From positions 1-46,492 of the forward strand of contig JANMFM010000048.1 of the NCBI GenBank assembly GCA_031374125.1: 46,492 nucleotides of DNA, written 5' to 3'. Positions 1-46,492 of this stretch are shown one piece after another (within the stretch, counting starts at the first letter, position 1; each line of letters opens with the position of its first letter). The DNA comes from Bdellovibrionales bacterium (GTDB taxonomy: Bacteria; Bdellovibrionota; Bdellovibrionia; Bdellovibrionales; JAEYZS01). The notes beneath the pieces are model-generated. The model did not search any database and had not been told where the DNA came from. It saw only the letters and a list, made by a program, of their open reading frames with translations. A program made the position numbers and the translations under genes.

Positions 1-25
1 ATTTGAACACAAACATTTCTTTGGA

Positions 26-373
26 GTGATCAGTAAGCTTTTAGAAGGTAGAGAAGTTCCTCAGCAATCTCACAAGAGATTCTACACAAACCAAGAAACT
101 GTCGTAGAACAAATCGGTAAAAATAAGCAATATGAGTGTTCTATGCTAAACCTTTCTAAGGGCGGCGCTTATCTAGAAATCGCAGACGCAGCGGCAGATG
201 TGCGTGGAATCGTTAAAATGAAAGTGAGCCTTAATGAAATGGACAAACAATACGAAGTGAATGCTAGGGTAGTTTGGAATTCAAAGAGCTCTATTTGGGG
301 CAAGGGTCAGGGTGTAGGCGTAGAATTTATCCAAGCAAAAGATGTTTATCGAAATCTTCTCAGCAACCTCTGA
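26..373 (+). CDS. PilZ-domain protein (c-di-GMP receptor family); 5' end uncertain
   Basis: The 115-aa ORF has the PilZ second motif N-L-S-K-G-G (D/NxSxxG) and a beta-rich C-terminal part ending GVGVEF. The listed start is GTG and the frame stays open back to nt 2, so the gene may start upstream of the window. No clear RxxxR is visible. Confidence 0.6.
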   Translation: MISKLLEGREVPQQSHKRFYTNQETVVEQIGKNKQYECSMLNLSKGGAYLEIADAAADVRGIVKMKVSLNEMDKQYEVNARVVWNSKSSIWGKGQGVGVEFIQAKDVYRNLLSNL

Positions 374-1080
374 TGCTCAGGATTCATCCATAGAGACTGG
401 AAGATTTGTTGCTCGCCTTTAGATATATTTTCAGCTAGGTTACCAGTCTTAATTTTAGTAAAAGGGATCTTTGGAAGGTCCCTTTGTTTTTTTAGGAATT
501 CGAGTCCTTTTTCAAAAATCAATTCACTGGTATAAATTGCATCGATCAATCCCAGCTCTTGCGCTTTGTAACTTGAGAAGTTATTAGCATCTAAAAGAAG
601 ATTCATTAGATTTTTCTTTGATACGCGTAATTTTAGGCGATGACCGCCTCCCCAACCCCAAGAAAGACCAATGCGACGCTGCCACATACCGAATAAAGCA
701 GAAGGAGTAGCATAAACTGTATCAAAGGCAGAGATCCATTCAATGCCGCCGCCGAGACAGTCTCCGGTGACGAGACAGACTGTAGGTACGGGTATTTTGT
801 TAAATTCATTTAAAATCTTTGAGATCTCTTTATTGATTTTAATGCCTTGAGCTTTGTTTTTGAGTTTTGCGTAGTCACTCAAATTTCCCCCAGAGCAGAA
901 AACTCTCTGCTCTGAAGTGAGAAGTAATCCTTCTATTTTATCTTTTTTTACATGCTTAATGATTTTCTGTAGTTCTTTGGCACAGGCAATCCCAAAACAA
1001 TTGGCTTGCGCAGAATTATCAAAATAAGCGATGAGTATTTTTTCTCGAACTTCGATTCTAAAATACTTAAGACTTTTCAT
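346..1080 (-). CDS. enoyl-CoA hydratase/isomerase (crotonase) family protein
   Basis: The 244-aa product has crotonase-fold signatures: FCSGGNLSDY (oxyanion-hole region) and TGDCLGGGIEWISAFD. It overlaps the 3' end of the PilZ gene by 28 nt (convergent). Confidence 0.8.
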   Translation of the reverse strand: MKSLKYFRIEVREKILIAYFDNSAQANCFGIACAKELQKIIKHVKKDKIEGLLLTSEQRVFCSGGNLSDYAKLKNKAQGIKINKEISKILNEFNKIPVPTVCLVTGDCLGGGIEWISAFDTVYATPSALFGMWQRRIGLSWGWGGGHRLKLRVSKKNLMNLLLDANNFSSYKAQELGLIDAIYTSELIFEKGLEFLKKQRDLPKIPFTKIKTGNLAENISKGEQQIFQSLWMNPEHQRLLRRFR

Positions 1081-1082
1081 AA

Positions 1083-1949
1083 TTACGGAGCAGACTCAAC
1101 ACATGGAACTTCAGGATTGTTGTCTGGGCAATAAGCTGGGGGGGCATTCCCGGGTTTGAAATCCACCATCAATTGGCAAACTTCAGCCGGATGCTTTTTT
1201 CCGTCTAGATCAAGTAATGTGCTGTAGCAGGTTTTTAGATTTGAAGCGAGATAAGGTAAGTCTCCCGAAAAAGAAGTCACATAATGCACTCGCTTATCCT
1301 CTCCGTTTTCGTCTTTTCCATACATTTCGTATTCGAGATAGGTAACATTAATCTCGCAGTTTACAAAGTTATAACAACGTCCTTCATCTACCATTTTCTT
1401 TGGGAGCTTTTCTTTCACAACATATTTTGCCAGAGAATAGAAAATTGGAACTTCGGGTTCCTGAATGGAATTGAATACCCAAAAATTCTGTTCCATCGGC
1501 AATGGGCAGTCTGTCCACCAAATATAAAACGGTGGCTTAACAAAAGTGCACGGCCATTCTTTCTGCAATTCGATTACGGGATTTTCCATCTCTTCTGGAG
1601 AAGATGGTTCTTTGTAATCTGTTAACAAAATTCTTAATTCTCTATTTTGATATAAATTACCTTCGACAGTCATATCTCCATTCTTTGCATCTACCACTTG
1701 CGCGGCTTTGTACCCAAGGCCTTGGAAATCTCCAGTATAAAGCTTAGCTTGAATTCTAAATAAAGCCCACTCGCCATGTCCCATGAGAAGAGGAGTCGCG
1801 CCATTGGTAGCATCGACAAAGGCTTGTCTCATATTCTGAATGGTTTGTGGGTTGACAGGCTTATCATTTTCCAAAGGCTTATCTTCTATGCAAGAAGTAA
1901 TAGAAAAAGCCATTGCGACAGCAAAGAGTAAAAATTTAATCTTCATCAT
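1083..1949 (-). CDS. hypothetical lipoprotein
   Basis: The signal peptide MMKIKFLLFAVAMAFSITS|C has a lipobox-like ITSC. No other domain is recognised. I moved the start from 1976 to the Met pair at 1949/1946, which gives a canonical signal peptide and a TAATG junction with the upstream gene. Confidence 0.55.
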   Translation of the reverse strand: MMKIKFLLFAVAMAFSITSCIEDKPLENDKPVNPQTIQNMRQAFVDATNGATPLLMGHGEWALFRIQAKLYTGDFQGLGYKAAQVVDAKNGDMTVEGNLYQNRELRILLTDYKEPSSPEEMENPVIELQKEWPCTFVKPPFYIWWTDCPLPMEQNFWVFNSIQEPEVPIFYSLAKYVVKEKLPKKMVDEGRCYNFVNCEINVTYLEYEMYGKDENGEDKRVHYVTSFSGDLPYLASNLKTCYSTLLDLDGKKHPAEVCQLMVDFKPGNAPPAYCPDNNPEVPCVESAP

Positions 1950-3070
1950 TAGATTGAATCCCATCCGCCAAGCCAAAAAGGCATTGGAAATATTTTTTCT
2001 AAAACTTGAACCGTCGCTGGTTCAAACCCCTTCACATCAGAAATTTTTGTTGGTCCAAACATCAATGGAATAATATCGATCGGATCTTTCGTATTGAGAT
2101 ATTGCGATGTTGTCCCAAACCAATACTCATCACCTTGTTTTTCTAGAACCAGATTTGTAATTCCAAGATCCATTCTTGCGTGTCTATGAATTTTCTTAAA
2201 GAAAGCATCTTCGTTGATCAATTTGATCATTCCTAAAAATCCTTCAGTTCTAATGGCACCTTTTTCTACGCACTGTTCGATAAGATTTTGCGAGTGATTA
2301 GGGGCGATAATTTTGATTTCTCTTTTTTGATCTTCTTGAATGAATTTTAAAAGTTGCATCATTTTAGAAACCCCGCCGCCCCACTCGTGGATGTAGCCAC
2401 CAAGGTCAGCGCCTTTTCCTTCAACACAATAGGCACCAAGGGCTCCATTGGCTTCCCAAAGAGTGTACACATTCGAATTTGGAATATTTAAATATTTCCT
2501 AACTTCATCAGGATTTCTAAAAGTAGAAACCGTATGCTGGCTCATAAGTTTGTGCAGAGCCATGGGATCAACATTGGGGGTTTTAAGAATTTTATATTGA
2601 GTATCTCGTGTTACTTCAAAGTTTGAATCAATCGCTAGATTGATTTCGTACCCAGCTAAAGCGAATCCGATTTTTTGATAGAACTCATGAAGGTTGGTCC
2701 AAAGAATCGCAAAGTCACAATCTTGTTTTCTAGCTAGGTCAATGCAGTCATTGAGTACTGTCCTTGAAAGTCCTTGGTTTCTATATTTGTCATGGGTCAC
2801 TACGCTGCCGATGGCTCCAGCTTTAAAGATCGCCACAGGAGTTTTTATGATGTGAGGCTTAAGAGCTGCGTGGGATAAAACCTGATTTCCTTCCGTAATT
2901 ATCCGAAGGTTATGGATATTTTCTTGATTTAGAGCCGTCGGATATTCCGAAGTGATGGACCACTTGTTCTGTGGGCGTAAGTTTTGGTCCAAGAATTTTA
3001 CTAAATCTTTGTACTCTTCTTGGCTTGGGGCATGAGCTATGAGCGTGTTGTTACCTTGAATTTTATCCAT
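1949..3070 (-). CDS. GNAT family N-acetyltransferase (Eis-like long architecture)
   Basis: The 373-aa product has the acetyl-CoA-binding region VVTHDKYRNQGLSRTVLNDCIDLARKQDCDFAILWT...FYQKIGF, typical of GNAT motif A/B. It has a long C-terminal extension. Confidence 0.7.
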   Translation of the reverse strand: MDKIQGNNTLIAHAPSQEEYKDLVKFLDQNLRPQNKWSITSEYPTALNQENIHNLRIITEGNQVLSHAALKPHIIKTPVAIFKAGAIGSVVTHDKYRNQGLSRTVLNDCIDLARKQDCDFAILWTNLHEFYQKIGFALAGYEINLAIDSNFEVTRDTQYKILKTPNVDPMALHKLMSQHTVSTFRNPDEVRKYLNIPNSNVYTLWEANGALGAYCVEGKGADLGGYIHEWGGGVSKMMQLLKFIQEDQKREIKIIAPNHSQNLIEQCVEKGAIRTEGFLGMIKLINEDAFFKKIHRHARMDLGITNLVLEKQGDEYWFGTTSQYLNTKDPIDIIPLMFGPTKISDVKGFEPATVQVLEKIFPMPFWLGGWDSI

Positions 3071-3174
3071 ACAATAAGTATAGCAAAGAACCTATTGAGG
3101 GTATGCTTTGAGCCTCAAATCGAGACCATAGCCCATTTGACAGGGCGGGACTTAAGGCCTATATATATGAGCCT

Positions 3175-3411
3175 ATGTCTAACAAATCAGAAAAATGGAA
3201 AGAAAACAAACCAGGTAAGTTCTATGTGGATCAATCCTGCATATCTTGCGACGCTTGCGTTTGTGCAGCTCCTGATAACTTCACTATGAATGATGAAGAT
3301 GGGCACGCTTACATCACAAAACAGCCTGGGACAGCTCAAGAAGAAGAGGCTTGCAAAGAAGCAATGGAAGGTTGCCCGGTTGAGGCAATCGGAAACGATG
3401 GCGAAGAGTAA
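3175..3411 (+). CDS. small single-cluster ferredoxin
   Basis: The 78-aa product has C-I-S-C-D-A-C plus a distal C-P-V-E-A-I (CxxCxxC...CP), the pattern of a [3Fe-4S]/[4Fe-4S] ferredoxin. Confidence 0.75.
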   Translation: MSNKSEKWKENKPGKFYVDQSCISCDACVCAAPDNFTMNDEDGHAYITKQPGTAQEEEACKEAMEGCPVEAIGNDGEE

Positions 3412-4057
3412 AGAATCTTTCTCTGAAAAACACAAACGCGTTAAAAAAATCATCTCACTTCTAGCAAAAGAATATCCGGATGCACACTGTGCTCTTGATC
3501 ACGAAAGTGCGTTTCAACTTTTAGTAGCAACAATTTTGTCCGCGCAATGTACAGATGAACGTGTGAATAAAGTGACGCCGGCATTGTTCAAAAGATTTCC
3601 GACACCGCAAAGTTATTTGAAGGCAGATGTTTTGGAAATCGAAGAGTTTGTGCGTACGACTGGATTTTTCAAAAATAAAGCTAAGAATATCAAGGGTTGT
3701 GCAGAGCAATTGGTTGAAAAGCATAAAGGTGAGGTTCCACAAACTATGGAAGAGCTTCATGCGCTTCCAGGAGTGGGAAGGAAAACTGCCAATGTTGTAT
3801 TGGGAAATATTTTTGGAATTCCAGGAATGGTGGTCGATACGCACGTGACAAGACTTTCTAACCGCATGGGTTTTGTTAAAGGAACGGACGCCGTGAAACT
3901 GGAATTGGAACTTCAAAAATTAGTTCCCGAAAAAAACTGGACCATGTACTCACATTACTTGATTACCCACGGAAGAGCGATATGTACCGCAAGAAATCCT
4001 GACTGCAAAAATTGTTTTCTCAACAAAAATTGCCCGCAATTGCCCTATTCCAAGTAA
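3398..4057 (+). CDS. nth: endonuclease III (DNA-(apurinic/apyrimidinic site) lyase)
   Basis: It has the HhH-GPD motif LPGVGRKTANVVL followed by VVDTHV. The C-terminal Fe-S loop is C-x6-C-x2-C-x5-C (CTARNPDCKNCFLNKNC). I moved the start from 3290 to ATG 3398 (MAKSKESF...), giving 219 aa. The first 36 codons of the ORF-track version overlap the ferredoxin out of frame. Confidence 0.92.
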   Translation: MAKSKESFSEKHKRVKKIISLLAKEYPDAHCALDHESAFQLLVATILSAQCTDERVNKVTPALFKRFPTPQSYLKADVLEIEEFVRTTGFFKNKAKNIKGCAEQLVEKHKGEVPQTMEELHALPGVGRKTANVVLGNIFGIPGMVVDTHVTRLSNRMGFVKGTDAVKLELELQKLVPEKNWTMYSHYLITHGRAICTARNPDCKNCFLNKNCPQLPYSK

Positions 4058-4265
4058 CCCAATATTCTGTCAATATTGTAAACACTCGAGATGACAATTT
4101 GTCAGTTCAATGATCTTTTATATTTTTTAATGGCAAATCATTTTTATTAAAAAATATCAACAATATTAAATACTTATGATAGAAACGAGTAATTTCTAAG
4201 TACCTGATTTCCTTGGTATAAATATTGTAATTAAACATTACAGAATATTTTTTAGTGGAGATTTT

Positions 4266-4613
4266 ATGTTGTCTTCAAAGTCCAGAGTTATATCCCTGAC
4301 AGTTAGCCTATTGGTTGTAATGCAATTTACACCGGTACATGCCACCGATTTAACGTGCCGTGGTCTTTTTAAAGAAGCCTTATCAAGAGATAAAAAGAGT
4401 GAAGATGCAAATCCAATTTCTTCATTGATGGTCAAAAATTTAAAACTTAAACACAAACTACCTATCAGTGCTTATATCGAAATAATTGGTTATAAAAAAT
4501 TCTATGATAGTAATGGAGTAGAGGTAGGAGTTTCTACTTTATTCCAACCCATTCAACACAATATAAATAATTTAAAAGAAAGCCGCAGTGGATTAGATAA
4601 ATATCGCACATAA
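4266..4613 (+). CDS. exported hypothetical protein (signal peptide plus CxxLF tag); possibly the 5' part of a gene interrupted by an in-frame TAA
   Basis: GGAG lies 6 nt upstream of the ATG. The signal peptide ends ...TPVHA|TDLTCRGLF. The ORF ends at TAA 4611-4613, and the next ORF (4647) is in the same frame with no other stop between them. Confidence 0.55.
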   Translation: MLSSKSRVISLTVSLLVVMQFTPVHATDLTCRGLFKEALSRDKKSEDANPISSLMVKNLKLKHKLPISAYIEIIGYKKFYDSNGVEVGVSTLFQPIQHNINNLKESRSGLDKYRT

Positions 4614-4646
4614 ATTGACGAGCACAATTCAAAACTTTTTGAAAAA

Positions 4647-5579
4647 ATGGGATTTAAAGAATCAGAAGATCCAATTTTTGGAAAGTATATGTCAGAAGTT
4701 CCTAATCCCAAATTATTTGAATACTTAAGGGCGCAATACAACGCCCGCGTTCCAGCCGACATGCAAATAAATATGGGACTTTATCAATCTAAAGTAGTGT
4801 CTGCTCATCAAACGGAGTATGTTAAGCACTGGGTAAAAGATGGAACTATGGCTCTCAGCGATCCTAGATGGGGTTCGGTGTTTGGCTTGAAGCCCGAGCA
4901 ATTGTCAGAAAATATCACTGAAGGTAAAGAGAGAAATAGTCTTTACAGACATGATCTGGAGCACTTTGCTTCAATTTTTTTAATTCCTAAAAAAATTATT
5001 GATACAAACAGACAGATCGGAAGTTTTTGGGAAAAAGTACTTCGCCATATGCGTTCAGAGATTGCCAAAGGAAAAGTTTTAAAAGGTTCTCCGGAATGGC
5101 GTGCAATGATGGACGATGTTTATATTTATAATCGTCGCTTTCATAGTTTAACGCATTTAGTGGGTATATTGGTTCGCTCTAATGGATCTGTAGATGTGAA
5201 TAGCCAAGAGATAAAAGACTTTGGATTCGTCGCACGTGTAGAAACCCCAACGATTCACTGGGTAGGATTGGGTTATAAACCAAGCTGGGTAACTAAAGAC
5301 AGTTTGCCGTTTGAAAGCCGTTTATTGTCCTTAGGTTTAGAACAGTCTGTGGTTGCAAATAAAAATATCACCATAACAGATGCTTACGCAGCTGTGACTA
5401 ACGAAGGAATACAGCAAGCCATTCATTTTGTAAATAAACAGAAAAATACAAAATACAAAGCTATATATCAAAATTTTTTAGCGGAAACTAAAATCAATAA
5501 TGATTCTGAATTGAGGCCTGAAGAGCTTACAGAATTGGAACAACTAACTCTGCGCCGCTACCGCATAATGGGTAATTAA
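4647..5579 (+). CDS. hypothetical protein (no signal peptide, no recognisable domain); possibly the 3' part of the 4266 gene
   Basis: The 310-aa ORF is in the same frame as 4266..4613. It has no Shine-Dalgarno-like sequence upstream of its ATG. Only 4 nt separate it from the next gene. Confidence 0.5.
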   Translation: MGFKESEDPIFGKYMSEVPNPKLFEYLRAQYNARVPADMQINMGLYQSKVVSAHQTEYVKHWVKDGTMALSDPRWGSVFGLKPEQLSENITEGKERNSLYRHDLEHFASIFLIPKKIIDTNRQIGSFWEKVLRHMRSEIAKGKVLKGSPEWRAMMDDVYIYNRRFHSLTHLVGILVRSNGSVDVNSQEIKDFGFVARVETPTIHWVGLGYKPSWVTKDSLPFESRLLSLGLEQSVVANKNITITDAYAAVTNEGIQQAIHFVNKQKNTKYKAIYQNFLAETKINNDSELRPEELTELEQLTLRRYRIMGN

Positions 5580-5583
5580 ACTT

Positions 5584-6723
5584 ATGACCCTAAAATTTAA
5601 AATATTAATCTATATTTTAATATCTGCGATATCTCTGAATGTCCATGCGAAGTCTTTGTGTGCGAGTTTATTTGATGAAAACTTAGAGCAATATGTACGT
5701 GTTAGCCCAGAGGTATTGGCTCATCCTATAAAACTTCTATCTGACAATTACGATGCGCGTGAATTTGTTCAATCTAAATTTAAAATAATATTCAAAAATT
5801 TTTTTGCATCACAAATGATAGATGCCAAAATAGCGATTAATCTCTCCCCCAGAGGTACGCTGCATGTGGTTTCCAGGGGTTTAACGAAAATTCAACATGA
5901 TGAGCTAATGAAGTTTATAGAGAGAGAACAGATAGATCATCTTTTGGCGGGAATTCCCAATTTCCTTCGTAATAAATATTTTGAGGTTAAAATTGATAAA
6001 AAAGAAAATGGCCAACACACGGTCACCAGTGAAACAAAATTTTCTTGGCAATTGAGTTTTGCGGTTGATAGCCAATTGCGAAGCGGATTTGCAATAGAAA
6101 ATAATCCTGCCACGGATTTGAAGAGAATTCGTCCTTTTATTGAAAGGTCTTCTTTGTCTACATATCCTATTCGTACAGATTTATTGAGCCAAAGGCGAAG
6201 CCAAGATACTTTGGTAACGTGCGGATTGTCTTCCCTTGCCCAAGTTTTAAATGCGAAAGGGATTCCTGTGGGTGAAAGAGAGCTTTTGAGACTTACAGAA
6301 TCTTTAGGCATAAAAACGAAGGCCGACATTTTTGGTAATCACCCTGGCCTTGAATTATCACAACTTGCACAATTAATAACTCAATTAGGAAAGCGTTATA
6401 ATTTTACGGTTACGATGAGAAAAATGGAAGGTGAAGAGGATACTGCCAAATTTAATGAAATAGTGAGAAGAAGCAGTGAAGGCCTCGCTAAAGTGGATAT
6501 CATTCTAAACTATCATTCTCCTGAAATTGGAAGACCAGGGCATGGGCATTTTTCTCCCGTTGCCGGATTTGATATTAGAACCAATGAACTTTTGGTTAGT
6601 GAAACAAACCTGACTGCAAATCCTCCATTTTGGGTTGAACTGAGTGCCATGTTAAACGCTATGAAAGCATCGGCGCATAGTGCGGAGGGTCCGCGAGGTT
6701 ATATCGTAATTGAATGGAAATGA
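5584..6723 (+). CDS. exported two-domain protein: unknown N-terminal domain plus C-terminal phytochelatin-synthase-like (papain-fold gamma-glutamylcysteine peptidase) domain
   Basis: The signal peptide ends ...LNVHA|KSLCASLF. The C-terminal half aligns by eye to the PCS catalytic domain: TCGLSSLAQVLNAKG (Cys213) and GHGHFSPVAGFD...LLVSE...NPPFWVELSAMLNAM (His322, Glu340). The Cys-His spacing is 109 and the His-acid spacing is 18, against 106 and 18 for plant PCS1 Cys56/His162/Asp180 as I recall them. Confidence 0.7.
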   Translation: MTLKFKILIYILISAISLNVHAKSLCASLFDENLEQYVRVSPEVLAHPIKLLSDNYDAREFVQSKFKIIFKNFFASQMIDAKIAINLSPRGTLHVVSRGLTKIQHDELMKFIEREQIDHLLAGIPNFLRNKYFEVKIDKKENGQHTVTSETKFSWQLSFAVDSQLRSGFAIENNPATDLKRIRPFIERSSLSTYPIRTDLLSQRRSQDTLVTCGLSSLAQVLNAKGIPVGERELLRLTESLGIKTKADIFGNHPGLELSQLAQLITQLGKRYNFTVTMRKMEGEEDTAKFNEIVRRSSEGLAKVDIILNYHSPEIGRPGHGHFSPVAGFDIRTNELLVSETNLTANPPFWVELSAMLNAMKASAHSAEGPRGYIVIEWK

Positions 6724-6763
6724 GGAAATTTTTTGATTTTTTAATTTTTAACCGGGATTGATA

Positions 6764-8284
6764 ATGAAAATATTAAGAATTGTTTTTACATTTATTTTTA
6801 TATTGGGAATTAGCACTCCTTCTTTTGCTAATAATCTTTGTAGCAATTTATTTTCATTGAGCTATAGCCCCGCGTTTCCATCGGATGCAGCGACTGCAAG
6901 TAGGGTCCGCTTCGAAATCGAAAATGCAAAAAGAGCCTCTCGACTTTTCATGAAAGCTTTGAAAAGAAAATCAGATATTTTAAAAAGAAATTTTTATAAA
7001 AAAATAATAGATTTAGAAATGGTGTGTATTGGTGCGGGTCCACAATGTGCGTCGGCATCTTTGGTTTTGGGACGTGCCGGCAGAGCCGCCATTGTAATAG
7101 AAAAAACAGAACATATTGCTAAAACCTTTGCCGAAAAAGACTTTATCATCAACAGTGTAGAAACTGGAACTCTCAGTATGCATGAGTTTCCTGGAGGCGT
7201 TGGAAGTTTAGCGAATTACTCATCTTCGAAGTATGCGCATTCCTCCCAATTGGCTGCCTATATCCAGGGGCAGCAAAGCCATTCGAAAATCCCCGTTCTT
7301 CTGGGAACGACGGTGACTTCGATCAGAGAAATAAATATCGATGGCAAGACACTGGTTGAAATCAAAACAGATCAGAACATCACCTTCAGAACGCCTCGCT
7401 TAATATTAGGAACAGGTATAGGGGAAGTGGCTTCCAAAATTCCAGATAATAACTACGTGATGGAGTTCAATAAAAATCATTTGATGCATTTAGAAAATCC
7501 AGCAAAGATTTTGCCTATAATGTGCACGGATACGTTACTGGTCTCTCTGAAAATCAATGCCAAAAAGAATAAAACTGTAACTTTACCTAAAGAAGTGATC
7601 ATCATTGGTGACGGAGATGGCTCGAGAATTGCCGTTGAAGGATTGATCGACGCTCATGTTAACTTGCCTCAAGGTTTCAAATTAACTTGGGTTGGAAATG
7701 ACTTCCGTACGGCGGTAGAATATGTAGCAAGTCGTGGAGGCGGTGATCGTTATATTCATAAAATAGTTCCACTTTATGAAAATAATCAAATTGAAGGAAC
7801 AAATGGAAAGGCTGAAAAAGTGGACTTTCTGGAAAACGGCAGAATGCGCGTGACAGTCTACAATAAAGAAAAGAATACCAGAGTGACGGTAGAAGGTGAC
7901 ATGATCATTGATACCACGGGCGCGCAGAGTGTAAGTGGTATGCTTATCCAAAGTGCAGGCGAAGTAAGATTAGTTGATGTTAAAGGCGAGCTCAAAGAAA
8001 TGAATTTGGATTCGACAGTGCTCGGCAGGCAGTACGTTACGGAATTGGGACGTCCACTTCCGATTTATGCTGTAGGACCAACTGCAGGCGCATTGGCGAC
8101 AAAAGAAGAGTTGGTGAATTCGCAAAATCAAAACCCGGTAGCTATTTTCAATACGGTAGGAAGGACTTCGGCGCTGATTTCAAATTTATTAGGAGTTCCT
8201 CATCTTCCTAGCAATAGAGGTGCGCGCAAAGAGCGTCCACCAGTCCAAAATGCAGAGGATATCGTACGGCAAATCAATAAATAA
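6764..8284 (+). CDS. exported FAD/NAD(P)-binding oxidoreductase (two-dinucleotide-binding-domain flavoprotein; subfamily unresolved)
   Basis: The signal peptide ends ...TPSFA|NNLCSNLF. The first Rossmann motif is MVCIGAGPQCASASLVLG...IVIEK, the second is VIIIGDGDGSRIAVEGL, and a late motif is IYAVGPTAG. I placed the start at ATG 6764; TTG 6758 is also possible. Confidence 0.65.
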   Translation: MKILRIVFTFIFILGISTPSFANNLCSNLFSLSYSPAFPSDAATASRVRFEIENAKRASRLFMKALKRKSDILKRNFYKKIIDLEMVCIGAGPQCASASLVLGRAGRAAIVIEKTEHIAKTFAEKDFIINSVETGTLSMHEFPGGVGSLANYSSSKYAHSSQLAAYIQGQQSHSKIPVLLGTTVTSIREINIDGKTLVEIKTDQNITFRTPRLILGTGIGEVASKIPDNNYVMEFNKNHLMHLENPAKILPIMCTDTLLVSLKINAKKNKTVTLPKEVIIIGDGDGSRIAVEGLIDAHVNLPQGFKLTWVGNDFRTAVEYVASRGGGDRYIHKIVPLYENNQIEGTNGKAEKVDFLENGRMRVTVYNKEKNTRVTVEGDMIIDTTGAQSVSGMLIQSAGEVRLVDVKGELKEMNLDSTVLGRQYVTELGRPLPIYAVGPTAGALATKEELVNSQNQNPVAIFNTVGRTSALISNLLGVPHLPSNRGARKERPPVQNAEDIVRQINK

Positions 8285-8528
8285 AATTCATCAAGCGTGT
8301 ACATTTTACTTGGTTGTATAAAAGTGAGATGTAATAAAACAGTAGAGGGATAGTGATTTAGATTTCTTGATGAATTTTTTATTCATTCGCTAGCATTTTT
8401 TTACAAAAAAACCATTACATCTATTTTATTTAAGCACCCCCTGTTATATTGCATCGATATAAAAATCATTCGGTTTGATAATTTTGGAAATTAATCCAAC
8501 AAAATTTCGAGTGGTGTTGGTACAGGTT

Positions 8529-8681
8529 ATGTTCAAGAGTTTAACTGTAATTCTATTTTTTTTATCCCTTCAGTTTTGTTCCGAGGCTTCTTATGCTATG
8601 AGTTGCCAGGCTCTATTCTCAACAAATAACCCTACTGCAGAATTACCTAATGCTCTAAACTGTTCGATCTATGCAAAATAA
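8529..8681 (+). CDS. short ORF encoding only a signal peptide plus CxxLF tag; probably the detached 5' end of the next ORF
   Basis: The product is MFKSLTVILFFLSLQFCSEASYA|MSCQALFSTNNP..., with a stop after about 27 mature residues. It overlaps the 8671 ORF by 11 nt in a different frame. The start is taken at ATG 8529 rather than the ORF-track 8475. Confidence 0.4.
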   Translation: MFKSLTVILFFLSLQFCSEASYAMSCQALFSTNNPTAELPNALNCSIYAK

Positions 8682-9150
8682 ATTAGCTAGAATTTTAGAT
8701 TCTGCAATCACGGAAGGTATTGAAGCCATCCAAAAATACGATATAAGAAATGAAGCCATCTTGAGAACCATTGAGCTTTATAAATCAGGGTACTTACGAA
8801 AAGTTGATCATATATATTTATCAGATACCGAATTAAAAAATATTTTTGTACAACATGCGACGTTAGAATTAATGCTAGGGGAATTATTTTCTGCGTTATT
8901 CCCACAGTCTAATGTATTTAACAAAATTCAAATGATTATGTGGTACATCCCGATGCGGGAAAATCAAAGGTTTGATTTTTTATTAAGGGCTGTGACTTCG
9001 CAAGACCTTAATCTTCTTCCATACAGAGCGTCTATTAGAGAAACTCTAAACAACGGTTACATAGATCAGGTGATTAGCACAGATGAACATAGTCAGCTTA
9101 TTTATGCTTTAGAATCAAATGCACAAAGAATGTCAAATTTTGGAAATTAA
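8671..9150 (+). CDS. hypothetical protein (no signal peptide, no recognisable domain)
   Basis: The 159-aa ORF has no SD-like sequence ahead of its ATG, and that ATG lies inside the preceding short ORF. Confidence 0.5.
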   Translation: MQNKLARILDSAITEGIEAIQKYDIRNEAILRTIELYKSGYLRKVDHIYLSDTELKNIFVQHATLELMLGELFSALFPQSNVFNKIQMIMWYIPMRENQRFDFLLRAVTSQDLNLLPYRASIRETLNNGYIDQVISTDEHSQLIYALESNAQRMSNFGN

Positions 9151-9163
9151 TAATTTAAAAATC

Positions 9164-9185
9164 GCGCTTTAATGTAAAAAAGCGC
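9164..9185. terminator. hairpin between convergent genes (candidate terminator)
   Basis: GCGCTTT (9164-9170) pairs with AAAGCGC (9179-9185), giving a 7-bp stem and 8-nt loop. It has no strong T-tract. Confidence 0.35.
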
Positions 9186-9281
9186 TAATTCGCGCCGGAG
9201 AGTTCGTAACAACGGATTTTCTTAAAGCACTTCCCCAAATTTCGTTAACAAAATAACTAATTAAATATTTTTTTGATGATG

Positions 9282-10265
9282 TTATTTTTTTTCGGCGAGT
9301 TGTCGGGGACGGTCTTTGATTTCATAATTTATGAAAACATTGAGACCTTTCTCCATTTGACCGAAGTACACTGGAGCCATTTTGTAGTCGATGGTTGGAA
9401 GCTCAACAGTAATAGTTGGGATTCCTTTGTACCTGCCAGCGTAATTTCCTAAACTTCCAGGAAATGTTCCGTAAGCGTAGAAGTTTAAGCCCGTCGCAGA
9501 TTTATCGAGTTGTTGCCTTAGAAGATCACAAGACTTTACATAAGTTTCTGTAAATTTCTTTGCAGCTTCACTATCTATACCACTGAGAGGTCCATCAAAA
9601 TCCAAATGATTGAGAGGTGAGTGGACACTTAAGATTTTTGCTGGTTTAAATTCTTCGATAAGCCATTTTTGGAATTCTATTTCTGGCTCGGAGGCCGCTT
9701 TGTCGCCAGGGAAATAGCGTCTTTGAGAACCGTACTTTGTTTTCCAAATTTTTTGCGCTTGTTCGCCCCATTCAGGAGTGTCGAAGTTTCTATTGAGATC
9801 CACTTTATTATAGTTTGTTCTAGTTCCAGTAGTATACCTCAAGAATCCATCAGGATTCACAATTGGAGCGACAACTATAAAGGATTTTTCACAAAGCTCT
9901 GGTCTTGCCTTAAGCCATTCCACTACGCGAAAACCAAAATAAACAGGCGTAATTTCGTCGCCATGAACTGCGGACAGAATAAGCGAAGTATTTTCGTTCT
10001 CAGGCTTTCCGCAAGTCCAATAAACCAAGGGGCGTCCATAAACAGAATGCCCTTTTTCTCTCCATCCAGCTTTTGGGAAAAAGCTTAAATCCCAATTCCA
10101 TTTTTTACCCTCAATACGTCCTCTGATTTCTTCCATCATCTCTTCAGAAGAGACTTTTTTGGCCTGGAAAAAGTTAGGGGCAGTCGTCTTTTGCTCAGCG
10201 TAAAGATTGCTAGCATTTATCAATGTAAATGTTAATAATGTAGATATAATAAATGTGAATTTCAT
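9282..10265 (-). CDS. M14-family zinc carboxypeptidase (MpaA / murein-peptide amidase-like), exported
   Basis: It has the zinc-binding motif SAVHGDE, then PIVNPDG and VDLNRNF. The signal peptide is MKFTFIISTLLTFTLINASNLYA. I moved the start from 10343 to ATG 10265. Confidence 0.8.
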   Translation of the reverse strand: MKFTFIISTLLTFTLINASNLYAEQKTTAPNFFQAKKVSSEEMMEEIRGRIEGKKWNWDLSFFPKAGWREKGHSVYGRPLVYWTCGKPENENTSLILSAVHGDEITPVYFGFRVVEWLKARPELCEKSFIVVAPIVNPDGFLRYTTGTRTNYNKVDLNRNFDTPEWGEQAQKIWKTKYGSQRRYFPGDKAASEPEIEFQKWLIEEFKPAKILSVHSPLNHLDFDGPLSGIDSEAAKKFTETYVKSCDLLRQQLDKSATGLNFYAYGTFPGSLGNYAGRYKGIPTITVELPTIDYKMAPVYFGQMEKGLNVFINYEIKDRPRQLAEKK

Positions 10266-10317
10266 AGGCATCTCTAAATTTGACATGTCTAGAGTCATAC
10301 TTGCAAGGATTTTAAAT

Positions 10318-10800
10318 ATGTTTACGGCATTTTTTGAGAGCATAAAATATGTAGGACATTTGTATCCTGTTGCTTTCTTAAGAATTTTTTTAGGTTACTA
10401 TTGGCTTAACCAGGCATTAACAGAATATCAAACTGGACTTTTTACCTCGCAAGTATTCATCGACCAGGTCCAATCTTCAGATTATGTCTATAGTTTTCCG
10501 ACATGGTACAAATGGCTATTTGAGCATCTTGCTTATCCATACTGGTCGATGATGAGCCATGGCATTTTAACCGTGAGCTTCCTCGTAGGCCTTTCGTTAC
10601 TCATTGGATTTATGGTAAGGCCGTTTGGAATCATAGGAATTTTAATTTCATTTCATTATGTGATTTTTGGAGTAGGGTATCAGAACTTATTGTATTCAAC
10701 GTTTGTCGCAATATTTGTAACCATCGTGGCAATTGGAGCCGGTCGCTGCGTTGGCTTTGATTACTATTTCTACAAAAGGAATCGCGGCATTTGGTGGTAG
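10318..10800 (+). CDS. DoxX-family integral membrane protein
   Basis: It has four hydrophobic segments and the C-terminal motif AIGAGRCVGFD typical of DoxX/DoxD-like proteins. The start could be ATG 10318 or 10285. The ORF-track start at 10207 overlaps the divergent peptidase gene. Confidence 0.6.
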   Translation: MFTAFFESIKYVGHLYPVAFLRIFLGYYWLNQALTEYQTGLFTSQVFIDQVQSSDYVYSFPTWYKWLFEHLAYPYWSMMSHGILTVSFLVGLSLLIGFMVRPFGIIGILISFHYVIFGVGYQNLLYSTFVAIFVTIVAIGAGRCVGFDYYFYKRNRGIWW

Positions 10801-10801
10801 T

Positions 10802-11818
10802 ATGATTAAAAGATTTTTTTCCATATTCGTTCCCATAGCATTACTGGTCTCCATTTATATTTACCTTTACGAAGAAGATTCGCCCAAGGAACAGGGAGCT
10901 GTCGTTGTTTACACGTACTCTTCATTCGCAAGCTCTTGGGGGCCGGGTCCTGAGCTTCAGAAAATTTTTAAAGAAAAAACAGGATACAATGTCGAATTCA
11001 CAGATGTGGGTGAGGCTGGCATCATTATCCAAAGAATTTTACTGGAAAAAGAAAAAACAAAAGCCGATGTTGTTCTAGGGCTGGATCAGTACCAATTGCA
11101 AAACACAGTTATCACAGACTTATTCACACAACCTCCCGAGCCTAGTTATAAACTTGATGAGTCAACTCCTAAGAAAATTCAACAAGGCCCATTTCTGGCA
11201 TACAATTGGTCCCCTATGACATTCATCTACAGAACTTCTGACAGGAATTCGCTTCCCAAAAAACTAGATGATTTTTTATCTCCAAAATTTAAAGGAAAAA
11301 TAATTTTATTGGACCCAAGAACCAGTTCTCCTGGTTATATATTTTTCCACTGGATTGTTCAAAAATATGGAGTTGAAGGGGCAAAGAATTTTTTAAATCA
11401 AATTAAAAAAAATATTTACACCGTAACTCCTTCGTGGAGTGCAGGCTACGGACTCTTTAAGAAAAAACAATCTCAATATGTTTTCTCTTATTTGACTTCG
11501 CCGGCTTATCATTGGGTAGAAGAAAGTGATTTTGATTACCAACCACTCTACCTCGAAGAAGAGCTTCCATATCATATCGAATATGCCGGAATTTTAAAAT
11601 CGACAAAGAATAAACCCGCAGCAGAAAAATTTCTAGAATTTATTTTTTCTCCAGAAGCTCAAGAAATAATCATGAATAAAAACTATATGCTTCCCGTAGT
11701 TGCTGAGGTTCAAAAAAATTCAGAATACGAAAAACTAAAGAAAGTAAAATTATTTGAGTCAGATAAAATCATTTCTAGAGACGAAGTTATTGAGACTTGG
11801 AAATCGGCTTCATGGTAA
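10802..11818 (+). CDS. thiB: thiamine ABC transporter periplasmic binding protein
   Basis: It aligns closely by eye to E. coli TbpA: VVVYTYSSFASSWGPGP, KADVVLGLD, LLDPRTSSPG, SWSAGYGLF and SYLTSPAYH. The start at ATG 10802 is followed by a signal/anchor segment. Confidence 0.88.
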   Translation: MIKRFFSIFVPIALLVSIYIYLYEEDSPKEQGAVVVYTYSSFASSWGPGPELQKIFKEKTGYNVEFTDVGEAGIIIQRILLEKEKTKADVVLGLDQYQLQNTVITDLFTQPPEPSYKLDESTPKKIQQGPFLAYNWSPMTFIYRTSDRNSLPKKLDDFLSPKFKGKIILLDPRTSSPGYIFFHWIVQKYGVEGAKNFLNQIKKNIYTVTPSWSAGYGLFKKKQSQYVFSYLTSPAYHWVEESDFDYQPLYLEEELPYHIEYAGILKSTKNKPAAEKFLEFIFSPEAQEIIMNKNYMLPVVAEVQKNSEYEKLKKVKLFESDKIISRDEVIETWKSASW

Positions 11819-13230
11819 AGAACTTCTTAGTAGGTTTATTTTTCTTGGTATTGATTACGCCTTATCTATTGCTTTTTAAAGACTTACATTTCGTATCTAT
11901 AGATTTAAAAGAGTTGGGAGAAGCATTTACAAATACACTTCAGCAGTCCTTCGCGAGTTCTGCGGTTACAATTTTATTAGGTCTCATTGGTGCCTTGGGG
12001 TTGTGTTGTTTTCAGGGAAGTAAAAAATTAAAATACTTTGAGCTTTTGTGTCTCATACCCTCCTTTGTTCCAACATTGTTTTTTGTAACTTCAATTTTGC
12101 AAATAATAAAACCATTTCCTTTTGGGATTACGGGCATTGTACTCACACATACTTTAATGTACACGGGATTAGCTGCTTTATTTTATCAATCTATTTTTCA
12201 AAGTAAATTTCAAAAGCTCAGTGAGCTTGCATATCTAGAGGGCGCTTCGAAATTTCAGTTCTTCCGCGCAGTATTAAAAAATCTTTCATTTGAAACGGTG
12301 ATGATTTTTTTATTTTTATTTGTACAATTCTTCACGAGTTTCTCGATTCCACTTTTGGTGGGACATCAAGACCTCACGGTGGAGACTTTAATCTATGAAA
12401 AAATTCGAACTACAGGCTCTCTGCCGGATGCAGTATTTATTAGCTTCTTGGAGTCTATATTTATAGTGATTATGCTTTTACTTTATAGAGCACAAAAAGG
12501 ATTGGCATCATCAAAATCTTACGAAAAGATCAGATTGCTCAGTTGGAAACCGGGATTAATTGCAGTGACCATGCCCGTGGCATTGTATCTGGGCGGGTCA
12601 CTCGTTGGGTCTGCAATGGGAATTAAACAACTCATGCAGAATGAAAATGCTTTTCAAGAAATTTTCCCTCTGGCTTTAAAAAGTGTTTCGCTATCTTTAG
12701 CGACAGGCTTAGCTCTGCTTACAGGTTTAAGTCTTTTAACTTTTGTTTACCGCAATCGATTATTTGATAGGTTTTTGCTCAGTTACATTCCCCTGAGTAC
12801 AGTCCTTATTGGGTTGAGTCTTTTGCTCGTAGATTTTATGGCAGACGATATAAAAGTTATATTTGCAATGCTTATCATTTTTTTGCCTGTGCTTTATAGA
12901 TTCCAACTCAAAACTAAGCTTTCGGATTTAGAAGGTCAAATTGAAGTAGCGAGCTTAATGGGTTCCACGCGATTTTTAACTTTCAAAAAAATTATATTCC
13001 CTCAAGTCTTACCGTCTATTTTATTTTTGTCAGGCCTCGGAGCATTTTGGACAATCGGAGATTTTGCGATCTCTCAAATCATATACGGAAAAAATGTAAC
13101 GCTGGCATTGCATATCCACAGTTTGGTGGGATCCTACAGGTTAGAGCTGGCTAATTTATTTGTATTTTTACTTTTATTTTTGGGGCTAATTGTTTTCACA
13201 CTATTTAAAAAGATAGGCTTAAGAGAATAG
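11812..13230 (+). CDS. thiP: thiamine ABC transporter permease (duplicated MetI-type)
   Basis: It is a roughly 12-TM polytopic protein immediately after thiB. Its start overlaps the thiB stop (ATGGTAA), indicating translational coupling. Confidence 0.8.
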   Translation: MVKNFLVGLFFLVLITPYLLLFKDLHFVSIDLKELGEAFTNTLQQSFASSAVTILLGLIGALGLCCFQGSKKLKYFELLCLIPSFVPTLFFVTSILQIIKPFPFGITGIVLTHTLMYTGLAALFYQSIFQSKFQKLSELAYLEGASKFQFFRAVLKNLSFETVMIFLFLFVQFFTSFSIPLLVGHQDLTVETLIYEKIRTTGSLPDAVFISFLESIFIVIMLLLYRAQKGLASSKSYEKIRLLSWKPGLIAVTMPVALYLGGSLVGSAMGIKQLMQNENAFQEIFPLALKSVSLSLATGLALLTGLSLLTFVYRNRLFDRFLLSYIPLSTVLIGLSLLLVDFMADDIKVIFAMLIIFLPVLYRFQLKTKLSDLEGQIEVASLMGSTRFLTFKKIIFPQVLPSILFLSGLGAFWTIGDFAISQIIYGKNVTLALHIHSLVGSYRLELANLFVFLLLFLGLIVFTLFKKIGLRE

Positions 13231-13247
13231 GCTTAGAGAGATGAAAT

Positions 13248-13931
13248 ATGTCGTTAGTAAAAAAAATTGATATAAAATTTGATAATTTCCATTTGCTTGT
13301 TGATCAACTTGAAATTCCGGATCAAGGCATTACGCTTATCCAAGGTCCATCAGGATCTGGAAAAACAACTTTCTTGAGAATGCTTATGGGGCTTGATCAA
13401 TCCCACCGCAAGAATAAAGATTTTGAATGGACTTTTAAAGGTGAAGACCTCGCAAAGATATCTCCTCAAAACCGAAAACTGGGTGTCGTGTTTCAAGGCG
13501 GGGAATTGTTTCCACATATGACAGTGAAAGAAAATATTTTATTTCATGCTATTGCTAGAAAAATTCCAGAAAAAACGTATGCCAAGATGTTAGATCTTTA
13601 CGTGAAGATTGCAAAAATGGAAGATAAGCTAAATCAAAAAGCATCTACCCTTTCTGGCGGAGAAAAACAGAGAGTCGCACTTCTTCGTGCTCTTATAGGG
13701 CAGCCCAAAATCCTACTTCTTGACGAGCCATTCTCAGCCCTTGATCCAGTTCTCAAAAAAGATTTAAAAGAGTTTCTCAAAGAAATTGTTAAGATTGATT
13801 CACAACCTTGCCTTATAGTCAGTCACGATGAAAAGGATGCTGAAGATCTTGCAGATTATGTTATTATTTTTGAGAACGGAAAAATTAAAAAAACCTACTC
13901 TAAAATCTCCAAAGGAGGAGCGAATGTTTAA
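13248..13931 (+). CDS. thiQ: thiamine ABC transporter ATP-binding protein
   Basis: It has Walker A GPSGSGKTT, the signature LSGGEKQRVAL and Walker B LLLDEPFSALD, and it sits after thiP. Confidence 0.85.
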   Translation: MSLVKKIDIKFDNFHLLVDQLEIPDQGITLIQGPSGSGKTTFLRMLMGLDQSHRKNKDFEWTFKGEDLAKISPQNRKLGVVFQGGELFPHMTVKENILFHAIARKIPEKTYAKMLDLYVKIAKMEDKLNQKASTLSGGEKQRVALLRALIGQPKILLLDEPFSALDPVLKKDLKEFLKEIVKIDSQPCLIVSHDEKDAEDLADYVIIFENGKIKKTYSKISKGGANV

Positions 13932-14439
13932 AAATATTATACTCAGTTTGATGGCAGTTTTATTTGTATCATCAACAGCAAGTGCTACGATTATTTTTAA
14001 TCCTTCAATATTTTATTATACAAGAGATGAAAAGCAAGGATCGACAACAAACACAGAATTCAATCAGCAAATTATCAATTTGAAATTGGGGTACACTTCA
14101 GGTCAAGGTTTGTACCTGGGTGTTGCTTACGATATGGAAAGCCGTGAATACGGAAGCGGAGCTACAGATCAAGACAGAGATTCTTTGGGTGCAACAATTG
14201 GCTATGTAAGTGGCGGATGGCAGCTTCTGGGAACTTATTATTTCCAGTCGGAATTAGAAGATTATGAAGGAACAGGTTATGTGATCGATATTGGATATAT
14301 ATTCAATGTAGGTAGCATAGGAATCGGCCCACTGCTCAGCTACCGACACTGGGAATACGACGAAGAAAACGGAGCAAGTGTCACATCTCTAGAACACAAC
14401 AACGTCCTCCCCTCAGTACAATTCCAATTCACCTTCTAA
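13924..14439 (+). CDS. small outer-membrane beta-barrel protein (171 aa)
   Basis: The signal peptide is MFKNIILSLMAVLFVSSTASA. It has alternating amphipathic beta-strand patterns (GLYLGVAYDM, WQLLGTYYFQ, GYVIDIGYIF) and a C-terminal OMP beta-signal ending QFQFTF. Its ATG overlaps the thiQ stop (ATGTTTAA). Confidence 0.7.
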   Translation: MFKNIILSLMAVLFVSSTASATIIFNPSIFYYTRDEKQGSTTNTEFNQQIINLKLGYTSGQGLYLGVAYDMESREYGSGATDQDRDSLGATIGYVSGGWQLLGTYYFQSELEDYEGTGYVIDIGYIFNVGSIGIGPLLSYRHWEYDEENGASVTSLEHNNVLPSVQFQFTF

Positions 14440-14458
14440 AAGGTGAGCCGCACCTTTT
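14438..14458. terminator. hairpin terminator between convergent genes
   Basis: AAAAGGTG-agccg-CACCTTTT forms a perfect 8-bp stem with a 5-nt loop. It starts inside the stop codon of the OMP gene. Confidence 0.6.
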
Positions 14459-14493
14459 CCAAAGGTTTGCGTCACAAAGTAAGGTGTTGAGTA

Positions 14494-15483
14494 TTACCAA
14501 AATTTCGATTTTATTTTTTCGGGGATAAAGCAGGCTTCGTAGGCCATTTGGCTGCAGCGATTGAAGTCTTCGAGTTTAAATCCGTGAAGATCTTTGAGAA
14601 CTTCGTAATCATCAAGCAATGTTGTTCCAAAAATTCCTGGATCATCGGAGTTGATCGAAATTTTCACTCCTTCATTCATCAGCATCTTTAAAGGATGTTT
14701 AGAAAGGTCTGGAATCGCATTCGTTAAGTAGTTGCTGATCGGACAAAGCTCCAGAGTCACTCCGTTTTCTTTAACAAAGTTGATCATTTCTTTGCTTTTA
14801 TAAATTTGGACACCGTGACCGATTCTTTCTGCATGCAAAAAATCAATCGCGTCCTTAACAAAAAATTCTCCACCGGGAATTTCCCCAGAGTGTACGGTAA
14901 TATGCAATCCTGCTTTTTTGGCTTTCAAAAACAACGGTGCAAAAGGTTTGCAATCAAATCCTTCTTCGTTGTCCGCAAGATCGATAGCAACAAAAGATTC
15001 TTTGTTCTCAATAATAAAGTCTGCAGACTTTTCTGCTTCTGGAACAGGTTGGATTCTTCCGAGAATTCCAATCATACCCACGGCCATCGGAAAAGTTTTC
15101 TGCGCACGCTCCACACCTTTCATAATGCTTCGATGAATTTTTTCGAATGTCATTTTAGGATGGTTAGTAGATGCAAAACTTGGTGAATATCTAAGTTCTA
15201 ATAAAACAATTCCTTCATTAAAAGCATCCTCGCAGGCTTCGAAGCCTAAGCGTTCCCAAACCTCTTCAGAATCCAACACAGATTGCGTGGTCCAAAATTT
15301 ATCCAAAACAGATTTGAGGTCTTTCATTGGGGAGTGCACGACTAGCGCATCATGCAACTTCTTGTAGTCGTTAAAGGGCAAATCTAGTTTTTTGTTCTTC
15401 GTTAATTCGATTAGAGTCGAAAAACGCACAGCGCCTTCGAGGTGACGGTGAAGCTCAACTTTGGGTATATTTCGTAAGTTCAT
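14494..15483 (-). CDS. add: adenosine deaminase
   Basis: It has the metal-binding motifs HRHLEGA, HAERIGHG and SINSDDP. Confidence 0.9.
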   Translation of the reverse strand: MNLRNIPKVELHRHLEGAVRFSTLIELTKNKKLDLPFNDYKKLHDALVVHSPMKDLKSVLDKFWTTQSVLDSEEVWERLGFEACEDAFNEGIVLLELRYSPSFASTNHPKMTFEKIHRSIMKGVERAQKTFPMAVGMIGILGRIQPVPEAEKSADFIIENKESFVAIDLADNEEGFDCKPFAPLFLKAKKAGLHITVHSGEIPGGEFFVKDAIDFLHAERIGHGVQIYKSKEMINFVKENGVTLELCPISNYLTNAIPDLSKHPLKMLMNEGVKISINSDDPGIFGTTLLDDYEVLKDLHGFKLEDFNRCSQMAYEACFIPEKIKSKFW

Positions 15484-15564
15484 GCGATTTCCTTTTATGC
15501 TCTACAGTATTACGCAAAATTCTTTGAAAGTCTTGACCAAGAGTAGCAAAAATCGGACAACTTA

Positions 15565-16407
15565 ATGCATATGCAACATCAATTAAATCAATCCGTCCCT
15601 GAGTTAAAAAAACAAGCAACCACTCACCGAAAGCTAATACTAGAAATGCTAGAGAAAGCCGGCAATGGCCACCCAGGTGGATCTCTGTCAGCGATCGATA
15701 TCATTACGGCGTTATTCTTCAATGAAATGAAGGTAGATCCAAAAAATCCTGAATGGAATGATCGCGATCGCTTTGTTCTTTCAAAAGGGCACGGAGTCCC
15801 AGCGCTCTACGCAACCTTAGCTTACCGCGGATACTTTAAGCCGGAAGAAACCTTGGCACTGAGACAATTGGGATCAGTTTTCCAAGGTCATCCAGACCGA
15901 GTGAGAATGCCTGCCGTTGAAGCTTCAACCGGATCTCTGGGCCAAGGCTTGAGCGTTGCTCAAGGTATGGCGATGGCTGGAAAGCTCGATGGAAAAGATT
16001 ATAGAGTTTATTGCTTAATGGGTGACGGCGAGACTCAAGAAGGCCAAGTGTGGGAAGCATTGATGTCTTGCGGAAATTATAAGCTCAATAATCTTTGCGT
16101 ATTCTTGGATGCGAACAAATATCAAATCGATGGTATGACAAAAGACGTAATGGACATCGAGCCTCTCGAAGAAAAAATCAAAGCCTTCAAGTGGAATGTT
16201 TTAAGAATCGATGGTCATGACATGGATCAAATCTTAAATTCACTCAAGGCCGCGCGTGCTGAAAAAACCAAACCAACAATGATCATCGCAGACACTATTA
16301 AAGGTAAAGGCGTTTCATTTATGGAAAACGTAAACAAGTGGCATGGCGTGAGTCCAACAAAAGATGAATTGAAAAAAGCGATTGAAGAACTGGAGAGATT
16401 ATCATGA
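15565..16407 (+). CDS. transketolase, N-terminal (TPP-binding) subunit
   Basis: It has GHPGGSLS, SKGH and the GDGETQEGQVWEA TPP-binding motif. Its 280-aa length indicates a split-type transketolase. Confidence 0.9.
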   Translation: MHMQHQLNQSVPELKKQATTHRKLILEMLEKAGNGHPGGSLSAIDIITALFFNEMKVDPKNPEWNDRDRFVLSKGHGVPALYATLAYRGYFKPEETLALRQLGSVFQGHPDRVRMPAVEASTGSLGQGLSVAQGMAMAGKLDGKDYRVYCLMGDGETQEGQVWEALMSCGNYKLNNLCVFLDANKYQIDGMTKDVMDIEPLEEKIKAFKWNVLRIDGHDMDQILNSLKAARAEKTKPTMIIADTIKGKGVSFMENVNKWHGVSPTKDELKKAIEELERLS

Positions 16408-17360
16408 GCAGCGGAATAAACATTGGTCAGCTTGGAAATGCAACTCGCGCGAGCTTTGGAGAATCTTTAGCAAATCTCGGAAAAGAATTTAAAAGTATCG
16501 TTGTCCTCGATGCCGACCTTTCCAAGAGTACAAAATCTGAAAGCTTCTCTAAGAACGCCCCGGAAAGATTTTTCCAAATGGGAATTCAAGAAGCCAACAT
16601 GATCGGTGCCGCAGCGGGATTGGCTTTTTCTGGGAAAATTCCTTTCTTGTGTTCGTTCGGAGCTTTCTTAACAGGGAGATTCGACCAGATCAGAGTAACG
16701 ATCGGTTATGCACAAGCCAATGTGAGACTCGTCGGAACACATGCCGGTGTTGGTATCGGTGAAGATGGATGCTCGCAAATGGCACTCGAAGATTTGGCGT
16801 GCATGAGAACTTTGCCGGGAATGGCAGTTCTTCAACCCGCAGATGATATCGAAACCAAAGCGATGATGAGATATTTAATTGATCACGAAGGTCCCGCATA
16901 CATTCGTCTCACAAGACAAAACGTGGTGAATGTTCATGATACAAATTATAAATTCCGTTTTGGAAAAGCAGATGAAATTTTGGATGGAAAAGATGCAGTT
17001 GTATTTGCAACGGGTGGACTCACGGGCAACGCCTACACCGCAATTAAGAATTTAGAAAAAGAAGGAATTTCAGTCGGCCTTGTAAATATCCACTCGGTGA
17101 AACCTTTTGATAAAGAATCAGTTCAGAAATGGTCGCAAAAAGTAAAACATGTTTTCACAGCTGAAGACCACAATGTGATTGGTGGCTTGGGCGGAGCGGT
17201 TGCAGAAGCTATGGCTGAAATTGGTGCTCCGGCAAAACTCCATAAAATTGGTGTTCAAGATGTGTATGGTGAAAGTGGAACGCCAGAAGCGCTCTATGAA
17301 AAACACGGGCTCAATGCCAACGGCATCGGTCGTACATTAAAATCTATTCTCAGAAATTAA
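16404..17360 (+). CDS. transketolase, C-terminal (pyrimidine-binding) subunit
   Basis: It overlaps the N-terminal subunit gene by 4 nt (ATGA). It has the QMGIQEANMIGAAAG and IRLTRQ motifs. Confidence 0.9.
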   Translation: MSSGINIGQLGNATRASFGESLANLGKEFKSIVVLDADLSKSTKSESFSKNAPERFFQMGIQEANMIGAAAGLAFSGKIPFLCSFGAFLTGRFDQIRVTIGYAQANVRLVGTHAGVGIGEDGCSQMALEDLACMRTLPGMAVLQPADDIETKAMMRYLIDHEGPAYIRLTRQNVVNVHDTNYKFRFGKADEILDGKDAVVFATGGLTGNAYTAIKNLEKEGISVGLVNIHSVKPFDKESVQKWSQKVKHVFTAEDHNVIGGLGGAVAEAMAEIGAPAKLHKIGVQDVYGESGTPEALYEKHGLNANGIGRTLKSILRN

Positions 17361-17539
17361 ACTTTAGGATCATCAGAGTTATTGTTGATTTGTTTCTTCT
17401 CTTCATCTGAAGAGATGCCTTTTTTGAATCCACGAATGGCAGATCCAACCGCCTTGCCTAAACCCGGCAATCTGCTTGGTCCAAAAAACAATAAAACGAT
17501 AATTACTAGGACTACTAATTCAGGGATTCCGAGACTCAT
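17357..17539 (-). CDS. tatA: twin-arginine translocase subunit TatA/E
   Basis: The 60-aa product begins MSLGIPELVVLVIIVLLFFGPSRLPGLGKAVG, the canonical TatA TM segment, hinge and amphipathic helix. Confidence 0.9.
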   Translation of the reverse strand: MSLGIPELVVLVIIVLLFFGPSRLPGLGKAVGSAIRGFKKGISSDEEKKQINNNSDDPKV

Positions 17540-17804
17540 ACTATTCTCCTCCGGATCTTTCTAAAGATAAGCTAAGTTTTAAATCGAATTAAAGGGTATT
17601 GCAAGTGCCAAAATGTTTCATAATGAAGCAGCGAAAGGCCAATAGTTCTAGCTAAATACCTATGCCTTCCATGAATTATATTGATACTGACTAATCACTT
17701 TTCACCCATACATAGGTCTAGACATTTTGGTGTTTCAAATCCACCAGAACCTATTTTTATGGGCCTCACTCTTGCACTTTACTAAGGTGTCTAGGGGGCT
17801 CTTT

Positions 17805-18461
17805 ATGTATCATATTGGGATTTTGGCTAAACAAGGGAAAGAGTTAAATTCTGCTTATAATGAACTGAAGAAAAATCATTTCTGTAAGCCTGATGTTTTC
17901 ACGGATTCTTTTAGTTTGGTAAAAGCATTAAAAGACAATTCATTTCATGCACTCATCATTCTCACCGATGAGTTTAAACCCAGTCATATCCGAATCATTC
18001 AACAAATCAAAAAGCGTTTTAACAATTTACCCGTGATGGTCGTTACAGAAAAACCAAGTATCGCCGCCAAAATTAAACTGGTCGATTTTAAAAAAACTAT
18101 ATTATTAAATCTTTCAACGGAAATGAAGGACATGAGTGGCATCGTAATCAAAATGATCAACGACCTGCACGTAATCCCAAGACTTGCAAATCGTTATAGA
18201 ACTGCACAGCCTGCAAGATTTAAAATCGAAGCAACAAGAACTCATTCTGCCTTCATGCTTGATATCGCACGTGATGGAGCATGTTTTAGACTTTTCAATA
18301 AAAAATTAAATAAAGGCGACCAAGTGCAAATCGAAGTTCCACTTCCAGACTTAAAAAAGACCCACATCGTTCAAGGTGAAGTGGTTTGGGAAAAAATGGA
18401 AAAACTAAAGAATCAAGCAACTGCTTCATCACAAAGAGTAGGAGTTAGATTTTCAGATTAA
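17805..18461 (+). CDS. receiver-like domain / PilZ-domain protein (both domains degenerate)
   Basis: The N-terminal part shows a CheY-like alternation (IGILAK..., ALIILTDEF, PVMVVTEK) but lacks the acidic pair after beta1. The C-terminal PilZ-like part has RYRTAQPARF, DIARDGACFRL (DxAxxG instead of DxSxxG) and GVRF. The start is placed at ATG 17805. Confidence 0.55.
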   Translation: MYHIGILAKQGKELNSAYNELKKNHFCKPDVFTDSFSLVKALKDNSFHALIILTDEFKPSHIRIIQQIKKRFNNLPVMVVTEKPSIAAKIKLVDFKKTILLNLSTEMKDMSGIVIKMINDLHVIPRLANRYRTAQPARFKIEATRTHSAFMLDIARDGACFRLFNKKLNKGDQVQIEVPLPDLKKTHIVQGEVVWEKMEKLKNQATASSQRVGVRFSD

Positions 18462-18480
18462 AAAAACCAAGGGGGAGACC

Positions 18481-18978
18481 ATGAAAAGACTTTTAGTGGG
18501 AACACTCTTATTTCTGACGACCAATCCCACATTGGCAGATGTAAAAAATAAAGAGAAGGCAAAATTCGAGTTGATATCCTCAATTGAAATATTGGTGAAT
18601 ATTGATGAATGTCGCAAATACATGCATACTCAAGCCGCAGATAATTCTACTTTGCCAAGGGCATGCAATGCTTTGCCTTATCTATCGAAATATTTTTTCG
18701 ACCCAAGCAAAGACAAAATTGCCATCGACGAATACCTCAATAACGAAGAAACTAGAGTCACAGAAGATGCATTGAAGCTTCTCAATACTTACAAATTTAA
18801 AAACCTTGGAAAAATGACTCTTTCTGCAAAGTGCGTGAGGAACAAAGATCCAGTGGATTTAGATTCGTACCTCAATAAAATAAAAGGTATTCCAATCCCT
18901 AAAGACGAAGGAATTTCTGCCATCAAAGAAGACAGCAATAAACTAGAAATTAGAAATCCAGCTCAAGAAGAGCTGTGA
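18481..18978 (+). CDS. exported hypothetical protein
   Basis: A GGGGGAG SD lies upstream. The signal peptide is MKRLLVGTLLFLTTNPTLA. No domain is recognised. Confidence 0.55.
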   Translation: MKRLLVGTLLFLTTNPTLADVKNKEKAKFELISSIEILVNIDECRKYMHTQAADNSTLPRACNALPYLSKYFFDPSKDKIAIDEYLNNEETRVTEDALKLLNTYKFKNLGKMTLSAKCVRNKDPVDLDSYLNKIKGIPIPKDEGISAIKEDSNKLEIRNPAQEEL

Positions 18979-18986
18979 TCTCTCAA

Positions 18987-20768
18987 TTACCTGAACAAGC
19001 TCTTGAAAAAGTTTTTTACTTTTTGAGAGATCCCGCTAGAAGATTTATTTGATTTAAATGAGCGATTAGCGCTGCTGCCCTTATCCGATTTTCTATTTGG
19101 ATTCGGTCTATTCCCATCAGATCGGAATGATTTTTGCCCAGGCTTGTTCGGCGTAAATTTTTGATTTGGTTTTGCCGGTGGCTGTGCAGGTCTTCCTTGT
19201 TGCGGAGGTCTTTGATTTGGATTTCCTTGTGGTGGTCTTTTCGGTCCAGAATTTTGGTTCTGTGCATTCACGCGTTGTTCGCCATCTCTTGGATGTTGAT
19301 GTCTCCCAGACTTGCGATCACGGTGAACGTTCTCTCCGCCTTGTCCCTGAGGACCGCGGCTGTTATCACGATTTCTATTATCGAAGTTTCTGTTGTTATT
19401 GAAGCGACCGCCACCTTGTCCTTGAGGTCTTTGTGGTCTGTCTCCAGTTGGGCGTTGTTCTCTTGGTTGAGGTCCTGCGCCTTCTTGTCCTTGTGGTATC
19501 TGTGCTTTCATTGCAGCTAATCCTGTTCGTTTTACGCGGCTCTCTCCGCGGTAGTTGTCTCTTTGAAGTGCTTTGAAATCTTTCACTATGAATTCATCTT
19601 CAAGCCAACCGATTGTTATTTTCACTTTCATGTAACCTTCAATTCTTGAAAGTGCCATGACATCTCTATCGCTCACGAGTGAAATTGCGTGACCTTTTGC
19701 TCCCGCTCTTCCTGTACGGCCAATTCTGTGAACATAGTTCTCCGCATCGTCTGGAAGATCGTAATTGATTACAAGATCTACGCCTTTGATATCTAGGCCA
19801 CGAGCCGCAACGTCGGTTGCAACAAGTGTGTTTCTCTCGTTTTCGTTTTTAAATTGTTCGAGGACGCGCTCTCTTTGACTTTGAGTCAACAAGCTAGAAA
19901 TTCCTACAGCAGGAACTCCGTTGTTGCTTAAGAACTGAGTGATGCGATCGACGTTCATTTTGTAATTGCTAAAAATAATTGTTTGTTTTGGTTTTACTCT
20001 GCTGATGAGTGATAACAGATATTGAGGCTTGTCTTGCTCGCCCACATGGAAAAGTTCATCTGTCACGTCGCCAGCTTTGGCTTGATCACGAGATACGTTG
20101 ATTTCAACAGGATTAGAATCGAAACCATAAATCGTATTCATCACATCAAAATTCAAAGTCGCACTGAAAAGTAAAATTTGACGATCGGCCGGTGCTCTTT
20201 GCAGAATGTAAACCATGTCGTCCTTGAATCCCATATCGAACATGCGATCGGCTTCATCAAAAACAATTGCTTTTACCTGTCTGAAGTTGATGTGGTGATT
20301 CTTGTATAAATCTAAAAGTCTTCCTGGAGTTCCAACTACGATGTCGACGCTGTCTTTGATCGCAGCAGTTTGCGTTTCGTACTCCACTCCGCCATAAACT
20401 AGCGCGGTTTTAATTCCGAGTTCTGGTTTACATAGACTTGTAATGGCTTTGTGAATTTGGTCTGCAAGTTCTCTGGTTGGCGCTAGTACCAAAATAAAAT
20501 GTCCAGAATTCCAAGTATCGAAACCTCTTTTTTGATCGAGTTCTGTTGGGTTTTCGCCCATTTTTTTTCTAGTTCGTAAAATTCTTTCGATGAGTGGAAC
20601 TAGAAAGGCAAAAGTTTTTCCGCTGCCAGTTTGCGAAAGACCAGAGATGTCTTTCCCATCTAAAACGAGTGGTATTGCGGACTCTTGAATCGGTGTGCAG
20701 TCGTTGATATTTATTTGACGTAGAGCGTCCATGATCTCGGGTTGTAAATCTAATTCTTCAAATTTCAA
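18987..20768 (-). CDS. DEAD-box ATP-dependent RNA helicase with long low-complexity C-terminal tail
   Basis: It has motif I SQTGSGKT, motif II DEAD (VFDEADRMF), motif III SAT and motif VI HRIGRTGRAG. The last ~170 aa are rich in R/G/Q/N/P. Confidence 0.92.
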   Translation of the reverse strand: MKFEELDLQPEIMDALRQININDCTPIQESAIPLVLDGKDISGLSQTGSGKTFAFLVPLIERILRTRKKMGENPTELDQKRGFDTWNSGHFILVLAPTRELADQIHKAITSLCKPELGIKTALVYGGVEYETQTAAIKDSVDIVVGTPGRLLDLYKNHHINFRQVKAIVFDEADRMFDMGFKDDMVYILQRAPADRQILLFSATLNFDVMNTIYGFDSNPVEINVSRDQAKAGDVTDELFHVGEQDKPQYLLSLISRVKPKQTIIFSNYKMNVDRITQFLSNNGVPAVGISSLLTQSQRERVLEQFKNENERNTLVATDVAARGLDIKGVDLVINYDLPDDAENYVHRIGRTGRAGAKGHAISLVSDRDVMALSRIEGYMKVKITIGWLEDEFIVKDFKALQRDNYRGESRVKRTGLAAMKAQIPQGQEGAGPQPREQRPTGDRPQRPQGQGGGRFNNNRNFDNRNRDNSRGPQGQGGENVHRDRKSGRHQHPRDGEQRVNAQNQNSGPKRPPQGNPNQRPPQQGRPAQPPAKPNQKFTPNKPGQKSFRSDGNRPNPNRKSDKGSSANRSFKSNKSSSGISQKVKNFFKSLFR

Positions 20769-20832
20769 ATGCGCTCTCCATGCATGAATTGCGGTCTAAG
20801 TGGGATGAATCTAATCAGAGCTTTGTAAAAAG

Positions 20833-21627
20833 TCAAAAATTAGCTAACAAAAAGGCACGAAGATCGTCGATAAACTGCTCTGGCTGATCAAAGTGCACCC
20901 AATGGCCGGCCTCTTTGATCAGAATTCCTTCAACATTGGGATTTTCCTTAAGCATTTTTTCATAAATATCCTGGGGGAGGTCGGTAGAATTTTCTCCACG
21001 AACAAGTAGAGTTGGCATTTTTAGAGACTGCCATTCCGCCCAACGGTCGACTTTTCTACCCAGACGAACGCTATCAATAATTCCTTTTTTTGAGAAGCGC
21101 CAGTCGATAAGTCCTTGATCATTTTCAACTAAATTAGAATAAAAATAATTCCCTAAAACTGGATCACCGAAATCGTTTAGCAAAAACTCCTTCGCGTCTT
21201 TTTTATTTTGAAAAGGAGTGGGTACGCGGTCCAAAAGCTTTTCATACCTTTCGACGTCAGAGAGTTTGCTTTCGGGCGAGATGTCCTCAATAACCAAAGA
21301 TATGACTCTCTGCGGAAATCTTGAGGCGAAGTTTAATGCATTTCTTCCACCCATGGAGTGCCCCACTAGGTGAATTTTCTCCCATCCGAGTTCATTGAGG
21401 ATCTCGATAAGATCATCGGCGTAGTCTTCCGGCGCATAGCCAGCGTCCGGTTTCATAGAGCGACCGTGGCCACGTTGATCGAAGGTCAAGATTTGGAATT
21501 TGTCCTCCATCCCTGAAACTATTTTCCGCCAGTTTGCTCCAAACCCCATCAAACCGTGTAAAAATACGAGTTTAGGGGCAGTGGAATTGCCGTATATCTG
21601 ATAATGGAATTGCTTTAAAAAATCCAT
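20833..21627 (-). CDS. alpha/beta-fold hydrolase
   Basis: It has the HGLMG oxyanion region, the nucleophile elbow GHSMGG and a C-terminal catalytic His in AGHWVH. Confidence 0.8.
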   Translation of the reverse strand: MDFLKQFHYQIYGNSTAPKLVFLHGLMGFGANWRKIVSGMEDKFQILTFDQRGHGRSMKPDAGYAPEDYADDLIEILNELGWEKIHLVGHSMGGRNALNFASRFPQRVISLVIEDISPESKLSDVERYEKLLDRVPTPFQNKKDAKEFLLNDFGDPVLGNYFYSNLVENDQGLIDWRFSKKGIIDSVRLGRKVDRWAEWQSLKMPTLLVRGENSTDLPQDIYEKMLKENPNVEGILIKEAGHWVHFDQPEQFIDDLRAFLLANF

Positions 21628-21647
21628 GCAACTATCATAAACTTGTT

Positions 21648-22859
21648 ATGACGATAAAGCAAAGGCCTCGCTTGGCCCCTGAGTTCATTCATCCTGAAGC
21701 ATATCGAATTACTGAACGTTTACAGCGAGAGGGATTTGAAACCTATTTGGTCGGCGGTTGTGTCCGTGACCTGCTCTCTGGTATTCAACCCAAAGATTAC
21801 GACATCGCAACTTACGCAAGTCCAAAGCAAGTTAAGAAATTCATTTCAGACGCTTACATTATCGGCAAAAGATTTAGGCTCGTATTGGTAAAAAGAGGCA
21901 GTGATCTTTTTGAAGTCGCAACTTTTAGAAGAGAGGCCACGGATGAAGAAATGTCCCAGATCAACGAAGATGATAAAACTTCGGGCGACAATGTTTTCGG
22001 AACTCCACAAGAAGATGCCTTGAGACGTGATTTCACTTTGAATGGATTATTTTATGATCCAGTAAAAGATGAACTGAAAGATTATTGTCATGGACTCAAA
22101 GACATTAAATCTCACACGCTCCGAATGATCGGCGATCCTGTAACAAGATTGCAAGAAGATCCAATTCGTATTTTGCGTGCTTTAAGACTTTCACACAGAC
22201 TGGATTTTAAAATTGAGTCAAGTCTTCGTGAAAGCATGAAAACTTACGCGCACACTTTAAAAAAATCTGTATTGCCTAGAAGAAGAGAAGAAATTCTAAA
22301 GATCATGAGGCTGCAAGATCCATCCAGCACATTGATGGAAGCGCATGATCTTCATATTCTAGAGCATGTATTTCCATCGCTGGATAAAATCTATTTGAAT
22401 CCAGAGCAGTTGAGCGAATTCAATATGTATATAAAAAAGATCAGCACGTTTGTGATCGATATTGATAATCCCGCAGAGGTGTTTGCGTACTTGATGCTCG
22501 CTTACTACAGATCAACAGTAGATCCCGATCCATTCAAAAAAGTTTTTGCAGGGGACATTCTAAAACACGACGATTTAAAGCAAATCATGACCCTGGAGCT
22601 AGGTATGTACAATGTTGAGCAAAGCCTTTTTGCGAAAGCTCTAGAGTTCCAACATAGACTTAAAAAATTAGATCAAGATTCTCATCAAAACGAAGCCATC
22701 CCTCTTGCCATCATGATGGCCAAAGCCGATCACGTATTGTCGTCTGAAAAAATGCATGAGTGGGAAAGAGTTCTCGAAAAAATCGTTCCCAAAGCTCACT
22801 CCCCATATCGCAAGAAGCGCAGAACACGCCGCCCCCGCAATTTCCAGAATAAAAGATAA
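21648..22859 (+). CDS. pcnB: poly(A) polymerase / tRNA nucleotidyltransferase family protein (PcnB-like)
   Basis: It has GGCVRDLL...PKDYDIAT (the pol-beta NTase head) and IIGKRFRLVLV, which resembles the PAP signature. The C-terminal tail RKKRRTRRPRNFQNKR is basic. Whether it is a PAP or a CCA-adding enzyme is not resolved by eye. Confidence 0.6.
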   Translation: MTIKQRPRLAPEFIHPEAYRITERLQREGFETYLVGGCVRDLLSGIQPKDYDIATYASPKQVKKFISDAYIIGKRFRLVLVKRGSDLFEVATFRREATDEEMSQINEDDKTSGDNVFGTPQEDALRRDFTLNGLFYDPVKDELKDYCHGLKDIKSHTLRMIGDPVTRLQEDPIRILRALRLSHRLDFKIESSLRESMKTYAHTLKKSVLPRRREEILKIMRLQDPSSTLMEAHDLHILEHVFPSLDKIYLNPEQLSEFNMYIKKISTFVIDIDNPAEVFAYLMLAYYRSTVDPDPFKKVFAGDILKHDDLKQIMTLELGMYNVEQSLFAKALEFQHRLKKLDQDSHQNEAIPLAIMMAKADHVLSSEKMHEWERVLEKIVPKAHSPYRKKRRTRRPRNFQNKR

Positions 22860-22870
22860 GAATCTAAATT

Positions 22871-23782
22871 TTAATTTGAGCCCGCTAGTCTTTTTTGTTT
22901 TTTCTGAAACTTCAGTTTGGGCTCCCACTTTTCGTCTTCGCGTTCTTCGGGCTCGTTGTCTAACAGCATAAATCTTGTTTTGGCCTTCGCAATTCGCCCA
23001 GCTTTGTTGGGCGTGGCGAGCTCTACTCCACCTTTCATGATAGTATCAAAAGAGCTGACTTTTACGTCGGAATCAAAGAGACCTAGATCTGCTTTAATTC
23101 CTTGTTTTTTCCAGAAAACGGTATTGGTTCTGATGATTTTTACGAATTTTTTAAAGACATAAGCGCTAATGATCACTTTTCTACTGTCAGGGCTTAAGTC
23201 AACGGATCCAATATTTCCCACCACTATTCCGCGATAGTAGAGATTATCTCCACTCGAAACAGATTCGGCATTGTCGGTGACAAGAAAATAATTAACCATA
23301 TTTTCTGTGGCTACTGATGGATTGTAATTTGAGTCTCCCTCAAAAATATCTTGAGACTCACTCGAGTTTAGGTTGGGTTCGATCACGATGTAACTTCCAG
23401 AAATGATTGTATCCAGGCCAGAGATTTGATCGAAACCCACTTTAGGAGTAACTAAATAGAATTTAGATCCAGCAACCGCAAATTTTTCTCCAGATTTTGT
23501 GAGTTCGACTTCACAAATAACTTTTTTTCCATCTTTTGTAATTGCGATATCTTCGACCATTCCAATTTGTACGCCTCTAAAAAGAATTCTGGTCTTACCA
23601 GAAACAATAGAGCTGGCTTCACTAAAATGAATTTCAATTCTTTTTCCTTCAGTATCTAGATATTTTGTTACGGCCCAAGTTGAAAATACGATGGCCATAA
23701 TTGGAAATATCCAAAGATACATGGTTTCTAATCTGAAAAAAGACCATTTCGATTTTTTAGGATTGAAATCATTTGTTTTCAT
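22871..23782 (-). CDS. MCE/MlaD-domain protein (PqiB-like)
   Basis: It has an N-terminal TM anchor and two MCE-like segments (GKTRILFRGVQIGMVEDIAI and GDNLYYRGIVVGNIGSVDL). It overlaps the upstream PqiA-like gene by 14 nt. Confidence 0.7.
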   Translation of the reverse strand: MKTNDFNPKKSKWSFFRLETMYLWIFPIMAIVFSTWAVTKYLDTEGKRIEIHFSEASSIVSGKTRILFRGVQIGMVEDIAITKDGKKVICEVELTKSGEKFAVAGSKFYLVTPKVGFDQISGLDTIISGSYIVIEPNLNSSESQDIFEGDSNYNPSVATENMVNYFLVTDNAESVSSGDNLYYRGIVVGNIGSVDLSPDSRKVIISAYVFKKFVKIIRTNTVFWKKQGIKADLGLFDSDVKVSSFDTIMKGGVELATPNKAGRIAKAKTRFMLLDNEPEEREDEKWEPKLKFQKKQKRLAGSN

Positions 23783-24287
23783 TTTCTTGCCATATCACTT
23801 TCAAGTTAAAGTTTTTAGATGCGAGCATGCTGAATATCACGACGAATAAAAATATTGCAGATCCAAGTCCTGCACTGACATTTGCCATGGAATCCAACTT
23901 TACGACCGCGACAAAAACTGCCACGAGGAAAATATCTAGCATTGACCAGGGACCGATGACTTCTACAAATCTTAATAAATTGGTTTTGGCTTTTCGATTC
24001 GAATTCGAATTTGGAGAAAGAGACAAATAAAAAAGAATAGCCAATTTTAAAAGTGGAATCACCATGCTGGCTAAAAATACAATTGCTGCCAAGAAAAGTG
24101 ATCCATCTTTGAAGAGAGTTACGATTCCGGACCAAATTGTGGCGTCGTTTCTATTTCCGTGCATTTCAAAAGTCATAAAGGGTAGAAGGTTTGCGGGCAC
24201 ATACAAAATAAGTGCGGTAAGGGAATAAAAAAGTGTATGTTCCGCTGAGTGAGTTTTTCCTTTTTTATGCGGCTTCGCCAGGTCCAT
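23769..24287 (-). CDS. paraquat-inducible protein A (PqiA)-family membrane protein, half-size
   Basis: The 172-aa product has LLPFMTFEMHGNRNDATIWSGIVTLFKDGSLFLAAIVFLASMVIPLLKL and GPWSMLDIFLVAVFVAVVKL, matching one PqiA repeat unit. Confidence 0.7.
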   Translation of the reverse strand: MDLAKPHKKGKTHSAEHTLFYSLTALILYVPANLLPFMTFEMHGNRNDATIWSGIVTLFKDGSLFLAAIVFLASMVIPLLKLAILFYLSLSPNSNSNRKAKTNLLRFVEVIGPWSMLDIFLVAVFVAVVKLDSMANVSAGLGSAIFLFVVIFSMLASKNFNLKVIWQENENK

Positions 24288-24433
24288 ATTTTGATTTTCC
24301 TATGTCATAATGTAATTGATCTAATGGGGATAAATGCACATTTTAGGCCAAGGCCTAGAATTCTGTGATGGAATTAAAGAAGGGCTTGGGTATTTTTGGT
24401 ACATTTGATGTGGCTATTTAGGAAGTGAAAAAA

Positions 24434-25018
24434 TTACTTTGAAAGAGTTTCGGGATTCGAGAGGATAGATTCATTCCACGCAAAAGTTTTGATCAAATCG
24501 TTGCATGATTTCAAAGAGGATTTAAAAGATTCTTTCTGATCCATGCAAGTTAAGATCACGGCCTTTGCGTTCTTGAAGAAGATTACTTGTCGTAGTTTTT
24601 TCTGTGACACGGAGTTTTCAATGTCGATCACAAACCCTTGTTGATCTTTTTCATTTTTAAAATACTGATGACCCAAAACTTCCAAGCCGAATTGGCCATA
24701 ATTCTTTAGCCACTTTGTGGAGTATTCTTTTAAAGTTTTGTAAGGTGTATCTTTATCGATTCTTACTGTGAATGTGGGTTGAACTTTCGAAGTTGTATCT
24801 TTAATACGGAAAAGAACTTCTACTTTATTTTTTAATTCCGCTGGCGGTGCTGATCTAATCCAATTTGTACTTTGCGGATTGATTTCAAAACCTTCGTTAG
24901 AAGCATAAAGTCCTCTTGATAATGAACTGGGAATTCTCTGTGCATTTGCGTTGGATATTGTTCCGGAGATTACACCGGATAATCCTAAAGCTACCAATAT
25001 AAAAAGTGTGATCTTCAT
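24434..25018 (-). CDS. exported hypothetical protein
   Basis: The signal peptide ends ...ISNANA|Q. No domain is recognised. Confidence 0.5.
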   Translation of the reverse strand: MKITLFILVALGLSGVISGTISNANAQRIPSSLSRGLYASNEGFEINPQSTNWIRSAPPAELKNKVEVLFRIKDTTSKVQPTFTVRIDKDTPYKTLKEYSTKWLKNYGQFGLEVLGHQYFKNEKDQQGFVIDIENSVSQKKLRQVIFFKNAKAVILTCMDQKESFKSSLKSCNDLIKTFAWNESILSNPETLSK

Positions 25019-25035
25019 AATTTTATTTTACCCTC

Positions 25036-26109
25036 TCAAGGGAGTGGTTTGCAAGTGAGCTGTGGACGGATCAGAGTGGCGTAGATTTGATTCGTCTTAG
25101 ATCTATTCGATACATAGAAAAGGGATTTTCCTTCTGGACCAAAGGTGGGATGAGATTCATCAGCGCCATGAAAAGAAAATCTTGTCGCACATTTTTCAGC
25201 GAAGTCGACTTGGTAGACATCTTTATTTTTTGGATCTTCCAGATTTGAAACTACTAAGAATCTCATTTCTTTTGGATGGAGTTCGACGTCAGAATAAGAG
25301 TTTTTTTCATTTCCGGTGTAAACAACTTCGTTACCTTTTAATTTCTTAACGGTAAGCTTTTCGTTTTCGCTATCCGTCTTGTAGGTCCAGGCAATTAAGG
25401 TTTCTGAAACACTCAGAGATAGAATTTTTATTTTCTCGCTGTGAATTATTTTTTTACCGCCTGACTTTAAATTGAATTCAAAAATTTGAGATTGTCCCTT
25501 GTCTCTTTTTACATAGAAAATTTTATCTCCATCTCTTGAGAAAGTAGCAAGCCCATCAAATCCTTTTTCACTAGTGATTCTCTTAATGTCCGAGCCATCC
25601 TCGGCTGAAATATAAACATCTTGTGGGTAATTAGAATTTTGATTTGTTTCCGGAACCTTCATTCCAAGATCTTTCATGGCAGGGACTACATCAACTTTTT
25701 CAATTATTTCATCTGAAGAACTAGAGTATACGATCCAAGTTTTGAGAGGATGGTATTGAGGATTGTGATTCTCGCCCAAATTAAAAGAAATTCTTCTTTC
25801 TGTTTTATCCACTAAATTTCTCTCATAAACTTGCGGAGTTCTATGCTCTTTTGGATTATCACGAATAAAAACCAATTTGTTGGCAGAAGGTGAGAAGTAG
25901 GCTTCTGTGTTCTGACCTAAGCGACTCATTTGATGAATTTCGCCCTCGAGAGAGTCGAAGTAGATCAAGTCTGAAGTATCAGAGTTTTTTTGTTTAGCAG
26001 AACAGGCAATAAAAGAACTTAAAATAGCAAAAAGAACTAAATATACTTTAATGCCTTTTGAATAAGAGAAGCCGGATTGATTTTTACTATTTGATTTTTT
26101 GAAATCCAT
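25036..26109 (-). CDS. TolB-like beta-propeller lipoprotein
   Basis: It has the lipobox SSFIAC. WD40-like/TolB-type blades recur: P.FSP...L.F and F....D....IY/VY (SPSANKLVFI, YHPLKTWIVYSS, FSRDGDKIFYV, FGPEGKSLFYVSNR). The listed start overlaps the mutY 3' end by 73 nt. Confidence 0.65.
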   Translation of the reverse strand: MDFKKSNSKNQSGFSYSKGIKVYLVLFAILSSFIACSAKQKNSDTSDLIYFDSLEGEIHQMSRLGQNTEAYFSPSANKLVFIRDNPKEHRTPQVYERNLVDKTERRISFNLGENHNPQYHPLKTWIVYSSSSDEIIEKVDVVPAMKDLGMKVPETNQNSNYPQDVYISAEDGSDIKRITSEKGFDGLATFSRDGDKIFYVKRDKGQSQIFEFNLKSGGKKIIHSEKIKILSLSVSETLIAWTYKTDSENEKLTVKKLKGNEVVYTGNEKNSYSDVELHPKEMRFLVVSNLEDPKNKDVYQVDFAEKCATRFSFHGADESHPTFGPEGKSLFYVSNRSKTNQIYATLIRPQLTCKPLP

Positions 26110-27041
26110 TTCATTTGATCCCCACTAGTGCCTCTTGGTACTAGTAATTTATCTTTAGTTTTTGATGTCTTTATATTCAGTTTAACGTAAATCTCATGAT
26201 GAGTTATATTATGCTTGTAATTATAAATTTTAGGAGCTGTTTTTGATTTTTTAACGCGCCCAGGGAAAATCATTTTTCCTTTTAAAAATGAAGCATAATT
26301 ATTTTTAGTAAATCCAATCTTTCCGTTTTGAATATAAATGTCGGGTTCCCAAATCCAAACTTCTAATTTTTTACGGTCTTTTTTGAGAGGTAGTTTTTCT
26401 TGCAAGTTTTGTGCATAAGCGGTGCAACCGCTGCGAACGGGGCAGAGCAGGCACGAAGGAGATCGTGGCGTGCAAATCGTGGCGCCAATTTCGATCAATG
26501 CTTGATTCATTTCCGAAGAATCAAAGTCTAAAACCCATTGGTCAGCTTCTCTTTGCAAAATAGCACGAGAAGAATTCTCCCACCACGGAACTGCTAATCC
26601 ATGAAAGCGTGATAAAAATCGAATGACGTTGCCATCGAGCACACCAGTGTTATCACTGAAGGCAAAACTTGCCACTGCACGAGCTGTATAGGGACCAAAT
26701 CCTGGATATGCCATCAGTTCTATATGTGTTTTAGGGAAACCAGTTTCAGAAAGTTGTTTTGCCGCCTTGTGAAGATTGTCGGCGCGAGAATAATAACCAA
26801 GTCCCGCCCAATAAGTATAAACTTCTTTGATAGAAGCTTGGCTTAATGATTTTACGGTTGGAAATTTTTTTAAGAATTTTTCGTAATAAGGAATTACGGC
26901 TTTCACAGTGGTTTGTTGAAGCATCACTTCGGAGATCCAAATTTTGTAAGGATCAGAGGTATTGCGCCACGGAAGGTCCCGTTTATTCTCATTGTACCAA
27001 TCCAGAAGATTTTTCCGTTTGGGCTGGGTTTTATGCTTCAT
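26037..27041 (-). CDS. mutY: A/G-specific adenine DNA glycosylase
   Basis: It has WISEVMLQQT, an HhH region and the Fe-S loop CTPRSPSCLLCPVRSGC (C-x6-C-x2-C-x5-C). It also has a C-terminal MutT-like domain. Confidence 0.9.
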   Translation of the reverse strand: MKHKTQPKRKNLLDWYNENKRDLPWRNTSDPYKIWISEVMLQQTTVKAVIPYYEKFLKKFPTVKSLSQASIKEVYTYWAGLGYYSRADNLHKAAKQLSETGFPKTHIELMAYPGFGPYTARAVASFAFSDNTGVLDGNVIRFLSRFHGLAVPWWENSSRAILQREADQWVLDFDSSEMNQALIEIGATICTPRSPSCLLCPVRSGCTAYAQNLQEKLPLKKDRKKLEVWIWEPDIYIQNGKIGFTKNNYASFLKGKMIFPGRVKKSKTAPKIYNYKHNITHHEIYVKLNIKTSKTKDKLLVPRGTSGDQMKWISKNQIVKINPASLIQKALKYI

Positions 27042-27129
27042 GAGACATTCTATATGACCAAAAACTCATTGTTTCAACTAGATTGGTGGGATAGATTTGA
27101 TGTCGTTAAGACGAATAAAAGGACAAGAA

Positions 27130-28059
27130 ATGGAATATAAGCAAATATCGGGAAGAGAGTTCCCTAGATTTTCAGCAATTAAAACATTTTTCAGAATGCC
27201 TCACGTGGCCATCGATGCCGACTATGATGTTGGTATTTTTGGAACTCCTTTTGATGGTGGTGTGAGTTACCGTCCCGGAGCAAGATTTGCCCCTTCGGCA
27301 ATTCGTGAAATGTCTTCGCTTGGCCGTGGTTATCATTGGACAAGAGGAATTGATTTTACCAAAAAAATAAAAGTAGCAGATATTGGTGATGTTTCAGTAG
27401 TTCCAGTTTCTCTAGAAAAAACATACGAAAATATCGAATTCCATGTGATGAAACTTTTAAAATTAAAAAGGAGGTTCATTTCTGTGGGCGGCGATCACTC
27501 GACAACACTTCCAATTTTACGAGCACTAAAAAAATCTTTAGGTACTCCTGTTAACTTTGTTCACTTCGATGCACATCTAGATACTTATCCGGCAGCATGG
27601 GATTGCGAATACCATCACGGATCGTTTGCAAGACACGCAGTTGAAGAAGGATTGGTAGATCCAAAGAACATGATTCAAATCGGAATCAGAGGACCACTTG
27701 CTGCTGGTGAAGATTTAGATTTTGTGAACAAACACGGAATCACCGTGAAAACTGTCGATGATGTGAGAGCGGGAAGTCTAAAAGAATTTTGCAATTCATT
27801 ACCAGTATTAAAAGGCCCTACATACATCAGCTTCGATATTGATTGTTTAGATCCAGCATATGCCCCAGGCACAGGAACTCCGGTTCCAGGCGGATTAACA
27901 ACTTACGAAACGCAAAATATTTTGAGATCACTAAAGATTGATAATCTAGTGGGCGCAGACATCGTAGAAGTTTGTCCAGCCTACGATCCATCACAGATCA
28001 CAAGTATGGCAGCCGTAGACACAATGTTCGAAATGCTCAGCTTAATGGCCAATAAATAA
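27130..28059 (+). CDS. speB: agmatinase (ureohydrolase family)
   Basis: It has the Mn-binding motifs GGDHS, FDAHLD and SFDIDCLDP. The start is placed at ATG 27130, 7 nt after AAAGGA; ATG 27100 is an alternative. Confidence 0.88.
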   Translation: MEYKQISGREFPRFSAIKTFFRMPHVAIDADYDVGIFGTPFDGGVSYRPGARFAPSAIREMSSLGRGYHWTRGIDFTKKIKVADIGDVSVVPVSLEKTYENIEFHVMKLLKLKRRFISVGGDHSTTLPILRALKKSLGTPVNFVHFDAHLDTYPAAWDCEYHHGSFARHAVEEGLVDPKNMIQIGIRGPLAAGEDLDFVNKHGITVKTVDDVRAGSLKEFCNSLPVLKGPTYISFDIDCLDPAYAPGTGTPVPGGLTTYETQNILRSLKIDNLVGADIVEVCPAYDPSQITSMAAVDTMFEMLSLMANK

Positions 28060-28209
28060 TTTTTGCGTCAAGTGTTTGTCTTTATTCCGAATTTCCGGAT
28101 GCAGATCCGGATAGCGAATATATTGTTGAAACAAATCAATCTATTTGGAATATTCCTTGGCATGGAACATGCAACTTTTGAAGACATTTTGAAAAAGCAC
28201 GGAGTAAAA

Positions 28210-28533
28210 ATGTCATCGGAAACAAATAACCAATCAACTAAATATCCTGAAAGAGCTGCTGAAGTGTACGTAACACAAAAGATGCTGTACGGAGTTCGAG
28301 ATGAGCTCAAAACTTTTACAAAATCCAATATTAGGCGAGTTGAATCCCAACTTGAAGGACTCAAATCAGAAATGCATCATTTGGGTGTGATTATAGAAGA
28401 ACAGAATGCAAAGAATAATGTCGTACTAGATAATCTAAGTCACCTTTGGAATAGACAAGATCGAGTCGAAAATACATTGGAAGAAATTAAAAATCTAATT
28501 CAATTAATTCCTCAAAATTTAATTAAAAAGTGA
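28210..28533 (+). CDS. hypothetical coiled-coil protein
   Basis: GGAG lies 5 nt upstream of ATG 28210. The product MSSETNNQS... has heptad-like regions (VESQLEGLKSEMHHLG, VENTLEEIKNLIQ). Longer versions starting at 28162 or 28063 are possible. Confidence 0.45.
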   Translation: MSSETNNQSTKYPERAAEVYVTQKMLYGVRDELKTFTKSNIRRVESQLEGLKSEMHHLGVIIEEQNAKNNVVLDNLSHLWNRQDRVENTLEEIKNLIQLIPQNLIKK

Positions 28534-28785
28534 TTCGACTGTCCGGTAGATAAGAGCTCTAGTTACAGGAAGACTAAGTAACTATTAAACTTAAAACATC
28601 TAAAGTAATCTTAAAATCGCTGGGGGAATCTGCGATTATGAAATTGCGTTCGTGAGATTTGGTGGCTAGCGCAAATATAGCCAATCTTAGACTCTTGGAG
28701 ATTTGAATCGTGACTCAGGTAGTTATCGAGTGACAGGTTTCTTTTGCTCCCAGATTCTTACTGGCAAATAACAAGGGGCAAACAA

Positions 28786-29163
28786 ATGAAAATATTAATT
28801 TTTTCTGCAATTACTTTTTCTTTTTTAACTGCTAATGCAGATCCAAACTGTAAAGAACTTTCTTCTTATGTTGGAAAATATAAAATGATTAGCAAGACGT
28901 GCGATAATAAAATTGCAGGAGATGAGCTGTCTGTAGAGTTACAAGATAAATCGTATATGCTCACAACAGATGGATTGTTTATCGGAGTTAACACAGGCTC
29001 TGGGATGATTGATACATGTACATTAAGTTCTGATGGAGTTACTGTGCAAACATGCGCTAATTCTACGACTTGTTTACCTCAGCATTGGTATTATCAATTT
29101 TCGGGAAAACACCTGACGTTTTCAGCAAAAGGTTGTCAGGCCAATTATAATAAACTTGATTAA
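28786..29163 (+). CDS. small exported six-cysteine protein
   Basis: The signal peptide is MKILIFSAITFSFLTANA|DPNCKEL. The mature ~107-aa part has six Cys. A good terminator follows. Confidence 0.6.
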   Translation: MKILIFSAITFSFLTANADPNCKELSSYVGKYKMISKTCDNKIAGDELSVELQDKSYMLTTDGLFIGVNTGSGMIDTCTLSSDGVTVQTCANSTTCLPQHWYYQFSGKHLTFSAKGCQANYNKLD

Positions 29164-29197
29164 TAACCCTTGTAAAACAGCCAAATAGAAATCAACT

Positions 29198-29232
29198 AAC
29201 CTTCGTAGATCGATACGGAGGTTTTGTTTTTT
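29198..29232 (+). terminator. Rho-independent terminator
   Basis: AACCTTCGTA-gatcga-TACGGAGGTT forms a 10-bp stem with one G-U pair. It is followed by TTGTTTTTT. Confidence 0.65.
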
Positions 29233-29247
29233 GCATTTAGTTAATTA

Positions 29248-30069
29248 CTAACCCCTTTTTTGCTTCCAAGGATCTCCAGGTATCAGGCTAATAACATTTT
29301 TAATTAAATCTTCATAAGCATTTTTTAGGTCAAATGAATCTCCTGAAATTAAAAGTGAGGATATATCAGCAGAAAAATCTGGGTCCTTCATTTTTTCAAA
29401 AAGATTCTTCTCAAAGTTAGCTCTTGAAACGGAATTATCCTCGTGATTCATGTAAGCCAAAAAGCATTCAACGATCTGTTTGGATGAGATATTAGGAAAG
29501 TCATCGTAAACTTTTTGAAAATCAAATAGGTCCCGCCCTTTTTTTCTTTGATACAAAGCTCTAAGCTTGGTTCCCATGATTTCTTCAATCTCAAATGTTG
29601 TAATATCTGCTTTTCCTTTAAACCAAGAGCTATCTACCTCAAATGGGACGTACTTGTATCCCAAAACAGAAAAGTGCTCAGAGCTATTGATTTCTATTTT
29701 TAGTTTCATGCTTTTCTTTGGCGCATTTTCTGATAGGTATTTATATCTCAAGGTAACCCGGCCTTTCTTTTGATCCACGGTGGGTTTTCCAAGCCATCCA
29801 TCCAATTTTTTTCGAATAACGGTTATAACAGAACCGATTTTTGCTTTTGTAATTTGAACCAAGTCAATATCTTCAGAGTATCTCTGAGGTGTTTTAAAAA
29901 ATATTTTTTGTAAAGATGTCCCACCTCGAAATGATAGAGAATCTTGAATGATTCCATCTGAGTAAAGCTCACACAAAGCCCTACTGATAATGAGATCTTG
30001 TTCAACTTGGTGGTCATCTATCCAAGGAGCGTGTTCTCGCCATTCTGTAATAAAAGAAGAAGGGATCAT
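29248..30069 (-). CDS. abiEii: AbiEii/AbiGii-family nucleotidyltransferase toxin (DUF1814), type IV toxin-antitoxin
   Basis: It has the pol-beta NTase motif FRGGTSLQKIF...RYSEDIDLV (G[GS]-x-DxD). Its 273-aa size fits the family. It overlaps the upstream AbiEi-like gene by 4 nt. Confidence 0.8.
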   Translation of the reverse strand: MIPSSFITEWREHAPWIDDHQVEQDLIISRALCELYSDGIIQDSLSFRGGTSLQKIFFKTPQRYSEDIDLVQITKAKIGSVITVIRKKLDGWLGKPTVDQKKGRVTLRYKYLSENAPKKSMKLKIEINSSEHFSVLGYKYVPFEVDSSWFKGKADITTFEIEEIMGTKLRALYQRKKGRDLFDFQKVYDDFPNISSKQIVECFLAYMNHEDNSVSRANFEKNLFEKMKDPDFSADISSLLISGDSFDLKNAYEDLIKNVISLIPGDPWKQKRG

Positions 30070-30881
30070 ACTTCGTCAGCCTCAATTTTTGTATTGATTA
30101 GTATTTTCCATTTGTCATTTTTTTTCAAAATTTTTCCTGAGGCGCTAGGTTGCAACTTTACAAAACTTGTATCTTGCTCTAATAGCCATTCTTTGATTTT
30201 TAAAGAACATTTTTTTTCACCAGTAAATTCGAGCAAATAACCAAGTCGTTGTACAAACGAAAGATCTTTGGATTGCTTACAAAGCTTTATCATTTCGGAT
30301 ACTTTTAATTTACCTTTTAATTCTGCAAAAACGGTTGCGACATGATTCAGTCCGCCAGCTCTTTTGCAGTAATGGATGAGATCAAAGGCGGTCATTTCAG
30401 GTGTTGATACATTAATTTGTCCGGTAGGTACATTTATTTTTTCTATAGGTGAATTTTTAATATTCTTCTTAGTAAAGAATTTTATTTTTACTCGGCCAAA
30501 TGTAATTGTTCTTAATGGTCTCAGAGTCATGATTTGTAATTCTTGAGCAGCTTGATGAGTGGCTCCGTGATAAGTGGCCGCAGAAAGTAACCCTACATAA
30601 TAGGGTATATTGTGGTATTTCATTAGATTATCAATATACATTGTCGGAGGTAGCACTTTATTTAATTGATACTCGATAGGAATAATCACATAAAATCCAT
30701 TAGAAATTTTTTGAATTTTCCCCTTTTTAGATAAGCGAAAAATAAATTGGCGAAAAGCATTTTCGCTTATATTAATGGATGTAATAATCTCTTCTTTAGT
30801 AAAAGTAATGCGCCCTTTTTTTTGAAAATTCTCAAGTAATCCTATCAGATTAGTTTTTGATACTTTATTTACCATGTGCAT
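30066..30881 (-). CDS. abiEi: AbiEi-family antitoxin / transcriptional autoregulator (N-terminal wHTH)
   Basis: The 271-aa gene sits directly upstream of and coupled to the DUF1814 toxin gene. Its N-terminus is winged-helix-like (ITFTKEEIITSINISENAFRQFIFRLSKKGKIQKISNGFY). Palindromic repeats lie immediately upstream. Confidence 0.7.
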   Translation of the reverse strand: MHMVNKVSKTNLIGLLENFQKKGRITFTKEEIITSINISENAFRQFIFRLSKKGKIQKISNGFYVIIPIEYQLNKVLPPTMYIDNLMKYHNIPYYVGLLSAATYHGATHQAAQELQIMTLRPLRTITFGRVKIKFFTKKNIKNSPIEKINVPTGQINVSTPEMTAFDLIHYCKRAGGLNHVATVFAELKGKLKVSEMIKLCKQSKDLSFVQRLGYLLEFTGEKKCSLKIKEWLLEQDTSFVKLQPSASGKILKKNDKWKILINTKIEADEV

Positions 30882-30884
30882 ATT

Positions 30885-30957
30885 GTTACGTTTTTCGTAA
30901 CTATATGCAAACTATATAATTCACATAACGTTACGTTTTTCGTAACGTTATGTGAAT
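30885..30957. promoter_or_regulatory. abiE promoter/operator: two copies of palindrome GTTACG-TTTTT-CGTAAC, the distal one extended to 17-bp arms
   Basis: Copy 1 is at 30885-30901, 4 nt upstream of the abiEi ATG. Copy 2 is at 30930-30946, embedded in the perfect inverted repeat 30919-30935 / 30941-30957 (ATTCACATAACGTTACG ttttt CGTAACGTTATGTGAAT). Confidence 0.6.
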
Positions 30958-31067
30958 ATCAAAATGAAACAAATCATGATTAAATCAATAAAAACAAATA
31001 GATAGGATGATGGAGGTAGGCCTTAAAAACTACGTTTAGGTAAATAGCAAAATGCAGGAGCATAACT

Positions 31068-33758
31068 TTAATATTGAATCAGTGAATCCATTTTCTTTTT
31101 AGCTTGATCTAAAGCGCTCAAAGTTGGTGCGGAGCCTTGAGCAAGGTCAGGTTTTCCGCCGCCCTTACCGCCGAGAATCTGATTCACTTCTTGTAGGATT
31201 TTTCCTGCGTTGTACTTCGTAGTTAAGTTCTTTGTTACACTTACGATGACAGGACAGCCTTCAGAGCCTTCGCCAACGGCAAGAACAATTCCAGATTGAA
31301 TTTTGTTTCTAAGTTTTTCAGAAAAATCTGTAATAAATTTTCTGTCGTCAGTGTCAATCTTAACGAAGATATAAGTTCCATCTGAAAATTTCTTTCCAGT
31401 CGATGCAATCTTATCCACATCGTAGTTTTTAGATAGGGATTCCATAAAGATTTTCTTTGCCTCTTTAACCGCCGCATCTTTTTCAGAAATCACATTTTGA
31501 AGTTTAGAAACTGTTTTTGAGTCAGCACCAGATTGAATATTAGCAACGTCAGCAAAGCTCTCATCGATTTTTAAGCTGGCTTTCACTTCGTCATAGATCT
31601 TTTCGATATTTTGTAAATAACTGATCGCTTTAGTTCCGGTGACCGCTTCAATACGTCTTACGCCTTTAGCAATGCCGGTTTCAGAAGAAATTTTGAAAAG
31701 TCTAATTTGTGCAGTATTTGAAACATGAGTTCCTCCGCAAAGTTCTGCTGAGAAATCCCCCATTTTTAAAACACGAACTTCATCGCCATACTTCTCGCCG
31801 AACAACGCCATAACTCCCGCATCGATAGCTTTTTTGTAAGGCATAACTTCCGGTTTAATTTCATGGGCCAAACCAATTTGTTCATTCACAAGCTCTTCGA
31901 TCTTTGCGATTTCTTCGTCCGCTACGGGTTTGTCGTGAGTGAAGTCAAATCTTGTACGATTTGCATCCACATGCGATCCCGCTTGAGTCACGTGAGTTCC
32001 AAGAACTTGTCTGAGAGCTGCGTGCATTAAGTGAGTAGCAGAGTGATTGCTTTGAGTTTCTCTTCTTGTGGAACTTGAAACTTCCAAGTGAACCGAGTCA
32101 CCAGTCTTCAATTCACCTTCAGTGATTGTGATAGAGTGAAAGAATGCATTTCCGATTTTAATACAATTTGTAACTTCAAATTTAGTCTTTAGAGAATTTC
32201 CGGCAGATGATTTTCCGTGACCAACATCACCAACTTGACCGCCGCCTTCTGCATAGAACGGAGTTTTATCCGTCACTAGAAGTCCGTCAGTAGCTCCAAG
32301 TTTTTCTACGATCTTCTGACCATCGGATAGAGCTAAAACTTTGCCGTCAGCAGATAGAGAAGAATAACCAACAAATTCCGTAGCTTTGATCTTCTGAGAG
32401 TGTGCGATCAAGTGACCTTGATCAATAGCCAGCGCTTGGCCTTTCCACGAAGCTTGAGATCTCTTTCTCGCTTCATCCATGTTCTTTTCAAAACCAGCTT
32501 CGTCGAACTGAATATTTTGTTCGTCGCTCATAAGTCTTGTTAAGTCTGCAGGGAATCCGTAAGTGTCATAGAGTTTAAATGCAAATTCACCAGGAAGAGT
32601 ATTCTTCCTATCCTTTTTTAATTTTGCGATTTCTTTATTAAATATCTCAGTTCCTAGATCCAAAGTTTTTAGGAATGATTCTTCTTCAGACTTTACAGTC
32701 TTTAAAATTAAATTCTTTTGTTGAGTCAATTCCGGATAGGCTTTGCCCATCACTGAAATTAATTCCTCCACTACTGGAGTAAGAATAGATTGATCAAGAG
32801 ATAATTTTCTTCCGAATCTAATTCCGCGGCGAAGAATACGTCTTAAAACATATCCTCTGCCATCATTCGTAGGCATTACTCCATCAGCGATCAAGAATGC
32901 CGCGGCTCTTGAGTGATCAGCGATAACTCTGAATGCAGTATCCAATTCTTTATCTGTATTGTATTTTTTGTCAGAGATTTTTGCGGCCTTTTGAATCAAA
33001 GGTTGGAAAAGATCGGTGTCGTAGTTCATGTACACACCTTGCATAACTGCGGCGATTCTCTCGAGTCCTGCGCCGGTATCAACAGAAGGTTTTGGAAGTG
33101 GGTTTAATTTTCCAGGAGATTCTTCGAAGTATTGCATAAACACCAAGTTCCAGATCTCTACAAATCTTTGATCGTCTTCGCCGAACTTTGCATTGGGATT
33201 TCCAGATTGACCTGCTGATGGGCCGTGATCGTAGAAAATTTCTGTGCAAGGTCCGCAAGGTCCCGTGTCGCCCATTCTCCAGAAGTTGTCTTTTTCACCA
33301 AGTCTAAAAATTCTATCTTTGGGAACACCTTCTTGTTGGTGCCAGATTTCCGCGGCTTCATCATCTGTTTCAAAAACAGTCACATAAAGTTTTTCTTTTG
33401 GAATTTTTAATTCGTTTGTTAAAAAATCCCAAGCAAAACGAATTGCATCTTTTTTGAAATAATCACCAAACGAAAAATTACCCAGCATTTCAAAGAACGT
33501 ATGATGGCGTGCTGTGACTCCAACTTGTTCCAGGTCATTGTGCTTTCCGCCAGCTCTCACGCACTTTTGAGAAGTTGTAGCACGCACGTAATCTCGTTTG
33601 TCATAACCCAAGAAAACATTTTTAAATTGGTTCATCCCAGCGTTCGTAAAAAGAATTGTATTGTCGCCTTCAGGAATAAGTTTTGAGCTCGAAACAATCG
33701 TGTGCTTGTTTTTTTCGAAATACTTTAAGAATTTTTCTCTAATCTCAACACTTTTCAT
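31068..33758 (-). CDS. alaS: alanine--tRNA ligase
   Basis: The 896-aa product has class II motifs (FTNAGMNQFK, RHHTFFEMLGNFSFGDYFK), the editing-domain HxxxH/CxxxH signatures (HSATHLMH, CGGTHV) and a C-terminal DHHA1-like domain. Confidence 0.97.
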   Translation of the reverse strand: MKSVEIREKFLKYFEKNKHTIVSSSKLIPEGDNTILFTNAGMNQFKNVFLGYDKRDYVRATTSQKCVRAGGKHNDLEQVGVTARHHTFFEMLGNFSFGDYFKKDAIRFAWDFLTNELKIPKEKLYVTVFETDDEAAEIWHQQEGVPKDRIFRLGEKDNFWRMGDTGPCGPCTEIFYDHGPSAGQSGNPNAKFGEDDQRFVEIWNLVFMQYFEESPGKLNPLPKPSVDTGAGLERIAAVMQGVYMNYDTDLFQPLIQKAAKISDKKYNTDKELDTAFRVIADHSRAAAFLIADGVMPTNDGRGYVLRRILRRGIRFGRKLSLDQSILTPVVEELISVMGKAYPELTQQKNLILKTVKSEEESFLKTLDLGTEIFNKEIAKLKKDRKNTLPGEFAFKLYDTYGFPADLTRLMSDEQNIQFDEAGFEKNMDEARKRSQASWKGQALAIDQGHLIAHSQKIKATEFVGYSSLSADGKVLALSDGQKIVEKLGATDGLLVTDKTPFYAEGGGQVGDVGHGKSSAGNSLKTKFEVTNCIKIGNAFFHSITITEGELKTGDSVHLEVSSSTRRETQSNHSATHLMHAALRQVLGTHVTQAGSHVDANRTRFDFTHDKPVADEEIAKIEELVNEQIGLAHEIKPEVMPYKKAIDAGVMALFGEKYGDEVRVLKMGDFSAELCGGTHVSNTAQIRLFKISSETGIAKGVRRIEAVTGTKAISYLQNIEKIYDEVKASLKIDESFADVANIQSGADSKTVSKLQNVISEKDAAVKEAKKIFMESLSKNYDVDKIASTGKKFSDGTYIFVKIDTDDRKFITDFSEKLRNKIQSGIVLAVGEGSEGCPVIVSVTKNLTTKYNAGKILQEVNQILGGKGGGKPDLAQGSAPTLSALDQAKKKMDSLIQY

Positions 33759-33780
33759 GTTCTGGCTTTCTCTATGGTAA

Positions 33781-34218
33781 TTATAGACGGGCAGCGTGGA
33801 TAACTGTATTTATCGTTTGGTCCGCGTAACCTCTATTAGTTAAGTAACGATAAATATCCTGTTTTTCTTCGATTGTGTAGGGTGGATTTTTGTTTAGGCG
33901 CTTTAAAGTGAGTTCTTTTGCCTTTTCGACCTCTAAGTTCCAGTTTGGGTGAATGCAAGGCAAGCCTTTGGATTCTAAATATTGATTTATATAAAGGATG
34001 CCTTTGTGTTTGCGATTGAGTTGCTCAGAAACATTCTCTGAAAGCTTGGTGGGTTCCATGATAAGGCCCTGCTCTTGAGCAATCTCAATGCCTTCATCAA
34101 TGTCTTCCGCTTCAAATTGTTTAGATGTCAGTTTATTTCGAATTTCTTTTTCCGAATGGTCTCTTACCGATAAGTAATCAACGATTTTTTCGAGAGCCGA
34201 CTTTTTCTTTGTAGTCAT
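33781..34218 (-). CDS. recX: RecA regulator RecX
   Basis: The 145-aa helical-repeat protein has YLSVRDHSEKEIRNKL... and YLTNRGY, and it lies in the recA neighbourhood. I moved the start from 34323 to ATG 34218 to avoid overlapping divergent pgpA. Confidence 0.7.
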   Translation of the reverse strand: MTTKKKSALEKIVDYLSVRDHSEKEIRNKLTSKQFEAEDIDEGIEIAQEQGLIMEPTKLSENVSEQLNRKHKGILYINQYLESKGLPCIHPNWNLEVEKAKELTLKRLNKNPPYTIEEKQDIYRYLTNRGYADQTINTVIHAARL

Positions 34219-34246
34219 ATTACTTCTTTCATTGTCTAATACTTTT

Positions 34247-34708
34247 ATGAATAAATCAAAATGGATTTCATTGGCGGCTACCTTTTTTGGCGCAGGACTG
34301 TCACCAAAAATGCCGGGAACCATAGGGACGTTGGCTGCAATTCCAGTCTGGTGTTTGTTTTTTTTAACCGGACCATACGTCTATATGGTCTTAACGTTTC
34401 TACTCGTAATTTTTGCTATTTTTATCTCTGATGCCTACGAAAAAGATCAGCCTACACACGATCGTCCTGAAATTGTTATCGATGAAGTTGTAGGATTCTT
34501 AATTACAATGACGTGGCTTCCGTTTTCATTAAAATATTTGGTGTTGGGATTTGTTCTTTTTAGAGTGCTTGATATTTGGAAGCCATTCCCTATTAGTTAT
34601 TTAAATGACAAAGTTAAAGGCGGATTTGGTGTGGTCATAGATGACGTGGCAGCAGGTTTGGTCGCAAATGTAGTCCTACAGTTCTTGACGCAAAGCGGAT
34701 ACATCTAA
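34247..34708 (+). CDS. pgpA: phosphatidylglycerophosphatase A
   Basis: It has FGAGLSPKMPGTIGTLAAIP and DRPEIVIDEVVG, both PgpA signatures. The start could be ATG 34247 or TTG 34232. Confidence 0.85.
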   Translation: MNKSKWISLAATFFGAGLSPKMPGTIGTLAAIPVWCLFFLTGPYVYMVLTFLLVIFAIFISDAYEKDQPTHDRPEIVIDEVVGFLITMTWLPFSLKYLVLGFVLFRVLDIWKPFPISYLNDKVKGGFGVVIDDVAAGLVANVVLQFLTQSGYI

Positions 34709-35181
34709 TGGATAAAGTTGAAAAACTCTTCAAAATCCTAAAAGAAAAAAAAGCTACCCTCGGTGCTGCCGAAAGTTGCACCGGCGGCCGATTCTCGGCA
34801 AAGATAACAGCAGTTCCAGGTAGTTCCGAGTTTTTTATTGGGTCCATCATTTCCTACGCCAATTCCGTTAAACAAGATGTTCTGGAAATACCTGAAATTG
34901 ATATCAAAAACCATGGCGCTGTTAGCCAGATCGTGGCAGAAAAAATGTCCAGGAATGTACGAGAATTGTTGAATTGCACTTTCAGCGTTAGTATTACTGG
35001 TATTGCTGGTCCGGGGGGCGGATCGCAAACCAAGCCAGTTGGCACTGTATGGTTCGGAATTAGTGGCCTAAAAATTGTAAAGACAGAGATGAAGGTATTC
35101 ATCGGCGATAGAGCGCGCGTGCAAGATGCTGCTAGCGACTACGCAATTGAGCTACTAATTAAAACGATTTCGTCGCTGTAA
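34708..35181 (+). CDS. pncC: CinA C-terminal-domain protein (nicotinamide-nucleotide amidase PncC-like)
   Basis: It has LGAAESCTGG and SITGIAGPGGG, and it sits directly upstream of recA as in many bacteria. Its ATG overlaps the pgpA stop. Confidence 0.82.
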   Translation: MDKVEKLFKILKEKKATLGAAESCTGGRFSAKITAVPGSSEFFIGSIISYANSVKQDVLEIPEIDIKNHGAVSQIVAEKMSRNVRELLNCTFSVSITGIAGPGGGSQTKPVGTVWFGISGLKIVKTEMKVFIGDRARVQDAASDYAIELLIKTISSL

Positions 35182-35333
35182 CTGTAAAAATATTAAATAA
35201 TTAAATATATACAGAACAGACGAAAAAAAATACGGTGGGCTTCCCAAGGCCAACTCTAAACTTAAAAAAGATTAATAATTAAACTTGGCTAGGGCTCGCC
35301 ACAGCGAGCACTGAAACCAGAGGAGTAATGTAC

Positions 35334-36449
35334 ATGGCAATTCAAACGACAAATTCAGAAAAATCAAAAGCATTAGACTTAGCTTTATCTTCTATCGAAA
35401 AACAATTCGGTAAAGGTTCCATCATGAAATTGGGTGGAGATAACAAATTAGGAGATAATATCTCAGTTATTTCTACGGGTTCACTTGGTTTGGATATCGC
35501 TTTAGGAATAGGCGGAGTTCCAAAAGGAAGAATCATCGAGATCTACGGCCCAGAATCTTCTGGTAAAACAACAATCGCTCTTTCAATCATCGCTCAATCG
35601 CAAAAAGCGGGTGGCGTTGCAGCGTTTGTGGATGCGGAACATGCTTTGGATATCAGTTATGCAAAAAAATTAGGTGTTAAAGTTGAAGATCTTTTGGTTT
35701 CTCAACCCGACACTGGCGAACAAGCTCTAGAAATCACGGAAACTCTTGTGAGATCAGGCGCGGTTGATGTTCTAGTTGTGGACTCAGTTGCAGCTTTAAC
35801 TCCAAGAGCAGAAATCGAAGGCGATATGGGCGATAGCCATATGGGTCTTCAAGCAAGATTGATGTCACAAGCTTTAAGAAAACTAACGGCAGTCATCAGC
35901 AGATCCAACACGACTGTGATTTTCATTAACCAAATTCGTATGAAAATTGGTGTAATGTTTGGTAACCCAGAAACTACAACTGGTGGTAACGCACTCAAGT
36001 TCTACTCTTCTGTTCGTATGGATGTAAGAAGAACTGGCGCGATCAAGAACGGTGAAGAAGTAACAGGTTCAAGAACAGCCGTTAAAGTTGTGAAGAACAA
36101 GGTTGCTCCTCCATTTGCTAGAGCAGAATTCGATCTTATGTACGGAGAAGGAATTTCTTTAACTGGTGAAGTTTTAGATATCGCTTCGGATAAAGGAATC
36201 ATCGAAAAAGCCGGCGCATGGTACAGCTACAATGGCGAAAGAATTGGCCAAGGTAGAGATGCTTCAAAAGTTTACTTAAAAGAAAATCCAAAACTATTAG
36301 AAACTCTAAGACTATTGGTATTAGAAGCTCAAGGCATTGGCGTAAAACCAGGTGCTCCAGCTCCGAAGCCATCAGTAGATGCTCCGGTTTCGATCTCTAC
36401 TGAAGATGCTTTGGCAAAAGCAGTAGCTAAGAAAAAGACAAAAAATTAG
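35334..36449 (+). CDS. recA: recombinase RecA
   Basis: It has Walker [10 protein letters not shown], then [15 protein letters not shown], the L2 loop region [16 protein letters not shown] and a low-complexity C-terminal tail. AGGAG lies 8 nt before ATG 35334; ATG 35328 is only 2 nt from the SD. Confidence 0.97.
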
Positions 36450-36460
36450 TTCGAAAGATT

Positions 36461-36487
36461 GCTGCCGGTTTTGTGAGTATCGGCAGC
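36461..36487. terminator. hairpin between convergent genes (candidate recA terminator)
   Basis: GCTGCCG (36461-36467) pairs with CGGCAGC (36481-36487), giving a 7-bp GC-rich stem and 13-nt loop. Confidence 0.45.
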
Positions 36488-36489
36488 GA

Positions 36490-37107
36490 TCATTTGGGAT
36501 TGTTTCTTCTCATCCAGGCGAAGAGAAAAAGTGAACCAAAAGAAAACGCAATAATTGATCCAAAAATAATTCTATTTTCTAAGGAGTCATCCTTAGCCAA
36601 ATCATTTCCGTAAACCAAAATAAGAGCTTTGATCAATATCCATGATTGTAGGACCGACCAAATATAAAAGAAGGCGTTCTTATAACTGATTTTTTTAGAA
36701 GGTTTTTTTGGGATATCTGTAGTAGGAGTCAGAGCTAGTCCCAATCTTTTGGGCTCTCTGTAGGACAGGGGCTTTTCCGTATGCTTTTTAAAGCCCCAAT
36801 ACTTTTTTTGAAATTCGTTTAAAGTTTGGTTCCAGGAGTACCTAAGATCTTCATCATCCATAAAGTTAAAATCATAAGTTTTTATTTTTTTAAAAAACTC
36901 TTCTAAAGATTTATCTGCAATTTGATCAAAGTCATTTTTTTCAAAATAACCATAAGTTGGTGCCAAATCCAGCTCGTGACTATCAAGGATCTGCTTTAGG
37001 GCTTCAAAATCCTGAGGATGAAGCTTTGTGCTCAACTCAATGTAAAGCGGATGCTGGGCAATTGAATTCATAATCGATTTATACAACAGCTCTTTCTGGC
37101 TGTCCAA
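36490..37107 (-). CDS. hypothetical membrane protein (soluble N-terminal part plus two C-terminal TM segments)
   Basis: The 205-aa ORF has a TTG start (ATG alternative at 37071). The hydrophobic segments are FFYIWSVLQSWILIKALILVY and IIFGSIIAFSFGSLFLFAW. Confidence 0.45.
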   Translation of the reverse strand: MDSQKELLYKSIMNSIAQHPLYIELSTKLHPQDFEALKQILDSHELDLAPTYGYFEKNDFDQIADKSLEEFFKKIKTYDFNFMDDEDLRYSWNQTLNEFQKKYWGFKKHTEKPLSYREPKRLGLALTPTTDIPKKPSKKISYKNAFFYIWSVLQSWILIKALILVYGNDLAKDDSLENRIIFGSIIAFSFGSLFLFAWMRRNNPK

Positions 37108-37198
37108 AGATCTGTCAAAACAAAATACGTTACTTGAGAGTCACATTCAACAAGGCAAAGTTGTTGATTTAGAAACACGAAGAGATAAAATTATCCAA

Positions 37199-38218
37199 AT
37201 GGTAGAAAATAATACTAACGTAGATCAAGATAAAATCAGATTGAGAATAGCTAAAATTTCTTTGGTTATTGGAAGCCTACTTTTGATTTTCAAATTCTAT
37301 GCTTATGAGATTACAGATTCTCAGGCCATTTTGTCTGACGCTCTAGAGAGCATTGTCAATGTTCTTGGAGCCGTGATCGCGCTGATCACTATCAGCATTG
37401 CTTCAAAGCCTGCGGATAAGGATCACCCTTATGGTCACGGCAAAGCCGAATATTTTTCTGTGGCCTTTGAAGGTGGGTTCATTTCATTTGCAGCAGCACT
37501 TATTTTTTACGAGGCAGTTAGAAATTTAGTTTCTAAGAACCAAATTCAGAATATCGAAATTGGTATTTACTTTACGGTATTTGCAGGACTTGTGAATGGT
37601 GCCTTAGGACTCTATCTCAAGCATGCTGGTAAAAAATTAAAATCTCTAGCTCTTAAGGGTAGCGGAGACCATTTGATTTCAGATTTTATTACGAGCATTG
37701 GCCTGGCGGTGGGTCTCGTGCTTGTGATTTTCACAAAAGCTTACTGGATAGACTCTGTTATAGCCATCATACTTGGGTTCTTTCTCGCAAAAACTGGTTT
37801 TGGTTTAGTAAAAAAATCCTTAGCAGGATTGATGGATGCCGAGGATCTTGGTGTTATTAAAAAAATTGGAAAAGTATTCGCAAAGAAAATCTTTCCTGGC
37901 ATTATCCGCATTCACTATACGAGAGTCATTAGATCCGGCAGATATCATCATATTGATGCACATGTCGTTGTTCCAGAATTTTGGGACGTCACAAAGGCAC
38001 ATAATGAGGTCAGTCGTTTTGAAAAATTAGTATTCGAAGAATACCCAAACGACGGGGAATTGCACTTTCACTTGGATCCATGCCGTAGAGCTTACTGCGA
38101 AGTTTGTGATTTGGCAGATTGCCCTATTAGACAAAAGCCGTTTGTTCAACGGCTCTCGTTTACCTTAGAAGAATTAACGGACCCTCAAGAGCCCGAAGAA
38201 TTTAGAAAAGAAAAGTAG
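37199..38218 (+). CDS. cation diffusion facilitator (CDF) family metal efflux transporter
   Basis: It has six TM segments, with the CDF signature SDALESIVN in TM2 and HLISDFITS in TM5 (DxxxD/HxxxD-type sites). It also has a cytoplasmic C-terminal domain. Confidence 0.85.
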   Translation: MVENNTNVDQDKIRLRIAKISLVIGSLLLIFKFYAYEITDSQAILSDALESIVNVLGAVIALITISIASKPADKDHPYGHGKAEYFSVAFEGGFISFAAALIFYEAVRNLVSKNQIQNIEIGIYFTVFAGLVNGALGLYLKHAGKKLKSLALKGSGDHLISDFITSIGLAVGLVLVIFTKAYWIDSVIAIILGFFLAKTGFGLVKKSLAGLMDAEDLGVIKKIGKVFAKKIFPGIIRIHYTRVIRSGRYHHIDAHVVVPEFWDVTKAHNEVSRFEKLVFEEYPNDGELHFHLDPCRRAYCEVCDLADCPIRQKPFVQRLSFTLEELTDPQEPEEFRKEK

Positions 38219-38219
38219 C

Positions 38220-38597
38220 TTATTGCTCTTGAGTTTTAGCGGGAGCTTCTTTTGCCACTTTGGCTTTTTTAACTTTAGTGTCCAAAATATCTTTTCTTAG
38301 TTTCTCAACATTTTTCATTAACGTCGTATCTTTAAGTTTTAATCTTGTGTTTAAAACATCGATTGCTTTATCTGCTAATTCCGAACCAGCAAATGGAACG
38401 ATATTATCGTTAAAGAATTTACTTTGTTTAGTTTGCTTTAAAAGTTCACGCGCTTGAACTTCTACAAGCTTTCCAGCTGTTTGCAGATTTTGAACAACTT
38501 GTTGTTTAATCTGATCTTTGTTTTGGATAGCTTCTCTGACTTGATCCAAAATTGGTTTCTTTTGATTGTTACCTGATTGATTGTTCGTTTCGCTCAT
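38220..38597 (-). CDS. hypothetical Lys/Gln-rich helical protein
   Basis: The 125-aa product starts MSETNNQS. It is predicted helical by composition, and no domain is recognised. Confidence 0.45.
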   Translation of the reverse strand: MSETNNQSGNNQKKPILDQVREAIQNKDQIKQQVVQNLQTAGKLVEVQARELLKQTKQSKFFNDNIVPFAGSELADKAIDVLNTRLKLKDTTLMKNVEKLRKDILDTKVKKAKVAKEAPAKTQEQ

Positions 38598-38729
38598 AAA
38601 AATCCTCCCTAAGGTATATAGTAAAGAGTCGACATCCTAGCATCGGCTAAAGGTTAATTTCTAGGCAATTTTTATAATTTCGATGCTTTTGTTGATAAAA
38701 ACGCAATGTTTTGTTAGTTCTTGCGCACT

Positions 38730-39425
38730 ATGCGTAATGTTTTCTACCCAGCATCAAGAATTCTGAATAAGGAATACACACTTAATCCCTATTTGCTCAA
38801 GCTCCGTGAGGAGCTTAAGGAAGCTTATTTTGATTACGAGCAGGCGGTAGAATTGAAGGGCTGCTGGAGAAAAAATTCTTTTGGTTTAGCCGAATCAACT
38901 CCTTTGGACCTAGAAATCGGCACGGGGAATGGATTTTTCTTTGCCCATCATTGTTTTCAAAATCCAAATAGAGCGGTGCTGGGTTTAGAAATTAAGTACA
39001 AACCTTTGCACCAGACTTTAAAGCGTTCGCAATCTTTGGGCTCAACAAATGGCCGCGGTGTGCGCATGCATGCTGCACAAATTGATCAGATTCTTTCACC
39101 GAGCGAAATCGATAATGCATATATTTTTTTTCCAGACCCTTGGCCCAAAAAACGTCATCACAAGAATAGACTGATTCAGCTCGATTTCTTGCACACACTT
39201 TTTGAAATTCAAAAGCCAGGCTCTTTTTTAGAATTCAAAACAGACAATCCAGAATATTTTGATTGGACTGTAGAGAAAATGAAAAAAGGCCCATACAAAA
39301 TCGAAAGACTCACATACGATCTTCACAACTCTGAATGGGCCCAAGAGAATTTCCAAACTCACTTCGAAAGACTCTGGACAAGCAAAGGTTTAAAAACCAT
39401 GCTTATCCGTGGTTATAAATCTTAA
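38730..39425 (+). CDS. trmB: tRNA (guanine-N7)-methyltransferase
   Basis: It has the SAM motif LEIGTGNG and the TrmB signature FPDPWPKKRHHKNR. The start could be ATG 38730 or TTG 38721. Confidence 0.9.
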   Translation: MRNVFYPASRILNKEYTLNPYLLKLREELKEAYFDYEQAVELKGCWRKNSFGLAESTPLDLEIGTGNGFFFAHHCFQNPNRAVLGLEIKYKPLHQTLKRSQSLGSTNGRGVRMHAAQIDQILSPSEIDNAYIFFPDPWPKKRHHKNRLIQLDFLHTLFEIQKPGSFLEFKTDNPEYFDWTVEKMKKGPYKIERLTYDLHNSEWAQENFQTHFERLWTSKGLKTMLIRGYKS

Positions 39426-40618
39426 AGCCTTTCCGTTAAATTTATAATTGGAGCATTCATAATTTCTTCCACAGATCTAAAGTTGTATTCTAGGTGATAC
39501 ATCGGTGAAGGGGGCATGTGCTTTATGCTTTTATTTACGCATCTCATGCTTGTGCATTTTTCTGGATCAATGAATGTGGAGGCAGAAACAGTTTCCCCTG
39601 GTGCTAAGTGGATGACATAGACATTTCCTTTATCAATAACCTTTGTCTCATCTGAAAAACTTAAGCTTAAATCCATATGAATGATGGTGCTCTTATCATA
39701 ATCATTATCGTGGCCATGGTGAGTGGTCAGTACAAATGGCGCATTTTTTAAAGAAGCTTTATCTAGGGCTACAGACAGGGGGACGGAGTGAGGATTCACT
39801 AGACTCAGCTGGTAGGCAAATAGTCTGCGCCCCTCATATGTTCTACTTCTATCAAAGCTGTATTGGGGAGCCAATTTCTCGAATTGTATTTTGAACTTAT
39901 TGGAAATGGTTTTTTTATTCTCTGTATTGATGGCCACTCTGCAAAACTGATTGGGTTTGTATTTTTGCAAGGGAATATCTTGAACTGTTGTATTCACTTT
40001 AGAAATAAAATGTCCTAGCGAAAGAGAGTTTAATCCGGGATTTTTTACTTGAGCAGTGAATGTATCACAAACGAGGCTGACAAATTCATCGCCTTTTAGA
40101 TTTAGAATTTGCGCAGAATTAAAATTAGAAAAAATCACAGATTCGTTCATTGAGAAATCTGCTGCAAAATTGTTTAAATCAATATTTCTTTCTGGCAAGG
40201 CATAGGTTTTTGTTGATCCAGCTGAATTTTGAAGCTGAACTAAAATTTTACAAGAGGTAAATTCCTGTGGATATAGCGTAGCCTCGATGGGTAAAATTTC
40301 TTTCACTTGGATATTGTTTTTCTTATATGAATTGATGGCTACAAATGATTTTCCTTCACTCACACATTTTACATCTGCTTTTATTGTGAAAGAGGAGTCA
40401 CTGTTTTTCATTTCTTCGGGATTTGTTGTTTTTAGTTGAGCATTCGCGAAATAAATGTAGTCGTTCAACTGTAGGGCATCTTGATTGGTCAGAACGGTAT
40501 TTTTATTTCCTTCTGACCTTAAATAATAAATATTAGGGGCTTCCCAATTGTCTTTGTTTTTGCCCCCACTGCAGTTAACCAATAATATCGAAACTAAAAC
40601 TAAAAATATAATTTGCAT
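39422..40618 (-). CDS. hypothetical lipoprotein
   Basis: The product begins MQIIFLVLVSILLVN|C with a lipobox. It is beta-rich and no domain is recognised. I moved the start from 40648 to ATG 40618. Confidence 0.5.
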   Translation of the reverse strand: MQIIFLVLVSILLVNCSGGKNKDNWEAPNIYYLRSEGNKNTVLTNQDALQLNDYIYFANAQLKTTNPEEMKNSDSSFTIKADVKCVSEGKSFVAINSYKKNNIQVKEILPIEATLYPQEFTSCKILVQLQNSAGSTKTYALPERNIDLNNFAADFSMNESVIFSNFNSAQILNLKGDEFVSLVCDTFTAQVKNPGLNSLSLGHFISKVNTTVQDIPLQKYKPNQFCRVAINTENKKTISNKFKIQFEKLAPQYSFDRSRTYEGRRLFAYQLSLVNPHSVPLSVALDKASLKNAPFVLTTHHGHDNDYDKSTIIHMDLSLSFSDETKVIDKGNVYVIHLAPGETVSASTFIDPEKCTSMRCVNKSIKHMPPSPMYHLEYNFRSVEEIMNAPIINLTERL

Positions 40619-40723
40619 AAAAATCTCCTTTGCAGGTGAGTAATGCAAGATCCATAGTCCACTCTAGATTCGTTTAATTAAACTTGATCTGGAAAGTATC
40701 CGGATATCGGATAGTTTGCCGGA

Positions 40724-41011
40724 TTACCAGTAATCTGTGTCGATAGAGATGTCGCCGTGAACTTCGGTTTGGCAACTCATGCGATGACCGGGCGCCACGT
40801 CGTGGATTTCCTTCATGTCGGTTTCGAGATCACCTTCTGATGAAAGATTCTCTTTGCCCTCGATGACTTTTACCATGCACTTGACACAAACGCCTTCGCC
40901 GCCACAAGAAGAGGCAACGGGAATTCCTAGGTCATTCAGTGCATGAAAGAGGTTTGCTCCTTCTGCGACTTCCACGACCCTTTGGCTTTTGGCTAGACGT
41001 ACTTTAGGCAT
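40724..41011 (-). CDS. [2Fe-2S] ferredoxin (plant/vertebrate-type fold)
   Basis: The 95-aa product has the Cys pattern SSCGGEGVCVKC ... C (C-x5-C-x2-C ... C). Confidence 0.8.
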   Translation of the reverse strand: MPKVRLAKSQRVVEVAEGANLFHALNDLGIPVASSCGGEGVCVKCMVKVIEGKENLSSEGDLETDMKEIHDVAPGHRMSCQTEVHGDISIDTDYW

Positions 41012-41130
41012 GACTCATATTGAATATAATGGCCGTACGAGTCAACCAAGAAGCGGCGTTCGGTCACTTGTTAAATTGTCAGGCGTACTCATATTTGATA
41101 AGGTTTATTGGAATTATAAATGAGGAAATT

Positions 41131-42072
41131 ATGAGTGACGGAAAAGTAAATACGGAAAAAGTAATTATTATTGGTTCGGGTCCCGCTGGCTATACAGCAG
41201 CTATCTACTCATCACGAGCAAATCTTGCTCCAATTCTTTTTGAAGGTGATCAGCCGGGTGGTCAATTGATGACGACAACGGATGTGGAAAATTATCCGGG
41301 TTTCGCGGATGGTGTAATGGGTCCAGAGATGATGCAGGTTTTTAGAAAACAATCCGAAAGATTCGGAACAAAAATGGTTTCGCAAATGGTTGAGAAGGTG
41401 GATTTTTCAAAGCGTCCATTTAAAGTTTGGTCGGATGGAAAAGAATACCAAGCTCAAACGGTAATCATTTCAACGGGTGCAACAGCAAAACTTCTTAACA
41501 TTCCTTCAGAAAAACAATTCTGGGGTAAAGGCGTTTCTGCATGTGCAACTTGTGATGGTGCGTTCTTTAAAAATGTAGAAGTCGCGATCGTTGGCGGTGG
41601 TGACACGGCAATGGAAGAAGCACTTTTCCTTACGAGATACGCAACGAAAGTTCACGTACTTCACAGACGCGATTCTTTCAGAGCTTCAAAAATTATGGCG
41701 GATAGAGTTCTCAATCACGAAAAGATCGTGGTTCACTGGGATTCTGCTGTCGAAGAAATCGGCGGCGATAGGATCGTACGCTGGGTGAAAGTTAAAAACT
41801 TAAAAAACAATTCTATTTCTGAACTAAAAGTGGAAGGTTTATTTGTGGCTATCGGTCATAAACCAAATACAGATATTTTTAAAGGTCAGCTAGATATGAA
41901 TGAGACAGGATACTTGGTGACAAAACCTGGAACGACTTACACCAATGTCGACGGCGTGTTTGCATGTGGTGATGTTCAAGATCCAATTTATAGACAAGCA
42001 GTCACTGCGGCCGGTACAGGTTGTATGGCAGCAATTGATTCTGAGAGATGGTTAGAAAAAAATCACATGTGA
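41131..42072 (+). CDS. trxB: thioredoxin-disulfide reductase
   Basis: It has the FAD motif GSGPAGYTAA, the redox-active CATCDG, the NADPH motif GGGDTAMEEA...HRR and GDVQD. GAGGA lies upstream of ATG 41131. Confidence 0.95.
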   Translation: MSDGKVNTEKVIIIGSGPAGYTAAIYSSRANLAPILFEGDQPGGQLMTTTDVENYPGFADGVMGPEMMQVFRKQSERFGTKMVSQMVEKVDFSKRPFKVWSDGKEYQAQTVIISTGATAKLLNIPSEKQFWGKGVSACATCDGAFFKNVEVAIVGGGDTAMEEALFLTRYATKVHVLHRRDSFRASKIMADRVLNHEKIVVHWDSAVEEIGGDRIVRWVKVKNLKNNSISELKVEGLFVAIGHKPNTDIFKGQLDMNETGYLVTKPGTTYTNVDGVFACGDVQDPIYRQAVTAAGTGCMAAIDSERWLEKNHM

Positions 42073-42102
42073 TGTGATCTTTAAAAAATTAGGAAGATAG
42101 GG

Positions 42103-42603
42103 ATGTCTAAAAAAATCAATACGAAGTCACTCATCGACAAGATCGAAAAACTAACAAAGGAAAAGATGACTCAGCAAGATGTTGTGTCTCTTGATCAATT
42201 CCGTAAAGTTCAAAAAAAAGAAGATCTAAAATCCATTCTAGTGATTGATGACGATGAAACAATTCGTGCTGCGCTAAGAAGAATTTTTGAGGCTGAAGGT
42301 TATAAAACTATCACTGCGGCAGATGGCACCCAGTTGTCTGACGTTCTTGATGATTCTCCGATTGATTTGATTGTACTCGATATCGGGCTTCCATGGCTGA
42401 ATGGTTACGAGTTGGCAAAGCTTCTAAAAGAACACGAAGACTTGCGTAAAATCCCACTGATTTTTCTCTCAGGAAAAACAAGTGAACTCGATGTCAAGCG
42501 AGGCTTTGAAGTCGGTGCCGACGACTACATCAAAAAACCTTTCGATGTAGAAAAAATGAAAAAGGCCGTAGCGACTCTCCTAAAACTCTCCACCAAGAAA
42601 TAA
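42103..42603 (+). CDS. single-domain response regulator (CheY-like receiver with ~45-aa N-terminal extension)
   Basis: It has ILVIDDDE (acidic pair), DLIVLDIGLP (phospho-acceptor Asp), FLSGK (conserved T/S) and KKPF (conserved Lys). Confidence 0.85.
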   Translation: MSKKINTKSLIDKIEKLTKEKMTQQDVVSLDQFRKVQKKEDLKSILVIDDDETIRAALRRIFEAEGYKTITAADGTQLSDVLDDSPIDLIVLDIGLPWLNGYELAKLLKEHEDLRKIPLIFLSGKTSELDVKRGFEVGADDYIKKPFDVEKMKKAVATLLKLSTKK

Positions 42604-42604
42604 A

Positions 42605-42623
42605 AAAGGTGCCCTGCACCTTT
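42605..42623. terminator. hairpin terminator between convergent genes
   Basis: AAAGGTGC-cct-GCACCTTT forms a perfect 8-bp stem. It begins 2 nt after the stop of the response-regulator gene. Confidence 0.55.
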
Positions 42624-42639
42624 CCGTGTCGCTTATGCG

Positions 42640-44358
42640 TTAAATTGAAAATGATTTTGGGATTCCTTTTGGAATTGCGCTTAGTAATTTCTTTGTGTAG
42701 TCGTGTTGAGGATTTTCGTAGATGGAAATTGCATCAGCTTTTTCTACCACTTTACCGTTGTACATGACTGCAACTTCGTCGGCGATGAATTTCACGACGG
42801 CTAGATCATGAGAAATGAAAATGTAAGTTAAGTTCATTTCTTTTTGTAGATCTAAAAGTAAGTTTAAAATTTGCGCTTGGATCGAAACGTCAAGAGCCGA
42901 AACGGATTCATCGCAAACTATAAAGTCTGGTTGAACCGCTAATGCTCTAGCGATACAAATTCTTTGTCTTTGGCCGCCGGAGAACTCGTGCGGGTATCTG
43001 TTTAAGAATTTCTTATCAAGACCAACCTTGTCCATTAAGGCTGCTGCCATGTCCATGCGTTCGTTTTTGTCTTTTCCAAGACTATGGATCGTCATGGGTT
43101 CCATGATCGCGCTTGCGATAGTCATTCTTGGATTTAAAGAAGCATACGGATCTTGGAAAATGATCTGCATTTTTCTTCTGAGTTTTCTTAAGTCTGCAGA
43201 GTTGAGTGAGGGAATGTCCACGCCATTGTATTTGATTTGTCCTTCTGTTGGTTCGATCAATCTTAAGATTGTTCTACCAAGAGTTGATTTACCGCAACCG
43301 GATTCTCCTACGAGACCAAGGGTTCTGCCTTTTCTAACTTGAAGAGAAACACCATCAACAGCTTTTACTAGAGATTTTACTCCGCCGAAAATTCCGCCTT
43401 TGATGGGGAAATGTTTTTTCACATCTGTAAGTTCTAGTAAGATCGGGCTATCGTTTCCGATAGGCTTGATCACTTTTTGTTGAGCGTGAGCTGCAACGTC
43501 GAAAGTTTTTTCTTTTCCATCCGCTGACATAAAGTCACTCACGGTTGGAAGTCTGACGGGATTTCTTTCAAGGGATGGGCGACAAGCGAGTAACCCTTTG
43601 GTGTAAGGATGTTTCGGTGATCTGAAGATCTGCTCGGTTGTTCCTTTTTCTACGATATCACCACGATACATAACAACAACTTCATCGGCGATATCGGCAA
43701 TCACACCAAGATCATGCGTGATGAAGAGCATGCTCATTTTGTATTTCTTTTGGAGGTCGTGAAGGAGTTCTAAGATTTGTTTTTGAATGGTGACGTCAAG
43801 GGCTGTTGTCGGTTCATCGGCAATGAGAAGCACGGGATTGCAAGCAATCGCCATGGCAATCATGATTCTTTGTCTTTGACCGCCCGACATTTCGTGTGGG
43901 TAAGCCTTAATTCTTTTTTCAGGATCGGGGATGCCCACTTGGTGCATAAGATCTAAAGTTTTTTGGTAAGCTTCGCTCTTTGAAACATTTTGGTGAAGAA
44001 GAATAGTTTCCGCGATCTGGTCCCCAACTGTGAACACTGGGTTTAAGGAAGTCATTGGCTCTTGGAAGATCATAGAAATTTTATTTCCACGGATCTCGCG
44101 CATTTTAGATTCACGAAGTTTTAGTAGATCTGTTCCATCGAAAGTGATTGATCCACTTGCTATCTCGCCCGGAGGATTTGGAATCAAACGCATGATGGAA
44201 AGGGAGGTGACAGACTTTCCGGATCCCGATTCTCCAACCAGTCCAACCGTTTTTCCGCGTGGAATATTGAACGAGATGTTCTTTACGGCATTAACGACAC
44301 CGTCATCGGTTTTGAAATTGATGGATAGATTTTTTACTTCTACTAAGTTCTCTGACAT
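42640..44358 (-). CDS. ABC transporter ATP-binding protein with two fused ATPase domains (Dpp/Opp-type, YejF-like)
   Basis: It has two Walker A motifs ([16 protein letters not shown]), two signatures ([16 protein letters not shown]) and two Walker B motifs ([24 protein letters not shown]). Confidence 0.88.
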
Positions 44359-44564
44359 TTAAAACCCCCGATGCTTTATTGTCCTCTAAAAGACTTGAAA
44401 AACTCAAACAAATCCAGTGCATAACTAAGTATTACCCATAAATTTGTCTTGTCGCGTTAATAATGAAGTGGAGTCAGAAGGAAACTGCTTCTGACGGCCA
44501 TAGATTACAATGCAAAGGTAAAGCCAATCATGCTATTTAAGCTTAAGAAAATTTCGCAGGAGAA

Positions 44565-45218
44565 ATGCAGATGAGAGTTTGGGATGAGAAAGAACATTTT
44601 ATTCAAAAGTACTACGTAAAAGAAGCACCGCTATTTTTGGAAATGAGAGAAACCGCCAAAGTTAAGAAATGTGACCACATGATGGTGGCTCCTAGCGAAG
44701 CGAGACTTTTGCAATCGTTGGTGGAAGTGCATGACTCTAAAAAAATCGTCGAGATCGGATGTCTTTACGGATATTCCGCGATCTACATGGCTCAAGGAAT
44801 TTCTGGAGAAGGAAAAGTATGGACTCTAGAAAAAAATACGGAGAATGCTGAGTATGCGCAGAGATTTTTCGATAAGTCAGAAGTGAAAAATAAAATTGAA
44901 TTGGTTATTGGAGATGCACACAAAAATTTAAAAAATTTAGAAAAATATGGACCGTTTGATTGTGTATTTATTGATGCAGATAAAGCAGGGTATCCGGAAT
45001 ATTTATTGTGGGCCGAAAAGAATGTGAGAAAAGGTGGATTAATTATTGCTGACAATACATTCTTAGGTGGATCAATGTGGGGAGCAGAGCAAGAAGGATA
45101 TTCTAAAACACAAATCTCTGCGATGACGAAATTCCACGAAGCCTTCTCAGATCCAAAACGATTCAAATCTGTTATTTATCCAAGTCACGATGGAATTTCT
45201 GTTGGGATTAAAATTTAA
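44565..45218 (+). CDS. class I SAM-dependent O-methyltransferase (caffeoyl-CoA OMT / YrrM-TrmR-like family)
   Basis: It has the SAM motif I VEIGCLYGYSAIYMA and the family motif FDCVFIDADKAGYPEY, then GGLIIADN. Confidence 0.8.
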   Translation: MQMRVWDEKEHFIQKYYVKEAPLFLEMRETAKVKKCDHMMVAPSEARLLQSLVEVHDSKKIVEIGCLYGYSAIYMAQGISGEGKVWTLEKNTENAEYAQRFFDKSEVKNKIELVIGDAHKNLKNLEKYGPFDCVFIDADKAGYPEYLLWAEKNVRKGGLIIADNTFLGGSMWGAEQEGYSKTQISAMTKFHEAFSDPKRFKSVIYPSHDGISVGIKI

Positions 45219-46412
45219 ATGTTTTTTCCGGCATCTCCATTTATTACATGCCCAAATTGTTCTAATAATACATTTGGTGTATTAGATATAGAGCCTTCTT
45301 GGTACAAGAGAAGATGTGCAAAATGTGATTATCCTAGAGGAACTGGCAAAGAAGCAATTTATGAACTCCCTGAAATCAATAAAAAACTTGTTTACCTGGA
45401 TCAATCAATACTTAGTAATTTTATGAAAGCTTTGAATCCAAAGGCGAATCGTGCACACAAAGTTGATCCAAAATGGAAAGACTTATTTTCAGATGTAGAT
45501 GAGCTGGTAAAAATGCAAGCAATTATCTGCCCAGATTCGGAAGTCCATAGAGCAGAATCAATTGTTTTTGAATACGGAGAGGATGTAAAAAGAATTTATG
45601 AACTTTTAAGCCGAGGACTTACATTTTACGATACAAACCAGATATGGTTTAATCAACATTGCAAACTCATAACTGCTTTTATTGAAGGAAAGCCTTTCTG
45701 TGAAGTTGGGTACACGAATGATGAGGCTATATCCAAAACTGTAAATGACTGGCAAAAGCAAATCTTAGTTACAGTACCTCTTACTAAGGATCCGAATTGG
45801 ATTAAGCTCTACAAAGAAAATAAAAAACAAAAGCATAATCGATTGTCTGAACTATTTGAAAAGTGGAAAAAGCTCCCCCAACGCAAGTTCGAAGATTGGT
45901 TTAAGATTGAGATTGAAGAAGGTAATCTAATAGCAAAAGAAAGATTTAAAGAAGGCTTGAGTAATTTCATAGTAAGAAAATTTGGTGACAGTAAAGGCAG
46001 CCAAAAGCTCGTTGAAGAATACTTTAATTCAAATTATCCGGAACAAGCACCTTATTCGCGAATTGATTGTGCCTTATTTGCAATTCTTGCCAAGAAAGCA
46101 AATTACGGAATGAAAAAGCTAAAGGATGAAGGGGTATTGAACGATTTCAAAGCTCTATCCACTATACTTCCTTATTGTGATGCAGTAATTGTTGATAACC
46201 AAACAGCTGGATTTTTAAAAGAAATACCAAAGGGAGTGCTAAATTATAAGTCTGTAGTTTTTAGCAATGCTGAGTTAGATAAATTCAAAGATTATTTGAG
46301 ACAAATTAAATTAGATTTATCTCCCGCTCATATAGATAAAGTAAATGAAATATATAGTCCTGAAAGCTTGAAGCCTTACCTTACAGTTTTTGAGGGCATG
46401 TCCCAGGTTTAG
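45219..46412 (+). CDS. uncharacterised protein with N-terminal zinc ribbon
   Basis: The 397-aa product has C11-P-N-C14 ... C33-A-K-C36 (CxxC-x18-CxxC). Its ATG directly abuts the TAA of the methyltransferase gene (TAAATG). I recognise no further domain with confidence. Confidence 0.6.
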   Translation: MFFPASPFITCPNCSNNTFGVLDIEPSWYKRRCAKCDYPRGTGKEAIYELPEINKKLVYLDQSILSNFMKALNPKANRAHKVDPKWKDLFSDVDELVKMQAIICPDSEVHRAESIVFEYGEDVKRIYELLSRGLTFYDTNQIWFNQHCKLITAFIEGKPFCEVGYTNDEAISKTVNDWQKQILVTVPLTKDPNWIKLYKENKKQKHNRLSELFEKWKKLPQRKFEDWFKIEIEEGNLIAKERFKEGLSNFIVRKFGDSKGSQKLVEEYFNSNYPEQAPYSRIDCALFAILAKKANYGMKKLKDEGVLNDFKALSTILPYCDAVIVDNQTAGFLKEIPKGVLNYKSVVFSNAELDKFKDYLRQIKLDLSPAHIDKVNEIYSPESLKPYLTVFEGMSQV

Positions 46413-46492
46413 TTGAAATTTAAAGGTTGAGTGGCTCAATCAAACTGTGTTTTCAATAAGTTGCAACACTTGTGAAACCAGAAAAAAAGATA

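Follow-up and report, generated by a model that had tools for sequence, protein, structure and literature searches.

A putative accessory gene cluster for predicted Sec-exported, cysteine-tagged proteins in an uncultured member of the Bdellovibrionota

The genome of an uncultured, predatory-type bacterium of the Bdellovibrionota harbours a small putative accessory gene cluster at positions 4266–9150 of the window, i.e., the whole DNA stretch of 46,492 nucleotides analysed here. The cluster is predicted to comprise four genes, two of them damaged, each coding for a protein with a putative Sec-type export signal and an N-terminal Cys tag. This tag represents the strongest common feature of the cluster and is conserved across three unrelated protein families. 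In our preferred reading, to which we give an even chance, these genes form an accessory cluster for exported proteins with a lineage-specific tag, with genes 1 and 2 as core, gene 3 as add-on and gene 4 in decay. The locus is organized as follows:

4058–4265, + strand: upstream AT-rich spacer (23.6 % GC), presumed promoter/5' region of the cluster
4266–5579, + strand: gene 1, a single gene of 437 codons with an in-frame TAA; orphan family
4611–4613, + strand: nonsense codon TAA in gene 1; GAA in the sister MAG and Glu in all orthologs
5584–6723, + strand: gene 2, two-domain protein of 379 aa, predicted to be exported
6764–8284, + strand: gene 3, flavoprotein of 506 aa, predicted to be exported; Bdellovibrionota-specific family
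8285–8528, + strand: AT-rich spacer preceding gene 4 (29.1 % GC)
8529–9150, + strand: gene 4, orphan; ORF 8529–8681 for signal peptide and tag, followed in a different frame by the 159-codon ORF 8671–9150
9164–9185, no strand assigned: terminator-like GC-rich hairpin with T runs between gene 4 and the convergent M14 peptidase gene

All six ORFs of the original prediction (4266, 4647, 5584, 6764, 8529 and 8671) were verified on the + strand; they correspond, however, to four genes, two of which are damaged. Co-orientation and close spacing were confirmed, including gaps of 4 nt (5580–5583) between genes 1 and 2 and 40 nt (6724–6763) between genes 2 and 3, as was the AT-richness of both spacers compared to the window (38.5 % GC). 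A GGAG sequence is located 9–12 nt 5' of the ATG of gene 1 (4266), and a promoter scan of the upstream spacer (4058–4265) scored no higher than the shuffle background. The adjoining, convergent gene 9282–10343 codes for an exported M14 peptidase, the top NCBIfam match of which is murein tripeptide amidase MpaA (E 2e-25, under the cut-off). The true start of nth is probably located 3' of position 3290, since PGAP assigns 219 aa to nth of the sister MAG; this has no bearing on the cluster.

The ORFs 4266–4613 and 4647–5579 share the same frame and are split by a single GAA>TAA change (4611–4613), which is read through in the 97 %-identical sister MAG and in four orthologs. The merged product of 437 aa aligns end-to-end with intact orthologs (47 % identity, E 6e-148), and the motifs YRHDLEHF and RRFHSLTH are conserved within the family, for which searches of Pfam, NCBIfam, PDB and folds yielded zero matches. 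One homolog of gene 1 is flanked elsewhere by GST and GFA genes. Compared to the sister MAG, dN/dS ratios are 0.23–0.30 across genes 1–3 (0.30 for gene 1); these three genes evolve under purifying selection. The two ORFs assigned to gene 4 overlap by 11 nt, and ORF 8671 has no Shine-Dalgarno sequence and is preceded by an in-frame stop 4 codons upstream; judged from these features, 8529–9150 most likely represents one frameshifted, decaying gene. In the sister MAG half of gene 4 is deleted (window positions 8400–8898 missing), a stop precedes the only remnant of 71 aa, and identity falls from 97 % to 85.7 %. Among 1.84 billion representatives, the only relative detected was one 71-aa fragment. 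With half of its genes disrupted, the set is possibly non-functional in this genome.

The tags of the four gene products locate as follows:

4347–4370, + strand: gene 1 tag DLTCRGLF, 3' of the predicted signal peptidase I site VHA↓T
5650–5673, + strand: gene 2 tag KSLCASLF, 3' of the predicted site VHA↓K
6827–6853, + strand: gene 3 tag ANNLCSNLF, 3' of the predicted site SFA↓N
about 8598–8615, + strand: gene 4 tag SCQALF, within ORF 8529–8681

Sec-type export, as originally proposed, is predicted for all four products (signal peptides called by eye and with a simple hydrophobicity rule), and the shared Cys tag was likewise recovered, with each of the four signal peptides being followed by C-x-x-L-F (CRGLF, CASLF, CSNLF and CQALF). 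Its general architecture is a predicted signal peptidase I site, 2–6 further residues and then Cys-x-x-hydrophobic-Phe. Among the 32 signal-peptide-like ORFs of the 46 kb window, tags are unique to these four (shuffle expectation 0.30, P(>=4) = 1.5e-4). The tag Cys is the sole Cys of the mature gene 1 protein and is present in every ortholog of gene 1 having an N-terminus; that of gene 2 is invariant in 8 aligned homologs resembling phytochelatin synthase (PCS) and also occurs in the copies at loci L013 and L026. Flavoprotein orthologs having an N-terminus retain it with a single exception, down to 34–40 % identity and despite varying flanking residues; the exception (L016) carries Arg at this position, which counts against the preferred reading. 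Overall, the tag Cys is conserved in >40 sequences of unrelated folds. The leader carrying the tag is disordered in both predicted models (pLDDT below 50 for residues 12–35 of gene 3). Outside the three families, a loose tag pattern gave 3 non-family matches versus about 1 expected among 144 signal-peptide-like ORFs (the fourth listed match, L026, is a PCS-like copy and thus outside this count); not being clearly enriched there, the tag may be special to the three families rather than a general sorting signal. No published description of it was found in the literature.

In three independent lineages (window, L001 and L013; about 40–47 % identity), genes 1 and 2 either adjoin or overlap each other. 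The flavoprotein gene joins this pair in two lineages only and with different gene order: in the distant lineage L013 it is adjacent to the PCS-like gene, with gaps of 17–46 nt and about 45 % protein identity. The PCS-like gene occurs without the flavoprotein gene in 5 of 7 contexts, and the latter stands alone at each of the roughly twelve other distinct loci inspected, that of B. bacteriovorus among them. The proposed neighbourhood of both genes thus recurs side by side in L013, but does not extend to general synteny.

The range of unrelated contexts in which the flavoprotein gene occurs, together with the disruption of two of the four genes, the half-lost gene 4 of the sister MAG with its drop in identity and a GC3 of 0.28–0.36 in the cluster genes versus 0.42 in nth, would fit a locus without functional unity, i.e., a variable spot flanked by housekeeping genes, in which genes for unrelated, fast-evolving secreted proteins accumulate and decay and the Cys motif would serve a common biophysical need, e.g., DsbA-dependent dimerisation or folding, rather than shared handling. 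We regard this as unlikely in view of the tight coupling of gene 1 and the PCS-like gene in three lineages, the recurrence of the flavoprotein adjacency in rearranged order, the purifying selection acting on genes 1–3 and the conservation of the tag Cys across unrelated folds.

Two of the encoded proteins display recognizable folds:

6175–6702, + strand: PCS-like catalytic domain of gene 2 (residues 198–373; Pfam PF05023)
6202–6222 (Gln207 and Cys213), 6547–6549 (His322) and 6601–6603 (Glu340, at the Asp position), + strand: residues of the PCS-like catalytic domain, which also contains Arg371
7025–7048, + strand: FAD P-loop motif CIGAGPQC of gene 3
about 7604–7624, + strand: second dinucleotide motif IGDGDGS of gene 3

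Gene 2 codes for an N-terminal domain (about residues 27–195) with no family assigned and a C-terminal domain of the phytochelatin-synthase (papain-like) fold; PGAP named its sister-MAG copy 'phytochelatin synthase family protein'. The predicted PCS-like domain was corroborated by PF05023 (Phytochelatin) on residues 198–373 of ORF 5584 (E 2e-21, 76.6 bits at a cut-off of 24.9) and by alignment with the structures of Nostoc Alr0975/NsPCS (E 5e-9). In line with the suggested Cys/His peptidase, the catalytic core of the fold is intact (Gln/Cys/His/Glu retained), with Gln207, Cys213, His322 and Arg371 being invariant in 8 aligned PCS-like proteins. The phytochelatin acceptor-site residues are replaced (in AtPCS1 numbering, Arg152 by Ser, Arg183 by Leu, Phe184 by Thr, Lys185 by Ala and Tyr186 by Asn), so that the acceptor cavity is not conserved. 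The family is very rare, with 8 matches among 5.8 billion clusters and none, using the patterns applied, among 185,579 GTDB species representatives.

The two-Rossmann flavoprotein proposed for gene 3 agrees with its FAD/NAD(P)-type motifs and with a confident model (pLDDT 85.9) of a two-dinucleotide-binding fold; its designation as orphan was contradicted, as it belongs to a conserved family of the Bdellovibrionota. Pfam Pyr_redox_3 scored just under the cut-off, and sequence and profile searches of the PDB yielded no match. With the predicted model, Foldseek retrieved DesB, DfoA, PvdA, YpdA and TrxR-like FNRs (E about 1e-13), placing the nearest folds among N-hydroxylases as much as among thiol reductases; CxxC is absent. 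A further point against the preferred reading is the signal, which is of Sec rather than Tat type: from what is established on cofactor loading, a protein requiring FAD, and probably NAD(P)H as well, would then hardly be active in the periplasm of the predator itself.

In the preferred reading, genes 1 and 2 would constitute a translationally coupled core, complemented by the flavoprotein in the present lineage plus one other. Each protein would leave the cytoplasm via Sec and then be processed by signal peptidase I, leaving a flexible leader with a single Cys 3–7 residues from the new N-terminus, followed by x-x-hydrophobic-Phe. This leader may provide a common post-export handling, either as disulfide or other covalent tether or as recognition element for sorting. 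The PCS-like domain would act on a small peptide as Cys-His-Glu acyl-enzyme hydrolase and, given the lost acceptor site, not as phytochelatin synthase; the leading substrate candidate, by homology only, is a γ-glutamyl peptide such as glutathione.

The original prediction of a secreted thiol- or glutathione-targeting module holds with respect to co-orientation, tag, PCS core and FAD/NAD(P) motifs; against it stand the lack of general synteny, the absence of CxxC and the replaced PCS acceptor-site residues. A prey-directed attack, in which the PCS-like enzyme would cleave Gly from glutathione, the flavoprotein oxidise or reduce the thiols or disulfides so formed and the gene 1 protein assist, would take place inside the prey, which offers both glutathione and the cofactors FAD and NAD(P)H. 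This appears possible, if improbable. High-rate deglycylation of glutathione by NsPCS of Nostoc (PMC3855540) provides a precedent for the intact core, though residues near the active site depart from canonical enzymes. The flavoprotein adjoins the gene 1–PCS pair in two distant lineages with rearranged order and short gaps, but its other loci lack PCS and gene 1, and most PCS contexts lack the flavoprotein. YpdA, a disulfide reductase for low-molecular-weight thiols, is among the nearest folds (TM-score 0.71 on target), yet N-hydroxylating monooxygenases fit equally well, and besides the lacking CxxC, a P-loop Cys of this type is buried and non-catalytic in YpdA. The Sec signal might suit a flavoenzyme folding with its cofactors only in the prey, and the GST and GFA genes next to one gene 1 homolog would also agree, but these proteins have no known route into prey.

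Trimming of prey or self murein, by recognition of γ-glutamyl-X in stem peptides and jointly with the MpaA-like M14 amidase, is very unlikely: Bdellovibrio typically secretes enzymes that modify cell walls, γ-D-Glu-mDAP↓D-Ala is formally analogous to γ-Glu-Cys↓Gly, the acceptor and substrate loops are unlike those of glutathione-using enzymes and the exported M14 peptidase gene adjoins the cluster, but the argument is purely by analogy, we know of no PCS-family enzyme acting on peptidoglycan, no M14 gene adjoins any other PCS locus (the sole one seen, at L004, is about 10 kb away) and the flavoprotein is left unexplained.

Among known systems, the C-terminal domain of gene 2 falls into the same fold family as NsPCS (PF05023, papain-like Cys peptidase; PDB 2BTW/2BU3 and 6TH5), with which it shares an oxyanion Gln placed six residues ahead of the catalytic Cys, a GHxSP motif containing the catalytic His, a PPxWV motif and the C-terminal Arg-Gly. 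Like the half-size NsPCS, it possesses only the N-terminal catalytic half and no plant-type C-terminal domain; unlike NsPCS, its subfamily has Glu instead of Asp as third triad residue, and an extra domain of about 170 aa and the Cys tag precede the catalytic domain. The flavoprotein has the two-Rossmann fold, the GxGxxG-type FAD motif and the second dinucleotide motif in common with the N-hydroxylating monooxygenases SsDesB (6XBB), DfoA (5O8R) and PvdA (3S5W) and with the bacillithiol disulfide reductase YpdA/Bdr (7A7B), at TM-scores of 0.53–0.71 on target and 12–17 % identity. Its P-loop Cys resembles Cys14 of YpdA (G10GGPC14G). It exceeds YpdA by about 100–180 residues, has a long N-terminal helix, and in contrast to these cytoplasmic relatives carries a predicted Sec signal peptide and the tag and is confined to the Bdellovibrionota. 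The tag itself recalls the lipoprotein signal (lipobox L-[AS]-[GA]-C, signal peptidase II) in having a conserved Cys shortly after an N-terminal signal peptide, but differs by S, L, T, R, K, N and others at position −1, by charged residues commonly located between hydrophobic core and Cys, and by a signal peptidase I site of the AxA type, located separately 2–6 residues upstream; ordinary lipoboxes are present in other genes at the same loci.

All sizeable ORFs between nth (end at 4057) and the gene of an M14 peptidase are located on the plus strand, in agreement, coordinates included, with the original prediction. The intergenic gaps of 4 nt (5580–5583) and 40 nt (6724–6763) were likewise recovered, and the two spacers described as AT-rich have GC contents of 23.6 % (4058–4265) and 29.1 % (8285–8528) versus a window mean of 38.5 %. 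Six ORFs had been claimed for this region, but only four genes were found. They are listed below together with their N-terminal tag sequences, in which the stroke marks the predicted signal peptidase I site, and with the adjoining peptidase gene:

4266–5579, plus strand: gene 1, orphan family; VHA/TDLTCRGLF
5584–6723, plus strand: gene 2, phytochelatin synthase (PCS)-like protein; VHA/KSLCASLF
6764–8284, plus strand: gene 3, flavoprotein; SFA/NNLCSNLF
8529–9150, plus strand: gene 4; SYA/MSCQALF
9282–10343, minus strand: M14 peptidase gene, convergent with the cluster

The remainder of the window harbours ordinary chromosomal housekeeping genes (enoyl-CoA hydratase, GNAT, ABC importer, adenosine deaminase, a split transketolase, DEAD helicase, poly(A)/CCA polymerase and PqiA/MlaD), and proteins sharing ≥90 % identity with the transketolase and Nth of the window originate from a metagenome-assembled genome (MAG) labelled Bdellovibrionota. 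Scans for Rfam families, tRNAs, promoters, terminators and repeats revealed no RNA element, and promoter signals did not exceed the background. Next to the cluster, a 78-aa ORF with a ferredoxin-like Cys pattern (CISCDACVC...CP) is present at 3175–3411 (plus strand), overlapping the long nth ORF (3290–4057, plus strand) in its 5' extension; nth probably starts near 3398, since PGAP calls a 219-aa nth in the sister MAG (GCA_040384145.1).

For the most part the original observation holds, the tag shared by the gene products being both its best-supported and its most unexpected element. Judged from the translated N-termini, all four proteins carry a predicted signal peptide followed by C-x-x-L-F, as had been proposed: positive charge, hydrophobic core and AxA-like site are succeeded by 2–4 residues and the tag. 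It occurs in 4 of the 32 signal-peptide-like ORFs of the window, namely in these four only (shuffle mean 0.30, P(≥4) = 1.5e-4). The tag Cys is invariant in the PCS-like proteins (8 of 8 aligned) and also present in the copies of the related loci L013 and L026; every gene 1 ortholog with an N-terminus retains it, as do all flavoprotein orthologs but one, including that of Bdellovibrio bacteriovorus and members of only 34–40 % identity, with neighbouring flavoprotein residues varying freely around the conserved Cys. The sole flavoprotein ortholog seen without the tag Cys, encoded near position 10001 of locus L016 (Bdellovibrionaceae MAG, JADJYV010000013.1), has Arg instead and reads APRREAVF where relatives read APRCDSIF. 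Among 35 tagged N-termini, the residue at +3 is L, V or I in 28 cases, and 25 have F at +4. No description of the motif was found in Pfam, in NCBIfam or in papers searched for a Cys tag of Bdellovibrio.

Several conventional explanations of the tag were rejected. A lipoprotein signal is incompatible with position -1, which is S, L, T, R, K, N or others in the 35 N-termini; charged residues often precede the Cys, and other genes of these loci carry canonical lipoboxes. Export via the Tat system was dismissed, as neither the window flavoprotein nor its orthologs possess an RR motif. The tag Cys is the only Cys of mature gene 1 protein, which excludes a general intramolecular disulfide; a latch between tag and catalytic Cys as general mechanism was accordingly rejected, gene 1 protein and other tagged proteins lacking a second Cys. 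In both AlphaFold models the tag segment has a pLDDT below 50, which fits a linear motif. A loose form of the pattern retrieved three additional tagged proteins, unrelated and encoded near tagged genes, with about one expected by chance among 144 candidates. They comprise an M43-like HEIGHxxxxxH protease (L012, 13352–14566, minus strand; same protein in L020) with CSIYY after the signal peptide, a 146-aa protein (L016, 6244–6684, minus strand) with CISLF and a 141-aa protein (L002, 8554–8979, plus strand) with CSEIL, all three at a distance of 1–3.5 kb from the gene of a tagged flavoprotein or PCS-like protein. A general, proteome-wide tag was rejected on account of the thin evidence beyond the families of gene 1, PCS-like protein and flavoprotein.

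Gene 1 had been predicted as two ORFs (4266–4613 and 4647–5579), which share one frame and are separated only by TAA (4611–4613) and 11 sense codons. The merged gene (437 residues) aligns end to end with the intact 419-aa gene of locus L001 (47 % identity, E 6e-148) and also with the homologs P0030, P0031 and P0032, all four orthologs having Glu at the stop position. In the sister MAG (contig JAWVHD010001103.1, L027), 97 % identical over window positions 3201–8399, the TAA is GAA. Either the nonsense codon arose recently, therefore, or it is a base-calling error. A decay of gene 1 throughout the lineage was rejected, the label 'partial' of the sister copy being due solely to a 10-N scaffold gap; dN/dS values between window and sister MAG are 0.30 (gene 1), 0.27 (PCS-like gene) and 0.23 (flavoprotein gene), versus 0.12 (nth). 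The family of gene 1 is an orphan one, comprising five to six members in which the motifs YRHDLEHF and RRFHSLTH are conserved; gene 1 had no match in Pfam, NCBIfam, a PDB profile search or a Foldseek search of its AlphaFold model (pLDDT 68) against PDB and BFVD. On the contig of P0032 (JGI 3300071358), the gene 1 homolog is located between genes for a glutathione S-transferase and a glutathione-dependent formaldehyde-activating (GFA) protein, without a PCS-like neighbour.

The other pair of predicted ORFs, 8529–8681 and 8671–9150, are in different frames and overlap by 11 nt. The latter lacks a Shine-Dalgarno sequence and has an in-frame stop four codons upstream, of which a single frameshifted gene 4 would be the simplest reading. 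An exhaustive phmmer search of 1.84 billion representative proteins retrieved only one relative of ORF 8671, a 71-aa fragment which is the gene 4 remnant of the sister MAG; there, window positions 8400–8898 are absent and a stop precedes the remnant. Gene 4 is a decaying orphan. It is flanked by an exact 16-nt direct repeat (AATTTTGGAAATTAAT; 8480–8495 and 9136–9151), the first copy located 34 nt before the gene start at 8529 and the second spanning the last codons and the stop; the repeat could delimit a small unit that was inserted or recombines. The 97 % identity to the sister MAG extends up to window position 8399. In the adjoining stretch (window 8400–10400 versus L027 7636–9125), a 499-bp indel comes first, and what remains of gene 4 is, together with the M14 gene, just 85.7 % identical, suggesting a recombination or hypervariable boundary.

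The assignment of gene 3 to two-Rossmann flavoproteins was confirmed by an FAD-type GxGxxG motif, a second dinucleotide motif and a confident model (pLDDT 85.9, pTM 0.81). About 20 homologs were found, all in Bdellovibrionota and including B. bacteriovorus HD100 (CAE80621.1 / Q6MJD9), with LCxGAGPQCAxxSL and IGxGDGSRI conserved in the alignment; GAGPQC (residues 90–95) and GDGDGS (282–287) are conserved in 19 sequences. Neither sequence nor profile searches against PDB yielded a significant match, whereas Foldseek retrieved two-dinucleotide-binding flavoproteins (E ~1e-13) at an identity of just 12–17 %: N-hydroxylating monooxygenases, YpdA/Bdr and TrxR-like FNRs. The likeness to PvdA/DesB-type monooxygenases is restricted to the fold level, with no K_oxygenase hit obtained for the protein and Pyr_redox_3 falling short of its cut-off (28.4 versus 30 bits). 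A disulfide-reductase-type CxxC is absent from the family, in which C88 and C95, both located in the FAD P-loop, are the only invariant Cys residues. In YpdA, a comparable Cys of this loop is buried, lies ~8 Å from the flavin and is probably structural, so that a Cys of this kind gives no indication of thiol chemistry. The signal peptides of this protein and all its orthologs are of the Sec rather than the Tat type despite predicted binding of FAD and a second dinucleotide, an unusual arrangement, as FAD and NAD(P)H belong to the cytoplasm.

The PCS-like domain proposed for gene 2 is well supported by its match to PF05023 (76.6 bits versus a cut-off of 24.9, E 2e-21; residues 198–373 on profile positions 35–210 of 210) and to structures of Nostoc Alr0975 (NsPCS; phmmer E 5e-9); a further, unassigned domain covers residues 27–195, and the sister copy has already been named 'phytochelatin synthase family protein' by PGAP. 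Gln207-x5-Cys213, His322 (within GHFSP) and PPFWV align with catalytic elements of NsPCS and AtPCS1, with Gln207, Cys213 and His322 corresponding to NsPCS Gln64, Cys70 and His183 and invariant in 8 homologs. The third triad residue, Asp180 in AtPCS1 and Asp201 in NsPCS, is Glu340 here; Glu occupies this position also in the five closest homologs and Asp in two distant ones, so that acidity is retained. Arg371 aligns with NsPCS Arg232, which we take to bind the gamma-Glu carboxylate. The family is very rare, with 8 clusters in 5.8 billion; scanning with the PCS alignment yielded no locus among GTDB representatives and one further locus only in metagenomes, and papers searched for a PCS of Bdellovibrio contained nothing relevant.

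Gene 1 and the PCS-like gene adjoin each other (4-nt gap or overlap) in the window, the sister MAG, L001 and L013. The proposed neighbourhood of PCS-like and flavoprotein genes was found only in part: the window and L013 alone combine all three genes, while the PCS-like gene occurs without either partner in L002, L004, L006 and L026, and the flavoprotein gene alone in about a dozen loci. In L013, the flavoprotein gene lies directly upstream of gene 1, followed by the PCS-like gene (gaps of 17–46 nt), and all three products are tagged. Recurrence of the trio at ~45 % identity and in different order speaks for a functional link of some kind in these lineages. We give about even chances to the locus representing a cluster of tagged, exported enzymes with gene 1 and the PCS-like gene as core. 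Accidental clustering would accommodate the many solitary occurrences but not readily the rearranged trio, and is considered unlikely. A secreted glutathione-attacking module, as originally hypothesized, is modestly supported and likewise considered unlikely. A cell-wall-peptide role of the locus is considered less likely still.

It is conceivable, though only as a tentative proposal, that the tag, in its general form a signal peptidase I site followed after 2–6 residues by Cys-x-x-hydrophobic-Phe, constitutes an address or tether signal acting after Sec export in Bdellovibrionota and not described before, and the trio a cargo group directed at prey thiols. In a disordered leader, one free Cys would serve to route or covalently hold a few predator enzymes, possibly for delivery to prey, and gene 1 protein, PCS-like protein and flavoprotein would act together on prey thiols. 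To our knowledge, it is not settled how Bdellovibrio-type predators sort exported enzymes between their own envelope and the prey; a Cys leader common to unrelated exported enzymes would provide a concrete handle on this sorting, testable in B. bacteriovorus as owner of the tagged flavoprotein Q6MJD9. Should the tag prove to be a mere peculiarity of the family and the enzymes unremarkable, the locus would represent a minor accessory cluster of an uncultured lineage.

The PCS-like protein differs from established phytochelatin synthases in the second-substrate site. In AtPCS1, residues of the acceptor cavity are required for phytochelatin synthesis, and mutagenesis revealed Arg152, Phe184, Lys185 and Tyr186 to shape this site, with Arg183 nearby (PMC3855540). 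Arg152, Lys185 and Tyr186 are replaced by Ser312, Ala345 and Asn346 in the window protein, Arg183 and Phe184 by Leu343 and Thr344, and Gln157 aligns with Arg317. Given these replacements, the enzyme looks, from its alignment, like a PCS-fold hydrolase rather than a phytochelatin synthase. The cluster harbours a rare, divergent branch of the PCS fold without the acceptor site, which could reveal the role of such enzymes in bacteria making no phytochelatins.

Follow-up and report, generated by a model that had tools for sequence, protein, structure and literature searches.

Why do four neighbouring genes, encoding otherwise unrelated exported proteins, carry the same short cysteine motif just behind their signal peptides? 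The question is posed by the window analysed here, the whole 46,492-nucleotide stretch of contig JANMFM010000048.1 from a Bdellovibrionales bacterium. The first-pass annotation had read a C-x-x-L-F tag in four N-termini, and all four are found in frame exactly where it had placed them, on adjacent plus-strand genes. In the window translations, each runs in the order signal peptide, AxA-like site, two to four residues, C-x-x-L-F:

4266-5579, plus strand: gene 1, exported protein rich in invariant His (RHDxEHF, RRFHSLxH)
4344-4370, plus strand: gene 1 tag, ...TPVHA/TDLTCRGLF (signal peptide 4266-4343, Cys codon 4356-4358)
5584-6723, plus strand: gene 2, unassigned N-domain and phytochelatin-synthase-like (papain-fold) C-domain at ~6175-6702
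5650-5673, plus strand: gene 2 tag, ...NVHA/KSLCASLF (signal peptide 5584-5649, Cys codon 5659-5661)
6764-8284, plus strand: gene 3, exported flavoprotein-like enzyme with two dinucleotide-binding domains
6830-6853, plus strand: gene 3 tag, ...PSFA/NNLCSNLF (signal peptide 6764-6829, Cys codon 6839-6841)
8529-9150, plus strand: gene 4, exported orphan protein interrupted by a frameshift
8598-8618, plus strand: gene 4 tag, ...ASYA/MSCQALF (signal peptide 8529-8597, Cys codon 8604-8606)

Across the 14,348 coding residues of the window, C-x-x-L-F occurs five times against 0.67 expected, and four of these five instances lie two to four residues past an AxA-like site. For the tag to occur on at least four of the 12-20 signal-peptide proteins in the window, the probability lies between about 6e-12 and 6e-11. 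With a chance probability of ~1e-11, the tag is not random, and its place behind a signal-peptidase-I-like site is fixed, as had been claimed. Comparing the N-terminal coding segments of genes 1-4 as DNA revealed no similarity, and because these segments are dissimilar, the four tags are not the product of a recent duplication. A functionless origin, as a chance pattern or as the relic of a common ancestral 5' gene segment, draws on the shortness of the motif (~10 bits of information) and on an HMM built from one family, which does not separate the other families from six-frame noise. It is contradicted by the chance probability, by the lack of DNA similarity between the four 5' ends and by the 0 of 179 tagged signal-peptide ORFs from other phyla in our small, biased sample. 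The tag has also been kept through deep divergence in three families while its flanks vary. This conservation effectively refutes a functionless origin, to which we attach next to no credence.

Retention in orthologues, on which the first reading had made its claim depend, is seen in three families at identities down to 37%, and the tag-bearing homologues include one in Bdellovibrio bacteriovorus. The gene-3 family carries the tag in 23 of 23 aligned homologues and at two further loci; the gene-2 family carries CESFF, CRSLF, CQDLF, CKALL, CVEVL and CVYLF, with the Cys invariant. A logo of 42 non-redundant N-termini has Cys in 42/42, L/V/I/F at +3 in 34/42 (Ala in five more) and F at +4 in 27/42 (V/L/I/Y in 13 more). 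The L-F pair, originally treated as a fixed part of the tag, is thus a preference and not a rule, with AV, VI or VV in distant homologues. Aligning the family profiles with hhalign matched the tag alone, in agreement with the view that the proteins are otherwise unrelated, and no Pfam or NCBIfam model matches the tag (in NCBIfam, none at E ≤ 10). Tag carriers belong to five or six families in our sample, which is small and biased by homology, and within it the tag is restricted to the Bdellovibrionota. Among ~70 other signal-peptide ORFs from Bdellovibrionota loci, likewise a small and biased set, none is tagged, so a general, secretome-wide signal looks unlikely. The protein at 28786, proposed as a weaker relative, has six mature Cys and the sequence CKELS and is not a member. 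We conclude that C-x-x-(L/V/I)-F is a real, selection-maintained tag of exported Bdellovibrionota enzymes.

The cleavage sites given here are heuristic, assigned only from the n/h/c layout and the (-3,-1) rule. The four window proteins and their homologues display a Sec/signal peptidase I layout, with a basic n-region, an h-region of ~10-15 residues and small residues at -3/-1 of the c-region. In 39/42 N-termini a (-3,-1)-compatible site is found 0-4 residues upstream of the tag Cys, and in all 42 the Cys falls at most about 7 residues from the signal-peptide end. Could the carriers nevertheless be ordinary lipoproteins whose lipobox is relaxed, with Lgt and LspA processing making the Cys residue +1? 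The tagged proteins resemble lipoproteins of the Lgt/LspA/Lnt pathway in having a signal peptide, an invariant and otherwise unpaired Cys, a disordered tether and a globular domain. In addition, 27/42 have S, T or A at -1, and Asn at -1 occurs in clear lipoproteins here (LLVNC/SGG in the window, FQNC/SG and FQNC/GP in locus L100), a pattern that P0004 LALNC would fit. However, the other 15/42 have L/R/K/I/V/Y/Q/N at -1, position -2 is N/P in 23/42, and -3 is mostly Ala, not Leu. A lipobox of the PROSITE PS51257 type reads [LVI]-[ASTVI]-[GAS]-C, with the Cys directly behind the h-region, and D/E/R/K are forbidden in the six residues before it; by manual count, charged residues stand among the six residues before the tag Cys in ~16/45 sequences (HAKSLC, HATDLTC, ANPPRC, GAEKC). 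The tag Cys lacks L-[AS]-[GAS] and lies an estimated ~8-12 residues past the h-region, from which polar or charged residues and a nearly universal AxA-like site, 2-4 residues upstream of the Cys, separate it; by contrast, ~15 canonical lipoproteins from the same contigs have the Cys right after the h-region and G/A/S/N at -1. The -1 to -3 residues and the upstream charges thus uphold the earlier statement that the tag is not a lipobox, and we regard relaxed lipobox processing as very improbable.

In the gene-1 family the mature protein has no Cys but that of the tag; in the gene-3 family the tag Cys is the only invariant one among 23 homologues, and in five distant ones the only Cys of the mature enzyme. 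The gene-2 family has two invariant Cys, the tag Cys26 and the catalytic Cys213, and no others. Mature Cys counts of tagged proteins are mostly odd; together with the tag Cys often being the sole Cys, this excludes an intramolecular disulfide. Dutton et al. are said to have found in 2008 that exported proteins generally shun odd Cys counts unless the Cys is functional. AlphaFold2 models place the tag, undocked, on a disordered N-terminal arm in the gene-2 and gene-3 families (pLDDT ~33 in the gene 2 tag region). An unpaired Cys on a disordered arm strengthens the idea of a tag centred on the Cys. Of the sorting, maturation or modification tag first proposed, this Cys-centred form is the best reading.

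The C-domain of gene 2 matches PF05023 (E=2e-21, 76.6 bits against a cut-off of 24.9), its Cys213 and His322 are invariant, and Foldseek retrieves Nostoc Alr0975 (6tho/2bu3; E=6e-10, TM to target up to 0.76). The Pfam match, conserved Cys and predicted papain-like fold place it in the phytochelatin synthase family. Gene 3 scores only weakly in Pfam (Pyr_redox_3 at 28.4, below the cut-off of 30) and contains the GxGxxG-type motif GAGPQCASAS. Its AlphaFold2 model (mean pLDDT 88.6, residues 14-33 <50) matches the bacillithiol disulfide reductase Bdr/YpdA 7a7b with a TM to target of 0.72. Foldseek E values are ~5e-15 to 7a7b, 5ygq and 6xbb, and the matches include TrxR-like FNRs and N-hydroxylases. 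The model and motif point to a thioredoxin-reductase/Bdr-like two-domain flavoprotein fold. Gene 1 matches nothing in Pfam, NCBIfam or the PDB sequences.

Flexible redox-active tails are known from the C-terminal tail of TrxR and the C-terminal Cys pair of MerA, and Bdr/YpdA is a single-Cys enzyme. The tag Cys could similarly be a swinging-arm thiol with a catalytic or regulatory role, either in a Bdr/TrxR-like redox relay or as a latency switch covering the active site until reduced, for which the PCS-like cysteine enzyme, the His-rich gene 1 protein and an HExxH protein would be candidates. The likeness of gene 3 to the single-Cys bacillithiol disulfide reductase and thioredoxin reductases fits such a role, as do the sole mature Cys of the five distant gene-3 homologues, the catalytic nature of the only other invariant gene-2 Cys, and the precedent of the TrxR and MerA tails, where a mobile terminal arm likewise bears the reactive thiol of a TrxR-fold flavoprotein. 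The HExxH protein is encoded beside a tagged gene in locus L090 and has a single mature Cys, in its C-terminal ...PRCGALFRN. The matrix metalloproteinase cysteine switch is a PRCGxPD propeptide, of which the PRCG... end of the L090 protein is reminiscent; in the switch, as in the tag, a short conserved peptide that is not part of the catalytic domain bears one unpaired Cys. Unlike the switch, the tag has no propeptide domain, its carriers are mostly not metalloproteases and no docking is predicted. In contrast to the TrxR and MerA tails, it is N-terminal, after a signal peptide, and also found on non-flavoproteins (PCS-like, gene 1, gene 4). Selection by unrelated active sites would hardly be expected to yield one C-x-x-L-F peptide at a constant spacing from the signal peptide, and AlphaFold2 does not dock the arm on the gene 2 or gene 3 enzyme. 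The orphan gene 4 product and a tagged 141-aa protein that accompanies a PCS-like gene in locus L002 lack a recognisable catalytic domain. We therefore rate a swinging arm as quite unlikely.

The reading that we tentatively favour, at somewhat less than an even chance, is that the unpaired Cys forms a covalent thiol link by which the tagged enzymes are tethered or assembled. After Sec export, signal peptidase I would cut at the AxA-like site, leaving a free N-terminus of 0-6 residues, then one unpaired Cys with its hydrophobic pair on a disordered arm of 10-25 residues before the folded enzyme. In the oxidising periplasm the exposed thiol might then enter a covalent intermolecular link. A disulfide would be its likeliest form, joining the enzyme to a partner protein or to a second tagged enzyme, and the hydrophobic residues (L/V/I at +3, F at +4) would serve for docking; a disulfide by itself does not explain the conservation of these two positions. 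Such a link, whose chemistry and partner we infer, could hold or assemble the enzymes in the predator envelope, and reduction, for example on contact with prey cytoplasmic thiols, may free them. The full scenario of an N-terminal Cys-based tethering and sorting signal is unlikely as a whole; it would mark a few Sec-exported effectors directed at cytoplasmic thiols and cofactors, namely the PCS-like (glutathione-cleaving), Bdr/TrxR-like and His-rich enzymes and the HExxH protease, held on the predator envelope by disulfide or thio-lipid and released or activated by reduction in the prey cytoplasm. Neither the window nor the homologue neighbourhoods offered an obvious candidate for a partner, an oxidoreductase or a modifying enzyme, and comparing the neighbourhoods of tagged genes revealed nothing consistently common. 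Since the B. bacteriovorus gene-3 homologue (CAE80621.1 / Q6MJD9, AQA/ALTCESVF) stands alone, any partner would have its gene elsewhere or be the homologue itself.

Lipidation offers a different covalent fate. Here the Cys would be lipidated by an enzyme other than Lgt/LspA for outer-membrane anchoring or for display by way of type II secretion, making the tag the N-terminal mirror image of Cys sorting signals such as MYXO-CTERM. Invariant-Cys tags of this type, set beside a membrane-spanning segment, are predicted to be lipidated and to anchor proteins to the surface in related phyla once grouped with Bdellovibrio (PMC11980579; bioRxiv 10.1101/2023.06.07.544157). Like them, the present tag is a short invariant-Cys signature (42/42) on otherwise unrelated exported proteins; its Cys is unpaired and at most about 7 residues past the signal-peptide end, the order of signal peptide, Cys, disordered tether and globular domain is that of a lipoprotein, and hydrophobic residues beside the Cys would suit a membrane interface. 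MYXO-CTERM-type signals, however, stand at the C-terminus, consist of three parts (motif, transmembrane helix, Arg cluster) and mark dozens of proteins per genome, whereas the tag is N-terminal, follows a predicted cleavable Sec signal, occurs in few families of our sample and matches no curated model. No modifying enzyme is known, and a CPBP (PF02517) protease, which co-occurs with MYXO-CTERM-type signals, or a similar gene is absent from the window. In the possible C-terminal instance in L090, a single sequence, neither a transmembrane helix nor an Arg cluster follows the Cys, which suggests a terminal linear motif that does not need an adjoining membrane segment. Non-canonical lipidation is, on balance, rather unlikely. 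A CaaX box was also considered and rejected; the tags are N-terminal, and the L090 Cys is seventh from the end, not fourth.

Alternatively, the tag could act without covalent chemistry, as a peptide recognised in a further export step that leads across the outer membrane or into prey, with the Cys as one of several recognition residues. The CsgA N22 segment targets CsgG in this manner, and the Bacteroidota lipoprotein export signal follows Cys+1; both are short linear elements of the mature N-terminus that serve a second sorting step. Their sequences differ from the tag, the Bacteroidota signal requires the lipidated Cys+1, and CsgA N22 is not known to have an essential internal Cys. A terminal, disordered linear motif common to unrelated cargo is what such recognition would look like. 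Moreover, the cargo includes enzymes likely to use glutathione, FAD or NAD(P)H, which are cytoplasmic, although these enzymes carry Sec signals and no Tat motif; a destination past the predator periplasm is thereby suggested. Against this stands the absolute invariance of the Cys beside variable neighbours, which argues for chemistry rather than shape. Few families are tagged, and no translocator gene that could encode a cognate transporter is linked to tagged genes. Non-covalent recognition is accordingly improbable.

The tag matches no described sorting signal and is probably the mark of secreted enzymes that are tethered or sorted in a new way. Its single Cys and two hydrophobic residues can be mutated, B. 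bacteriovorus is a carrier that can be cultured (CAE80621.1 / Q6MJD9), and the tag would thus provide a concrete handle on which exported enzymes stay in the predator envelope and which enter prey. If the Cys is lipidated or disulfide-tethered, the tag would add an N-terminal member to the prokaryotic sorting signals built on a Cys, a growing set, and would account for the Sec export of enzymes needing glutathione or NAD(P)H. If it forms only a dimerisation disulfide, it would still be a useful annotation rule for hypothetical protein families.

The tagged genes tend to cluster, with four in the window and a gene 1-gene 2 pair in both L001 and L095. The window cluster is an inserted islet, set in the following surroundings:

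3398-4057: nth, left neighbour of the islet
4058-10206, unstranded: low-GC islet of ~6 kb with the four tag genes and an M14 carboxypeptidase
9282-10343, minus strand: exported M14 carboxypeptidase with an M14 domain match, divergently oriented
10207-11818: conserved membrane protein/thiB-like pair, right neighbour of the islet
8480-8495, plus strand: left copy of the 16-nt direct repeat AATTTTGGAAATTAAT (repeat family D13, 100% identity)
9136-9151, plus strand: right copy of AATTTTGGAAATTAAT, overlapping the gene 4 stop codon

GC content is 0.343 at 4001-6000 against ~0.39 across the window, and in five other Bdellovibrionota loci (L006, L007, L011, L036, L074) nth is directly followed by the membrane protein and/or thiB-like gene. 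Two of the four tag genes in the window are disrupted, which the first-pass annotation had missed, as it had the insertion. An in-frame TAA interrupts gene 1 at 4611-4613; the intact 419-aa orthologue L001:5452-6711 has Glu there, and its global alignment with gene 1 continues past the stop. Gene 4 is frameshifted near 8660-8672, with 8529-8681 in one frame and 8671-9150 in the next; among 1.84e9 representative proteins, only a 71-aa fragment matches it beyond the window's own ORF. The exact 16-nt direct repeat, its copies spaced 656 nt apart, brackets gene 4.

Four consecutive genes on the + strand of the window share a C-x-x-L-F-like element, hereafter the tag, just past the predicted signal-peptidase site. 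They lie within a low-GC segment, the islet (predicted cleavage is marked by a slash):

Islet: 4058-10206, about 6 kb, GC 0.343; contains the four tag genes plus an exported M14 carboxypeptidase; flanked by nth and a membrane-protein/thiB-like pair
Gene 1: 4266-5579, + strand; MLSSKSRVISLTVSLLVVMQFTPVHA/TDLTCRGLF, Cys codon 4356
Gene 2: 5584-6723, + strand; ...SLNVHA/KSLCASLF, Cys codon 5659
Gene 3: ATG 6764-8284, + strand; ...STPSFA/NNLCSNLF, Cys codon 6839
Gene 4: from ATG 8529, + strand; ...SEASYA/MSCQALF, Cys codon 8604

The four Cys positions agree with those reported in the first-pass annotation, which had described the motif from the translations. A six-frame scan of the whole window yielded seven C..LF matches, four of which are the tags of genes 1-4; from the window's own amino-acid composition, 0.67 would be expected in its 14,348 coding residues. 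For four or more of 12-20 signal-peptide proteins to carry the motif no more than seven residues from the cleavage site, the probability is roughly 6e-12 to 6e-11. The 5' coding segments of the four genes show no similarity at the DNA level and differ in codon choice, and are therefore not recent copies of one another; this rules out recent duplication of the 5' ends.

Conservation in orthologues, on which the same annotation had staked the tag, is evident in the homologues of genes 1, 2 and 3, which all keep the tag Cys. In gene 2 homologues the position reads CESFF, CRSLF, CQDLF, CKALL, CVEVL or, in the relative's contig L095, CVYLF. The gene-3 family retains the Cys in 23 of 23 aligned homologues and in two further metagenome loci, and its carriers include B. 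bacteriovorus (AQA/ALTCESVF; CAE80621.1 / Q6MJD9) and Bdellovibrio sp. HCB209; homologues with 37-40% identity carry CALAV, CQQVI, CHQVV or CKTVV. Gene 1 homologues have PLCGALF, QTCSQLF, LTCTKLF, NKCEQVH or IACFEAQ. A logo of 42 non-redundant N-termini shows A at -4/-3, N/P at -2 and S/T at -1, an invariant Cys (42/42), any residue at +1 and a mild preference for S/A at +2. Position +3 is L/V/I/F in 34 of the 42 sequences and Ala in five more, and +4 is F in 27 and V/L/I/Y in a further 13. The existence and conservation of the tag are thus well supported, and we give almost no credence to the notion that it is a sequence without function.

The proteins that carry the tag are otherwise unrelated, as had been noted for the four window genes, since profile-profile comparison of the three family alignments matched the tag only (8-19 columns around C~~lf). 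This rules out homology between the tag families outside the tag. The C-domain of gene 2 has a phytochelatin-synthase (PCS)-like papain fold (PF05023, E=2e-21) with Foldseek matches to the glutathione acyl-enzyme structures of Nostoc Alr0975, and its substrate is probably glutathione. Gene 3 encodes a flavoprotein with two dinucleotide-binding domains (AF2 mean pLDDT 88.6), whose top fold matches are the bacillithiol disulfide reductase Bdr/YpdA, TrxR-like ferredoxin reductases and N-hydroxylases; it probably requires FAD and NAD(P)H. The gene-1 family has the invariant motifs RHDxEHF, RRFHSLxH and ETPxxHW and no sequence match in Pfam, NCBIfam or PDB. Gene 4 is an orphan: a search of 1.84e9 representative proteins returned one 71-aa fragment besides the window's own ORF. 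Gene 2 had no exact match on record in public assemblies, and a contig scan with a six-sequence alignment found no PCS-like relative in 185,579 species genomes; the window's lineage and the PCS-like family are therefore absent from the GTDB representatives. The gene-3 alignment recovered only four loci from metagenomes.

Genes 2 (5584-6723) and 3 (6764-8284) present one oddity, in that both have Sec-type signals and lack a twin-arginine motif, while their likely substrates and cofactors are cytoplasmic. This favours a destination beyond the predator's periplasm for the two proteins. That the tag is a non-covalent signal for a second export step is a reading we consider quite unlikely.

In mature proteins of the gene-1 family, the tag Cys is the only Cys. 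It is the sole invariant Cys of the gene-3 family, where five distant members have no other once mature and most of the remaining members carry three. The gene-2 family has just one more invariant Cys, the catalytic Cys213. The tag Cys is thus unpaired, which excludes an intramolecular structural disulfide as a general explanation. An odd number of Cys is generally avoided in exported proteins except where the Cys has a function, and because of this we infer that the tag Cys forms a covalent thiol link. In AF2 models of both the gene-2 and the gene-3 family, the tag region is predicted to be a disordered arm, with no docking onto the protein's own domain: residues 19-53 of gene 2 have a pLDDT of about 33, and residues 14-33 of gene 3 fall below 50, its fold beginning near residue 40.

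A Sec-type signal, an invariant unpaired thiol and a hydrophobic pair, placed on a disordered arm a few residues from the terminus of unrelated, often co-encoded exported enzymes, form the basis on which we weighed possible mechanisms. We tentatively place first an intermolecular disulfide, formed through the tag Cys, that tethers or assembles the carriers. Such a link would require no new enzyme, would be reversible in a reducing compartment, and would be consistent with the clustering of the genes and with a possible C-terminal instance of the tag. The latter is found in a relative's locus (L090:151-1152), where a signal-peptide protein with the HExxH sequence HELRH adjoins a gene-3 homologue; the one Cys of its mature form lies in the C-terminal ...IPRCGALFRN*. 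On this one sequence, the tag may also exist in a C-terminal version. If real, this would mean that the element functions as a linear motif at a terminus, with no need of an adjacent membrane segment. The PRCG of this protein also resembles that of the metalloproteinase cysteine switch. An enzyme-specific role of the tag Cys, as such a switch or on a swinging arm, could draw on this likeness and on the flexibility predicted for the arm; with carriers so diverse and the arm undocked in the models, we think it unlikely.

Ranked next after the disulfide tether, and possible at a lower probability, is a non-canonical lipidation or surface-sorting signal that mirrors the MYXO-CTERM-like Cys signals. 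MYXO-CTERM exemplifies Cys-containing sorting signals (PMC11980579; 10.1101/2023.06.07.544157). A canonical lipoprotein signal, in turn, is highly improbable. The tag had been called no canonical lipobox, and the 42 N-termini bear this out: 15 have L, R, K, I, V, Y, Q or N at -1 and 23 have N or P at -2, -3 is Ala rather than Leu, and a charged residue lies within six residues before the Cys in about one third of the sequences (manual count). In 39 of the 42, a site compatible with the (-3,-1) rule precedes the Cys by 0-4 residues. In contrast, about 15 clear lipoproteins on the same contigs have the Cys right after the h-region and G/A/S at -1. No Pfam or NCBIfam model covers the tag, not even when isolated N-termini are searched at E<=10, and we found no description in the literature of the motif or of a Bdellovibrio N-terminal Cys signal. 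The closest functional parallels to the tag are the Cys of lipoproteins and Cys-based sorting signals, yet it lacks the defining features of both, and is best regarded as a previously undescribed form of Cys-centred terminal protein tag. Separately, some lipoproteins have Asn at -1, namely LLVNC/SGG in the window (about 40571-40618, - strand) and SFQNC/SG and LFQNC/GP in a relative's contig (L100:6818-7633 and 7868-9172, - strand); by the E. coli rule, such a lipobox is relaxed.

How widespread the tag is was assessed with a rule-based count (stricter signal-peptide heuristic, ORFs of at least 150 aa, pattern AxA-x(1-7)-C-x-x-Φ-Φ). A 19-column HMM built from gene-3 tags was rejected as a detector: the motif carries too little information for it to separate the other families from six-frame noise. 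The pattern occurred in 12 of 82 signal-peptide ORFs from Bdellovibrionota loci, all 12 belonging to the three families used to fetch those loci, and in none of 179 signal-peptide ORFs (about 1.2 Mb) from other phyla. Beyond these families, the only carriers are gene 4 and a 141-aa protein (SHA/KAISCSEIL) two genes upstream of the PCS-like gene in the relative's locus L002, with the C-terminal case as a possible third. Three independent contigs, L001, L095 and the window itself, each have gene 1 and gene 2 as an adjacent pair. In B. bacteriovorus the gene-3 homologue occurs on its own, so the tag's role is independent of genes 1 and 2. Judged from this small and biased sample, the tag is probably not a secretome-wide signal and looks more like a label on a limited, often co-located set of genes. 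The first-pass interpretation is partly supported: a real, conserved, non-lipobox element stands, and the sorting or modification role is a proposal. The exported protein at 28786, which it had listed as a weaker relative, has six Cys and the sequence CKELS and is not a member. This protein (28786-29163) adjoins an AbiEii/AbiEi type IV toxin-antitoxin pair (29248-30881, - strand).

The window is otherwise ordinary chromosome, with nth, a thiamine-type ABC transporter, transketolase, alaS, recA, trxB and the AbiE pair. A genome scan with nth, which yields phylum-level placement and synteny, gave a best protein identity of 59-60%, to Bdellovibrionaceae, Bdellovibrio and Pseudobdellovibrionaceae MAGs; this places the organism within the Bdellovibrionota, with no close genome among the GTDB representatives. 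In relatives, a conserved membrane protein and/or a thiB-like gene directly follows nth, and five other Bdellovibrionota loci (L006, L007, L011, L036 and L074) have the genes that flank the islet side by side. The tag-gene cluster is an accessory islet inserted between them. Scans for promoters and terminators yielded nothing informative.

Two of its four tag genes are damaged, which the first-pass annotation overlooked. Gene 1 contains an in-frame TAA at 4611-4613, where an intact 419-aa orthologue, whose alignment runs through, has Glu (GAA-like); its 115-aa and 310-aa ORFs belong to a single gene of 437 codons, and the stop reflects a recent nonsense mutation or else an error in the assembly. 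Gene 4 is frameshifted in an A-rich run near 8660-8672 (within 8660-8681, GCAAAATAAATT), and dropping one A joins the 50-aa tagged N-terminus to a 159-aa ORF. An exact 16-nt direct repeat, AATTTTGGAAATTAAT, brackets gene 4 at 8480-8495 and 9136-9151, its right copy covering the stop codon, and resembles the trace that a cassette would leave on insertion or duplication. On the independent contig L095, the gene-1 homologue is followed downstream by a gene-2 homologue (8481-9629) that is likewise split, into 250-aa and 125-aa ORFs, and represents a further disrupted tag gene.
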